From contig NW_027117339.1 in NCBI RefSeq assembly GCF_038025025.1, forward strand, positions 744,001 to 808,000: a stretch of 64,000 bases of DNA. The letters are read 5' to 3'. The notes below the pieces were generated by a model. That model was not told where the DNA came from. It worked only from the letters and a program-made list of their open reading frames with translations, and searched no databases. The position numbers and the translations under genes are program-made. The stretch comes from Phyllosticta citribraziliensis. Its lineage: Eukaryota. This document shows, piece by piece, positions 1 through 64,000 of this stretch. How positions within the stretch are numbered: the first letter of the stretch is position 1; each line of letters begins with the position of its first letter.

Positions 1-1559
1 CCCGTGGCGTTCGGCTGGCGACCCCGTTCTTGGACATCTTGCTGCCTTGTCGAGCTCCACCAGTGATTGCATTTCATCTGGTCCGGGGAGCATTGTAGGA
101 TATGGCTTACATATCCTACGCTTGATGAATACCGGAGACGAAACGCAGACCGCACGCGAAGTGTGTTCTTCCCCGAGATGGCGCAGGATCCTTGTCGACT
201 GCTTTCAAGATCGTTGCCATGCTTCGACGAAGACATTGGTTGTTTCTCGGAGCACAGGCGAAACCCTTGAAGACGATGAGGCCATAAGGGGATATAACCT
301 CTTGTTGACTGAAAACCCAGGCTATAATCACCTCTCTGCTCTAATTTCTTTGTTGCAGTCTTGATTTGGACCATTTCCCGCATGTAGGCTGTCGTGGCGT
401 TGTTGACAGCAGAGCCGAGGTACCAGGTATGTAAGGGTTCTCCCCAGCCTTTAAGTCGTCGTAAACAACTGATTTGAGGTGGTAGTAGAAGAACCACAGG
501 TATAGGTATGCTCTAGTTTGCGCAAGTGGCGAAGAAATGATGCCCTCATCTCTGCTCTGCTCCCATATGCCATGATGCAATGGAAGCTGCTTCGTATGGT
601 CGCGAGTCGACATCTCCAAAATCGTTTGTAAGAGCTCCAGATATCCGAATTGGAGTTGCGAGTACCATTCCAGATTGAGGTTCGTGGCATAGGAGGCCTT
701 TGGCGAGGGTTCGTCTTGATTCTCGAGTACCTCTGGGAGCAAGATTGCTGCCCTCCGGTGCTGCCATATTCGGCGCCAATCGACTTCAGGCTCTCTGGGA
801 GCTTTCCTGTGCAAGTCCTTTGCACCTGCCCTTCGCCAAAGTCAGCGAGATCCAATCTCTTGTCCATGTTCTTGGGTCGATCGATCTTCCATACCTGTCT
901 CCGTTGTACTCGAAGCAATCATGCCATGGGTTTGTTGTTTTTGGAAGCAATCATTGGCCTCGCAGACACATCCTGCTTTGTAAGTTGTAAAGCCCCAAGC
1001 TCTTCTTTGTTTCAGGGCTAATCGATGGTTGCAGTGTTGGGGTTGGATGCGCACTTCGGAGGACCTGGAGCTTGTGGTGAGTGTAACCATGGCACCAGCC
1101 TACGCAGACGATGTTGTGTCAAGCCGTGCCTCCATGTTCACTCACCCCTCAAGCAATGGATTCCTCTAGGAGCTGAGGCGTGAGAGCTCTGCTGGGAAAA
1201 AATGCCAGAAAAGCTTGAAGCATTGGAGAGAGCGCAGTCCTTTGTGTCACTCGGTTGCTCAACCTCGAGAGGTTTCTTGTCTTTCCCTATGTCGCCGGGC
1301 AATAACGGCGACTTACTCGCATCACAGCCGCACTGCGGCTCAAGAACATCGAGGGGTCGTGGCTGGTACTGATGCTTCGGGCAGGAGCAAGCCCACACCG
1401 TCCCTAAACAAATCTCGAGCACCCCTCTTCCCAAGTCCTCTTCCTCACTCGACTACCACCGCGCCAGATCACTTCAGCGCAGTCTGGACGATCTTGCGCT
1501 TCGCACTTGGCTTCCTCAACCTCCTCTTTCCGACATTCTCGAGGAGGAAGAGACCGAAA

Positions 1560-2862
1560 ATGGCTGACGACAGGCTCAAGGCGGCCTTCCTTGCCGACCT
1601 TGGTGTCGCCAATCGTGAGAAACTGCTTGCGGCACCCGACACTCGCGATGTTGCTCTTCGTGGACGCTTCAGGTCCAATGGCAGTGGCAACGCTACCGCT
1701 CAGCATCCCAATGGCTCTGGCGACGCCTCTGTCTCGAATTGGAATCGTAAGTCATTCCACACGCTGTCCATCTTCAGTCTCATCATTGCTAACTTGTTGA
1801 TCAACAGAATTTGCCAAGCACAACAAGGAGAACGTCGGAGACGGCGATTTAGCCGATCTTCACGGTGGCCAGTTGCACCGTCAGAACCGAGAGGCCATGG
1901 GCTACGGCAACCCGCGTCCTGCGCCAACGTTCAACCGTCCTACGCCAACGTTCAACCCCCGTCCCACGCCAGCGTCCAACACACGCCCTACTCCAGAGTC
2001 TTTCCCTCGTCCTTCGCGTCCGCACTACAGTCAGCCTCAGGACCATACCCCTCTCAACTACTATGATAGCCCAAGCCCCAACTTCCAAGCGCCCGCGCAT
2101 GTCCAGCCTATGGCCAACGGCAACGGCGCTAGAGGTGGCACAGAGGATGCTTTGGCATTGGCCCGCTCAATGCAATTGTAAGTATATTAGACCTAAAAAG
2201 ATCAACTCTGGCATTTCTAACAACCAAACAGTAAGGGCAGCTACGGCGGCAAGGGCAAAAGCGGCGGCATGCGTGGAAATGCCTCTCCCCGAGGCCCTCG
2301 TGGCGGATACGGAGGCTCTGACTTTCGTGGTGGCCGTGGAGGATTTGAACCTCGCACTGCCCGTGGTGGATACCCCCGTGGAGGCCCAGACTTCCGCGGT
2401 GGTCGTGGTGGATACGAGAATCGCGGCCCTCGTGGTGGTTCCTTGAGCAATGGAGGACCTGGCCACATTTCATCTGGCCTCGGCCGTAGTGGACATGGAG
2501 TCGACGGCTACGGCACCGGTAGAGGCAACGCCCGTCCAAGTGCGGCTGGACCTCGTGGAGGTCCTGCAGGTCGTGTTCCCAGCAGTCTCTCCTCTCGTGG
2601 CCGTGAAGAATACAACATTCGAGGCGCTGCATCTGGTCGTCCTCAGCGCTCTCTGAGGAGCAACGGAAACAGGGAGCCAGTCGTCCAAAACGGCGTGTGG
2701 ACTTGCACGGCAGACGACACCGAGCCTGTCTACGACAGTGACGAGGGAAGTGGTCCTCGCCAGCGCCCTCTTCCCGTCACGACGCGCCCTCAGCAGCTGG
2801 TGTCTAGCAAGGAGTTCATGTCTGCCATCATGGACTCGAAGTGGGCACCCAAGAAGCCTTGA
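1560..2862 (+). CDS. RGG/RG-rich low-complexity protein, probably RNA-binding (3 exons)
   Basis: ATG 1560. Introns 1747-1807 (GTAAGT..GCTAAC..CAG) and 2178-2231 (GTAAGT..CTAAC..CAG) join ORFs 1215, 1873 and 2269 in frame. Last exon has repeated RGG/RGGRGG. Confidence 0.75.
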
Positions 2863-3314
2863 GCTTGGCGGTTGAATACGAAATAGGGTCAGAAGAGTCT
2901 CGGTCTCTTCTCAAGATTATCGACACTGCTATGGACAGAAGGTTGCTTTCAACACTCTCGGAGGGACGGCAGGAGGAGAAAAAAATCAGTATCTGGCATC
3001 AACTTCCACTTGGATTTTGCACGGCTCTCAGAAGTAGATTTGCAGGGAATTGCGCGACGACTGCGGGGTAGATAATTCAGAAGAACATGCTCCCGCGACA
3101 GTGGACCAAAATGTGTTTCGTGACTTGTGAAATAGTCAAATATTTGAGTTGAGGTTGGGTTAGCCTCGCACAAACGCGGATCGCCTGCTAGCGGGAGCCC
3201 TTAGCCCTCCACGCTCGCTACGTCCCTTGCGCTGCCGTTACCGCATTCGCGCTCCACTCTCAAACACCACCACATAACCTCGATTCTGATTCCCTTGGGC
3301 CAACACCCACAAAC

Positions 3315-4975
3315 ATGGCCGGTTTTACAGCCATCACATCGCGCCCTTCGGCGGCAGCGACTGCCTCGGCCCCGCAAACAAACGAACCGCCTCCCAAGCA
3401 CACAACCCAAAGCCTTCCTGAAGTCGAACAGGCTTTCGCCGAACATCCAGATTTGAAGAAGCGCGTGTACAGCGCCATCGGTATGATCTTTCCTCGGCAA
3501 CCCCCGGATCATCGATGTGGAAATTTCCAGCCGACCAATTCTGACAAACAGCCTAAGCTAATGGTCGTTTGCGCAGATGAAAACCCCACCCACAAGCCGC
3601 TCTTCTCCTCCATCTCATCCTACATTCTGCAACTACACAACCGATCTGCGACTGTCAATGGCGCCGCTTCATCCGACGAGCCCGCGGCCAAGAAGCGCAA
3701 GTTGGAGGAACAACAACAGCAGCAGCAGCAGGCGGCGCGGGCAAATGGCGCTGGCGCCGGGTCGTGGGCAGACGCGAATGCGCCCGCAGATTTGACGGTG
3801 CCGGACGTGAGCTTCTCGATACCAGCGCGCAAGAAGTTTCAGTTGGAGGTGGTGGGCAAGGGCCCCGGTGCAGGAATAAGGGCGGTTGGTGCTGGCGGAG
3901 CCGTGGAATTCGGCGTAGGATTCGCAGATGTCGGTGAGTCCTGTTTCTACTTCGCTTTGGCGCTGCCAGACAATGTGAGAGCACTAACATTGTGTAAACA
4001 GACCAAATTTTCTGTCTCCCCATCCCCGAGAAGGCGAAGCGCCAGTGGAACTTTATCGTCATTCCCAAGAACAACGATGGTGTAATGACTGCAGCAGAGG
4101 ACGCCGATGTGAAAGAGCAGATTGTATGGACCTTCGCAGAGCCGTCAAATAAAGAGGTGGAGGCTGGTGCAGAGGCAGGACCTGAGCCGACGGCGGCGCG
4201 GCTTGATCAGTATCTAAAGAGTCATGGCAAGCGCGTTGTCTTCCCGACCAAGGCAGAATTCCAGAGCGCTATTCCGCAGGCCCACCGCAAAGGAGAACCT
4301 GGATCTCATGTCAAAGCTTTCAAAGGGAGCAAAGAAGGTATGCCTCGAGTCGAATTTACGTTGCAGTGATGGTACTAACACAGCATAGGATTCCTCTTCT
4401 TCACCCGCGAGGGTATCATCTTCGGCTTCAAGAAGCCTCTAATGTACTTTTCATTCGCATCCATCGACTCGATTTCCTACACCTCCGTTCTCCAACGCAC
4501 CTTCAACCTCAATATTACTGTCTACAATCCGGCCTCTGCAGACCCCAAGCCGCAAGAAATCGAATTTTCAATGATCGACCAAGCAGACTACAGCGGCATT
4601 GACAGCTACATCAAGAAACACGGCCTCAACGACGCAAGCATGGCCGTCCAGCGCCGCGCCCAACGGTACAATGTCAATGCCCCGACCCAAGTGAAGGGAG
4701 AAGATGGCGAAGACGCAGGAGCAGCGGATGAGGAAGAGGATGGAGTGACTGAGCTGGAAAAGGCGCAGATGATGTTGGAGGACCAGGAAGACGAAGAAGA
4801 AGAGGACTACGATCCAGGCTCCGATGGCGACAGCGAGGGCGAGGGCAGCAGCAGTGAAGAGGAAGAGTACGATGACGATGACGATGGCAGCCAAGAGCGC
4901 GACGAAGACGGAAACATCCTGCAGGACGAGCTGGGAAGCGAGGCTGAAGATGTCGAGATGAGCGATGAAGAATAA
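3315..4975 (+). CDS. RTT106: Histone chaperone Rtt106 (tandem PH-like domains, acidic tail)
   Basis: Introns 3481-3576, 3934-4001 and 4338-4388 give a continuous frame. Motifs [32 protein letters not shown] and [12 protein letters not shown], then a D/E-rich C-terminus. Confidence 0.88.
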
Positions 4976-6231
4976 GACTGGTCAACTGCTGTGCGATTAC
5001 TTCGGTCGGCTTGTCCGTCGGTTATGTTTCACGGGAATCGATATACCCTGTCGTATCAACTGGATTGAAAGAGGTGCATCAATTGCAGGGCCACGTCAAA
5101 TCCCATCATGTATTCTTCCTTTCATTTCCGGGATCCTTTCCGATCTTGTCTACTGGACGGCATAGAATAGAAATGCTGTTTAGACTGCTGGCTTATCGGT
5201 CATTCGTTTCCAACCTGGTATCGCGTTTGTGCTATTGTTGGCGTCACTGTTGAAAACTTTCCCGGAGTCCTGTTTGCCTTTGCTTTTACCGGCCACGATT
5301 CACGTACCAGGAAGCCAGACTCGGGAGCCAGACATACAAACAACATGTTCCGGTATTGCATCGGATCATGTCCAGGTTAATCAGTCACAACAGCAAGCCT
5401 GCCATCGCTCGATCGGAAATAGACCAGCTGTTGGTTTTGAGTGCGCGGAACGCTGCAAAGGATTCCGTGGGAGTGGTACGAGCGAGCGTGGGGAACGGGC
5501 CGGCGGGTATCTGGAGAATTCGGGACGAGCTCCGACGATGCGGGCGACATGTTTGCTGCTTTTCTGCGGGCTACGTGTGGCCAGTCGGACGTCAACATTG
5601 TCGAATGATGATGGTGGATTCTCATCTCGCGCCAGCCCGACGAGCCAGGGCCATCCGTAAGCGAAGCTCCGCAACTCAAAACTCTTCTGGATTTTCGACT
5701 TTTGGTGAATGAACCTCTGGAAACGTATCGATTGGCGTCGTCGTCCTTGCAGGCGAGGGTCGAAACCGGCACTCGGCCGTCGTTGGCGCCGTCTTCTGGC
5801 GCAAGGCTGGCAAAAGCGGAGCCCATGAATCGAGCTGCGGCGTAGCGACGACCAGGATGTTTGGTGGGGTTTCCCAAGTGTCAGATGTTGTTGCGGTCCT
5901 CGGAAACAGATGTCTTCGAAGGAATAGGGGCCAGTGGCATCGCTACATTTTGCCGCATTCGCGACGACGGACTTGCTGCTTGGTACTCAGAGCCAATGAC
6001 CAGTGGAGTCTCGTAGCGCTGGTTGAGAGAAAAAGCAAGGCGGGCTCGCTAGCGCTGTCAGCGACGATATTCTCGACTCTGTGCAGGACAGGACGACTTG
6101 GCCCATGGGGCAACGCCACAGTCTTTAACTGTCGTCCATCATCCCGCCAGCTCGGCTGCCATCCCCCCGCCAGCCTCGAACATATCCCCTTTCAAGTCCT
6201 GAACAGATTCCCAATCCAGTAACGCCGCGGC

Positions 6232-8028
6232 ATGTCCGAGTTCCAGTTCCTGACCACCTCGAATCCCGAGGACTTCAAAAAGGGCCGGTTCCTCAAGCAA
6301 ATCAGATCCCATGCTATGCTCAACGTCAAACAACGCGAACAGAAACAACACAACATCGTGCTCAGGCCAACCCAGCACAAGCGCACCGACTCTGCCACCC
6401 GCCCCTCCCGCCCCTCCCGCTCTGCACAGGGCGTCAAGGTACACAAGTTTGTGGCCCAGGACCCATCTACTGGAAAGAGGAAACGCAAGACTTTCAACGA
6501 AGATGAGCAAGGCCAGAAACAACGATCCAAGGCGGTCGCCTTGACGTCCAAATCACCCGAAAACATCTTTGCCAGATATGTCGACGCTGTGCAGTACAGC
6601 TCGAGCTTGCGGAAGAATGGCGTCGGCCTGGATCCCGTAAATTCCATGCCCGAGTTCTCCAACCCAAAAATCAGCGTGTGGGAACTCAAGCGGCGATTTG
6701 ATTTTCTGTTTGTTTCCGACGGAATGAAGCGGGGCTGGTACCCTGCCATGGACGGCTCTGCATCCGCCTTTCTCAGTACAGCCATGATCAAGAGCAGTTA
6801 TGCAGACATCAGTGCGGGATACGTCTGCGAAAGCCCAATGACGATGCATATCAAAGAGGAAATTTACTATCTCATGAAAAAAGACTTTGAAGATCTTCGG
6901 AGACGTACCGACACGGGCATGTTCATCACTATTGGCCAACTCCTCGTTTCTGAAGTCGTTCAAGGAGAAGAAAAAGTCATGCAAATCCATGAGACGGGAC
7001 TGAATTGGATGGTCGAGCAGAGGGGAGGGTTCAACGTTTTTGGCGGCCACGGAGTCGTCTCTGGGGCCATCATTTTCATCGTATATCTCTCGCTGATCAC
7101 TCGAGAAGGCCTTCCCCCTGGAGGGATCCGGTCACATCTGCACCGGGACATTTCGCCAATTCCCGTCGAAGAGCACGTTCCTGTCGAGTCGCCAATCTAC
7201 CTCCCGCGGAAGGACTTTTATACCATCTCTCCACTCTGCTCCGAGTTGACCCTCGTTATCCTCCGAGATATGGCAGCAATGACGGACAAGTTCCTGTCGT
7301 CGTGGGAGGTGGTCCAGATTGGCGATTCTCCTCCGTTCCTGTTGGAAAAAGCAGACATTGGCGCAGAGCTCTGGCTCTCCCACCAACGAATGCTCAACAT
7401 GCCGGTGTCGACAAAGACAGCCCTCGGCACCAACGACTACGTCTACGAGGCCTGCCGGCACACGGCAATCGTATATTCCTACGCGCTCGCCGCTCACATC
7501 CCCTTCTCCGTCGCCGGCAAACACTTCGAACACACCGCCACCACCGCATCCAATCCCTCCTCCTCCGACTTCAACGACCCCAGCGCCTCCCCCGACTCCC
7601 TCGACTCGCACTCCACCCATCTCTCCCTCGAACCCCTCAACAACGACGCCACGCACCCCTCCATCGCCATCCTCGCCGCCCTCCAGCAGACAAACCTGCT
7701 CAATGCCTGGGACGACCTGGTCGGCGTGCTCCTCTGGATCGCCCTCGTCGGCGCCACCGCCGGCCGCGCCTCGCCCTCGCCGTACCCCTGCGACGCGTGC
7801 AGAGCCACCCGCGCCGACGGCCCCGCCGCGCGCCTCGACTGCCGCCTCGCTGCTTGCCGCCGCGACTACCATCGCGCCCGCGCCCGCAAGAATCTCGCCA
7901 TGATTGCCGCGCTGTGCTGCATAAGACTCAATTTTGAGCGCGGCAAGTGGGTTTTCCCGCCGCTGCGGAACTTTTTGCGCGTTCAGGAGCTGTTGATGGG
8001 GGATCTGGAGCGTGTGGGCGCACGTTGA
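6232..8028 (+). CDS. Uncharacterised fungal protein, Fungal_trans_2/DUF3468-like, without a Zn2Cys6 cluster
   Basis: 598-aa single ORF. N-terminal FQFLTTSNP...IRSHAM and internal GLDPVNSMP / MVEQRGG / YEACR / LLWIALVG motifs are typical of this family. Confidence 0.65.
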   Translation: MSEFQFLTTSNPEDFKKGRFLKQIRSHAMLNVKQREQKQHNIVLRPTQHKRTDSATRPSRPSRSAQGVKVHKFVAQDPSTGKRKRKTFNEDEQGQKQRSKAVALTSKSPENIFARYVDAVQYSSSLRKNGVGLDPVNSMPEFSNPKISVWELKRRFDFLFVSDGMKRGWYPAMDGSASAFLSTAMIKSSYADISAGYVCESPMTMHIKEEIYYLMKKDFEDLRRRTDTGMFITIGQLLVSEVVQGEEKVMQIHETGLNWMVEQRGGFNVFGGHGVVSGAIIFIVYLSLITREGLPPGGIRSHLHRDISPIPVEEHVPVESPIYLPRKDFYTISPLCSELTLVILRDMAAMTDKFLSSWEVVQIGDSPPFLLEKADIGAELWLSHQRMLNMPVSTKTALGTNDYVYEACRHTAIVYSYALAAHIPFSVAGKHFEHTATTASNPSSSDFNDPSASPDSLDSHSTHLSLEPLNNDATHPSIAILAALQQTNLLNAWDDLVGVLLWIALVGATAGRASPSPYPCDACRATRADGPAARLDCRLAACRRDYHRARARKNLAMIAALCCIRLNFERGKWVFPPLRNFLRVQELLMGDLERVGAR

Positions 8029-8462
8029 CGGATGGCCTGGCGGAGAGAGAGATGAACTCGGCGCTTGGAGTTGTTTGTTTGTGCGGTGTTTGGGAACGAT
8101 TGACTGTTATTTCTTTTTCTTGTCGTGGCTTGGAGATTGCATGGTGTTTGGAGTCGTAAGAGAGGAAAGTTTATGGCGCATTTCATCCAGAGTTGAGAGC
8201 AACGCAATCAATTGCGTTTTCAGGGTCAAACGGGGCAAGAGGTCTTTGGATATATTGAATGTTTGCTAGACAGTGTCGTGCAATCGATTAGCGCACTTCA
8301 ATACTATCAGCTTCACGAATTGTACAACCAAACACCATGACCTCAGACAATTCTTCCGCGCCGTTCCAGTCAATCGGGGTGGCGATTGCGTCGCGTTGAG
8401 TTGCTCTCCACTCTGCGGTCACCTCATTCGTGTTCTGTGCGTCTGGTCCCTTCATGTCCTGT

Positions 8463-9070
8463 CTACCAAAGTTCTGGTGCTGACATTCTGAGAAGACGAT
8501 CCGGCATCCTTGGAGGCGAGGATCTGAGATCAGATAAGCATTTGCTTTTGCAGGCTTTGGGGGAGGGATGCCGCACGAGCGAATTTTCTTCGATTCCTGT
8601 ATGCGCCTCTGACCCCTCGATGAAGCCCAAATCATAAGTATAGGAGTCGCCTTTCGGCCAGATTGACAAGACTTCATAGATAGGCACAATTTTCGAATCC
8701 TCCTGTTTTTCTTCCAAAATGTAAACCGTGTCTTCCAATTCAAATCTGGGCGCCTTTTCTCAAATCAGATATGAAGCCACTGGTGAGCTGGAGGGATGGG
8801 ATTGCAAACCACTCGCTGCTTGAAAACTTTGTGATGCTTTGGTTTCTCAAGCGCCTCTTGTTTCTCGTGTTTCTCAAGCGCTTCTTGTTTCCAAAGCTTC
8901 TCGAGCTCCTCTTTTAGCCTGTGTGCCTCAAGCGCTTCTTGTATCTCGCGATTCTCAACCTCATGCTGCTGCTTTGCCGTTAGGTCGGGGGAGTAGCCGG
9001 GCTTGGGACAACCCTCAACCTCTCGTCTTTTGCCTTCAGCGATGTATTTCCGGAGTTCAGTTGGGTCCAT
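8463..9070 (-). CDS. Putative small hypothetical protein, probably two exons (charged QEALEK repeats, then a small beta-rich domain)
   Basis: ORF 8765-9070 starts with ATG and has QEALE(K) repeats. Adjacent ORF 8463-8738 (EDTVYILEE..YEVLSIWPKGDSYTYDL) looks globular. The splice junction was not resolved. Confidence 0.35.
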
Positions 9071-9424
9071 TTTGCTTTTGGAGCTAAGAAGAACCTAGAG
9101 GTGTGTTGAATGAGTGGCTTCTTTGAAGTGCTTGCCCAGATGCGGCGTCATATATACACAGGCAATGCTTCGTGGACGGTCAGCTTACGAGGAGACTGTA
9201 ACACCAACTATGCAGACTGTGCAGGCTGTAAAGTCTCAGCCTTGCACAGTCAACAAGGCTGAGCCAGGCCAACTTCGAAATCTCTCTGCGAATGGGAGAT
9301 ATTTTGGGACGGAGCCTGGCGCATTACGCAGGCTGACATCTCAGCCTCGCCGCCCTCAATAAGGCTGAGGCAGACCAGCTTCAAGATCGCTTTCTTGGAC
9401 ATCAACATTTTGGCCAGAGCTTGG

Positions 9425-10522
9425 ATGAACATGGACGTAGATGGTAAGAATAGGTTTGCCAATACAGAGACTGTTCTGATAAAATTCACCGCAGTGGAAA
9501 ACGCGGCAGGCGACGCAGGCTCACCGGTTCGAATGGAGCCCCAGCGGGCGACGGATGCGTTCCAGCACAGTATGCTTGATGACCTCTTGTATGTTGGACG
9601 ACATGTGTTTAATGAGCATCCAGCCAATCTGCGCGGCTACCCCGCTCTCGCGAATGATCTATGCGAGCCAGAGTACATGAGCTTCCGCACCTTCAAGCAC
9701 TTGCGGATGCGCATGTTGCTCTGGCAGCAATTCCACATTGCAACCCTAGAGAAAAAGCTTCAATCCCTCGACCAGGAAGACAATAAACAGCATCCCAAGT
9801 GGCTCATCAGCCAAGCAGCCGACAAGAACGAAGCAAGAAAGGAGCTTTTTGAGCACCTCAAAGTCGCTCTGGCTGAATATGGTGGATATTCACGTTCGAT
9901 TTCTGGTCACGGCTGACACAAAGTAGACGACTTACTGGCACGAACCAAGTCGGCTCTGTCGGAACCCAAGCCGACGCCCTACCGTGTCGAATGCGCCGAG
10001 CGCGCTGTAGCAAAACTTGCGAAGGCAGAACGAGACTACCTGAAGAAAGACCTCTTGGACATTGGCGGCACAAGTGATCCACGAATCGGCAAGATCCTGA
10101 GATTTACCGAGAAAGTGGTGAGATCGATGTTGAGACTTGAACTGTTCACAAGAGAGAAAGTATATGACCCTCAGACTCCCCCTTGAAGCACTCCTAGACT
10201 GCCAGTATTCAATTGACCAATGTGCCAGTGCTTCGGTGAAAAGGACATCCAAGAGACGTCTATGAAGACGTCCAATTTCTTGGCCCTGGCTCGCGCAATC
10301 GCCGCGTTACTCTCGGTCGTCATCCTCCTCCTTCCGATCCTTGTCCTCAACTTCGTGCAAAGCTCTGGGATGAGACTGCTCGTCGTCTTCATCTCGGCGG
10401 CCGTCTTCATATCGACGCTTACGGTGCTCACTCCGGCTGGGACGAGCGACGTCTTTGTCGCAGGCGCCACCTATTGCGCCGTTTTGGTGGTCTTCGTTTC
10501 CCAGACTGATGGAAGTGGGTAG
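9425..10522 (+). CDS. DUF6594-family protein with C-terminal transmembrane helices
   Basis: GYPALA..FRTFKHLRMRMLLWQQ..LEKKLQSLDQED..LKVALAEY in ORF 9395, and C-terminal hydrophobic LLLPILVL..FISAAVF..AGATYCAVLVVFVS in ORF 10220. Introns near 9882-9925 and 10116-10197. Start codon uncertain. Confidence 0.7.
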
Positions 10523-10973
10523 ATTTCTGCGACATGCTTCTTGTTTCCGCGACCTGGTCGTCTGAATGCTTCACACGCTTTCTGGGTGGAGAAGTGAAAT
10601 GCTCCTTATGTAAGAAGTCTCAAGGGGAAGGTCTTGACATGCAATTAAGCAAACTCAACACCATGCCTCCACAGTTCATCTAAAGTAGACACGGGACGAG
10701 GAAGAGCCAATGTAGAACGGCAGAGCAAGTTATTTGTACGCGGTACCTACTCGAATCGCGAAACGAAAGACTTCGAAACAATGACTAAACTACCTACCAA
10801 CCCGATTCGATTCCACTTTGCGTCCAGCATGCTCCGTCAACGCCGTCAAAGCCCACACTGTACAAAAGTGATGCCCAGAATAAAACGAGAAAAAGAACCC
10901 ATTAAAAGCAGACCGATCATCCAATACACAATGCATGTCCTCGTCCCAAGTCTAAAGTGGAGATGCGAGAGAT

Positions 10974-13829
10974 TTAGCCCGAGCACATCAAGCACTCCTC
11001 CTTGTTTTCGATGCTGCACTGCAGCACGGCGTCGGCGTAAATGTCGTACTCACGGCTCCCGCTTTCCTTCTCTTGGTCCTCGTCGTCCGTGTTCTTCTGT
11101 GCGGCTGTCCGCAGCTCTTCTTGCTTGGGGACATCGGTGGTCGGGTCGGTCGACAGGAGCTTCGGGCTGTCGCCTTCGGCGACGTCTGCCTTGAACTCGG
11201 GTACCGTGATGGCGTCCTTTGACGGAGTCAGAGGGTTGGCGTTCTTCTCCTTCTTGGACGGCGTGGTGGGAGGAGGGGTTGCGGTTGGCGTGGGAACACC
11301 GTTAGGAGTCGAAGTGCCGCTCTCCGGAGACTTTTGCATGTACATGGGCCGGGGGACGGCGGCAGCTTGGTAGCCACCGGTGCCCAGGGGGCGGCGCTTG
11401 GTGCCGTCGCGGCGAGCAATGTTGGTGTCGGCGACCTTGAGAGCCTCTTGGTCGACGGTGAACTGAATGGGAGCAGATGCAGCCTGGGTACGCAGGTAGT
11501 ACATGCCCGTCTTCAGACCAAGCTTCCAGCCGGCGAAATGCATAGAGGTGATCTTGCCCATCGTAGGCTCCTTCATGTGAATGTTGAGCGACTGGGACTG
11601 GTCGATAAAGGCACCACGGTCGGCAGCCATCTGGACAATGGTGCGCTGAGAAATTTCCCAGACAGTCTTGTAAAGGGCCTTGATGTCGTCAGGGATGTTG
11701 GGAATGTTTTGGATGGAGCCATCGGAGGCGATGATGCGGTTCTTCATGTTGTCTGACCACAGGCCCATGTCGACCAGGTCCTTGAGCAGCCAGGGGTTGA
11801 CGACCTGGAACTCGCCGGCGAGCACGCGGCGCGAGTAAATGTTAGAAGTGTAAGGCTCAAAGCACTCGTTGAATCCAAGGATTTGACTGGTCGAGGCAGT
11901 GGGCATGGGAGCAACAAGCAAGCTGTTTCGCACGCCGTGCTCAGCAATCTGGGCCTTGATAGATTCCCAGTCCCAAAGGTCCGTGGGCGTCTTGTTCCAC
12001 ATGTCGTATTGCAAAATGCCTTGAGAGGCCGGCGAGCCTTCATATGACGAGTACGGACCATCCCTCTTAGCCAGCTCAATCGAGGCAGTGAGGGCACCGT
12101 GGTAAATAGTCTCGAAAATCTGAATATTGAGCTCCCGGGCCTCGGGGGAGTCGAATGCCATGCGGAGGGCGAGGAAAGCATCGGCAAGGCCGTTCACACC
12201 GACAGCGATGGGACGGTGGCGCATGTTGCTCTTCTCAGCCTCGGGAACGGGGTAGTGGTTGATGTCGATGATCTTGTTCAGGTTCTTGACAAGGACTTGG
12301 GTGACCTCGTGCAGCTTCTTGAAATCGTAGACGCCGTTCTGGACGTCCACAAAGGTGGGAAGAGCCAGGGAGGCCAAGTTGCAGACAGCCACCTCGTCGG
12401 GGGCAGTGTACTCGACAATCTCGCAGCACAGGTTGGAGCTGCGGATGGTGCCAAGGTTCTTTTGGTTGCTCTTGCGGTTGCAAGCGTCCTTGTAAAGCAT
12501 AAAGGGGTTTCCGGTCTCGGTCTGAGCCTCAAGAATCGCGTACCACAGCTTCTGAGCGCGGATAGTCTCGCGACCACGGCCTTCCCTCTCGTATCTCTCG
12601 TACAGCTCCTCAAACTCGTCACCGTAGACATCGGCGAGACCCGGGGCCTCGTTAGGGCACATGAGGGTCCAGTCGCCGTTTTGCTCGACACGCTTCATGA
12701 AGAGGTCAGGAACCCACAGGGCGTAGAACAAGTCGCGCGCGCGGACTTCTTCCTTTCCGTGGTTCTTGCGGAGGTCGAGGAAGGAAAAAACATCGGCGTG
12801 CCAGGGCTCCAGGTAGATGGCAAAGGCACCAGGGCGCTTGTTGCCACCTTGGTCGACGTAGCGAGCGGTGTTGTTGTACACACGGAGCATGGGAATCAGA
12901 CCGTTGGACGTGCCGTTGGTACCAGCGATGTAGGAGCCAGTGGAACGAATGCGGTGGACGTTGAGACCAATTCCACCAGCCGTCTTGGAAATCATGGCAC
13001 AAGTCTTGAGGGTGTCGTAGATGCCCTCGATGCTGTCATCCTTCATGTCGATCAAGAAGCATGATGCGAGCTGGGGCTTGGGAGTACCAGCGTTAAACAA
13101 GGTGGGAGAAGCGTGGGTGAAGTACTTTTGAGACATCAAGTTGTACGTTTCGATGGCCTTCTCGATGTCCTCACCGTGAATACCGACAGCTACACGCATG
13201 ATCATGTGCTGCGGTCTTTCGGCAACCTTGCCGTCGATGCGGAGCAAGTATGACCTCTCAAGCGTCTTGAAGCCAAAGTATTGGTAGTTGAAGTCGCGGT
13301 CGTAGACGATGGCCGAGTTGAGCTCCTCGGCGTGCTTCATGATGATGTCGTACGTTCCCTTGCCAATCATAGGCGAGTGCTTCCTGTTCTTGGGGTTTGT
13401 GTAGTGGAAGAGATCCGAGATGACGAGCGAGAATTGCTTCTTGGTCTGCTTGTGGAGGTTTGAGACGGCGATGCGAGCGGCCAGAATGGCGTAATCGGGG
13501 TGGGTGGTGGTCATGTAGGCGGCAGTCTCGGCAGCCTGTTTGACGGCATTTAGCTTTGGCGGGTTGAAGAAGGGCGTTCAAGGACTCACCAGGTTGTCAA
13601 GCTCGATGGTGGTGACGCCGTGGTAGACACCCGAAATAACCTTTTGGGTGATGGCGGCGGCGTCGACGTGCTCGGGATCGAGTCCATAGCAGAGACGGGA
13701 GACGCGAGCGGTGATTTTGTCGAACTGGACGCGTTCCTTGCGTCCATCTACAGAAACCATGGCGTTAGGAGGCGACAAAGCGGAATCGTCATCGAGGACG
13801 GGAGACGTACCGCGTTTGTGGACGAACAT
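10974..13829 (-). CDS. RNR1: Ribonucleoside-diphosphate reductase large subunit
   Basis: ATG 13829 (MFVHKR). Introns 13748-13810 and 13536-13589. ATP-cone N-terminus, [28 protein letters not shown] and a C-terminal CxxC (CLMCSG). Confidence 0.98.
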
Positions 13830-13990
13830 TGTGGCGACAAGAGCGGTGCTGGTATGAGCGTATGCTGCTGTCGACCCAATGTAGAAAAAGAGAGACGGGG
13901 AGAGGGTATCACGGGGAGGGTTGGGAGTCGAGGAGAGGCGGAGAGTGGGCGCGGAGGTGGTTTTTGTAGGAGCAGAGGGCGACACGCTCG

Positions 13991-14099
13991 ACGCGTCTTG
14001 GGTCCGTGCCCGTGTTTTGGTGGCTGCTCGTTAATTGATTTTCCGGGCCGCCCGACATCGCTGCTCACCCTTAGGCATCTGGCTCGACGCGCGACGCGT
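13991..14099. promoter_or_regulatory. Cluster of MCB (MluI cell-cycle box) elements upstream of RNR1
   Basis: ACGCGT at 13991-13996 and 14094-14099, and ACGCG at 14087-14091, about 160-270 bp upstream of the RNR1 ATG. RNR1 is a classic MBF target in yeasts. Confidence 0.65.
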
Positions 14100-14396
14100 T
14101 CCCCAAGACTGACACCCACTGTGATTAGCGATCCCTTCTGCTTGCTGCCTAATCTGCGTAGCCATCACAGTGTCCGATGCCGCTTTGACGTCACTTCCCC
14201 GCCTTTCGTCTCCGATTCACTAGAATGCTCACGTACCGGTGTTGCTACGGTCCACCACCACTTGAGTCAAAGACACCAACACCAAGGAAGTCATCCAAAG
14301 TCCAGATTCCTTTCCAATCCCAACAGTAACAGTTGACCTTCCCCCAAACTCAGCTAGAACACCATCCGCAGACAAACGTAGAATCTCAATCCACAC

Positions 14397-17300
14397 TCAC
14401 GCCTTGGCCTGCTCCTCCTGACCCGGCGCCTTCTTCTTCACCATCTTCTCCTTCAACATCTTCTCTGCCCATGCCCGACTAGCCTGGCGGCCCCTCTCCG
14501 CCGCCTCAGCCCTCGCCTTCCTCGCCGCCTCCTCCTTCTCCTTGCGCTCCTGCTCCTGGCGCGCGCGATCAAGCTTGTCGCGGTTGAAAATCTCCTTGGC
14601 CTTGTTCTTCATGGCCGCCTTGTCCGCCGCCGTAACGCCCGATTTGACGACGGGACCTGGACGTGCCGTAGCAGGTGCCTTGGGGGGACCCGGTCGAGAG
14701 AAGGTAAAGGACGAAGCTCGCGGAAGATTGGGGCCTGACGACGTCGAGTTGCTTGCAGAAGAAGTTGCGCGGGAAGGCCCCGAAGACTTTGCTGTGACGT
14801 TGGCAAGGGGCCTTTTCTGCGTTTCGCGCTTCGCTGGTGCAGGGCTGAGACTCGCGGCGTGGTTCGTGGCCGAGTTAAGTGCTCTCGCCGTTGTGCTCGA
14901 CACGCTGGATGATATGCTCGCGCTTGACGAGGCCCTGTTGGCCACCGAAGATGAACGGGGACGCTCACCCTCTTGCTTTGGTCGAACGGGCATAGCGGCG
15001 ACGCGCTTGGCGCCTGCGGCGGGAGCGACGCTAGGGCGTTGGCCATTGCTTGGACGGTCCATGATAGAGTTTGTGCGCTTGAGAGGATTGCCAGTGGAGC
15101 TGGTGCTGGACTGAAGGGAGCCGGTTTCGCGCTCTTCGCTCTCGGTACGGCCTTGCATAAGGCTTTGGCGAGCTTTGCTGGAGGCCGTCTGACGTACCAT
15201 ACCTGCTGCCGATGGGTTCTTGATGAAAGAAGGAACAGGACGCGCCTTGAAGGTCGATTTCTTCTTCTCCTCAGATTCCTTGGTCGACTGATCCTTTCTA
15301 CCACCTTCGCCCCCGCTTGCGCTTCTGATGAAAGAAGGCACGGGCCGTGCCTTGAACTCGCGCTTTTTCTTTTCTTCCAACTCTTTAGCAGACAATTCCT
15401 TCTTGGCGCCTCCGTTCTGTCCCTTCTCTGCCTCCCGCCGGAGGCGCTCTTCCTTCTCCGCCTTCAACCTGGCTGCCACTGCTTCACCAGGAAGCGCAAA
15501 CGTTGGTCTGGTTGGAGGTTTGCTAGATTTCACTGGAGGGGGTGGCGTAGGGAAAGAGACCGAAACTGGTCGACGCTTCATTGCCAGGTAATCAACGGCT
15601 TGACCCGGCTCTCTGGGCTTCGTGGGCCCGGAGGACTCTTTCGTTTGAGCAGTGCGCACGCTGCTGGAGCGCTGAAGTGTAGATTTTGCTGCCGGTCCAG
15701 CGGCTGGCTTGGCAGAGGGAGCATTCGACTTCCTCGCGGCAGGCTTGGACGCGACTGAAGATGGACGAGAACCAGCAATGGGTTTGGGTGGTGGTGGCAT
15801 GGAAATAGGCCGCGGCTTGGTAGCCGTGGTCTTCTTAACAGGCTCCGTAACAATGGCAGGGGCCTGGTCCTGCTTTGCATCCTCCACGTCGTGCAAATTC
15901 TTCTCAACCTGTGCAAACTCTTCCTCCATTGCGTCAAGTGCATCAATGGACTGGGTGAGACCGAGTGGAGTATCGCTGAAAGATTCTGGCTGCGGTGGCG
16001 CTTGTTGCGTTGCTTTCACAGGGCTCCTTTGCATCTCTTCGAAAATTTGGCGCTCCACATCGTCCAAGTCGGAGTCGCTCGACGAATCATCGTGTTGCGG
16101 GGAAGGTTCGTCGTGTGGCTGTTGGTCCAGCTCGATGGACTCCACGACTTCGTTCTCTGGTATGGCAACATCGTCCTGGACACCAATTTCACTAGCCTTT
16201 GCAAACTCTTCATCGACAGGAGGCGTCTCTTGCTCATCTTGGCTTGGTGCTTGCAATTCAACAGCATCTTCGCTCTGGACCTTCGCCTCGACCTGGTGAT
16301 CTTTCTGCTGTTCAATCGGAGATTGGATCGGTACCTCGACTTTCTCATCAGGTTCTTCATTCGTTCCAGAGACGGGATGAGCGTCATCTGTCGGCGGGCC
16401 AACTTTCCCATCTTGCACTTCCGTAAGCGCGGGCTCTTCAGGCCTTTTCTCAACACCATCCAACACGGGCTTCGTCTCCTGGACTGGCTGGTAAACTTGT
16501 GCCTCTTCAAGCAACATCTTTTGCTCCTCCAGTTCAGCTTCAGCCTGTTGACGCCTCGTTTTGCGGGTCGTGCGAGGGACAGTGTCTTCCTCAACTTTTG
16601 CAGCTTGCTTTCTCGTCGACCGAGCGCGAGATGGCGTTTTAGGAGGCACTTCTGGCTCAGACAGTAAAGCAGTCTCTGCAACGGGTTCAACGGTTTCGGC
16701 AGATTTTGAAACATCCGGTTCAAGCTGGACTTGGGCCTTTGCCTGTGCACCCTCCTCAGCTTGTGGAACTGGGGCACCCTGTGCCGCAACTGACTCGTTG
16801 AGCCCGGTCTCCTCTCTTTTTGGCGCAGTGCTCTTTTTGCTTGCGGCCCTGGGCTCTTTGGCAGGAGTCTTTGCGGTCTTCTTCAGTTCCTCGTCTTCCC
16901 CGATCTTGTCCTGCGTGGTGTCTTCCACAGACACGGGCTGGACCAGCGTTTCGGTTTCAGAATCCGCCTTTTTCTTTCCCCTTGTGGATTTGGATCTCTT
17001 GGGTGCATTGATCTTGGCTTCGGGCTCGGCGTTCAACTCTTGGAGGTTGTCACCGTTGTCACCAGGAGCGTGGTCGTGCTCGGCCTCTGCAGCAGCCTCA
17101 GTTTCCGCAATGTCCTTTTTCGTCTTCCTTGTCGACCTGCTCCTCTTGGGAGCTGTCTCGACCGCAACAGACGCCTGCTCTGTTTCTGCCTGCGGCTGTA
17201 CTTCCGCATCTTGCTCCAAGTCGGGTTTCTGCTCGGTTGCTTTCGTCCTGCGCGTTGATCTGGCCCTTGCTGGCGCAGGTGTTGGCACAGCCACGGGCTC

Positions 17301-17732
17301 TTCCTCAACAGACTCTGGTTCGGTATCCCCGCCTCCCCAAGCCTCAAACTCTTCCTCCTGTGCTTCCTCATACTGGACCTCCGGTTCTGGCTCTGGGGCC
17401 TTCTTCCTTCCCCTTGTGGACCTCGTTCTCTTGGGCGCAAGCTTTGTGCCAAGTTCTTCTTCTTTTTCTTCTTCCTCGGCAATCTGCTCCTCTGTGTTCG
17501 GCTGTGGAGCATCCAGCTCTTCCTCGGGCTCTGCCACCTTCTTTGGCCTACCCCGCCCTCTCTTTGTGTTACCAGCTACGGGATTCAGAGGCTCGCGCAT
17601 GTCTTCAGCGTCCGATTCCAGCGTATCAATGTTTTGGGTATCGTTGGTCTGTTGCTGGACTTGCGCTTCGTCGGTAGCCGTGGGCTGCTGCTGCTCTTGA
17701 GCACGGGCAGCGGCGCGGGTGGTGCGCGGCAT
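14397..17732 (-). CDS. 1111-aa disordered protein with acidic N-half and basic C-half carrying two FKARPVP motifs (TPX2-like microtubule-associated candidate)
   Basis: Long single ORF. AT-hook-like KRGRGRPKK, repeated KRxRSTR, FALPGEAVAARLK, two FKARPVPSFI and a C-terminal coiled coil (ARAEAAERGRQASRAWAEK). Confidence 0.7.
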   Translation of the reverse strand: MPRTTRAAARAQEQQQPTATDEAQVQQQTNDTQNIDTLESDAEDMREPLNPVAGNTKRGRGRPKKVAEPEEELDAPQPNTEEQIAEEEEKEEELGTKLAPKRTRSTRGRKKAPEPEPEVQYEEAQEEEFEAWGGGDTEPESVEEEPVAVPTPAPARARSTRRTKATEQKPDLEQDAEVQPQAETEQASVAVETAPKRSRSTRKTKKDIAETEAAAEAEHDHAPGDNGDNLQELNAEPEAKINAPKRSKSTRGKKKADSETETLVQPVSVEDTTQDKIGEDEELKKTAKTPAKEPRAASKKSTAPKREETGLNESVAAQGAPVPQAEEGAQAKAQVQLEPDVSKSAETVEPVAETALLSEPEVPPKTPSRARSTRKQAAKVEEDTVPRTTRKTRRQQAEAELEEQKMLLEEAQVYQPVQETKPVLDGVEKRPEEPALTEVQDGKVGPPTDDAHPVSGTNEEPDEKVEVPIQSPIEQQKDHQVEAKVQSEDAVELQAPSQDEQETPPVDEEFAKASEIGVQDDVAIPENEVVESIELDQQPHDEPSPQHDDSSSDSDLDDVERQIFEEMQRSPVKATQQAPPQPESFSDTPLGLTQSIDALDAMEEEFAQVEKNLHDVEDAKQDQAPAIVTEPVKKTTATKPRPISMPPPPKPIAGSRPSSVASKPAARKSNAPSAKPAAGPAAKSTLQRSSSVRTAQTKESSGPTKPREPGQAVDYLAMKRRPVSVSFPTPPPPVKSSKPPTRPTFALPGEAVAARLKAEKEERLRREAEKGQNGGAKKELSAKELEEKKKREFKARPVPSFIRSASGGEGGRKDQSTKESEEKKKSTFKARPVPSFIKNPSAAGMVRQTASSKARQSLMQGRTESEERETGSLQSSTSSTGNPLKRTNSIMDRPSNGQRPSVAPAAGAKRVAAMPVRPKQEGERPRSSSVANRASSSASISSSVSSTTARALNSATNHAASLSPAPAKRETQKRPLANVTAKSSGPSRATSSASNSTSSGPNLPRASSFTFSRPGPPKAPATARPGPVVKSGVTAADKAAMKNKAKEIFNRDKLDRARQEQERKEKEEAARKARAEAAERGRQASRAWAEKMLKEKMVKKKAPGQEEQAKA

Positions 17733-19469
17733 CTTGGGAGTGTTTGTTTGGCGACGTGGGATGTAGCTGGGTCAACGCAGCTCTTGCGGGATGGGATGTA
17801 GCTGGTGCTGGTATGGCGGAGCAGACGTCGCGGGCGTGCCTCCGAGGCTCAGCAAGGCGTTTAGGGGTCGTGGCTCAGTCGGGATTGGCCGGCGGTGGTG
17901 AGGTGAGAAGTTGGAAATTGCGCCGAAGGTTTGACCAGGGCTGTCGCGTGGCGCTCGTAAGGGTCGCGTTGTTCAGGTGAAGACTGACGATGGTTCGCGT
18001 CGTCACAGGCAAATGCCTGATTGTCGTAGCATTGGTTTGGCGCGCGTGCGAAGTGGTTGCAGGGTGCAGTCGAAGTGGGGAAAAGAATGGCGGGCGTTTG
18101 TTTTGACGCGCGGAAGCGTTGCCCCAACGACGGGCACAGAACCACTCGTCTGCCCCCTGTCCTTGTCTCCTTGAGAGGTTGAGTGCTTGCCGTCTCAATG
18201 AGCGCGAAGGAGATGAATGCTCCCGATTCAACTCTCCCCGCGGACCTGTTTTCTGCCTTGCGTGTCCCACGACTTCTGCTCCCGAGACACTGACGCTGAT
18301 TGGCTCCAGGCGTGTGATCCGCCGGCCGCACAGGAATCCGATTTCGCTTTCCCGCGGACCATCACGACGACTTGATTTGCTGGCTTTCCGTGTCCTCCTC
18401 CCTTTCAGTGACCTGTGAAGGTGTGAGAATGCTCCTCGCCGGCGCTCCATCTCCATCTGACTGGTCAGTTTTCCGCCGTATCACACAACTTCTTGTCCAG
18501 CCTTGTTCCCTCGCAACCCAAAAGCTCGACGCATCAGCCCTCAGACAGAGTGTTGCGTGTTTCTTATCTTTCTTGCAGTCCTTCGCAGAAATTCGAAACA
18601 GCTCGGCCCGCATTGACGCCAGCTCATCCGCAGAGTCCTTTGGAATTGTCGCCAACGCCGCCACAAGCTTCAGTTGCAGGCTCCGGAAAAATGGAAAAGA
18701 TACACAATCAAGTCTCTACATATGGAAAACCGTGCTCAAGTTGGCTCAAGTCGGCCCATTGTTAGAGCCTTGCCATACTGTACGACTTCGCGATTGAAGT
18801 GAACCCGAGATTCATGGGCCGCCAAAGGAGTCCTGGAACCGTTGCCTCGTCGCGACAGATTGGTGTCAACGGGGAGCCAACCCGCTGAAGCGTTGCGATA
18901 CCGGAGCCCAAGTTGGTCCTTGAATATGGATTCCGTGATGCCAATTGATCTGGGCGCCCATCCGCGACGTACAGCTGGAGAAACGGCTACAAGATGAGCT
19001 AAGCAATCCTCGTTGTCGCTGTCCATTCATGCAAAAGAGCACAGGATAGGTTTCACTTCCAAGCAGAGGGGCCGGCGGATCACTGAGTCGTGGCAGAGGC
19101 TTGCGTTCCTTTGGGGCAAAAAAGCGAGCTTGGCGGCTGCCATTGACTCGTGGGACTCCACCCACGATGTTCGTATACCGTTTCACGTAGGGCGTGCCCA
19201 GAACCGACTTACTCCTTGAAACTATTTCCATCACGATTGAGAGCTGTAGGATTCATCCAGTGGCTGGTATCATTTGAAGATGTCTTGTTCGACGCGCAAA
19301 CTGAGCTCGCTTGAGGGCAGCTTCTGCTTTTTAATCTCTGGACGAAGACAAAGGTCCACGTCGTCAATGAACTTGGGACATGCTGGCATGAGGCCTCTCA
19401 GGCAAGCAGGCAGTGCCCCCAACTTTTATACATGAAAGAGCTTTGCGATTTCTAGCCCTCAACGACATT

Positions 19470-20664
19470 ATGGCGACTGCCTCTGGAATCGAGCTCCCTC
19501 CTAATCTCAAGGTCGCCATCCCAACTCTCGTTGGCAGCTCTCTCTCCTGCATTGCAACGAGTGCTGTCCTGATATCATGGGTCTTTCTTGGACGCGGAAA
19601 GCGCTCGTTCCGATACGCGCTCGTCCTGAACTTGACCTTCGCCGGTATGTCTTGCGAATTCAGAGCAACAAGAGGAAGACTAAGAACTTACCTGTGGGCA
19701 GAGTGCCTCAACTCTTTAAATAATACCATCTCGGGCATTTATCGAATGACGCACGTTGGTCGGCACGTTCCCACCAACAGTTGCACATTAAACGGCTGGG
19801 TCGGGCAACTCTCCGTCCAGGTACGGAGCACGCGACACTGCTGAACAGTATACCTCGCTGACTCTAGAGAAGGCTGCAGACTTCTCAATCCTGGCGATAG
19901 CTGTGGTGACGATATTGACCATCAAGCTAAAGTCTTACATTCTCGACGCTACTTTCGACAAGAAGATTCTCATGTGCATTTCCATATGGATAGTGCCCCT
20001 CTCTACGAGTAAGTCATATCGCTTCCACAGTTTGTCGTGTGTGCTCACATGTGGAGCAGGCACTGCTGCCGTGGCCATGCACCAAATCGCGCCGGTAAGC
20101 GGTAACTGGTGCTGGATCTCAGGCGAAAAGCCGTATTTGCGATACGCTTTGGGTCACGCCTGGCGCTTTGCCATTATAATCATTGTCATATTCATCTACG
20201 CCTACGTCTTCTTCTACATGCGCAAACGCTTCCGGTACATTGAGGAGACCATCAGCACCGGATCGTACGACTACGGCCGCAGCTTTCACCACGAACTCGC
20301 CGTAGTTCCTGCGCCCATTGGATTGGAGCCCAAGCAAACCCATCTCAGCACGAACCTGTCCAATACCATGACCAACACGTCCAGCATTAGCCATGCACGG
20401 AGAACCAAGCATAGGAGACAGCAAAGCAGAAGTATCGAGCGGGACATTTGGAGAATGCTCCTGCTTAACACCTACCCAATGCTGTATCTCCTACTGTGGA
20501 TACCTGGGATCCTGAATCGCATCATGGAGGCCGTTGGCAAAGATTACGAATGGCTCGACGTCATGCAGAGTTCGACGCAGTATATTGGCTTTGCCAACGC
20601 CATTACTTACGGGTACAAAGAGCACTCGCGAGACGTTGCTGCGTGGATGAAGAGCTTGGGATGA
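19470..20664 (+). CDS. 7-TM G protein-coupled receptor, Git3/cAMP-receptor-like class
   Basis: Introns 19645-19701, 19821-19872 and 20009-20059 give one frame. Hydrophobic helices with FRYALVLNL, CTLNGWVGQLSVQAADFSILAIA, GNWCWI, YPMLYLLLWIPGILNRI and GFANAITYG. Confidence 0.85.
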
Positions 20665-20954
20665 GGGGTTTCGGACTACAGTTTTGATGGTCGATGCTTT
20701 GCGCGAGCTGGTCCTCGCTATATCTTCTGTTCTCTACGATTTTGACGACCTCATGTCCAAATTTGGCTTCTCTTGACTTCTTGACATCTAGAACTTTTGA
20801 GAGCCGCTGGCATCACTTTCGCAAATCCAAGCCAGGATTGCTTCGAATCGGTCACCAGTACATTCTGAACCTCGGACTGTCGTTTGTTCCTCGCTGCGGC
20901 TTTAAGTAGCCTTCAAACCATCCCAGCATCGGAATATCGCCCTGCCATTGAAAT

Positions 20955-22260
20955 CTAGAAAACCTTCTCCTTGAGCCACTTTCTCATTCGCACGTGCGTC
21001 GGAATCTCTTGCGGGTCGACTCCAAAAGGAGGGTCATTGACGGAAGAAGTGTGCGTCTCCACCTCATCGACAAAAACCTCAAAAGACCCCTTTCCGCCCC
21101 ACTGCTCCTTAAGCTGCTTTGCAAAAAGCTCTTGGCTGTCTATCAGCAAATCACCACGCCCGACAACCTGCAGCACATCAGTCACTATGCCATCAATGCC
21201 GCTCCACCAGCCCGACGGCGCCGAAACAGGCAAATTGTACGCGTCCGTTGGCGCGTCGCCCAACCAGTCAACCGCCCACCTCCTCAGCGCGACGGGGTGC
21301 AGACAGTCCCTGTTTACGCCGCCCGTCATCGCGGGGTACTCGACATTGAACGGGTCGGTCCAGGGACAAATTAGAATGGCGCTTTTGAAAGAGTCGCCCT
21401 CGTTCCACGTCGCAGCCGGCACATTCGCCTCGTCCGGGTGCCGGTGCAGCACGTGGCTCAGCAGCTGTAAGACCAGATTGCCACCAGCTGAGTCGCCGGC
21501 CAGCAGGATACGCTCGGGCGGCACGTCGAGCGCCGTGCGCACGTGGTTGAACAGCGCGGCTGCCTGGCTCAATTGGCGTGGGTACGGGGTGAAGGGCGCG
21601 AGGTCCATGTGCAGCAGCAGCGCCGCGAAGTCGCCCTCGCGATGCGGGTCGATGTTGTGGTTGCTGTTGAATTCGCGGACAAGGGCTTCGCAGAGCGCGT
21701 AGTGGCCGGGGCCGGGCGCCAGGTTGAAGCCGCCTCCTATTCGCAGCGTTAGCAGGCTGGCCCAGCGTTTTTCTAGCTATCGTGTTCCGTTACCGTGGAA
21801 GTAGAGTAAAATCGTCTTGGCCTGCTTGGAGCCAATCCACGACGCCGACGTCCCGTCCGCCAGCGTCTCCATTGCGGGCGAGACTTTGGCGCCTTTGCAC
21901 CATTTGGTGTACGTGTCAATCGAGTCGGGAAGTATCGCTCTGGCTTCATCGTCAGTCCGGAATCACGCAGAACGCTGTCTCTGATTTACGCACTGCTCTT
22001 GCTTCGACGAGGCTAGCGAGAAGAACGTGCGGCAGTAGACATTGAAGGCATTTCGGCGCCGGTCTCCCGAGTACGCTTCTCTCGGTGCCCCAATGGTAGA
22101 TATTGTCGAGAGCAGAATCTGGATCACTGGTACAATTCTCAATATATGTGTCCAGTCATGGTGACTGGCAAGCAGACGTACCAGTGATGACGATGACCTT
22201 GGCCAGCGATATTTTCTCTCCTAAGGAGAGCTGGAGCTCTTTCTGTGGTCGCCCGCCCAT
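20955..22260 (-). CDS. Alpha/beta hydrolase, HSL-like (Say1/Mug180 steryl deacetylase-like)
   Basis: LLYFHG|GGFNL oxyanion motif across an intron, nucleophile motif LAGDSAGGNL and ILICPW. Probable ATG 22260 with three short introns. Confidence 0.8.
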
Positions 22261-22849
22261 CTTTCTCGTCGTGACTTTGCTGCTGTGTCCGACTGTTGCA
22301 GTTTTGCGACTTCCAAAGAAGAGCTCCGCAAGAGAAGTGACAACGGCAACAGCCTCTTGGACCAAGTGTCTTGGTAAGTGGCGGAAGCTTGACCACGGCG
22401 GAAGCGCTTAGATAATTGCGCTTTTTCCCACTAATGACGTAAAAACCAAGAATTGTTCAATATCGTGACTTCAATGCGCAAGTGGGAGTTTCGTGGGCGC
22501 GTGGAGGTCTTAAAACTGGAGACGGCAGTGGGGTAGTCACACCGGGATCTGCAGAAGCCGGCGACTGTGGAACCTGGCACTGTGCTGTCGACCAAGGAAA
22601 TTGTCAGCAAAGTGCGGGCGGTGTTGTTTGATAGCCGAGGACATGAATGATGCATATTCTCGACAACGGATCCGTTCTGATTCGCCATGCTATCTGATAT
22701 CGATCTGCCAATGAATGCTCTGCGCATAAAAGCTAGCTGTACATAACGTCCCCTTCATGATCGAATGAAATAAAACACATTAAAACACTACGAGTCATTT
22801 TTCTTTGATTCCCCACCCGCATTTTCTGCTTCTCTCACTCTTCTTTTCT

Positions 22850-23694
22850 TTAGCTGATGACAACGTAGAAGCCGATCGGGCACTTGTCCGAGTCCTGGAA
22901 GTACTCAAAAGTCGTGTCGGTGCTGCACAGCATACCGCTGACTTCCAGCGAGCCCTGGCCGGCTTGCACGCCGCAGTCTCCAGCATTGATGACGAAGGCC
23001 TTGCCAGGGGACAGCGTGGCAGGAGGGGAGGGTGGGCCTGCAACATGTCAGTCGCGTTTCACAAGGACTGCACGTGGCGGTGTGACTCTCCGCCACACGA
23101 GGGTTGACCGGAATAGTGACAACGAGAGACATTTGCCGAGTACAAAGACGCAGCAATGGGAAAGACAAGAAAAAGGGCACGGGAGGATGAACGTACTCGG
23201 ACCTGGTGCTGGCTGGTTGTTCCAGGTGGTGGTGTCATTTGCACCAGTGCCAAAAGCATAACCGGTGAATGTGAAGTGGCCTTCTGTGGTATCCTGGCCA
23301 TTCACATCCTTGAAGGTGTAGTCGCTCGTCTGGAGTTGGCTGTGGTCCGGGAACAAGAATTCAAGCGTGCAGGTCTTTCCTGCCGCGCTTTCCGGGACGT
23401 AAAGATTGAAGATCGTGCAGACTATCCGGTGTTAGTGGCCGCATTGGGAAATTGAATGGTACTCTTACAGTCGTTGGGGGTGATCTTGGGGCTGTAGACA
23501 GTGCCATAGTTGGTGTCGGGGTTGCTCTTGGAAATGGGGTAGATGCCGACAGGGAAGAGCCACGAGCTTGAATCTTCAGGAAGAAGTCCACCCTCGGGGC
23601 ATGTCACATCTCTCGCCTTCTTTTGGCATGATGGGGCTGCCGAAGCTGCAAGGAAGAGCGTGCTGACAAGGGACAAGGTCTTGAGGATCGCCAT
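22850..23694 (-). CDS. Small secreted protein with a But2 (ubiquitin-3-binding protein C-terminal) domain
   Basis: Signal peptide MAILKTLSLVSTLFLAASA. Introns 23422-23468 and 23038-23196. Motifs FCTIFNLYVP..GKTCTLEFLFP, TTWNNQP and YFQDSDKCPIGFYVVIS*. Confidence 0.75.
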
Positions 23695-26600
23695 TCTGAT
23701 ATGTGCGTTCTTTGTAATAACTTGAACTGCTGGAAGGAGGACCGGTAAAGAAGGCCAGAGGGAATACCACAGTGACTTGTGACCAGGAACCGCGTGTTGG
23801 AGAGCAAACAATGAGTAGAGTGTCGATCCAGGAACCGGGCCAGGATGAGCCCTATTTATCTCCCCACGACCCCACGAATAAACCATGCTCATATCATGAG
23901 CTCTAGACTGCAGCAATGTCTTTGCGCCACAAATTCCTGTCATCAGTCTCGTCAGTGGGGAGATACTAACGGCGCCTCCCCCTCGGCTAGTGCAGCCCCC
24001 CAGTCCAGCTGCACATCTGCCAGCGGCCGGACTAAACCCAATACTGCCATTAGTACGCGCTACTCTCAGCATTACACTCACCACCTCAACCCCCTATCCC
24101 AAGCTTGGCTCGCTCTTCTAAGCTTGGTGGCGGATTGCTTGTTCTGACGGGACCTTCCGCTGCTACCCCAGACGCCCCAATCCTAAAATTAATTTAGGGG
24201 TCGCATTGCTCGAAAGAATGGCAGACAGAATGCACAGAGAGCGATTGCGCAGTAATTTGGTGCCACCAGCGCGCAAATTGGCGACAAAACTGGGGTGAGG
24301 GGGCGTAACCAGCTCAAGGGGGCAGTCGTTAGTATCACCCGATCAGTTAGACGGCTTGAGACTTTGAGTTGTGAGGTATCCAGAAAAGAGGGTCCTATGT
24401 GCTCATGACACCTGCGGCTATGCCGCATACATTAAGGTTCCAATAAAGGTTGCAGTGGCGACCGCATGTCTGGATATTTCTTAGCCTCATACTGCAGCAT
24501 CGCCGTGTGGCTTTGCTATGCCTCGACTCAAACAAGACAAGCAGTCTTGCAAGTCATCCTGAGGCTTGCCGGTGAATGACGGCGGGGAGCCAGCGTCCCG
24601 CGCAAATCATACCGACGTTCCCGGAGCGATCCATACAATGCCTTGATGGGGAAGGTTACACGGCGAGCGCCAGCATTTTCTTTTGATGGCAATGGTGTGA
24701 GATTGATTGTCGATGCGCGACACAAGAGCAGCCTTGATCCATCTGAAAATATCCTAGGGCGTTGAAAGCAGCGGACCGGTGCCCAAGGCTACTGAGACGG
24801 CATCCAGGCTCTTTCCGCGCAGCCGGCTGGGATGCCAAAGTCAACCATCCACGGTCGATTCGTTCGTTGAAGTGGCCGAAGCCGGAGCTACGGGCAGCTG
24901 GATTTCCATCTGGACCAAGGGCAAGCGAATCGCATGACCACCCATGCGAGATCAAGCGATTTTGGGTAAGTGAAAGAGGGACAAACAACAAGAAGTTGGA
25001 AAAAGGTACAAGGCGGAAGCTGCACGGTTGGGATTAATCCTGCAACCACGGACGCGGGGTTGAGACAGGCAGAACGTAGCCGAACACGAGGTCAAGAACG
25101 TGCAGATAGGATCAGCGATGACCTTTGTGGTAAGCTGATGGGATGTGCTGTGGGGCCTGATGAACTGTTTGGCAGAGCAGGCTGTCAAAGTGGGCAAGCA
25201 GTGGTGGCCTTCAACGCCAGTCGACCGTATCTGCTCTGGTAAGCGCAGAAACCCTTGCCATTCCTCTCGTCAAGCTGATGTGGGGCGCATGGAGACGTTC
25301 CAACGAGGAAAACATCCGGGCGTGGCTGATGGTTGAGGCGGAACAAATTGCAGTCGGTGACAAGCTGCAGGACATCGTCAGAGGTGCAGGGCAGGGCCGA
25401 GTCTCCGTCTCCGCCATCACGGTGGCATCGCTGTCGCCCATTCGTATCCTCAACAAAGGGCGCGACGAGGACGGAGGGGATTGCGGGCAGTGTTGCGAGA
25501 GGAGCAGAGGACAAAGGTTGGTTTGAGGTGGTAGAAGTTGGGATAAGGTTAAGACAGTGACAGCGATCAAGCGGTCGGGAAGTTGCAGCGGCCCTTTTCC
25601 GCGACCTCGCCACGGGGGTCCAGCCAGAACCTCACCTCCTGCTCGCTCCCGCACTCAACTTCCACCACTTTCGCGCCATGAAGCTCTGACATCTCTTCCT
25701 TATCGAAGGATCAAGCCGCCCGATGCCAGCTCTCGGGAGGGAGAAAGTTTTACCCATCATCTCGCTTTTTCAATCACTCTAGGCCCATGCCACGGCGTCT
25801 CCCGGGAAGCCTCGACATTCTCCCCTCATCAATCGCAGCCCCTATGCCTTGACGCAGCATTACACGAACTGGGCGAACGACTGTCCTCATCACTTTCTAA
25901 AGAGGCGTTGCAAAATCTTTCCACCATGAAATCCACCCTGCGTGTTTCCAGACTGTTGACTGATGCCGAAAGGCGGCAGTTGAAGGTCGACATCTCCAAG
26001 GGCGAAATCCTCAAAGTGTATCCCCGAAGATTGGCAAGCAGTGCAGATTGTCGACCTTCTCATTCTGCAAACGCAACCACCGCATGCACAGAGCGACACT
26101 AGTCTTTCAGCATGCCCCTACCACGAAAGATTCCGCATCGCTTGACTGATCCTCTGGTCCCGACATGCAAATGGACTTTGGCACTTGTTTTTGTACATTG
26201 CATGGCCTGTGATTACCTCTCACCATCAAAACCCGCTTCCCTCTCGACCAAAGGCAACCCGCAGCGGCACAAACAAAAAAGTTCGACTCTTTTGGCAAGA
26301 GATGATCAAGGCCGCAAACGTGGCACACAGCCTCCAAGCCACTACACTCGACGCTTGAATGCTCCCCACAAGTCGTCAGTCATAGCGTATGAATGCTCCC
26401 CATCCGTCACATATGCATCGTCGGAATGCTCCCTATCAGTCATCTGCCAGAGTAAATGAACGCTCCCTGTGGGCGAGACTGACTCCCCTTGTGCACGCCA
26501 CGACTTTTGTAAAAGCCTTGATCGGTGCTTTTCTAGAATCATCACGGAATAAAGGTCGCCATCTCCAGCACGCCAAGCGCAAAAACAGCATGTTCGAAAA

Positions 26601-26888
26601 ACGCTGTGTCGATGACACGAAGAAAGACGGAGTTCGTCGACATTCTGCGATGATGCTCGAGTGGAAGTATTCCAGCGCTGCCGCACGGATTCTGCAACAA
26701 CGGCTCGACGACCCAAGAAAGTGCCTCAGGTGTGGGATGTACAGTGCCGCAGCACAGAAGTCGTCCATCGCTGTCGCGAAGTTGATCTCGAGTGCGGGAT
26801 CATCGCCGTGATCGTTGCTCTCAAAGCGGCGGATGAAGCGCTTTTTAGACCTGGTCTCTCGACGGAATAGTCACAACTCCCGCATGCG

Positions 26889-26936
26889 CACATGAGCTTG
26901 AGGTCCGTGGTCCACATGAGCTTGAGGTCCGTGGTC
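26889..26936. repeat. Perfect 24-bp direct tandem duplication
   Basis: CACATGAGCTTGAGGTCCGTGGTC at 26889-26912 and again at 26913-26936. Confidence 0.9.
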
Positions 26937-27574
26937 GTCATACGCCCACACTGCCTGGCTATGCCCGCATCTCGCCATCCAGCCAGGCGGAACAGTCATA
27001 CGCCTTGCACATGTCACAACTCTCCACGTGTATCTCCGACCATCGGAGTACAAAGCTATAAGAACGGCCAGTTTTGCAGCTATTCTGTCGATGAGCACTG
27101 TCAAGGTCGAACTCGATGGCTACCGTCATGCGCGGATGTGTCGCTCTCCAAGCATATGATTTACTCTGTCCGCTGAGCGACAGTTCTTCGCCAGCCCGCA
27201 GGCTTGCGTTCCGGCTGGGATTTCGTCACTCCTTCGCCTTCAGCAGCGTTGTGGTGGACTGACGAATCCCAACACCATGGTTTTCACGTATGCGACCATT
27301 GTCCAAGAACAGAGGTTTACAACAAGCCAAAAGCATGTAAATCCGTACGTCTTAGACCACAGTCAATGTATTCTTGAAGTTCAAGCAAAAATGGTGGAAG
27401 CTAATGTCGATGCAGTCGTGCAATCGCAAGCCGACAACGTGTCGAAAATGAAGTTCAAACACACACAGAAGATACGCAAACAGCCGCACAGCAGCCTCCC
27501 AAGCGTGCTGACCAACTTCCTCTTCTCCCCATCAACGACGCCTTCGTCATCTCCGTCCGCAGACCCCATCGCCC

Positions 27575-28765
27575 TTAGATGAACTCCTTCAAAATGGGAC
27601 CATAAGTCTTCCACGCGTTTCCATCCGGCGCCTCAAAATCATAAAACTTCGAATTCTTCCAATACTTGCCCTTGGCCCACCAAAGCGCCGCAATCCACAC
27701 ATCACAGTTCTGCTCCATGTACCGCAAGCCGCCCCTGATGGCGTCGTAGCAGGTGGGGTTGGAGCCGCCAGCGAACTCGCCGATCATGGCCTTCTTGCCG
27801 TTCTTGCGCAGCCAGTCGGTCGCCGCCATCAGGCGTTCGGCCATGATGGTGCCGCTGACGCATTGGTCGGACGTACCTGAGCCGTCGCCGTCGCTGTATT
27901 GGTGCATCTGGTAGATGATGCGCGATGGGTCGCCGGGGTGCGCGGGGTCGACGAAGCCGCCCATGGTGTCGCTGTTGCCGCCTTGCTTCACCCACTTCCA
28001 GGCGCCGGTCCAGCTGAGAAGGTCGGTGTCAGTATGCTACTCGTTCCGCCGCTGCGCTGGTATGGTTGTTACTCACTCGTTGCCCTCGACAGTGATGGAT
28101 TGCTCCACGGCGCCCGCCTCGCGGATGCCGTCAATGGCGGCCTGGTTGAGCCTGACAACCAGCCCCTGGTCCATATCCTTATACTCATTATTCGTATCGA
28201 ACCACACCAGCTTGTTATCTTTAAACGGCGTAGCAGCCGTCTTCCACCACATCTTGAACCCCTCGACATCCGTAATAACCTGAAAGTTGAATCGACCATA
28301 ATTGTGCGCCGAAATCATCGTCTGGATGTTCTTCCCAGTCAAAAAATTGACCGTGTTCGTCAAGTCGCGGAGGTACGCGCCGTCGGCCTGGCCCCGCAGG
28401 TCCGGAATCAGCCGCTCCATGAGGATTTTGATGCGGAACATGGCCATGCCCAGGTCGATGGCCGGCTGCATCGACGCCGCGTCCGGCCAGATGTAGTCCT
28501 TGCCCAGCACGCCGGGGATGTTGCCCTCGCCGAACTCGGGGCCCGCCTCGTTGACGCCGATGTAGCGGATCTTGCCTTGCTTGCCTCCCGGTGGTGGTGG
28601 TGGTGGCTGCTGCGTTCCGGTTGACGGCGGTCCTTTCTGGGGCGGCGGCTGCTGCTGCTGCGTCCCTTGGTTTCCGCGACGGACGCCCTTCTGTTGTTTG
28701 TGATGCGGCGCTGCGAGCGCAAGACCAGCCGCGCCAGCGGCGACGAGCAACGAAAAGAAACGCAT
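27575..28765 (-). CDS. Secreted GH5 (subfamily 5-like) endo-1,4-beta-glucanase, no CBM1
   Basis: Signal peptide, GVNEAGPEFG, HNYGR, WFDTNNEY (acid/base), EGND|WTGAW across intron 28014-28076, YQMHQYSDGDGSGT and IGEFAGG (nucleophile). Confidence 0.92.
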
Positions 28766-30361
28766 GGCACGTAAAGAGCGTATGAAACGAAATGTGAATG
28801 AGAGACTTTGATTTACTCAAACAAAGGTAGGGACAGACAGACGCTTGGCTTATGTATGCCGCCACATGGAGCGCTCTGTATAGCCAAAATAGGCGTGTGG
28901 AGACGTCTGGTGCCAGTAAATTAGACCATGCTAAACATCGACGACCTACCACTCATAGCCACCACCCACGGCGGCGAGATCCAGGAACCCGCGCTCAAGG
29001 TAACATCCGCAGCTGGGATGCAGGCATCGCGGCAATTCGTGGTCGGGGAGTGGTCCCTTGCGCGTCAACGTCATAAGCCATCTAGGCCAGCTCTTTCTCC
29101 CTCCAGCAAAACAAGTCGACCGAGAGACTTTCCATCGGCTCTTGCATTCCCAATCCAGCTACTGTGCCCGGATGAACTGAAGAACGGGCAAAATAACGCG
29201 ACACCCACGAACTGAATTTCGTCGCTTGAACGGCGCAGTTGAAACCCCATGGCGGAGGAGGAAGGCAGACGTCCAAATTGGCAGCCAGCGGTAGGGGATT
29301 GGGCGCAAAAAAAGTTGACCGGGATCCGTTGACCACCCCATTCAGGCGGTTGTTTGGAAATGACAGTCCGCCACCACTCGAAACGACGCTCATCACGCGC
29401 AAGAGGCCGCTCTCATTCAGGTCTGCGCCGCGCCGTAGGGGTTCTGGAGAGAGGCTGTGTGGTTGGTTCGATCAGTTCGCGCAAGCCTGCAACAGGGATG
29501 TGAGAATGGCCGTGATTGCTTGTCCAGCTATCACCACTTCGACGCTGACACGCTGCCACTGACGGGCGAAGAGTTACAGTTGCGCTGGTGTTGCACGCCG
29601 GAAACAGGCCTCTACGTGCCAAGAGAGATAAAAAGCTTCTTAGCGAAAGGGCCGCTGCATGTGGTTGGTCGGCCCGTCGTCGAGACTTCATCACGGTTAA
29701 ATCTGGCCAATCAGGGTCGAAGAATGGAGGCTGATGTTGGTGAGAGGAGGCTCTTGGTGCGCTCCGACTCGAGCCTCACCGACAAGGTTAAAATAGAAGG
29801 GGCACGCCTGTTTTTGGGTTGCGGAATATTGCGCGTTGACGTGTAGTGGGAGAAATGGATTGGTTGAGCACACGGAGCAAACACACCAGACATGACGATT
29901 GCCACTCACAGGTATCTGGAGACATCAAATGTAGTCAGAACTTAGAAGAGCCGGATGGGCTCATTTGATTGTAGTGGTATCTTAGCTTCGACTACCGCAG
30001 ACCCTACCGCATGACCCGGTTGAAGGGCATCGGCGCTGTCTTTGTGATCTTTCCTGTCTAAGTCGGAGCCAAACGCTTGCAAAGGGAGAAGTTTGTTCTC
30101 GCATCCCCAAAAACCCAGCAGCGGATGTTGAACGCTGCATTTTTGCCCAGAAACCATTCCCGTTTCCCGATCAAGTTCCCGGAACGCCGTACATTCGTAG
30201 ATCTCCCATGTTGAATTCATTAAAACGCCAATGTTGAATGTCTTCCCCGTCTTCGACATTGGGTCATATCATGCCTGTTGAAAAGACTTTTGATATCGTA
30301 ACACGTGACAAGTCCAGCTTGGAGTTGATCAAGCCGGTGCAGCTACGTTGATGTAGCTGAC

Positions 30362-32770
30362 TTAAGGGTACTTCTGGCGGTAGAACTTGGCAGCGTTGAC
30401 CAGGTTGGTCAGCGCAGCCTTGGTCTCGGGCCACTGGCGGGTCTTCAAACCGCAGTCGGGGTTGATCCAGAGCTGCTCAGGCTTGAGGTAGGCAAGCATC
30501 TCGTCGACACGGTCCTTGATCTCCTGCTCGCTGGGAACACGAGGAGAGTGGATGTCGTAGACACCGGGGCCAATGTGACGGGGGTAGGCCTTGTCGACGA
30601 AGACCTTGAGCAGCTTGGCGTCAGACTTGCTGTTCTCGATGGACAGAACGTCAGCGTCGAGAGCGGCAATGGCGTGGAAGAAGTCCTGGAACTCCGAGTA
30701 GCAGAAGTGGGAGTGGATCTGAGTCGAGTCCTCAACACCAGCAGTGGAGAGCTTGAAGGAGTCGACGGCCCACTGGAGGTAGGCCTCGCGCTCCTTGCCA
30801 GAGCGGAGGGGCAGACCCTCACGGAGAGCAGGCTCGTCAACCTGGATGACGAAGATGCCAGCCTTCTCGAGGTCGACAACCTCATCGCGGAGGGCCAGAG
30901 CAAGCTGCTGGGCCTGGACGGACTGGTGGACGTCGTCACGGGGGAAAGACCACCTCAGGCAGGTGATGGGGCCAGTGAGCATACCCTTCATGGGCTTCTT
31001 GGAGTGCTCGGCGGCGTACTTGGACTCCTTGACGGTCATGGGGGCAGGGCGCGAAATGTCTCCGACGATGATCGGGGGACGGACGCAGCGGGAGCCGTAG
31101 CTCTGAACCCAGGCGTGGGTGGTGAAGACGTAGCCGTCGAGGCGCTCGCCAAAGTACTGAACCATGTCGTTGCGCTCGGGCTCACCGTGGACGAGAACAT
31201 CGAGGTCAAGCTCCTCCTGGATCCTGATGACCTCGTCGATCTCCTTCTCGATGAACTTCTCGTACTCGGCAGCGGTGATTTCGCCCTTGGTGAATTTGTT
31301 GCGCTGGATACGGATCTCCTTGGTCTGAGGGAAGGAACCGATGGTGGTGGTGGGGAACTTGGGGAGGTTGAGGTGGGTCTTTTGCTGGGCGTAGCGCTCA
31401 GGGAACTCAGACTTGCGGTTGTGCATCTCAGGGGAAACCTTGGACTGGCGGTCCTTGACGTGGGGGTTGTTGGTGCGAGCAGAAGAAGCGCGAGCCTGCA
31501 TCGACTTGGCGTTGGCCTCAAGCTGGGCGCTGACAGAGGCAGGGCCCTCGGTGACGGCCTTGGCAATGATGGCAACCTCAACGGCCTTCTCAGAGGCAAA
31601 AGAGAACCAGTCGCGAACCTCCTCGGGAAGCTTCTTCTCGCTGGCAAGAGTGTGGGGGGTGTGGAGAAGGGAGCTGGAGGTGGCAACAAGGACACGGTCC
31701 TTGCCGAGCTTCTGGATGGCAGTCTCAACGACCTCAATGGCCTTCTTGAAGTTGGTCTTCCAGATGTTACGGCCGTCGACGACACCAGCAGAGAGGATCT
31801 GCTTGGAGCCAAGCTTCTCAATGACGGGGAGGAGCTGCTCAGGGTTGCGGACAAGGTCGACGTGCAGACCGTAGAGATGGCTGACGTTGGCAACGACGTC
31901 AAAGTTGTGGACAATGTCACCAAAGTAGGTGGTGAAGACCAAGTTGGGAAGGTTGGAGCCAGAGAGCTTCTCGTAGGCGGGCTTGAAGGCAGCCTTGATC
32001 TCGGGCTGGAGGTCGAAGACGAGGACAGGCTCGTCGATCTGGACAGTCTCGGCACCAGCCTTCTTCAGGGCCTCGAGCAGCTCGACGTAGACGGGGAGAA
32101 GCTTCTCGAGAAGAGTGATGGGCTGGACGCTCTGGCCACGGTCCGCCTTGCCGAGAGCAAGGAAGGAGACGGGACCCAGGATGACGGGGCGGGTGGTGAT
32201 GCCAGCCTCCTTGGCCTCGAGGAACTCGGCGACAGGCTTGGGGTTGGCGGCGAGCTTGAAGGTCTGGTTGTCCTGGAGGGTAGGCTTGACGTAGTGGTAG
32301 TTGGAGTCAAACCACTTGACCATTTCCTGTTCACCACCGTCAGATGTGATGCTTGTCCCGTGTTGCCAATATTGTCCTTACCAAACTGGGAACGTCAATG
32401 CCGTCCTTCTGGTGGCCACGGCCCATGGCGAAGTACTCGTCAATGGGGGCAAGGCCGTTCTTGGAGTAACGCTCGGGGACAGCCTGCAATGCATGCGTCA
32501 GCGGAAAAGCTTTTGCGGGAGGGTTTGGGCAAAGCGTACGTTGAACATCTGGATGTGGTCAAGGACGTGGTCGTAGAAGGCGAAGTCGTTGCTGGGGATG
32601 ACATCGACGCCAGCGTCCTTCTGGATCTTCCAGTGGGCGAGACGCAGCCTCTTGCCCTCGGCGAGAACGTCGTCGCGCGAGATCTTGCCGGCCCAGTAGG
32701 CCTCGTTGGCCTTCTTCAGGTCGCGGTTCTCACCCATGCGGGGGAAACCGAGCACAGCCGACTGCACCAT
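30362..32770 (-). CDS. MET6: Cobalamin-independent methionine synthase
   Basis: MVQSAVLGFPRMG start at 32770. Introns 32484-32539 and 32327-32381. Motifs KWFDSNYHY, HGEPERNDMVQYFGE, HSHFCYSEF and WINPDCGLKTR. Confidence 0.98.
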
Positions 32771-33532
32771 GGTTGCTGATGTGTGAGGAGAAGATGGAAA
32801 AAGGGTATCAAGGGGAGTGATAGAGAAGGACTCTATCGAGGTGGGGGGAGGGGAATTGAAGAGGGAGGAGAGGAATGGAGCGAAGAGGAGGACGGAGGCG
32901 GAGGGGCGGTGGGCGGGAGGAAAAATATACTCTGGCGCCCCGCCGCTCGCCAGATGGCCTGTGGGCTTGAACAATCGCTAGCGCCGAATGCGTCGTTGCC
33001 CTGGCGTGCTCGCCCGCCGACGGTCGGCGACAAACGGCGTGCATGGTGTCGGCGGGGAGCATCGCGAAAGAGACGGCTTGGATAGAGCACGGAGGATGCT
33101 CATAGACTTTTATACGTCTGCCAGACTGAGCCCCGCGCTCGAGTCTGGGGTAGTCACCTTGATGGAGCCAACCCGCGCGCCCAAGGCGATCCTCGGCAGT
33201 CAACCTTCGGCATTGAGCGAGTGTTTGCGTCTTGCCAGCTGCACACCTTGTGTTGGAATCAATTCATTCACGTCGTCTCAATCGATTGATCATGGACACA
33301 AGTGCGGTTGACGAATCCCAGGGTCCCGACAGACGAAACGTGCCGACTCTGGCTTGGAATGTCCCCGAAGCATTGAAAATGTCCGACTGTCTCGCCCGGC
33401 TGCATGCAGGCCCGGAGCCTCGAATGCGAATATATATATTTGCATGGGTGCGTAGGGACAGGGCAATCGAAGTTCGGTCCAGATGGAGACTGGATGCAGG
33501 TCTTGATCTTGATCCCAAAGCTTCGGAAGCTT

Positions 33533-33539
33533 TGAGTCA
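33533..33539. promoter_or_regulatory. Gcn4/CpcA-type site TGA(C/G)TCA in the divergent MET6 / HTH-gene intergenic region
   Basis: TGAGTCA exact match, about 760 bp upstream of MET6. Confidence 0.35.
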
Positions 33540-33559
33540 AGCTTGACCGAGATAAAGTA

Positions 33560-33655
33560 GAGCTAGATTGGAGCTAGATTGGAGCTGGATTGGAGCTGGA
33601 TTGGAGCTGCATTGGAGCTGCATTGGAGCTGCATTGGAGCTGCATCTGGAGCTGG
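33560..33655. repeat. 11-bp minisatellite, about 9 units of GAGCTRSATTG
   Basis: GAGCTAGATTG x2, GAGCTGGATTG x2, GAGCTGCATTG x3, then degenerate units. Confidence 0.92.
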
Positions 33656-33854
33656 AATCTTGGTAGAGGAGCACAAAGGTGCCAGGTCATCATATTGCTT
33701 GGGGCTGCCGATGCGCTGAGCGGGCGCGCGTTGGCGCTCCGCAGTTGCGAGACGGTCGGGCGGCAACTTTTTACGCTGGCGTGGCCCCAACCTTTTCATT
33801 CACCTCACTCCACCACGACAATATCAAGCCCCGTTCATTCTTCATCGACAAGAC

Positions 33855-34688
33855 ATGCCCAAAGCCCCAAAGGAACCCAAGGAGTTCAAGGACTCCAAGG
33901 AGCGCCATGCCCCCCACGACATTGCCACTCGCGTCCACGCCCTTGCGCTCAAGGTCAACGGCTTCACCGACAAAGACATCCTCGACCAGACCGGAGTCGC
34001 CAGTCGGACCATCCGCCACATCTACAGTCGCGCCCGCAAGCGCGGCTTTGATCCGGACAAGTCCAAGCGCATCGAGCTCAAGTTCATTGAGGATGGCAAG
34101 CGCACCGGTCGTCCGCGCAAGGACGCCAATGTTGGCAAGCCTGGCGACCTGCAGCCTCACCTAGACGCCAACGCGTCCGACGGCGACGGGCCCTCGCAAC
34201 TCTCTCCCGTCGATGGCTCCAGCAATCACCACCTCCCCCAGCACCAACTCCAACAGCCGTCGCATCCACCTCCTCCTCCTCCTCCTCAGCCCCAGTCCGT
34301 CGACGACCATCCACACCAGCACCAGCACCAGCAATCGCATCCGCATCCGCACCCGCATCAGCATCAGCACCCCAATCCCCAGCCCGACCAGCATCCGCTG
34401 ATGGAGCCGGCCCTGCAGCAGCCGCTTCAGCCAATCGCCCCGCATCACCACCAGCCAAAGTACTTGGACACCGACCCGACGGCTCACCACCTAGATCACC
34501 ATCCGTGGGACGCCCCGCCCCAGCACCCTGCGACCATGCATTCAATGGACCTAGAGGCCCAGCTTCGCGACGGTCTGCGTGCCTCATTGAACCCTCAGCA
34601 CCATGTCATCCAAATTGGCGAAGCTGCTGTTGACCCATCGCTACGCGGCCACGACTTGCCCGTGTACCAGCCGCCGAACGCTCCGTGA
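33855..34688 (+). CDS. HTH DNA-binding protein resembling a Tc1/mariner transposase N-terminus, with a His/Gln/Pro-rich tail
   Basis: HDIATRVHALALK..ILDQTGVASRTIRHIYSRARKRGFDP..IEDGKRTGRPRK, followed by low complexity. No DDE domain. Confidence 0.7.
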   Translation: MPKAPKEPKEFKDSKERHAPHDIATRVHALALKVNGFTDKDILDQTGVASRTIRHIYSRARKRGFDPDKSKRIELKFIEDGKRTGRPRKDANVGKPGDLQPHLDANASDGDGPSQLSPVDGSSNHHLPQHQLQQPSHPPPPPPPQPQSVDDHPHQHQHQQSHPHPHPHQHQHPNPQPDQHPLMEPALQQPLQPIAPHHHQPKYLDTDPTAHHLDHHPWDAPPQHPATMHSMDLEAQLRDGLRASLNPQHHVIQIGEAAVDPSLRGHDLPVYQPPNAP

Positions 34689-34794
34689 CCTCATCACCGC
34701 CCGGTCCGTGCGCGCGACAGCATCCATCTTTGAGGCAGAACATCGCCCATGCCTCGAACCACCACCTTCTGCACAGTCCCCATCATCCGCAACC

Positions 34795-35700
34795 ATGGCT
34801 TATCGAGTGCCTGCGGCTCGCGCTTTGCTTCCCAAACTGCGGTCGGCTCTGCGCGACTTTACCTCGTCGCCCTCGACTTTTCGCATCGTTCACACCATTA
34901 ACCCCACCGAGCATTCTCCCAAGACACTCTACATCCTCGACTCGTCTTTCAACCCACCATCCGTCGCTCACATGTCTCTCGCAACCTCTGCCCTCAGGTG
35001 GCCGGACTCGAAGAACCCCGAGCCTCACCGTCTGTTGCTCCTGTTCAGTACGCACAACGCCGACAAAGCTCCCAGCCCGGCTAGCTTCGAGCACAGGCTA
35101 GCCATGATGTCACTTTTCGCCGAGGACCTGCGTTCTGAGATTCAGAAGACTTCAAATCAATCCTCTTCGCCCTGGGAAGGCATTTCTGTCGACATTGGGC
35201 TCACGAAAGCTCCCTACTACACCGACAAGACTGCCGCAATCACTTCTGCGCAGCCGAGCCCGTACCCCAGTAACCCTACTCATGTGCATTTGATCGGATT
35301 CGATACTGTAACGCGTCTCCTCGCACCAAAGTACTACCCCAGCCATAAGCCGCCTCTGTCCGCTTTGTCGCCTTATTTTGAAGCCGGCCACAAAATTCTT
35401 GTAACAATAAGACCTTCGGATCCCAAAGATGCGAGCTCCGCAGCTTTCGGTACCACGGACCAACAAGTCGAGTATCTCGAAGGGCTGGTGAATGGTAGTC
35501 TGGAAGAGGAAGGCTTCAAACGGGAATGGGCAAGTCAAATCAGCCACCTCATCGGACAGGAAGGCGTCGGCGTTAGCTCGACCAGGATACGGAAGTCAGC
35601 GCAGGAGCAAGAATGGACCGATTTGCAAAAGCTGTGCACGCCGGGAGTTGCGGCGTGGGTAAAGGAAATGGGACTGTACGGCCAGCAGCCCATTGCGTAA
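34795..35700 (+). CDS. POF1: Nicotinamide-mononucleotide adenylyltransferase, Pof1-type (cytidylyltransferase-like fold)
   Basis: ILDSSFNPPSVAH (HIGH-like), LLLFSTHNADK, FEHRLAMM, IGFDTVTRLLAPKYY and VSSTRIR. The frame is also open upstream to ATG 34603. Confidence 0.85.
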   Translation: MAYRVPAARALLPKLRSALRDFTSSPSTFRIVHTINPTEHSPKTLYILDSSFNPPSVAHMSLATSALRWPDSKNPEPHRLLLLFSTHNADKAPSPASFEHRLAMMSLFAEDLRSEIQKTSNQSSSPWEGISVDIGLTKAPYYTDKTAAITSAQPSPYPSNPTHVHLIGFDTVTRLLAPKYYPSHKPPLSALSPYFEAGHKILVTIRPSDPKDASSAAFGTTDQQVEYLEGLVNGSLEEEGFKREWASQISHLIGQEGVGVSSTRIRKSAQEQEWTDLQKLCTPGVAAWVKEMGLYGQQPIA

Positions 35701-36185
35701 CCATGTTCAAAAGTGTATCGAATACAAACTCGTATGAATAATGACTTCATTGAATCATAGCTCTTTCCCAGTCAACCGCCCGTCAATGGGTTGGATTCCA
35801 GGCAAGTTCACCTGAACTAGAGAAGCTGCTACGTGCTCGACCTCGTGCGAAATTAAGCGCATGGCAACCACCACCCCTCATGGGCCTCGTGGCACTCGCC
35901 TGCTGGCTGCCAGAAAAGGGAATGGCGAGACTTGACTTCCAAATGCGAAGCCAGGGAAAGACATCCTCGTCAACATCTCAGCATCAACAAACACCAGCGA
36001 GTCCTGTCCTGGACTCCAGTCGATTCGAACGAATCCCGGCGCTTTTGATACCGCTGAAGTTGGATGAATCTCTGGTTCGACGTTGGCTTCTTTCGGTCTA
36101 TGCTCAGTACACGTCCTCTGACGTCCTCTCCAAGACCTCCAGCTCTCTCATTCCGCCGACCATCCCACCTCACTCCTGGGCTACC

Positions 36186-39100
36186 ATGTCACCACCTCCG
36201 CCGTCTGCAGCCGCCGCTGCGGATGCTCTGTGTTGTACCACAGACGACCAGCGCTCGATTGATAGCGAGCCGGAAACTCCCAGGCCTACTGCCTCCAACG
36301 CTCGCCAACGAGTGGAGGGTCCCATCTCGCCGAGGCCCAAAGTCCACTCGTCTCAAAACCCGCAGCCAACTTCGCAGTCAATGCAGCCGGCAGGCTTCCA
36401 CGAGACTGAAGATTCGTCATACCTGGACCCGTCTATTCACGCTGATGGGGCAGATGTCATTGCAGAAATCTTCGCCAACGCGGAGGTTAGCACAGAGCTT
36501 GAGTCTGCTCTGACGAATGGCGCCACGGAGCCTTCAAATGCGGAGCTCCTGCCGGCTGAACGCACGGCCAAGAAGCAGAAGCGAGTAGCCGGACGAGCCA
36601 CCAGCATGCTTTTCCTGCGCCACCACATGCGGCACGCAGAGCCCGATGACAGCGTCGACTCGACTTCCAAGAGCCACGACAGGGCCGAAGACGCCATCTC
36701 CGGCGACGAAGCCACGCGAACTGGCAGGAGCAAAGAGCGAGGCAAGACGTGGGGCAAAGTCAAGCGATTGACGCGAGATCTAAGCCGCAGCAGCATGAAC
36801 TTGCTCATGCTGAAGAAGGCCGGCGAGGAAACGGACAAGGAAGACAACGACAAACCCAAGAAGAAGAGGGCAAAGTTGAAGAAAGAGTGCAGTTCGAGCG
36901 GCAGCGGCAGTGGCCAAGGCCTGTCCACAACTCCGGGCACTGATGGCGCCGATGGTCCCGGGACAGAGCTTCACGTGTTGGTCGAGACTTCGGTTGAGGT
37001 CTTGGTGCAGCCAAGTACCGGGGAGGGAGAAGCTGGACACCAACCGAGTCACCATGTTCGTCAATCAGACAAGGAGATTCGTGTTCGAAGCCCCACGGCG
37101 CTGGACTATCACTACGACAGCGATGCCACAAGTTTGCCTGAGATTCGAGACAGTGTCGTCGAGAGATTGACGCGAGCAATGACGCAGGAAGAGGGGACAC
37201 TGGAGGAAAAGGAGACGTTGGTGAAAAAGGAGAGAGCCAGCGTCGAGATCAAGGCGTTGATCGGGGAATCTGGCAAGACACCGGGAGACTCCAAGTTCAG
37301 GTGAGTATTGTTGACCTTCTCGCGAATGTCTTGAACCCGATTCCACACATTACCTACCAAAGCATGCTAACAACGCCTTTCCTGCCAGCATAAACCCATT
37401 TGAGCTCGCTCTTCCTCGCTCTCTCACCTTTTCGGACCTGCGTGATCGTCTCAGCGGCGTCAGGCTGAGCCTCTCCGACGACTCGCGCCCGTCAGACCCT
37501 TCCACCGGCACGACGGAGTCGAGTGGAGGTGCAGCCTCGGATACTGCATTCCTGCAGGCAATGAAGACGCACATGGTCAATGAATACGTCGCACCGGCTA
37601 TCCAGCAAAGCTCGGCCGCCGAGGTTGAGGATGGCTCGAATGAATCAGGTATTTGGACATTGCCCAACTTCTTGGTTGCAGAGATCTTTCCCCCTATTCC
37701 AGACTTCCAAGGCAAACAAAAGCGCCATTGGTTGCATCCTAGGTACTGACACCATATTAGAGAAGCAGAATTCTTCCGATTCTGCGTCCAAATGCCCTGG
37801 CGACTATTTTCGCGAAGCCAACGACCAGAGATTCGCAAATTTGGCTGCGTCTTCCCGCGTCGACAGCACGGCCTCGACCCAAGCCAACTCGAGCTCTGGC
37901 TACCATGTCTCTTCCACTCCCTGCAAGTTTAATTCGGTCCACCCTTTGCCAAACCACGAAAGGACGCAAAACTCGCTTCTGCAGCCGCCGAAAGAGGCCC
38001 AGCGCGATGGCGACGCTGCGAGCGTGCACTTGGACCTCATGCGCATCCGCCAGCATCTTCGTAGCGACTCGTCGCTGAGCAGCACGACGGACCTGCACAG
38101 GTCAATGGGGCCGCCAAGTGACAGACACAGCGCCGTGAACAAGTACGTCTACGAAGGGCAAAATGGAAAGAGAGACCGCGACGCAAACGCGTATCCGTTC
38201 CGGCGCCTCGCCCACCACAACGCTGGCAGTGCCAGTAACTTGCAGGCTCAGAAGCCGTCGACGGCGATGGATGATAGTCAACAGCAACAGAGCGCCGCCA
38301 ACGACGGCTCCAGCGTCCAAATCCATCCTGACGTCGGACTCGGCTTGGCCATGTTCCCTGACCTGAGAGACGCGGCACACATGCCACCGCCGCCGATTCC
38401 GCCTTCACGCGTGCGCGGTGACCGTCGCACGTCGACGTCGTCGTCGACCAATGCCAGCGCCCTGACGGGCTTCAACAGTTCTAGAGTCCCGCCCGCGTGG
38501 GGCCACGTCCTCAGCAATGTGCCGACACACGCAAACTCGACGGCCATGCACAGCCGCCAGGGCAGCGGCGGCAACGCCAGTCGGTACGCCGGGTCGTCCG
38601 TGTACTCCAGCCGCTACGGCGGCGCCACGGGCTCCGGCGTTGGCTTTGGATACGGCGCCCACGGCGGACAAGGAATGACGGGCGCTACGGGAAAGGCGTA
38701 CGAACCGAGCAGCGTCTACTCGACACGCGCGAATAGCCCGAGTCTGGATGGTAGCGAGAGCGGTGTCGGGACGGGCAGCGGAACGCCGCAGCCTAGCGTG
38801 TTCAGCGGCGTTGCGGAGAGTGGCACTGGCACTGGCACTGGCAGTCAGAGCGGCAGCGGTATGAGGAAGAGTGGGTACGAGATTTTTGAGATGCCGAAGG
38901 ACTTGGATGAAAGTGAGGAGGAGACGAGGGACGAGCAGACTGTTGTTGACAGGGTCAATGCCGACGAGAGTCGTATGCCAGGCGCGTATCCCCCTACTCC
39001 TGGCCCATTTGACAGCGTCGAAACGGAGGGCGAGGCCACCGACACATTTGACCAGGATGTGGACGCCGACGGCAAAGAGCAGAGGCAAGAGTGTGGATGT

Positions 39101-41731
39101 GAAAGCCCAAGCGAGATCAGCGTGTACGAGACACCAGACACAACGGCCGTGGATCTTCACGATCCGCCCCCTGAGTCTGCTCCGTCGCCGACGGCCATCA
39201 TGATTCAATGTCCACAATCGCCGCCGCCAGGCGAGCGGACGCCTCTCCAACCCAAAAGCGTCAAGAAGAACCGCTCGGCCATGAACCTGCTTGGCCTGCA
39301 AAACGCGCTCAAGCCTTCGCTCGAGCACCGCGAGTCGCGCCGCAAGTCTGTCGGCGCCAAGTTGAGCGGCTTCAACATTTTCCGCAGCAAGACCATGTCG
39401 AACCTGCGCCGCGCCGCCTCGCTCGCCCGCGCCGGGGCTCAGGAGGCTAATGAGGATGTGGAGAAGACGCCTCTGGCGCAGTCCGAGGATAGGCTTGACG
39501 ACTCCGAGGCTGCGGACTCCAAGGACTTGGCCGTCGATGGTCCTACTGACCGCCGTGGCTCTGCTGGTACCCAGGCCCTGCGACACGGCGTCGAACGTCA
39601 TGATAGGGGTCGAGAATACGATGACTACGACGATGATGATGAGCGCCGCCATCATCATCACCACCATCACCATGACTCGGCTGCCCGTGACGCCGATCCA
39701 GTGCCCTTGGAAGACCGCAAGCCTGGTCACCGGTCTCGCATCCGCGATTCGCTGAGTCCAACATCGGGCTCCGCAAACCAAGCAGCAATGTGGGAGAGGG
39801 CGCTGCAAGTGCACCGCGAAGAAAAGAGCGCACTGTTCCTGAGCCCAGAGAAGGGTGGAAAGGCAAAGTCACAAAGCTTGTTCCGCGAGCGCAGCGGCAG
39901 CGGCTCTGCGCTAAGAGCAAAGCCCATCGATGAGAAGCAGGATGGGCAGAAGAGGCCTAGAAGCACCGAGCCGCCCTCGAATGCGTGGAGCGGATTTGGC
40001 GGATTTGGCGAGAGGGGAGAGAGTTCCCAGGCTGGGGCGAAGTTCCGGCGGTCAGAGACCGTTTTGCTGGATCCATTGGATTCTGACCTCGGCAAGTCAA
40101 GGCCGTCGCTGCATGCTCCTGCTGGCAGCAAGAAGGGCAAGACTGCGTTCTTGGGAGACGAGCTGAAAACGGGCCATGTCCCTGAAGCGGCGTCGATCTC
40201 GCCCTGCACGTCGCCTGCTCCTACCCCTGACGACGAAGCGCCGCTTGCCAGGGCGAGGACTTGGGATGAGGCTGATGCGTCTGCCATGAACTTGGGCGAC
40301 CTGGGCGCGTGGAGCCGTTACCCTTCACACACGCGCGACGTGCGAAACAACAGCGCGGGCCACACGGACGAGGTGCACACGCGGGACTTTGCATACGAGA
40401 TCCGGCTCTCCGAAATAGCAGAGTCGGAAGACGGTGGCGAGACGGGCGCTGGCGACCAAATGTCGCGCTCGCCCACGGGCTACAAGCGCGTCGGCACGTT
40501 GGGATCGGCCAGCTTCAAGCGCCGCGGCAAGAACAAGTCATCGCGCGGCAGCCTGCCCAAGAGCAAGAGCATGACGTTCGGCCGCAGCTTTCTGAAGCAC
40601 TACATTGGCCTGTTTCGCAGTCAGAGCGAAGAGTTTCGTCGCCATGGCCATGGGCATCGCAGCAGTGTCGCCGAGGGTGGAATTTTGGAACATCCTGAGC
40701 TGGAAATCTTGCCGCCTGTTTGGAGCCCGGCGCCGATTATGCTGGAGCCGGTGCCGAGGGAGAGTGCGGAGGTTGAGGCGGGACACGCCGTCATCAAAGG
40801 GGGTGGTGATGGGGCTGGGGACGAGAGGGAGCAGGATCAAGATCAGAACAAAGGCGAGCAATTGGTCCAGGAGGGCCATGCGATTGGAGGTGAAGAGAAG
40901 GGGAATTCAGCGCAGGAATCTATCCTGGATGAGAACAAGCCCGACAACAAAGTCGAATTTGAGCTGCCAGAAGCGTCAAACAAGCTGTCGCGGCTGGAGC
41001 GGAAGACTGGCTCGTCAGAAGCCAGCTGGAAAGCAGATGCCCGGCTCTGGAGCAAGCTGTGCAACTCGGAGAGCATGAGCCCACTCGGCGTATCGCAGGA
41101 AAGCCTGGTTGAGCACGGGGTGTCCTCAGTACCGCCATACGACCGCAAGGCAGAACGGTCGTCGGAGTGGCAGAGAAATGTGCGGCTCTGGACCTGCCTT
41201 GCGGACCGCAGTCAGGAGTTCAACGCTGCAGTTCAACACGAAGCAGAGGCCTCGCATCTCCGAGACACAGACCTGGATGTCAACGATGCGGTCGACTTGA
41301 CGAATCGCGCGCCCGGCTCTTCCGAGTACGCCAATCAGTCCACTTCGCCACTGCCACGTAGCTCGGACGAATGGCGCCGTGATGCTCGTCTCTTCTCCCA
41401 GATGTACGAGTCGTGCGTTGGTCTGCCGCAGTTTGGCAGCACGGAAGACGTCAACGCCAACGGCAGCGCGATCAAGACTGGCGAGCAGCACCGCTACCAG
41501 CATGTCAAAAATAACAGCTCGTCTGGGCTTCGCGCTGCGAGCGCGGGTGTCATCGATGGGCTCGTCATGGGCCGCGAGAATGCGCACCCGGCTAGCGCGG
41601 CCAGGTGGAGGACTCTGTCTGGAGGCGATGCTGCCACGTATGGCGGACCGGGACACTTCAAGAACGAGAGTGCCGTCAGCATGGCGAGCTTGAGGAGGTC
41701 GACTTGGGACATGATGAAGGTGTTGGACTAA
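36186..41731 (+). CDS. Large (~1800 aa) largely disordered fungal protein of unknown function
   Basis: Introns 37301-37388 (GTGAGT..GCTAAC..CAG) and 37649-37760 (GTATTT..CTGAC..TAG) join ORFs 35880, 37561 and 37580 in frame. Conserved-looking islands WERALQ, AWSRYPSHTR and LEHPELEILPP. Confidence 0.7.
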
Positions 41732-42141
41732 TGTAGGTTGGTTGTGTTGTTTTTTGGTGGTCCAGGTGGGAGGAGGTCGAGGGACGGGAAGATGATAGTT
41801 GGCATGGCAGTCGTTGCTATTGCTATGCGGGATTCTGCATTTGTTTTCAGCGGTCGTGGATTGGTTGGTACTGGAGGCTTTGGGTGCATTTGTATACAGG
41901 AGCAATGGATTAGATGTCGCATTTCAAGTGAGGTGAGGTTGGACTGTGATGTCAGAAGCCGTTGGTGGTTGTGTAGGACTGCAGCCAATCAGCGGCCGTC
42001 TGTGTGGATTGGTTTCGGCATTGTGGGTCGTTGTCGCTCGCCGCATCTGGGGGTGTCCTAGCGTCCGGTCGACCTCCACACCACACCACTACCGCAGACA
42101 TCACGGTCATCAATCGATCCCGTCCAGATCCAGTTGCAATC

Positions 42142-42930
42142 ATGTCGACGCCAGCGCGAGCTGCTACCAAGTTCAAAGTACGCCTACACCTCCTGCACCC
42201 GAGACCCAATCCCCGCACACAGTTTCACTCCCGCCGCTCGGCCGGCCTCCCGATGATCCTCCACACGCTCCCCCACGAATTGGCCGCGCCTCCACCGACG
42301 ACTAACCCAACGCCTTGTTTTTTGAACAACAGAAATACACGGTGCAACCGACGGGCGTGTGGCGCCTCATCAACCGCATCTTCGCGACGGACCCGAACCG
42401 CAGCTCGGGCGTGCCGCTGAACCCGCAATACCGCAACCCGCCGCCGGCGGCCGTCGACCCCAACGCCTACGACGACCCGGTGACGCTGCCGGCGGGCGAC
42501 ATTGCCGAGAACCCGTACTGGAAGCGCGACGTGCGGCGCCGGTACCCGCGGCTCAGCGCCGTCAAGCAGGCCGACGTCGTGGGCCTCCTGACCGTCGGCA
42601 GCAAGCAGCAGGAAAAGGTCGAGCTGATTGGCGAGGCTGGCAAGAACAAGCTGGTCGCTGTCAAGGACGAGGGCGAGAAGGGCGGCCTCGCGGCGTATTT
42701 GCAGAAGGAGAAGAGTGCCGCTGCTGGTGTCTTGGGTCCGAATGGCTTGCCTCCTCTCCCCAGCGGCTTGCATCCGGATGACACGTCGGCCCTTGGCGTG
42801 AGGAAGTACGATTTGCTCAAGGAGCAGAGCTATGAGGGAAAGTGAGTGGCGTGACACCCTTGACGAGTCTCTGCGGTGGAGTTGGATGTTTGCTGACGAC
42901 TTCAGGTACCCCTGCCGTATGTTTTCTTGA
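42142..42930 (+). CDS. Mitochondrial complex I 21.3-kDa accessory subunit (NUZM/NUO-21.3a type)
   Basis: Introns 42178-42332 and 42842-42905. Motifs KYTVQPTGVW, DPNRSSGVPLNPQYRNPPP, DIAENPYWKRDVRRRYP and C-terminal YPCRMFS*. Confidence 0.88.
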
Positions 42931-43289
42931 ATGCGTGGCGTAAGGCTAGATTGCCTGCGGGCATGTAGACTGGGCAAACATTGGCCAGAAGGCCTCTTTT
43001 TGCGAGCGATTAGATCAAAGCGTGAATTGAATTTTTGCATCCGTGGCCATGGACTGTGTACTGTAGGTACTAGAGAAGAAGTCGAGGAATCTCGATTCCG
43101 AATGTCACGGTCCAAAATCATCCCATCAAGTCATACTAAATGGCATATTCTTATTGTACCTGGTGCTGCGCTGTGGATGTGCAGGCAGCCTCCACCAGCT
43201 TCGGGTTCCAGTGCTGTCATTCACGCGACTTCCTCTCTCAAACTTCGACTTTTCACCATCAACACCCGGACGCCCCTCTACCGCAGACC

Positions 43290-45714
43290 ATGACGCCACG
43301 CCGAGAATCACCTCAAGAACCCAATGCGCTCGAGGTCATCTTCACCTGCGACATCTGCCAAGCGAGCATCGCCGACCTCTATCGCAACGACGACGCCGCG
43401 ACAGACTTTCAAGATGGCCGCTCAGAAGGCTCCGACCGGCGCATCACCAGTCTATGGCTCACGTCCTGCATGCACCTTACTTGCGCCAACCACCTTGAAG
43501 GCGGCGGTGAGTTTGGCCCTCATCTCGCCCTCAATCGGCACCCTCGTTGCTAAGAAGACGTGACAAAGGCGCGCCATTCCACCCCCAAGGCGAGCATCCG
43601 CGAGCCCCGTGCCCGTTTTGCGTCACCACAGACAAGGACGACAGCCCCAAGAAGCTGTACGCTGTCAGAGGTTGGGAAAAGGGCTCCCACGATGCCGCCA
43701 TTCCCGACGTCCTCTTCCAGGCGCCGCCGATGCAGCTCGACGGCCAGGACATGAGGATGGAGGCGCTCAACGTGCGGAATCTCTCGCCATCTACTGGATC
43801 TCTTGCTCACGGAAACAGTTCCAATACCAATCGCTCCTCCGCTACGGCACTGCTGCGCGCGCAAAGTACCACGGCGTAGAAGAGGCGAGGCGCAAAGCAG
43901 CCGCGGACGCGAAGCACTCGCAGACGCAACATGATGCGCTGCTCGCCGAAAATGACGACTTGAAGGCACGCGTGGCGGGCTTGGAGAAGGATGCGGCCAC
44001 TGCTGCGAAGTGGTCGGCAAAGATGCCGCAGATAACACACTATCTGGGCCTCTGGCCCAAAGCGATGGAGTTGGTCGATCATCTTGGCCTTGTTGCGGTG
44101 TGCTAATGGGTATGCAGTGAAATCGAATCGCTACGGAGGCAGCTGCAGCAGCTGGGATATGCTGTCCCGAGACATGACTACTCCATGAAGGCTGTTCAGA
44201 CTGCGAAGAGTAATGCGGTGAGAGAGCCTGCAGAGCTGCAAGGTAGGTAGCACAATGCTGGTCTCTATAATTGAACTGATCTTTGTGCAGATTTACCCTC
44301 CTCGGAGAGTTCCAACAGGAAAAGAAAACGATCCCCAGCGCCAAAAGGTGCCATGCCTCCGCCAAAAGGGTTGCGTGGAGGTGATCATCCTGAACTACTG
44401 AGTAGAAATACCTTCAAAGAATACAGTGAACGAGCAGATCCAAGGAGCATTCCGACGCGCCATCAGCCGCGAGGCAAAAGTTACGACGAAAATGGTGCGT
44501 GGAAAAATCTTGACCACGAAGCCGGGGAGGCGAATTTGTTGGCCGCCAATGCAGGCCGTCAAAGAGCTCTGGATGAAGAGTACACGATGAGCGGAGCCAA
44601 TCCACAAAGATCGCCTCAAGCAAGTCACTTGCAAGCAAACCCGGCCACACAAGCTCCACGTCGACATCACAAGTCGGACGAATCAACTCACAGGCCAGCC
44701 CGTTTACATATTCCGGAAACCCCACGCATAGCAGCCCGAAAGCACAGTTTGCACACGGGTAGTCCAAGTCACGCGTATCAAAATGGTGTCTCTGAAAGGC
44801 AACTCCCGGAAGAGAATCCACGGTCTTCGAGATACTACGAACAACCCAATCCAGACACGCAGCGCGCGGGTCGATCTCAAATCGGAAGGGTTCAAAATTT
44901 CGTCCAAGCAAAAGAGAAGTTTCAACACGGATCGTATAGCAATCGTCGCCCCCTCGACGTTCGAGAGCCCCTACCTGGATACACCACACCCATGCCTGGA
45001 AAGATGCGCGCTCCTGGTAGTGTCCACCCTTCAAAAAGCGGCTCCAGTCCCTTCTTTCAAAGAGGTCACCATGAGACAAGCTCCGCTATGCCAGGACTGT
45101 CTGCGAATGCACGCATTGGATCGGTAAGCAAGAATATGCAAAACCTACGGATGACGCCCGCTCAGCAAGGATGGGACAAACCTCGCACTCTGAACGGCCT
45201 CTCCTTTATACAAGATCCACGCGGCACTTCCAACGAACCTCTTCTCCAATACCGACAATCAGACGCTCGCAATTCCGGCTTCGAAAACTACAGCACGCAA
45301 GCTGGCGCCGTCAGCCGCACAGAAGACGGCTTCTTCAAACGCCCAGAGCGCCCACAACAACGCCTATCGTCGTCCTACTTCCAAAACGCCCCTGCCCCGG
45401 CAGCGCCCACCCGACTGTCGTCTTCGTTCCAGCACGCCTCACGATCTCAGCTGCAACCGCCGCCGCCGTCGGCGTTGCGCGACCCGCGCACCGTCCCACA
45501 ACCACCTCCTGGCTTCGCAGACCGCGAGGCGCTGCGCATCATACAGGGCCCTTCTTCGCGGCAAGCCGCTGCCGCCACGCCGTCTTTTTACCAACACCAG
45601 ATCTTTGAGCGCGACGGGGCGGAGCGGGGGGCGGGTCAAGCGCCGCCGCCGCCGTTGATGGAGTCGAGGGGACTCTTTTCGTCGGTTGGTGGGCGGAGAA
45701 GTGTGAGGAGGTGA
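43290..45714 (+). CDS. RING finger + coiled-coil protein, Zip3(Cst9)/RNF212-like meiotic SUMO/ubiquitin ligase candidate
   Basis: Introns 43507-43568, 43772-43818, 44070-44117 and 44243-44290 give one frame. CDIC..WLTSCMHLTCANH..CPFC, then a heptad-rich segment and a long S/P/Q/R-rich tail. Confidence 0.65.
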
Positions 45715-46018
45715 TGGATTCTTGTGCTGCTGTTGCTGTTGCATACGTGTAATTCTTGTTCTCGGGTGTCTGGCTTATTACTTGCTTGTGTATTCGCTTG
45801 CGAGTCGCTGTTGGTCAATGGGACTGTGTGCTTCTTTCTGCCATCTGTCATCGCTGGCTATGGTCCCTGTGGATACGCTGCTGGCTCTCTTTGTTGCACT
45901 GCTTGCGTTGCGCACATGTAGGGGAACTGCGCTTGGATGTTGAATGCCGCTCAGACGACGACTATATCTTATCCCGTCGACGTCGCGTAGCCAAAAGAAA
46001 TGGGAGCGGGCTTGATCT

Positions 46019-46437
46019 CAGTGTTGTAAGCAATTCCATAAGATTGCTCTTATTGCTTTATGGCGTTGCGTAATATTGCGTTGCTTAATGCAATTAAGCC
46101 TACTTATAACGCAACGTCAACGCAATTGCTTACTCTTATGGATTACCCTTATTGCCCTTATTACTTAAGGGTTAATTCTAGGGAATTCTGGGAAATCCTT
46201 AGTAGATTAGTAAGATTTTTAGGAAATAATTACTTAATTTTTCTAAGTGGTATCAGCTTTTTCAAAATTCTGCCAGGCGGTAGGAAAATTATATAGGAAG
46301 GTAAATTAAAGTAATATAAGCAATTCCACGCAATCTAACCTCTTCATTGCGCAACGCAATTGACGTAGCTAGTTGCGCTGGGCAATTCCACGCAATCAGA
46401 GTCGATATTGCGTTGCGTTGCGTTGCTTACAACACTG
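46019..46437. mobile_element. 419-bp non-autonomous hAT-superfamily element (MITE-like)
   Basis: Perfect 15-bp TIRs CAGTGTTGTAAGCAA (46019-46033) and TTGCTTACAACACTG (46423-46437). 8-bp TSD CTTGATCT at 46011-46018 and 46438-46445. AT-rich interior with subterminal TTGCG/CGCAA repeats. Confidence 0.92.
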
Positions 46438-46974
46438 CTTGATCTCTCATGACGTGAATGCATTTGGAGCGCTGATTGCTTGGACCTCGGAGGCGCAGGA
46501 CAAGAGTCGCTGAACTTCGACAAGAGAAATGGAAACTGAATAATGTGGACCAGAGCAATAAATACGCCCTTGTTCAAAAGAAAAACTTTTCCTAATGTCC
46601 GCCTGCCCTTTGTGATGGCGAATGCCTGCTGCTGCTGCGTATATGAGGTGCAAATGCCAGTTTGTCACACTCCACCCCTCCCTTGAAAAGCACTTTTACC
46701 CTGCCAAATGTACCTCCTGCTTATATGCCAGTCTGCCAGTGTCCCATCACCAATCATTGCCGCAGATTGTTGAAGAAACCACGCTTCTTCGCAATACTGA
46801 AAGATCTCGCTTGCTCGCTCGCTTCTGTTAAAATGATCAAGCAAAGCGGAAGCGCCAGTGAGACGCCGTAAATCCGCAAACACGTCCTTTGTCTTTTTCT
46901 CTTCATCACCTCTTGATTTTAGTTCCCCCAAAAGCAATCTGCACCACACAACCCCGCCACCCTAAGCAATCCAT

Positions 46975-49203
46975 CTAGTCAGGCGCGCCCTTGTCGTTCC
47001 AGCTCGGACGGATACCCCTACACACGCCCATGTAGTCGCGCCACAGGTCCGGCCGCTCCTCGACGCCCTCGGTGGTCCAGAACATGGTCCACAGCGAGCC
47101 GTCCCAGGCGTCGAGCTTCAGCGTGCCGACGCTGCGCTCAAAGTACCACTTGTTGACGGGGTTGTCGCGGCGCGAGCGCCACACGACGCCGTCGGGCAGG
47201 CAGCCGCGCACCATGGCCTTGAAGACGATGTCGGCGACGCCGCCGGAGCCCTGGCAGCGCTTGAGCACGGCGAACTTGTCGAGGTACGGCACGGGGGGTG
47301 GGCGCGGCGCGTGCGGGTCGGCGAGGGGTGGCGGGTCTTCCCAGGTGATGATGGCGCCGCCTTCGTACTCGCCGGCGATGATGATGCCGGCGAGTTTGTT
47401 GCGCACCCGGTTGAGGTAGTGCTGCACGTCGAGCTTGCGCCCGAACGAGTCTTCGATCAGGTGCACCAGCCGCGGCATGTCGATGCGCGGGTCGTCCAGC
47501 GACAGCGTCGGCGAGCCCGGTTTGGGCGGCCGCCAGGGCTCCTTGCGCGGATCGGGAATCACCGTCAGCGGCATGCCGCGCTTCACGAACGTGGCGGGCA
47601 TGATGGTCGGGATCTGTGCGGTTGGGGAGTCTGGGTGTGAGGACGACACCATGGGTTTGTCCGTCAGCAGGTTGTGGATTAGGGGGTTCTTTTGGCGGCG
47701 GGTCTGCACGCCGGGAGTCGACGAGTGGCGCGATGTCGCCGAGATGGCGACTTCGGTGGGCGTGATGATGATAGCAGATGAGGACGGTGGTAGGAGGGCC
47801 AAGCTTCGCTGGACCAGATCCAGGTTTTTCAGGTGCCTGCTCGGCTTGTATCGAGAATCCAAGATTCTGGGATTGATCGGTGGCAAAGACGCAATCTCAC
47901 GCTCCGTGAACTGTGAGAGAGGGTTTGATGATCCCAAGATGGAGCCTTTGACACTGCTGTCGTCGAGTTGGCTGGCGACAGCCTCTTGGGCCTGGATGAG
48001 GTCTTGACGGATCTCGGGGTATTCTTGCTCCAAGTTGATAAAGACGTGAGCACGATCATTCCGGTTCGGGAACGGAATGCCACCCAGAGGATCCAGGACG
48101 ATAATCCTCTCTAGCGAAATATCATCGTCTTTGAAAGTGTCTTTATTAGTGGCGTGCTTGTTGATTCCAGAGAATTCTCGCGTCAGGGCAAGCAAGACGT
48201 CGTCTGGCTGCACTCTGGTGACTGTAAAATTTTCTTTTGTATAAGCGATTGGTGGAATCACGGGAATGACTCCGCCCTGGAGCAGCGGCATGAGCAAGTT
48301 TGGGTATTCGACCTCGATGCCGCCCCTAACGGCAACCTTGGACGGAAGCTCTTGCTCATATGGTGATATACTGATGGAGTCGTGTATGCAGACTGCACCG
48401 CCAGGTGTGTATCGCCTCAGGGACTGTACAAGACGATGAGCCTGCTCATTGACCTTGGCCCGCCATTCGTTGTTGATTTTGTCTGGAACCTCTGGAGTGG
48501 TGTCCTCGTCCGGGTCAACGACGACAGCGATGCTCAGACCAAGTCGCACAAGCTGGCCTAGTGTTAGGCTTACGCCATAAAGGGTCGCGGGATCCCAAAG
48601 ATCGACAGCCCTGACTTTGACAAGGGCAATGTGCAGCGGCACAGCAGTTTCGACCTCGGGGAGCTTCTCCTCCAATTTCTGGTGGGTGAAGACCGGAGTC
48701 TCTTGCATAGCCTTTGAAGGCTTGTACAGAGTTCCAAGGTTGACACCAGTTTGCTTGAGGCGCCAGCCATTGTTTTGCTCCACATTTGCAGCCGCGGCTT
48801 GGTCCAGCTCCTGGAACCTCTTTGCTACTTTTTGTGCAGACTTTCTGCGTGACTGAGGATCGTAGCGAGCCAGAAATGAGCGAGCATCGCGCTTGGTGGC
48901 CGAAGTGCTCAGAACGGAGAGGATGAACTCGCGTTCGTGGTCAATGTCTTCGGGTTTGACGGCATGCGGCTTGGCCGGGGACTCGTCATGGTGGGATTCA
49001 TAGCGCACACTGCTGCCAATTGACCGGGCAAAGGGCGGACAGCGCGGGTGAGCGATGGAGGGCTCATTGGGCTCGGATGTGTGCTGCGTAAAAATCCATC
49101 AGCATTGTTGCGAATTCGGAGGCGGCAAGAGGAGGATTTGACGAACTCGGCGACGGAGTTTAGCAGCGGGACGCGCCCTCAAAGACGCGCGACAGACGTT
49201 CAT
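46975..49203 (-). CDS. ARG2: Mitochondrial amino-acid (N-acetylglutamate) acetyltransferase
   Basis: Arg-rich presequence MNVCRASLRARPAAKLRRR from ATG 49203, intron 49084-49146. Motifs SVLSTSATKRDARSFL, IIVLDPLGGIP, HNLLTDKP, YLDKFAV, GVADIVF and WRSRRDNPVNKWYFERS. Confidence 0.9.
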
Positions 49204-49285
49204 GTCTCGAACCACGCACAAAAGACGAGTTGAAGCAGAGAAGGGAAGAGGAGAAGCAGCATGGCGGGTGAGGAGGAAGAGAGTG

Positions 49286-49292
49286 TGAGTCA
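49286..49292. promoter_or_regulatory. Gcn4/CpcA response element upstream of ARG2
   Basis: TGAGTCA (reverse complement TGACTCA), 83 bp upstream of the ARG2 ATG. Confidence 0.5.
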
Positions 49293-49616
49293 ATTGGTCG
49301 ATGGTGCAGCTAAATGGCGTGAGGGCCTCAGCTGGGAGAGTTCCGTCCTTCGTTTGAAAATGACGCCCGCTATCGATAGCAACGGAATGATGCCGACACA
49401 GGCGGGGCTAACGACAGGGAGCTCGGCCGGCCTCCATCTCCGATGTCACCAGCTCCGGAACACTTCCTCGGCCAGGGTAGGTTGGTAATCATTGGGCATA
49501 GATCGAGGAAGCATGTAGAGCAGTCTAAGATATAACGTGTTCAACACCTGCAAGTTTTGTGCTCATTCCCAAATCCACCCCCTCCATATCTACACACCAA
49601 GCGAATCTTCACCACC

Positions 49617-50692
49617 ATGGCCCCCGGAGTAGCATGGATAGGCCTTGGCAACATGGGCAGGGTGCGTCTCCAGCCCTTTCCATCCCCTGCGATGGTAGCT
49701 GACACCATGGCAGGGCATGTGCAGGAACCTGTCCGCCAAAGGCAATCTCGAAAAGCCTCTGGTCATTTACAACCGGACCAAGAAGCGCGCCGATGACCTG
49801 GCGGGCCAGCTCGCTCCGGCCAAGTCGACCGTTGCCAGCTCTGTGCAGGAAGCCGTCAAGAGCGCCGACGTTATCTTCACCTGTCTCGGAGATGACAAGG
49901 CCGTCAATGAAACAATCGATGCTGCCCTCTCAGAAGACGTCAAGGGGAAGCTCTTTGTAGAGTGCTCCACCATCCATCCCGAGACTACCAATGCGCTCGC
50001 GGAACGGATCGTGGCCAAGGGCGCCGAGTTTGTGGCCAGTCCTGGTGCGTGCGCCGTCATCGGACTACATGTGATTCTGTTGATGCTAACATGACCAGTA
50101 TTTGGACCCCCCGCCATGGCAGACGCTGGCCAGCTGATTTTTGTCCTGGCTGGTCCTCGGGCGTCGGTCGACAAGGTAAAGCCGTACACTACTGGTGTCA
50201 TGGGTAAAAGCATCATCGATTTTTCAGACCAGCAGCCGGGCAAGGCAACGCTGCTGAAAGTCATCGGCAACACGTTCGTATTCAACATGATCGAAACCCT
50301 TGCCGAGGGTCACGTGTTGGCCGAAAAGAGCGGTCTCGGATCGGACAACCTGCACCAGTTCATCGAGGCCATGTTCCCTGGTCCGTTCACTGCTTATTCG
50401 AACAGAATCCAACAGGGCGAATACTACAAGCGTGAAGAGGTGAGTCGAGCGACCATGCAAGATTGGGAGATGCTGACGAAATCAATCACAGCCGTTGTTC
50501 TCAGCCGACCTGGCGAGGAAAGATGCGCAGCATGCGCTCAAGGTCGCCGAGCAGTGTGGAACCAAGATGGCCGCTTTGGAAGTCATTGAAAAGCACTTTG
50601 CTGATGTCCAAAAATACGCTGGCTCAAAGGGAGACGTGGCCGGGATATATGGTGCCGTGAGGATGGAGAGCGGCATGAGCTACGAGAACTAG
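49617..50692 (+). CDS. NAD(P)-dependent beta-hydroxyacid dehydrogenase (3-hydroxyisobutyrate/6-phosphogluconate dehydrogenase family)
   Basis: WIGLGNMG Rossmann motif, YNRT, ECSTIHP, ASP|VFGPP, LKVIGN and ARKD. Three introns near 49662-49713, 50045-50098 and 50440-50491. Confidence 0.88.
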
Positions 50693-51184
50693 AGCATAGA
50701 TAGAGGTGGAGTAGGGCAATGTCTGGAATGGTGCGGCGGGTTGTGGTCATGAGTTGACAGACTGACGTAAGTTGAGACAACGGTCGACGTGTGCGCCAAG
50801 CGCGGAACACGATATGCAGCACTGGTGGTGATGGTGAGGTTGGTGTTGTGCATGCCGTACCGGTAGGGCAGCCAATGGGCGGCGGGAGTCGAGGTGGGAG
50901 GTCACCTGTGGCAGTGCGACCAACCAGAATCTGACGGTGCGTCACTCTACAGCTCACTCCGGCTGTGCTGCAAGTTCACTTGGGTTGGGTTAGTTGTCTC
51001 TGCGGTCATGGACGCTCTTTTTCTCTTCCCCAGCCTTCCAGCCACGTCCAGGTCCGTCCGTGGTCCTCACCTTAGCACCACGACCTGACCACACCATGCC
51101 TTGCACGTTGCGGCCCTTGTAGCGAGCCAGACGATCTCTTCTTCCACCCAATACAGCGCCAGCCCAGCTCACCTCCACCATACC

Positions 51185-51913
51185 ATGTGTCTCGTTCGCG
51201 TCCACGAGGAGCCCGACGTCGTGGTGCCTTACCGCGTTGCTCGTCGCCGACGAACTCGAGCGCGAGCATACTACTCGCCGCCCCACTCTTCCCGAATCTC
51301 GCGGACCATAATCGAGGAGCGTCGTCCGCCTTCTCCTTCGCTCGTGTCCCACCACAGCCACCACACTCACCACACTGCGACGACACACAAATCCAAACAC
51401 TCTGCGCCCCCGCCCAAGGTTCATCCGCCTCCTCCGCCAGCTCCTCCTCCGCCTGCGCCTCGTCCACCCTCAAGGCCTCCGTCTAGACACTCGTCGGCGC
51501 ACATTGTCGAAGTCAGGCCAAGCAGCAGCAGCAGCAGCAGCTCCAGTAGTTCCAGCAGCAGCAGCAGCAGTAGCAGCGACAACAGGAGCAAAAGCCACAA
51601 GAGCCATAAGAGCCACAAGAGCCACGACAGGCACACAGAACAGGATTATGTCATTCGGGAGCGCGAGGTGAGGCGCGAGCGCAGGCGGCAAAGTTCGCCG
51701 GCAAGGTCGTCCTTTACAGACCATTCACACCGTCAACCCATGTACGAGACGTTTCGCTACGTCGAACCGCGGCGCGAGAGCTTCGTATCTCGGTCGCGCA
51801 GCAGGAGCGGGGTGGAACACTTCGATAACGACGAGCCTGGTCCACGGGAAAGCTTTCGGTCGACCAAGATCGAGGTGCACGACAGGCGGCGGCCCAAAAA
51901 GTATCACAAGTGA
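51185..51913 (+). CDS. Small Ser/Arg/Pro/His-rich disordered protein
   Basis: ATG 51185 in CCATACCATG context (MCLVRVHEEPDVVVPYRV). Poly-Pro, poly-Ser (AGC repeats), SHK repeats, YETFRYVEP. Confidence 0.6.
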   Translation: MCLVRVHEEPDVVVPYRVARRRRTRARAYYSPPHSSRISRTIIEERRPPSPSLVSHHSHHTHHTATTHKSKHSAPPPKVHPPPPPAPPPPAPRPPSRPPSRHSSAHIVEVRPSSSSSSSSSSSSSSSSSSSDNRSKSHKSHKSHKSHDRHTEQDYVIREREVRRERRRQSSPARSSFTDHSHRQPMYETFRYVEPRRESFVSRSRSRSGVEHFDNDEPGPRESFRSTKIEVHDRRRPKKYHK

Positions 51914-52410
51914 CGGGAAAAGGCCACTGCGGTGGAAGGCGAGGAGGATTTCGGATCGGATGCGGCTTTGATTTCGGCTTGATGATTTATGACGGACGAG
52001 GCATGAATGAAATGGAAATGAATAACGAGCACCCTGAATTGATGATACAGTACTATTGATAGTGGCCGAGTGGTGTCTTTGCACAAGTGACGTCCGAGGC
52101 GGGCTTCCTTGCAAGCGCTGAGACTTTATACACCTCCGTGCATGTCCGTCAGGGTGCGCCGAACATCCACTGACGTTGGCAGCTGGACTTGCGCCAACCA
52201 TGGTCCAGCATCGTCCAGCGCCTCACCTGTCTCCAACAAGGACGACTTCAACCGTCCTTCAGCAATCAACAGGCCGCAAACGCCCATCGCTTTCACGCCT
52301 CGTGATGCGCAGCCTGTCGCGCAAACCTCCCCATACCCTGCACGACCACCTCCGCCGACGCTTCCACCGCCGTCATCCCCCAGAGTGATCCACCACCACT
52401 CCCTGCCGTA

Positions 52411-55400
52411 ATGTCTACATCCATCCGCGTCCTCATACGCGACTATCCGCATCGCTCGATAGCTCTAGCGACCGAATCCCACGTCCTCGTTTTCCGCCAT
52501 AGTCCCACCTCGACGGAACGTAGCGGCAATGGCTTCTACAGCAGCGGCGTCAATGCTTCACAGAGCTCAGTGTCCAGCACGAGTGGCAACGCGCCTAGGT
52601 GCATGGTCGAATTCTCCAACAGTCAGGAAATAGACTTGAGCGATTACCGGAGCTTGTCAAGCCAGTCGATTCACGGCACGCTGGGCTTGATCACCGTCAA
52701 CAATGACGTCTTTTTGTGCGTGGTGAGCGCTGCAACGAGGGCAGCCACCGTCAGACCGGGAGAGACGGTGCAAAAAATTCTTTCTGTAAACTTTCGTGCG
52801 TACACGCAAACTACTGCTTTGTATTCGGCTTATCATGCTGACCGCATCCAGACTGCTTGAATAGAAGCGATTATGACGAGATTCTCTACGACGAAATCAA
52901 CCCATACCCTACCGATGCCGTGGACGAGGAGGGCTTCGATCAGAACTACTACGGGCGGCGAGGAGATAATGTGCCGGAGCATCCGTGCATGGCATTGAAG
53001 AAGCTGCTGAGCAGCGGGACCTTTTACTACAGCTCCGATTTCGACATGACGAAGCGTCTCCAGGACAGATCCACTGAATCTACAACCGTAGCGCTCGACA
53101 GCTTGGACGCAGGCTTCCTGTGGAATTCGTACATGATCCAGCCACTGGTCGACTTTAGATCTCGGCTGTCGCAGACTGAAAAAGCATCGCTGGACTCTTC
53201 CGGATTCCTGACTTCGGCCATTAGAGGATTCGCTTCGACCTTCAATGTCCCAGCTTCATCATCGCCAGCAAGATCCAGCCGCACGGGCTTGCCGTCTCAG
53301 ATGACTCTGATATCGCGTTTGTCGTGTAGAAGAGCAGGAACTAGGTTCAACGCCAGAGGCATGGACGACGACGGCAACGTGGCCAACTTCGTGGAAACGG
53401 AGACAATTTTCTGGACCCCAGACGGCCTCACATTCTCCTATGTGCAAGTTCGCGGTAGCGTTCCTCTGTTCTGGGAGCAAGCAACAGGTCTCCTTCCTGG
53501 CCAGCAAAAAGTATCCATCACACGATCTCCCGAAGCGACACAGCCTGCTTTCGACAAACATTTTGAAAATCTTGAACTGGCATATGGTCCGGTCCACGTG
53601 GTCAACCTGCTCAGTGCCGAGAAGCCCGCCGAAGTCGAAATCAGCGACCGCTACCGTGATCACGTTCATCACTCTTCGCTTCTCCGTGGAGCAGAAAAGA
53701 ATGGTTCAGCTGGCCACGAGTTATTAAAGCTGACCGAGTATGACTTTCATGCTGAGACCAGGGGCCCAAGTGGATACGAGGCCGCTAGCCTAATTGCGCG
53801 GTACATTCAAGATTCTGCTGAGAGCTTCGCCTATTACCTGTCGGAGGAAGTGGAAGAGCGGCCCAAATCCGGCCGCGGCGAGGATCAGATTTACCGTCGC
53901 TCAACTACTATCCTCCAGCAAGAAGGCGTGTTCAGGACAAACTGTCTCGACTGCCTCGACCGAACCAACTTGGTTCAGACCATTATCAGCAGAATGGCTC
54001 TTGAAGTTTTTCTTGCCGGTCGGGGCGAGCGTGGGTCTCCCGATTTTTGGCACAGACACGGAACTCTCTGGGCCGACAATGGTGACGCCTTGTCCAAGAT
54101 TTATGCTGGCACTGGGGCGTTGAAGTCGTCTTTTACGCGTTCGGGCAAAATGTCACTTGCCGGTGCAATCGCAGATGCCAGGAAAAGCGCACAGAGAATG
54201 TACATCAACAATTTTGCCGACAAGGGACGGCAGAATACCATTGACATGCTGCTCGTGAGTCTACCCACCTATTCTTTACCCGGAAATTGCTGACTTAATT
54301 GGTTCAAGGGCCGTTTGGTAGGCCAATTCCCCGTGCATCTATTTGATCCCATCAATGACTTCGTCATGAGCGAGCTCAACCGTCGGGCCGGCGAGTATTC
54401 ATCAGAAAGACCAATCCACATATGGGTTGGCACATTCAATCTCAACGGAAAAACCGACGGCCTTTCTCAAGATCTTTCGTCGTGGGTCTGCCCGCCGGTC
54501 GATCCGTCTCAGCAGTTTCCAGAAATCGTGGCAGTTGGATTTCAGGAAATAGTGGAGCTCAGCCCCCAGCAAATCATGTCTACGGATCCAGCACGCAGAC
54601 AGGAGTGGGAGTCTGCTGTCAAGAGAACTCTAAACGAGAATGCTCAAATGCACGGACAGGAGGAGTATGTGGCGCTCAGGGGTGGGCAACTGGTTGGAGC
54701 TTCGCTTTCGGTGTTTGTCAAAGCCAGCGTCTTGAAATTCATCAAAAATGTCGAGGGCAGCTTGAAAAAGGTAAGAAACCTGGTTCCTCAGTTTCGAAAA
54801 TAGCTAATCCATGTAGACGGGCATGTCTGGTATGGCAGGCAACAAGGGAGCTGTGGCAATACGGATGGACTTTGCCGATACCTCACTTTGCTTCGTCACT
54901 GCGCACTTGGCAGCTGGATTTGCCAACTACGAAGAGCGAAACCGCGACTACCGGACGATTAGCCATGGCCTTCGATTCCAGAGGAACCGGTCGATTGAAG
55001 ACCACGATACTGTCATCTGGCTTGGCGACTTCAACTACCGCATTGGGTTGCGTAATGAGGAAGTCAGGAAGCTGGTCGAAATCGGTGATTTAGAGACCCT
55101 CTACGCCAACGATCAGCTGAACTTGCAAATGGTGCACGGCTTGACCTTTCCATTCTACTCCGAGGCCCGCATCACCTTTGCGCCTACGTACAAGTACGAC
55201 AATGGGACGGATCGGTACGACACATCTGAAAAGGCGCGCATACCCGCCTGGTGTGATCGTGTCTTGATGAAGGGCACCAATCTACGCCAAATCAACTACA
55301 ACACTGCGCCTTTGAGATTCTCTGACCACCGGCCCGTCTACGCTACCTTTCTCTGCAACATCACCATGATTGATGAGAGGAAGAAGGACGAATTGGCGCA

Positions 55401-56469
55401 CAATCTGTATCAAAAGCGCAAGGGTATGGTCGGTCATGCCACGGCGGCAGGCAGTCAGGAAAGCTCAGATGAAGACTTGATCGGCTACGAACCTATCGAC
55501 CCCACACTTCCACCCGCCAGCTCTGACCGCCGCAAGTGGTGGTTTGATAATGGAAAGCCCTCTGGGCCGACGATACGCCCTCCTGGGGACGACTTTGCCC
55601 CCAACCCGAGCCGACCTTCAAATCCTTGGACCGCATCTGATGAGCCCGATTGGGTCAAGGTCGCGCCAGGGCCAAAAGCGCAACCTCCTCCTCCACCAGC
55701 TCCACGGGGTGCCGCCGTCAACAGGACGCGAACACCAAGTACAGCCTCTGCGGCCAGTACGCGTCGTATACTCCCGCCTCCTTTGGAGCCCACGCGCACC
55801 AACACCCCTCCGTTACTTCCAGCCCGCTCAAACTCGACCGCGAGCACCGCGAACCGCCCCATACCTGCCCTGCCTCCTCGCCGTGCCGGCACATTTGGTC
55901 TTGACGGCATCAAATCTGCCGCTGCCTCCAAAGCCACTCTCTCGCAACCTACCTCCGCCCCAATATCCCGCAAAGCCTCCCCTCCCGCCGTCGTCCCTCG
56001 CAAACCGACTCCGCCCGGCGTGCCATCACACCAACACCAAGACCTCTCTCGCTCGGCATCGACGTCGAGCAGCGGCTCAACCGGTTCGGTCAAGCGCAAA
56101 CCGGCGCCCCCCATCATCCCCAAGAAACCGGGCAATCTCGTCGGGATGACGACAGGGACGTCGTCGACGTCTTCCGCGGCGCCGACGAGCTCGCCCATCT
56201 CTCTGCCTTTGCATGGCAAGAGCCCGGCCTCGCCGCCTTCGAGCGCAGTGCAGGCGAAGAAAAAGGTCTTTGCGCCGCCGCCGGATATGACGGCGTCGAA
56301 GACTGGTACAGCGAGTGGCGAGAATGGTGAACTGGTGAGCGTTAAGGGGAAGAAGGACAAGGCGCCGCCGCCGCCTTTGCCCCGCCCGAGGAGGGGGAAC
56401 GGGTTGATTGATGATAGGGAAGACGAGATGGATCAGCTTGGGGGCTGGGAGGTGTTGAGGCCGGGATGA
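52411..56469 (+). CDS. Synaptojanin-like polyphosphoinositide phosphatase (Sac1 + 5-phosphatase + Pro-rich tail), Inp52/Inp53 type
   Basis: Introns 52796-52851, 54255-54308 and 54771-54816. RAGTRFNARG, RTNCLDCLDRTN (intact CX5RT), GNKGAV, WLGDFNYRI, PAWCDRVL and SDHRPV. Confidence 0.95.
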
Positions 56470-56660
56470 GCGGTCTACGAGTGAGGTTCGATCGTATGGA
56501 CGTGGCTTGGTGGCGATGCTAGACGAGTTGATCGAGACTGGAAGTAGACTGTCTAACTTTCGTCAGACGGGTAGTGATGAGAAAGAATTCAACTAGACTT
56601 ACTTGTTCTACATACCATTCGTCGTATCTTGACACAAAGCTCTCTAATCGTTCTCGTTGA

Positions 56661-56663
<3 letters not shown>

Positions 56664-56737
<74 letters not shown>
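56664..56737. repeat. (GA)n microsatellite, about 37 units
   Basis: Uninterrupted GA dinucleotide run. Confidence 0.97.
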
Positions 56738-56742
<5 letters not shown>

Positions 56743-57373
56743 TTGGGAAGATGGAGATGGAGATGCAGCAGCTGTCTTCTTCTTCTCCTCCTCCTCCTCC
56801 TCTCTCATATCCTCTCTCATCCACATCACCATCGCTTCCTTTCAATCTTCATACCTCCCCTGGACGGCATGGCATAGCAAAGAGGACGTGTGGCCTTTCT
56901 CAAACCGATAAGGCAAGCAAAAGAAAGTTTGACTTTGCAGACCTCCTCTCCAGCACTTCTCCACACACCCACCCACCCATACCAGCCAGCCACCCAGCCA
57001 GCCAGCCTAGAGCAAACACCATGGCAGTGGGCCTGTTCTGTTGCTGACGCGCTCACGGCTCCCGCCGGTGATTGCGGCGGTCATTAGACGCGGCGCAGTC
57101 GGTTGATGGTTGGTGCACGGGGTTCTCGGTCGCCATCGATCGACTCTGGGGAACTGTTTGGAGTGGGGAGCACGGATGTCTCGTCTGCCGGCGCAGCGTA
57201 AGCGTCGTACATAACGACAAGTCACTCAGCCAACAGCAACGCTCCTGAGAGGGCAACCCAAACATGCTCAATGAATGCAGCAGCGACAATCTATCAAGGG
57301 TACCAATAGAAGAGAAAGTAATCAAGACGAGGCTCATTGAGGCCAAGAACCAAGACATGACAGCGTGGACATT

Positions 57374-59074
57374 CTACTTCCTTTTCCCTTTCTTCTTACC
57401 ACCACCACCGCCACCGCCAGTCTTTGCACTCCTTTCCCTGACACCAGCCGCATCTCTTGTACTTCTGTCTTTGCCGCTCGAGCTTGCGGCCGCCTGCGCC
57501 TGTTTTTGCTTGTCCTTATCCTTACTTCTCTCGAAGCCGCTGCTGCCGCTTCCACTCCGCCCAGCCGGATCATCGGCGTTTTGCTCGTACTCGACGCGCA
57601 CCTCATCCTGGTTCCTCCCCGCACTCCTGATACCGCCGTACTCGTACATCCGCGCCAAACCATCTCCTTGCGCATATCCATGCACGAGAGATGGATCTGA
57701 GAAACTGGCCGCAGCATTGGTCGCATAGCTGGCGCCTTCGCGCCGCCCGACGGGCACTCTCCGCGGAACCCTGGCGTACGCGACGCCTCCAGACGGGTAC
57801 GGATACGTTGGGCCGCCAGTCTGGTACGCAAATGGGTCAAGGGGCATGGGAGGAGGGCGCTCAGAGGGATGAATAGGGTATGGCGGGGTAGAAGAGTGAA
57901 CTTGGCGTGGCGGGAGGCGAGGATGAGGGTAGTCGTCTGGTTCGGCCATGTCAGGACCAGTGCCGGAGTTTTGAGAGTCGTAGGACGAGGCACGGCTTTC
58001 TGCACGATAGCTTGCTTCATCTGCAAAGGAACCTGGGACGTCGTAGATGGGGCTACCAGGGACATTTCGGTTGCGATCAATAGTGTTGGGAGGCGAAGGG
58101 GTGAAGTGACTTTCTTTGCTGCTGCGGCTGCGCACGCCCTGGCTTTGGTCGCTGACACTGCGGTAGTTGGCCCGCGAGGTGCCAGTAGAGTAGCCAAGAG
58201 GAGCGGCACCGCCGCCTGGGACAATGAAGCCAGGAGGGCCAGGAGAAGGGGAGCTGGAATCGCTGGGAGAGAAATCGAGGTTGTGGCGTTGATTGGTGTT
58301 GCGGGAGTCTGGCGCCAAGAGCGGAGCACGGGAGGCTTTCTTGGTAGGGCGGGAGCTTGAACCTCCCGACGAGGGCCGTGCGGAAGACGGATCAGCAAGG
58401 GCGGGAGGCAATTGACGGGAGCGCGGCCGGGTCAGAATCTCTAGCTCTTCGTGTGTAAGACTGACGTCTGGCTGGCCACGGGCGCGAGCAACGCGGACGC
58501 GGTCGAGAGCGCGCTGGAAAAGATATTCCTCGTCGTCCGGATCCAAGTACTGCTCCGAGCCGCCGCCTCGACCATGATAATCATCTTGATAGTAGTCGTC
58601 CTCATAGGCAAAGCGGTCCTCTGGGAACCGCGGTCGTGAATTAATACCTTTACCAAGCAAGTACTCGTCAGAAAGAGAAGCCTGTCCCATCCCTGCTCCC
58701 TTTTGCATCTGCGGGTCTAGAAAGGCGCCGCGGGGTGCAAGGCGGAGCCCAAAATACTCGTCATCGTCACTGTCGCCCAGCTCCTGAAATCTGCTGCTCC
58801 CGTATGGTACACTGCCCCTCAAGTCAGACCTCCCCAATCGTGCTGCCCTCCCCCCGGGTGGTCTTCCCCATTGGGGCACACTGTCGTATGGAGTTCGCGG
58901 CCGACCACCTAGACCGCCTCCTCGGAAAAAGCTGACTCGATTGGCTTGTCCATGAATGTGGCGTGGCCGAGAATGGTGACGGCCGAGGCGCCAATGAGCC
59001 ACAGAACGGTCGTGATGGGGGAGGCCCACAGACCCAAGGGAACGGCAATGACGAAGAGAGCCGTGTACAGCTGG
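57374..59074 (-). CDS. Long uncharacterised ORF overlapping the YIP3 3' end in the -1 frame; start unresolved, first ATG at 58708
   Basis: Frame open from 59074 to stop 57374. Protein-like segments PYDSVPQW, ELGDSDDDEY and EEYLFQRALDRVRVARARGQPDVSLTHEELEIL. Ends KKKGKRK. Confidence 0.7.
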   Translation of the reverse strand, partial: PAVHGSLRHCRSLGSVGLPHHDRSVAHWRLGRHHSRPRHIHGQANRVSFFRGGGLGGRPRTPYDSVPQWGRPPGGRAARLGRSDLRGSVPYGSSRFQELGDSDDDEYFGLRLAPRGAFLDPQMQKGAGMGQASLSDEYLLGKGINSRPRFPEDRFAYEDDYYQDDYHGRGGGSEQYLDPDDEEYLFQRALDRVRVARARGQPDVSLTHEELEILTRPRSRQLPPALADPSSARPSSGGSSSRPTKKASRAPLLAPDSRNTNQRHNLDFSPSDSSSPSPGPPGFIVPGGGAAPLGYSTGTSRANYRSVSDQSQGVRSRSSKESHFTPSPPNTIDRNRNVPGSPIYDVPGSFADEASYRAESRASSYDSQNSGTGPDMAEPDDYPHPRLPPRQVHSSTPPYPIHPSERPPPMPLDPFAYQTGGPTYPYPSGGVAYARVPRRVPVGRREGASYATNAAASFSDPSLVHGYAQGDGLARMYEYGGIRSAGRNQDEVRVEYEQNADDPAGRSGSGSSGFERSKDKDKQKQAQAAASSSGKDRSTRDAAGVRERSAKTGGGGGGGKKKGKRK

Positions 59075-59439
59075 CTAGAGGTAGCCCTGGCAAAGCCGAC
59101 GTCCAAGTCTTGGCCTCCCAGCTTGCCAATGCCGTACATGCCACCAGCGACGAGGATGATGACGAAGAGCAGCACGGGGTTTGTGAGGAGCGAGTAGATG
59201 GCCAGCATGACGAAGAGGACGGCATAGTTGGAGCTGAAGTAGCCCAGGTTGTAGTTCATGCGCGACTGGACCTCGCTGAAGTTTGCTGGTTTGCTTATGC
59301 GCTTGACGTCGAAGAATTCGCCGACGGGCTTGAGGTTGGCGAAGCGCGTGGACAGAGAAGTGTTGCGCACGCCCTCGAAGCGCGAGCCCAGGTTCAGGCG
59401 CGACGACAGGGCGTCGATGGGGATGCTGAGGCGGGACAT
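58909..59439 (-). CDS. YIP3: Prenylated Rab acceptor PRA1/Yip3 (176 aa)
   Basis: LKPVGEFFD..SKPANFSEVQSRMNYNLGYFSSNYA, two long hydrophobic hairpins, LGHATFMDKPIESAFSEEAV*. Confidence 0.93.
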   Translation of the reverse strand: MSRLSIPIDALSSRLNLGSRFEGVRNTSLSTRFANLKPVGEFFDVKRISKPANFSEVQSRMNYNLGYFSSNYAVLFVMLAIYSLLTNPVLLFVIILVAGGMYGIGKLGGQDLDVGFARATSSQLYTALFVIAVPLGLWASPITTVLWLIGASAVTILGHATFMDKPIESAFSEEAV

Positions 59440-60106
59440 GGCGAGGAATAGAGTGATTGGAAAAAAGGGTGTTGGCCGACGTTGGGGAAGTCTATAAAGG
59501 GGTGGTTTTTTAGCTCTTGTTACTTTTTGGCGGCGCGGCGCCGTTTCACGGGTGTGTGGACAAGGATGGGGGATGGTAGCGAGCGGCAATTGTTTGGAGG
59601 GGGCTGGGAGCAGACTGACAGTAAGTGATGGTAGCTGGGTGGAGCGAAAGAAAGTGGTGAATGTTGAGGGGGGGAGAGGGAGACGAGATGGGAGGAATCT
59701 TTGCGCCTTGCAAAGGGAAAGGGAAAGGGACGACGTGTCGTGAGGGCCCGAAGCCGAAGCGGAGGGAAGGAGGCAGCGACGGAAGGCGAGCACAGCCGCA
59801 GCCCAGCCTCGCAGCCTCGCAGCACCTCAGTAGCGGCAGCCTGGCGTGGCGGTGCTCTCTCGACTCGCACTCGCACTCGCGCTCCCCTGACGATCAACGC
59901 GGGCCAGGGCCAGCAGCAGATCGAAAAGACTCGACTCAACGCGACTCCCCGCAGCGTGGCACAGACCTCGGACAAACGAACTCAACAGAAGTCGAGACGA
60001 GAATAGTCAGAGCCAGAGCCAGAGTTGGAGGATTCCTGTCGCTTTTAACTGCAGTCGAGGCTTGCGCGCGTCGGGTAGGCCCGCAGTTTGGCGCCGACGG
60101 CCCCTC

Positions 60107-60118
60107 ATTGGCCCACGT
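60107..60118 (+). promoter_or_regulatory. Candidate unfolded-protein-response element ATTGG-N-CCACG(T)
   Basis: ATTGGCCCACGT about 170 bp upstream of the ER DnaJ gene, in the divergent promoter shared with YIP3. Confidence 0.35.
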
Positions 60119-60288
60119 CTCCGGCCATCCTTGCCCCACAAGCCTCAGGTCAGCTTCCAGTTCCCACTCGACTCGACCACTTCTTCGTGGCTTTCTCTTG
60201 CATCCAAACTGCATACATACATATCCACCAACTTCCACCCCCCACCCTCTCTTCCCCCTCTCTCCTCTCCGGCGTAGAGCAGCCCGCC

Positions 60289-61735
60289 ATGAAGCTCTCT
60301 GCGCTGGCAACCGTGCTGCTCTGCACCTTTGTCTCTCTGGTCGCCGCCTGGTCCAAAGAAGGTGCGTTCCGCCGATACCACATACATATTCAACATGCCA
60401 TTGAGACGCGTCCTCGCCTCAGGCGTCTTCCACGCCACCCTGCTAACCGCCCTTGCAGACCACGAAATTTTCCGTCTCCGCGACGAAGTCATCGCCGGCG
60501 AAGGTCCTGATGCCACCTTCTACTCTTTCCTCGGCGTGTCCCCCGCAGCTACCCAGGACCAAATCAACAAGGCCTACCGCAAGAAATCCCGCCAAATCCA
60601 TCCCGACAAGGCGCGTCAAGCTTACATCGCAACCTACGCCAAACCGGACCCCAAGTCCAAGTCCAAAGACAAGTCCAAGAAGAAGCCCGGCGTCACCGTT
60701 CGCAAACAACCCACTGCCAAAGAACTCAAGGCCTTTGACAAGGAGGCTTCAGCCCGCTTTGCCCGCCTCGGCATCGTCGCCAACATTCTGCGTGGCCAGG
60801 GGCGCGAGCGCTACGACCACTTTTTGAAAAATGGCTTCCCCGCCTGGCGTGGCACTGGCTACTACTACAGCCGTTTCCGCCCCGGCCTCGGTTCCGTCAT
60901 GGTTGGTCTTTTTGTCTCCATGGGCGGAGCCGCACACTACGGCGCGCTATACTTGGGTTGGAAGCGCCAGAGGGAATTTGTTGAGAGGTACATCCGCCAT
61001 GCCCGGCGCATGGCATGGGGCGACGAACTCGGGATCCAAGGGCTTCCTGGTGGACTCGGTGTCGAAGGTGTGACTACCTCTTCCCCGGAAGCCGGTGCGG
61101 GCTCAGAAGAAGAGAAACAATACGTCGATGAGAACGGAAAGCCGGTCGTAATGAATCGCAAGCAGAAGCGCGCACAAGAAAAGCTCGAAAAGAAGGAGGC
61201 CGCCAAGAAGGGCGAGAAGAACGCAAAGGTCGCAAACAAGGCAAAGAACGGCGGCGTGAGCACGCCCGTCGAGGCAGAACTGACCAGCGGTGGTCCTCAG
61301 GGCGCTAGGAAGAGGGTTCAGGCAGAGAACGGCAAGGTCTTGATCGTGGACAGCGCCGGCAATGTGTTTTTGGAAGAAACGACAGACGAAGGAGAGACGC
61401 ACGAGTTCCTCCTCGATGTAAGAGCAAACCCCTCAGAACACTTCGAAGCTAGACTAACAGCACTCCAGGTCGGAGAAATCCCCAGGCCCACATTCCGCGA
61501 CACCGCCGTCGTCCGCCTGCCCGCCTGGGTCTACAACAAATCCCTCGGCCGCCTCTTCGGCTCCTCCCAACAAGCTTCCCTCGACCATGACATCCACGTC
61601 GACGTCGACGGCTCGGAAGACGGCGAGGGATACGCAAACGGCGATGCAAAGGACTCGGTCGACATCCTGAAGAGCGCTGCCTCTGCCAACCCCAACGCCG
61701 AGATCAGAAAGAGAAGGGCGAAGAGGAACAAATAG
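60289..61735 (+). CDS. ERJ5: ER membrane DnaJ co-chaperone, Erj5-like
   Basis: Signal peptide MKLSALATVLL..AAWSKE|DHEIFRL with intron 60362-60458. J-domain with HPD (QIHPDK), RERYDHFLKNGFPAWRGTGYYYSRFRPG and a TM helix. Second intron 61418-61468. Confidence 0.85.
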
Positions 61736-64000
61736 GGCGACGAGGAGGAGACTATGTGTCTGAAAAGTATTTATTCGTGCATTTGAGAAAATATACTGTT
61801 TAAATCTGCCGAGGCTACAAGCGTGGCTGGTTTTGCTCTTTGTGATTGCTCCCGTGCGAGTGGCTGTTTCTTGAATCGCCTGTGGTTCCCGCTCTGTTGA
61901 TCGGACTTTTTCGTTCCTTGCCTCTCACACGATGTCGCCCACTGATGTTTTTCACCATCATCGCATCCCCTTTCTGCTCATCAACATCATGGTCCAACAT
62001 ACAATGATCGACTGGCTAAGTCTTCGAGAGCGAGCGAAAGAAGCAAAGATCCCCGAAGCACGCCAGTCCCGATTTCTGTTTGAATGGGTACGCGGCACAA
62101 CAGTCGTTTTTTGCGAACGCGCTTTACGAATTTTGGTGTGGCCGGTGAGCTGTTGCGTGTCACATCAAGAACAGAGAGGGGCCTTTTAAACGCAAAGATC
62201 AGAAAGAGACATGGGCCGTGGTCACGACACCACTGACCGCAGCAGAGCCCCCGTGGACGATGTGCAGAGTGTGGTACGTCATGCCCTCTGTCTGCCCTTC
62301 TCTTGTGAATATCACGCATTGACAGTCCAGGGAAGTGTCGCTGTGCAGCATTGTCATATCTTTCTGTTGATGAGCTAACAAACCAGGAGTTGGAGTCGAG
62401 GTCGGGGTAAAGGATGGGGTGTCGCACGCGCAAGACAAGACAAGACAAAGTCTTGGATCGAAATTTGAGAGTTCCGCAGCAAGAACAGAGTAGGCCACAG
62501 GTCGTCTTTCGTACTCTGTCCAGAGAGTTGCTGCTGGCTGTGGATGAGGGTAAGGAGGCGGATGAGAGGGGCGGTTTTTACATGCGACGGCCAGGCTCTG
62601 GAACGCATGCGGGTGATGTCATGGGGTCATGGGGGCAGTGTGGGTTGCCTTTCTCTCTTCTCTCGCCTCGCATTTACTGACTGACTGATTAACTGCAGAA
62701 CCAAGCCAACGGTCCACGCCAACAGTCCGCTTCTCTTCCCCTACATCCATCATGACATGATGCCCATCATTGTTGTACCGCAGTGCTGAACAGCATCTCT
62801 ATAAGCTGTCATTTCCTCAAGAAACCCGTCACACATGCCGTGAGCAGAACCAAAAAATTGAGTTGTCGAACAGAAGGCAAAAGCAGACGGTGAGGCTCTG
62901 GGTACTTGTAGGAGGCTGAGAGTGGGCGATGGCTGCTGTCTTGCGGTCCATTGTCGCGCTCTGCGAGTTGCAGGATGGGTCAGTGGAGGAGGAGAGGGAG
63001 GGGGGTTTTAATACCTCGTTTTTGCTTGGAGTCACAGGGCGAGAAGAGCTTGGATAAGGCTCCAGATTGTGATTTGCATGCGTTGGAGGCTTCACTGAAG
63101 AGCTGCTGCCATGTGAAGTGTCCAGTTATGCGGAGGAGAGAATGATGCCGGGCCGCAGATTCAACATCTGACCGGCCCGCGTCGTGAGTATAAATCTCTT
63201 CCCTTCTGCATCTACTGCAAGCTCAGCGCAAAGAGACCAACCACGAAACGTTCTACTTCATTCTAACCAGATCATTTCCACTTCCCGCCCTTTCTCGCAC
63301 ACTGCTGAAAGATCTCCAAACATCACTAACGGCCCATGACGCTGAGCAGCATGTAGTCACCTCAACGCTGACCACCATCCACTCAGCTCGACGTCCACTC
63401 TCCACTCTCTAATCTCTAACCTTCACTTTCGCCGAACCCAATTCTGCCCCCATTCAAACATAACCGCCACAACCGCAGCCACCTCGCCACACATCCCCTC
63501 TCAGCCCCCACACCTCCGCGCCGCCGCCATTTACCACGAGACACGCACCTATCTCCGACGCACAGTCTCTCTGACCGGTCCCACACACCATAATCTCCCA
63601 TCTCCAGCGTCCAACTCATCAATTAGCGACAAGCGGCCCCCACCATGGCTTCTGGCGTGTGGCGTGTGGCGTTTGGTGTATGCGCCCTGCGCCGCACGCT
63701 ACGCCATCTTGTTTGATTGTCGTGGAACCGTGGCGCGGTTGCCGCGGTTGCCGCGTGTGGGACATGCGGTGCGGCGCGGCGGCGCGGATGTTTTGTGAGT
63801 GCGTTTCTGAGTGAGACCACGGACGATGGCTGTCGTTGATTTGATTGTGCTGACAGACTTGTGGCCCTTGCGTTAAGCTGAGTGGTGAATTCGGCAAGGG
63901 GGAGAAAAGGGGGAAACGTGTTTGGCGTCGGCAAGTCATTCCGGCATCTTTGCCACGCTTGAAGGTACTGTGCTACGACACTGTCTACCATCGTTGTCTC

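Follow-up and report, generated by a model that had tools for sequence, protein, structure and literature searches.

The closest described system to the locus considered here is PaYIP3 (Pa_1_8470) from Podospora anserina, which is expressed through a programmed -1 frameshift (Malagnac et al. 2013, PLoS One 8:e73772; PMC3777964). According to the main text of that paper, this single gene gives rise to two proteins, Yip3 itself as the short form and a longer Yip3 fusion. The signal consists of a heptamer, U UUU UCC, at codon 170 and a stem-loop or pseudoknot beginning 2 nt downstream, a spacer that the authors call unusual, with a "highly conserved bulge of 3 nt in stem 1". Both heptamer and spacer lie outside the canonical arrangement of X XXY YYZ followed by 5-9 nt; shifting in a yeast reporter amounted to about 1%, and the P. 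anserina structure did not raise shifting at the IBV slippery site to the level of IBV itself. Western blotting revealed the long form in vivo as a GFP fusion; it localizes to ER/Golgi-like foci and is absent from the centrum of the fruiting body. When present alone, it does not complement the deletion and has no detectable function. The 3' ORF is limited to Pezizomycotina, and the frameshift is described as conserved in all the examined members of this group but two species. Among cellular genes of eukaryotes without a retro-element origin, YIP3 was, according to the same authors, the first to extend its protein by a -1 frameshift.

Other recoding systems share some of these traits with the window (the whole 64,000-nucleotide stretch of Phyllosticta citribraziliensis DNA that was analysed). 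Viral signals of the IBV type also involve a -1 shift, a downstream G-C-rich stem and a possible pseudoknot, but they are built from an X XXY YYZ heptamer, a spacer of 5-9 nt and an H-type pseudoknot, whereas in the window a cellular gene carries a 2-nt spacer and a heptamer that does not fit the consensus, as the initial annotation had correctly observed. The mammalian genes Edr/PEG10 and Ma3 are likewise cellular genes extending a protein by -1 frameshifting, but they derive from retro-elements. According to Malagnac et al. (PMC3777964), a 3-nt bulge recurs in the pseudoknot of Edr, whereas YIP3 shows no retro-element origin. Within the fungi, YIP3 from Capnodiales and Ophiostomatales holds the same two ORFs and requires recoding, but its 3' ORF lies in the +1 frame (PMC3777964), in contrast to the window, which has an intact heptamer and stem and a 3' ORF in the -1 frame. 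Literature searches returned nothing on PaYIP3 beyond the 2013 paper and a review, nothing on the YIP3 frameshift in Pezizomycotina beyond the 2013 paper, and only a mycovirus review on frameshifting in Phyllosticta. The main text of PMC3777964 contains no mention of Dothideomycetes, Botryosphaer-, Phyllosticta or Guignardia.

The YIP3 locus of the window is encoded on the minus strand (Table 1). The 5' ORF matches the Pfam family PRA1 (PF03208, E 1.1e-41) over profile positions 2-142 of 143, and ends with ...TCA GCT TTT TCC GAG GAG GCG GTC TAG, the stop being located at 58911..58909. The -1 frame has no stop for 566 codons (59074..57377), until the one at 57376..57374. From the shift point onwards, this frame encodes low-complexity sequence with short conserved motifs and a basic tail, KKKGKRK; a Pfam search of the 566-codon frame with a cutoff of E 0.1 matched no family. 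The coordinates given by the initial annotation for the YIP3 stop, the -1 frame (59074 to 57374) and its ATG at 58708 were all recovered, as were the KKKGKRK terminus and an out-of-frame ATG at 58871, and the Yip3 fusion that it estimated at about 690 aa computes to 688 aa (172 + 516), with a predicted mass of 74.1 kDa vs 61.6 kDa for the long form in P. anserina.

Table 1. Features of the YIP3 locus, in coordinates of the window
Feature	Position	Strand	Remarks
YIP3/PRA1 5' ORF	58909..59439	-	176 aa + stop, no intron, predicted 19.1 kDa
Open -1 frame 5' of the heptamer	58925..59074	-	incidental; 48 sense codons directly before the heptamer
Slippery heptamer U UUU UCC	58924..58930	-	0 frame GC[U UUU UCC], codons 170-172 (Ala-Phe-Ser)
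2-nt spacer GA, heptamer to stem 1	58922..58923	-	read from the sequence
Stem-loop 1	58890..58921	-	in the MFE fold; 10 pairs, 3-nt bulge
Stem 1, 5' arm GGAG-GCGGUC	58921..58912	-	
Stem-loop 1, 9-nt loop UAGGUGGUC	58911..58903	-	contains the YIP3 stop UAG, 58911..58909
Stem 1, 3' arm GGCCGC	58902..58897	-	followed by the bulge and then CUCC, 58893..58890
Stem 1, 3-nt bulge GAA	58896..58894	-	
Proximal loop partner UGCC (for loop GGUG)	58875..58878	-	candidate pseudoknot stem 2, within the 2013 reporter fragment
Distal block UGGGGAAGACCACC	58857..58870	-	encodes W-G-R-P-P
GTG codon, Val of SVPQWGRPPG	58877..58879	-	ATG and gene-model start here in some relatives
First in-frame ATG of the 3' ORF	58706..58708	-	200 nt past the YIP3 stop
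3' ORF from the shift point	57374..58924	-	-1 frame, 516 codons + stop

Although the organism of the window belongs to a different fungal order than P. anserina, and is known here from sequence alone, the likeness to PaYIP3 as described in PMC3777964 extends through the whole arrangement: a YIP3/PRA1 5' ORF, a homologous -1-frame 3' ORF, a heptamer at about codon 170, a 2-nt spacer, a stem 1 whose base is G-C-rich and which contains a 3-nt bulge, and a 0-frame stop in the loop. When the 59-nt fragment tested in P. anserina is compared by eye with the window, 39 of its first 43 nt are identical. The four differences fall on one base of the spacer (GA in the window vs GG in P. anserina), one base of the bulge (GAA vs GAG), and both sides of one stem-1 pair, which is U-A in P. 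anserina and C-G in the window, and is therefore compensatory.

The locus is best explained, with a probability of about 0.9, as a single gene orthologous to PaYIP3, from which a programmed -1 frameshift would yield a long fusion besides the short Yip3. One mRNA would contain the YIP3/PRA1 ORF followed by the 3' ORF, found only in Pezizomycotina, in the -1 frame. The majority of ribosomes would stop at the UAG inside the loop, releasing the 176-aa Yip3, while a minority would slip by one base into the -1 frame at U UUU UCC (58930..58924), in front of a GC-rich bulged stem-loop, possibly a pseudoknot, starting 2 nt 3' of the heptamer. The slipped ribosomes would then read the -1 frame to 57377 and yield the fusion. 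A -1 slip at GCU-UUU-UCC was among the mechanisms offered by the initial annotation, and is the one demonstrated experimentally for the orthologue (PMC3777964). For Phyllosticta citribraziliensis itself, -1 frameshifting is inferred from that orthologue, and the anatomy, homology and conservation of the locus are what is documented here directly.

Conservation was assessed in environmental sequences. A metagenome pattern scan returned 114 loci, 93 of which are YIP3 sites; when the window is included, 70 sites are distinct. As the heptamer belonged to the scan pattern, all the loci fetched contain it by design. The PRA1 C terminus D[KR]PI is found in the 0 frame in 92/93 sites. All 70 distinct sites have a 0-frame stop 6 codons past UUU and share the same layout, with a 3' ORF in the -1 frame overlapping the end of YIP3; the complete -1 ORFs (n=43) range from 213 to 518 codons, with a median of 453. 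The overlap and phase, which the initial annotation had singled out for comparison, are thus preserved, but not the open -1 frame upstream of the heptamer, whose length varies from 1 to 203 codons across the 70 distinct sites and which is, on the sequences compared, neither conserved nor required for the mechanism. In 23/70 sites, a -1-frame stop precedes the heptamer by no more than 2 codons, and in 32/70 by no more than 6; any upstream -1-frame ATG occurs in only 5/70. The closure of the -1 frame within 6 codons fixes the point at which ribosomes would enter it, and speaks against initiation upstream at a non-AUG codon. As a conserved mechanism, the further options put forward by the initial annotation, reinitiation and a non-AUG start, are therefore not supported.

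The RNA elements around the heptamer were compared in 59 distinct aligned sequences. At the second base of the spacer, 38 of them carry A and 21 carry G. All 10 pairs of stem 1 are paired in 100% of the sequences, with a compensatory change at a single pair (C-G to U-A, in 2/59); this covariation is thin. Most G residues of the 5' arm are set by the search pattern, whereas the 3' arm lies outside it. Around the site, a 126-nt region folds with an unremarkable minimum free energy (z = -0.95, with 36/200 shuffles folding equally well); single-sequence folding of this kind leaves pseudoknots outside its model and gives no support by itself.

Stem-loop 1 is possibly closed by a candidate pseudoknot, for which two loop partners can be proposed. 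The proximal one, UGCC, would form 4 pairs with the loop (98.2% of cells paired in 59 sequences); its form YGCC is found in 52/53 parsed sequences, and one change from U-G to C-G speaks for it. The distal one is part of an invariant block, UGGGGAAGACCAYC, that begins 20 nt past stem 1. Within this block, GACCACC (58863..58857) is the perfect complement of the loop sequence GGUGGUC (58909..58903), forming 7 pairs that are 99.5% paired in 59 sequences; a perfect 7-mer complement of the loop occurs in 81/20000 shuffles, and RNAalifold chooses the pairing of GACCAYC with the loop unprompted. The synonymous codon positions of the block are fixed across the 59 distinct sites: GGA and AGA are present in 53/53 parsed sequences and CCA in 51/53, whereas they are minor codons in the remaining 3' ORF (7/50, 4/44 and 11/47, respectively). 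The proximal YGCC and the distal GACCAYC are mutually exclusive as partners of the loop, and neither presents a two-sided change.

Together with stem 1, the distal block could give rise to a pseudoknot of the H type, in which loop 1 would measure 2 nt and loop 3 would be long; alternatively, it could enter a long-range helix that would compete with stem 1 in a switch-like manner. It is conceivable, if doubtful, that the natural frameshift stimulator extends beyond the 59-nt fragment of 2013 and takes in this block. The low activity in yeast (about 1%) and the absence of stimulation of a canonical slippery site, as reported in PMC3777964, might be due to the fact that the fragment stops before it. 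Lying outside that reporter fragment, the distal block at 58870..58857 is one possible addition to the picture given in the published text.

The 3' ORF has homologues beyond the window's own protein, 10 in one protein search and 47 in another, the closest matches being from Phyllosticta species. The stretch preceding the first ATG, which the initial annotation had described as protein-like, is indeed kept as protein in other fungal classes, in the form of a homologous peptide (FFRGGGLGGRPRTP..PxWGRP..FQELxxSDDD). The FFRGGG-type motif is found in 13 of the 57 homologue models.

Additional evidence comes from RNA contigs of a close relative, about 88-99% alike and not of this species, assembled from four runs of one plant-metagenome study. 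These contigs cover the ATG-less stretch, and one of them runs unbroken across the site (58856..59487), although contigs of this kind cannot prove a single transcript. In 3/4 runs, contigs end at 58897 and 58925 and are bridged by a 31-letter unitig inside the conserved block; these ends are read as an assembly break in a block common to several fungi, rather than as a transcript end. The lack of cover at 57000..57311 and past 59496 is uninformative.

Among the alternatives, the one that survives best, though improbable, is that of two genes, where the 3' ORF would have its own transcript start in or after YIP3 and be translated from ATG 58708 or the near-cognate GTG 58879. A stand-alone 444-aa model starting at ATG 58708 exists for the very same sequence (P0001, 100% identity), 17 of the 57 homologue models (P0004 from P. 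capitalensis and 16 others) begin with Met exactly at PxWGR, and the mean depths of the two ORFs in the RNA contigs differ (39.5 vs 23), a weak point because contig depth does not measure expression and cannot rank two ORFs. The position of GTG 58879 is occupied by ATG in 15 of the 53 environmental sites that could be parsed, out of 59; yet GTG (18), GCG (10), TCG (5), TTG (3) and ACG (1) are also found there, besides one mis-parse, so that ATG is one option among equals in a codon with six NYG variants, and its enrichment was rejected as a sign of a second start. Moreover, the peptide 5' of both candidate starts (RGGGLGGRPRTP) is kept across classes, in frame straight from the heptamer, and in 36/63 distinct loci the first Met of the -1 frame either lies more than 60 codons past the shift site or is absent from the available part. 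In P. anserina, the long fusion is visible on the western blot, and a copy from which the promoter region of YIP3 and 350 bp of the 5' UTR are missing is inactive (PMC3777964). Independent initiation at GTG 58879 or ATG 58708 may nevertheless take place in addition to frameshifting.

The union of both frames by splicing, through a short 3n+2 intron near the end of YIP3, is assumed by several public models and was raised by the initial annotation in the form of an acceptor at the AG of the stop codon. The YIP3 N terminus is fused to the 3' ORF in 11/57 homologue models, for example P0009, P0011 and P0012, which change frame shortly upstream of the FFRGGG motif; however, a junction like that of P0009 would need a gap of only about 35 nt here (counted by hand), below the usual length of fungal introns. 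The four RNA runs of the relative contain no splice joint in 58700..59440, and the -1-frame stop found within 2 codons of the heptamer in 23/70 sites leaves no room for an upstream acceptor. As described in PMC3777964, 12 cDNAs from P. anserina are collinear with the gene across the site. Splicing appears close to refuted. The last alternative, an accidental open frame in G+C-rich DNA that would be coding only past ATG 58708, draws on the fact that the 200-nt spacer, with its 63% G+C, remains open in 2272/20000 mononucleotide shuffles (11%), which makes the open frame alone weak evidence. Homology is what decides here, and the alternative is refuted by conservation, since the ATG-less stretch is kept as protein in other fungal classes and holds two conserved motifs, PxWGRP and an acidic motif about 40-70 codons past the shift (58/63 distinct loci), and since the one indel that falls in this stretch, among the rows listed for the RNA contigs of the relative, measures 3 nt.

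A further suggestion concerned the C terminus of the fusion. A C-terminal KKXX or KXKXX, with Lys at -3 and at -4 or -5, is a COPI retrieval signal, and the tail of the window, KKKGKRK, fits KXKXX by pattern, as had been pointed out. Such a di-lysine terminus is found in only 10 of the 43 complete 3' ORFs, the others ending in mixed Arg/Lys, which indicates that the conserved feature is a basic tail and not the retrieval motif.

The overlap at YIP3 is a real finding that published work (PMC3777964) had already explained. Its rediscovery from raw sequence alone means that true cases of recoding can be picked up in this way. To the published picture, the environmental set adds two points, namely the upstream -1 stops that pin the entry point and the distal conserved RNA block, flagged here as a candidate element. 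The locus is badly treated by gene callers, as the models of relatives begin at three different places or join the two frames via invented introns. The annotation proposed for YIP3 in Phyllosticta and other Pezizomycotina is that of one gene with ribosomal slippage.

The YIP3 ORF of the window (59439..58909, minus strand) encodes 176 amino acids without an intron, and its protein matches Pfam PRA1 (PF03208) with an E-value of 1.1e-41 over profile positions 2-142 of 143. It ends in GCT TTT TCC GAG GAG GCG GTC TAG. The frame one base behind it (-1) is free of stops from 59074 to 57377 (566 codons); its earliest ATG is at 58708, 200 nt past the YIP3 stop, an out-of-frame ATG lies at 58871, and the C-terminus of this 3' ORF is KKKGKRK. 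The coordinates of the initial annotation were all correct on re-reading of the sequence. By itself, the openness of the -1 frame proves little, because the 200-nt spacer (63% G+C) keeps it open in 2272 of 20000 shuffles. The computed short form has 19.1 kDa, and a -1 slip after Ser172 would give 172 + 516 = 688 aa and 74.1 kDa. Downstream of the 3' ORF, a perfect (GA) dinucleotide repeat of 37.5 copies (56664-56738) makes both strands read as long, artificial SLSL/RERE frames. The divergent neighbour (60293-61735, plus strand) is a 480-codon open frame containing ...KAYRKKSRQIHPDKA..., a stretch that may be J-domain (DnaJ) like.

The window locus is an already published system. According to the available text of Malagnac et al. 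(2013, PLoS One 8:e73772, PMC3777964), PaYIP3 from Podospora anserina is expressed as one mRNA with two ORFs, YIP3 and, in the -1 frame, a 3' ORF of a type restricted to Pezizomycotina, and 12 cDNAs match the gene apart from a 173-bp 5'-UTR intron. Slippage is proposed to occur on U UUU UCC at codon 170, and 2 nt past it begins a stem-loop, possibly a pseudoknot, whose stem 1 has a conserved 3-nt bulge. The same text (PMC3777964) describes the long protein as seen in a GFP fusion, and about 1% shifting in a yeast reporter with the PaYIP3 site versus 0.3% in an out-of-frame control; the long form was not detected in the centrum of the fruiting body and, alone, did not complement the deletion. 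The two-ORF layout is reported there for all Pezizomycotina examined but two species, and Capnodiales and Ophiostomatales have the 3' ORF in the +1 frame (PMC3777964).

Homology with this experimentally studied orthologue makes the window locus very probably (roughly 0.9) a PaYIP3-type -1 frameshift gene. The mechanism that the initial annotation had put first, a -1 slip at the U-run, is borne out by the same homology and by the same signal. A visual comparison with the P. anserina fragment used in the reporter assays, as given in the available text, shows that the window differs at four of the first 43 nt: a single base in the spacer, a single base in the bulge, and the two partners of a stem-1 pair that is U-A in P. 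anserina and C-G in the window.

Elements of the candidate frameshift signal in the window
Feature	Position	Strand	Remark
Heptamer TTTTTCC	58930..58924	-	0-frame codons 170-172
Spacer GA	58923..58922	-	
Stem 1, 5' arm GGAG-GCGGTC	58921..58912	-	
Loop TAGGTGGTC	58911..58903	-	contains YIP3 stop
Stem 1, 3' arm, first part GGCCGC	58902..58897	-	
Bulge GAA	58896..58894	-	
Stem 1, 3' arm, second part CTCC	58893..58890	-	

A scan of metagenome contigs with a degenerate pattern, spanning the heptamer plus the six and two-thirds codons after it, gave at least 114 loci. Among the matches listed, 21 of 114 were unrelated chance matches and were dropped; in the other 93 the -1 frame continues as FFRGGGLGGRP, and 92 of these have the 0-frame PRA1 C-terminus D[KR]PI, the exception being cut at the contig end. 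Collapsing identical sequences left 70 distinct sites among the matches listed, window included, and all 70 share the layout with the overlapping -1 frame and have the 0-frame stop six codons past UUU. The 43 complete -1 ORFs among these matches span 213-518 codons, with a median of 453; at the remaining 27 sites the ORF runs past the contig DNA and was left out of this range.

Among the matches listed the -1 frame is closed within two codons upstream of the heptamer at 23 of the 70 sites and within six codons at 32 (one further case is truncated), and any -1-frame ATG upstream of the heptamer is found at 5 sites only. In many species entry to the 3' frame is thus limited to about nine codons, from this -1 stop to the YIP3 stop, which points to the heptamer as the entry point. 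An upstream non-AUG start and an upstream splice acceptor are argued against as conserved mechanisms by these stops directly upstream of the heptamer, and the window's own 48 open -1 codons in that position are incidental. This entry-point evidence may be new. Of the distinct loci among the matches listed, 63 offer 100 or more codons of -1 frame; in 36 of these the first Met lies more than 60 codons past the shift, or is absent from the available part, and 58 have the acidic motif. At 20 of the 70 sites among the matches listed (e.g., L001, L005, and L016 of the scan), a TGA of the -1 frame stands two codons before the heptamer as the product of the 0-frame codons GAT GAG (Asp-Glu; read by eye).

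The search for RNA runs turned up none from this species; the RNA data consist of four RNA-seq runs from one plant-metagenome study, with contigs from a relative that is 88-99% alike. One contig (57314..58925) extends over the entire 3' ORF with its ATG-less stretch before 58708 and into the last YIP3 codons, a second covers 58897..59487, and in the fourth run a single contig extends without a break from 58856 to 59487, across heptamer, stem and stop. The contigs of three runs are interrupted at a 31-letter unitig of higher depth (58896..58926); since many fungi have nearly the same sequence here, this is probably a branch in the assembly. No joint between 58700 and 59440 was reported in the relative's contigs from the four runs, and the sole indel in the ATG-less stretch, among those listed, is of 3 nt. 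These contigs are compatible with one collinear mRNA, without proving it. Within the YIP3 5' leader (59487-59637), the relative's contig from one run diverges, with 149 nt skipped and 33 other letters between; the ends of the skip are not GT..AG, and it is probably divergence rather than an intron.

At the DNA level, the approximately 43 nt of heptamer and stem 1 (58890-58932) are almost identical in environmental fungi of several lineages. Most columns of this block are invariant in an alignment of 59 sequences among the matches listed (the window and 58 distinct environmental segments, duplicates collapsed; three true sites were omitted for lack of length). Among these, stem 1 is 100% paired in 59/59, with a compensatory change from C-G to U-A in two sequences and one-sided variation that retains pairing at two pairs. 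In the 5' arm most G residues were prescribed by the search pattern, which left the 3' arm and everything downstream free; covariation support is thin because variation is so low. Two candidate partners for a pseudoknot stem 2 pair with identical loop bases. The proximal one (loop GGUG with YGCC, 58878..58875), within the 2013 fragment, is 98.2% paired among the matches listed and is favoured by one U-G to C-G change. The distal one (loop GGUGGUC with GACCAYC, 58863..58857) is 99.5% paired among the same matches; its one-sided changes are mostly pairing-neutral (24 sequences have G-U for G-C, and 2 have U-G for U-A), and pairing is broken at two cells, in two sequences. RNAalifold, unprompted, chose the distal pairing and lengthened it into a helix competing with stem 1.

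The distal partner is perfectly complementary to the stem-1 loop (shuffling the 90 nt downstream produced such a 7-mer match in 81 of 20000 trials), and it lies outside the 59-nt reporter fragment of 2013 as the available text gives it. It belongs to the invariant block UGGGGAAGACCAYC (58870-58857, minus strand), whose synonymous positions are frozen in the 59 distinct sites among the matches listed. The encoded W-G-R-P uses GGA and AGA in 53/53 and CCA in 51/53 parsed sequences among these matches (the other 6 of 59 escaped the regular expression, with the same block visible in the alignment). Elsewhere in the window's 3' ORF these are minor codons (GGA 7/50 Gly, AGA 4/44 Arg, CCA 11/47 Pro), and their freezing therefore indicates a constraint at the RNA level. 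The distal block beyond the reporter fragment may be new; that the natural stimulator exceeds the 59-nt fragment and takes in this block is a tentative and rather doubtful idea.

The tail KKKGKRK had been proposed as a KxKxx signal. It fits that pattern in the window, but a di-lysine ending is found in just 10 of the 43 complete 3' ORFs among the matches listed, the others having mixed Arg/Lys tails.

A word-indexed protein search with the whole 566-codon frame as query returned 11 proteins, one of them the 444-aa model that starts at ATG 58708 of the window itself; the nearest three homologues (77-85% identity) are from Phyllosticta capitalensis, P. citrichinensis and P. citriasiana, which assigns the window to a Phyllosticta-like fungus. 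With a full HMMER scan, 47 further homologues were gained, for 57 homologue models besides the window's own. The homologue sequences keep the ATG-less stretch as protein in distant fungal classes, in the order FFRGGG[L]GGR, PxWGRP and an acidic motif of the FQELxSDDD type; the first motif is present in 13/57 models, and in two more with one substitution (by eye). The public models of this locus have mutually inconsistent starts: 17/57 have their initial Met precisely at PxWGR, a position occupied by GTG (58879..58877) in the window, some start further downstream, and 11/57 are fused to the YIP3 N-terminus, with the frame change just before FFRGGG. At the metagenome sites among the matches listed, ATG has no special preference at the codon before PxWGRP, because this codon takes six forms (NYG); an ATG here does account for the model starts placed at it in some species. 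If frameshifting is the mechanism, neither the 444-aa stand-alone model, nor those with a Met-PxWGR start, nor the fused models with a frame gap can be right.
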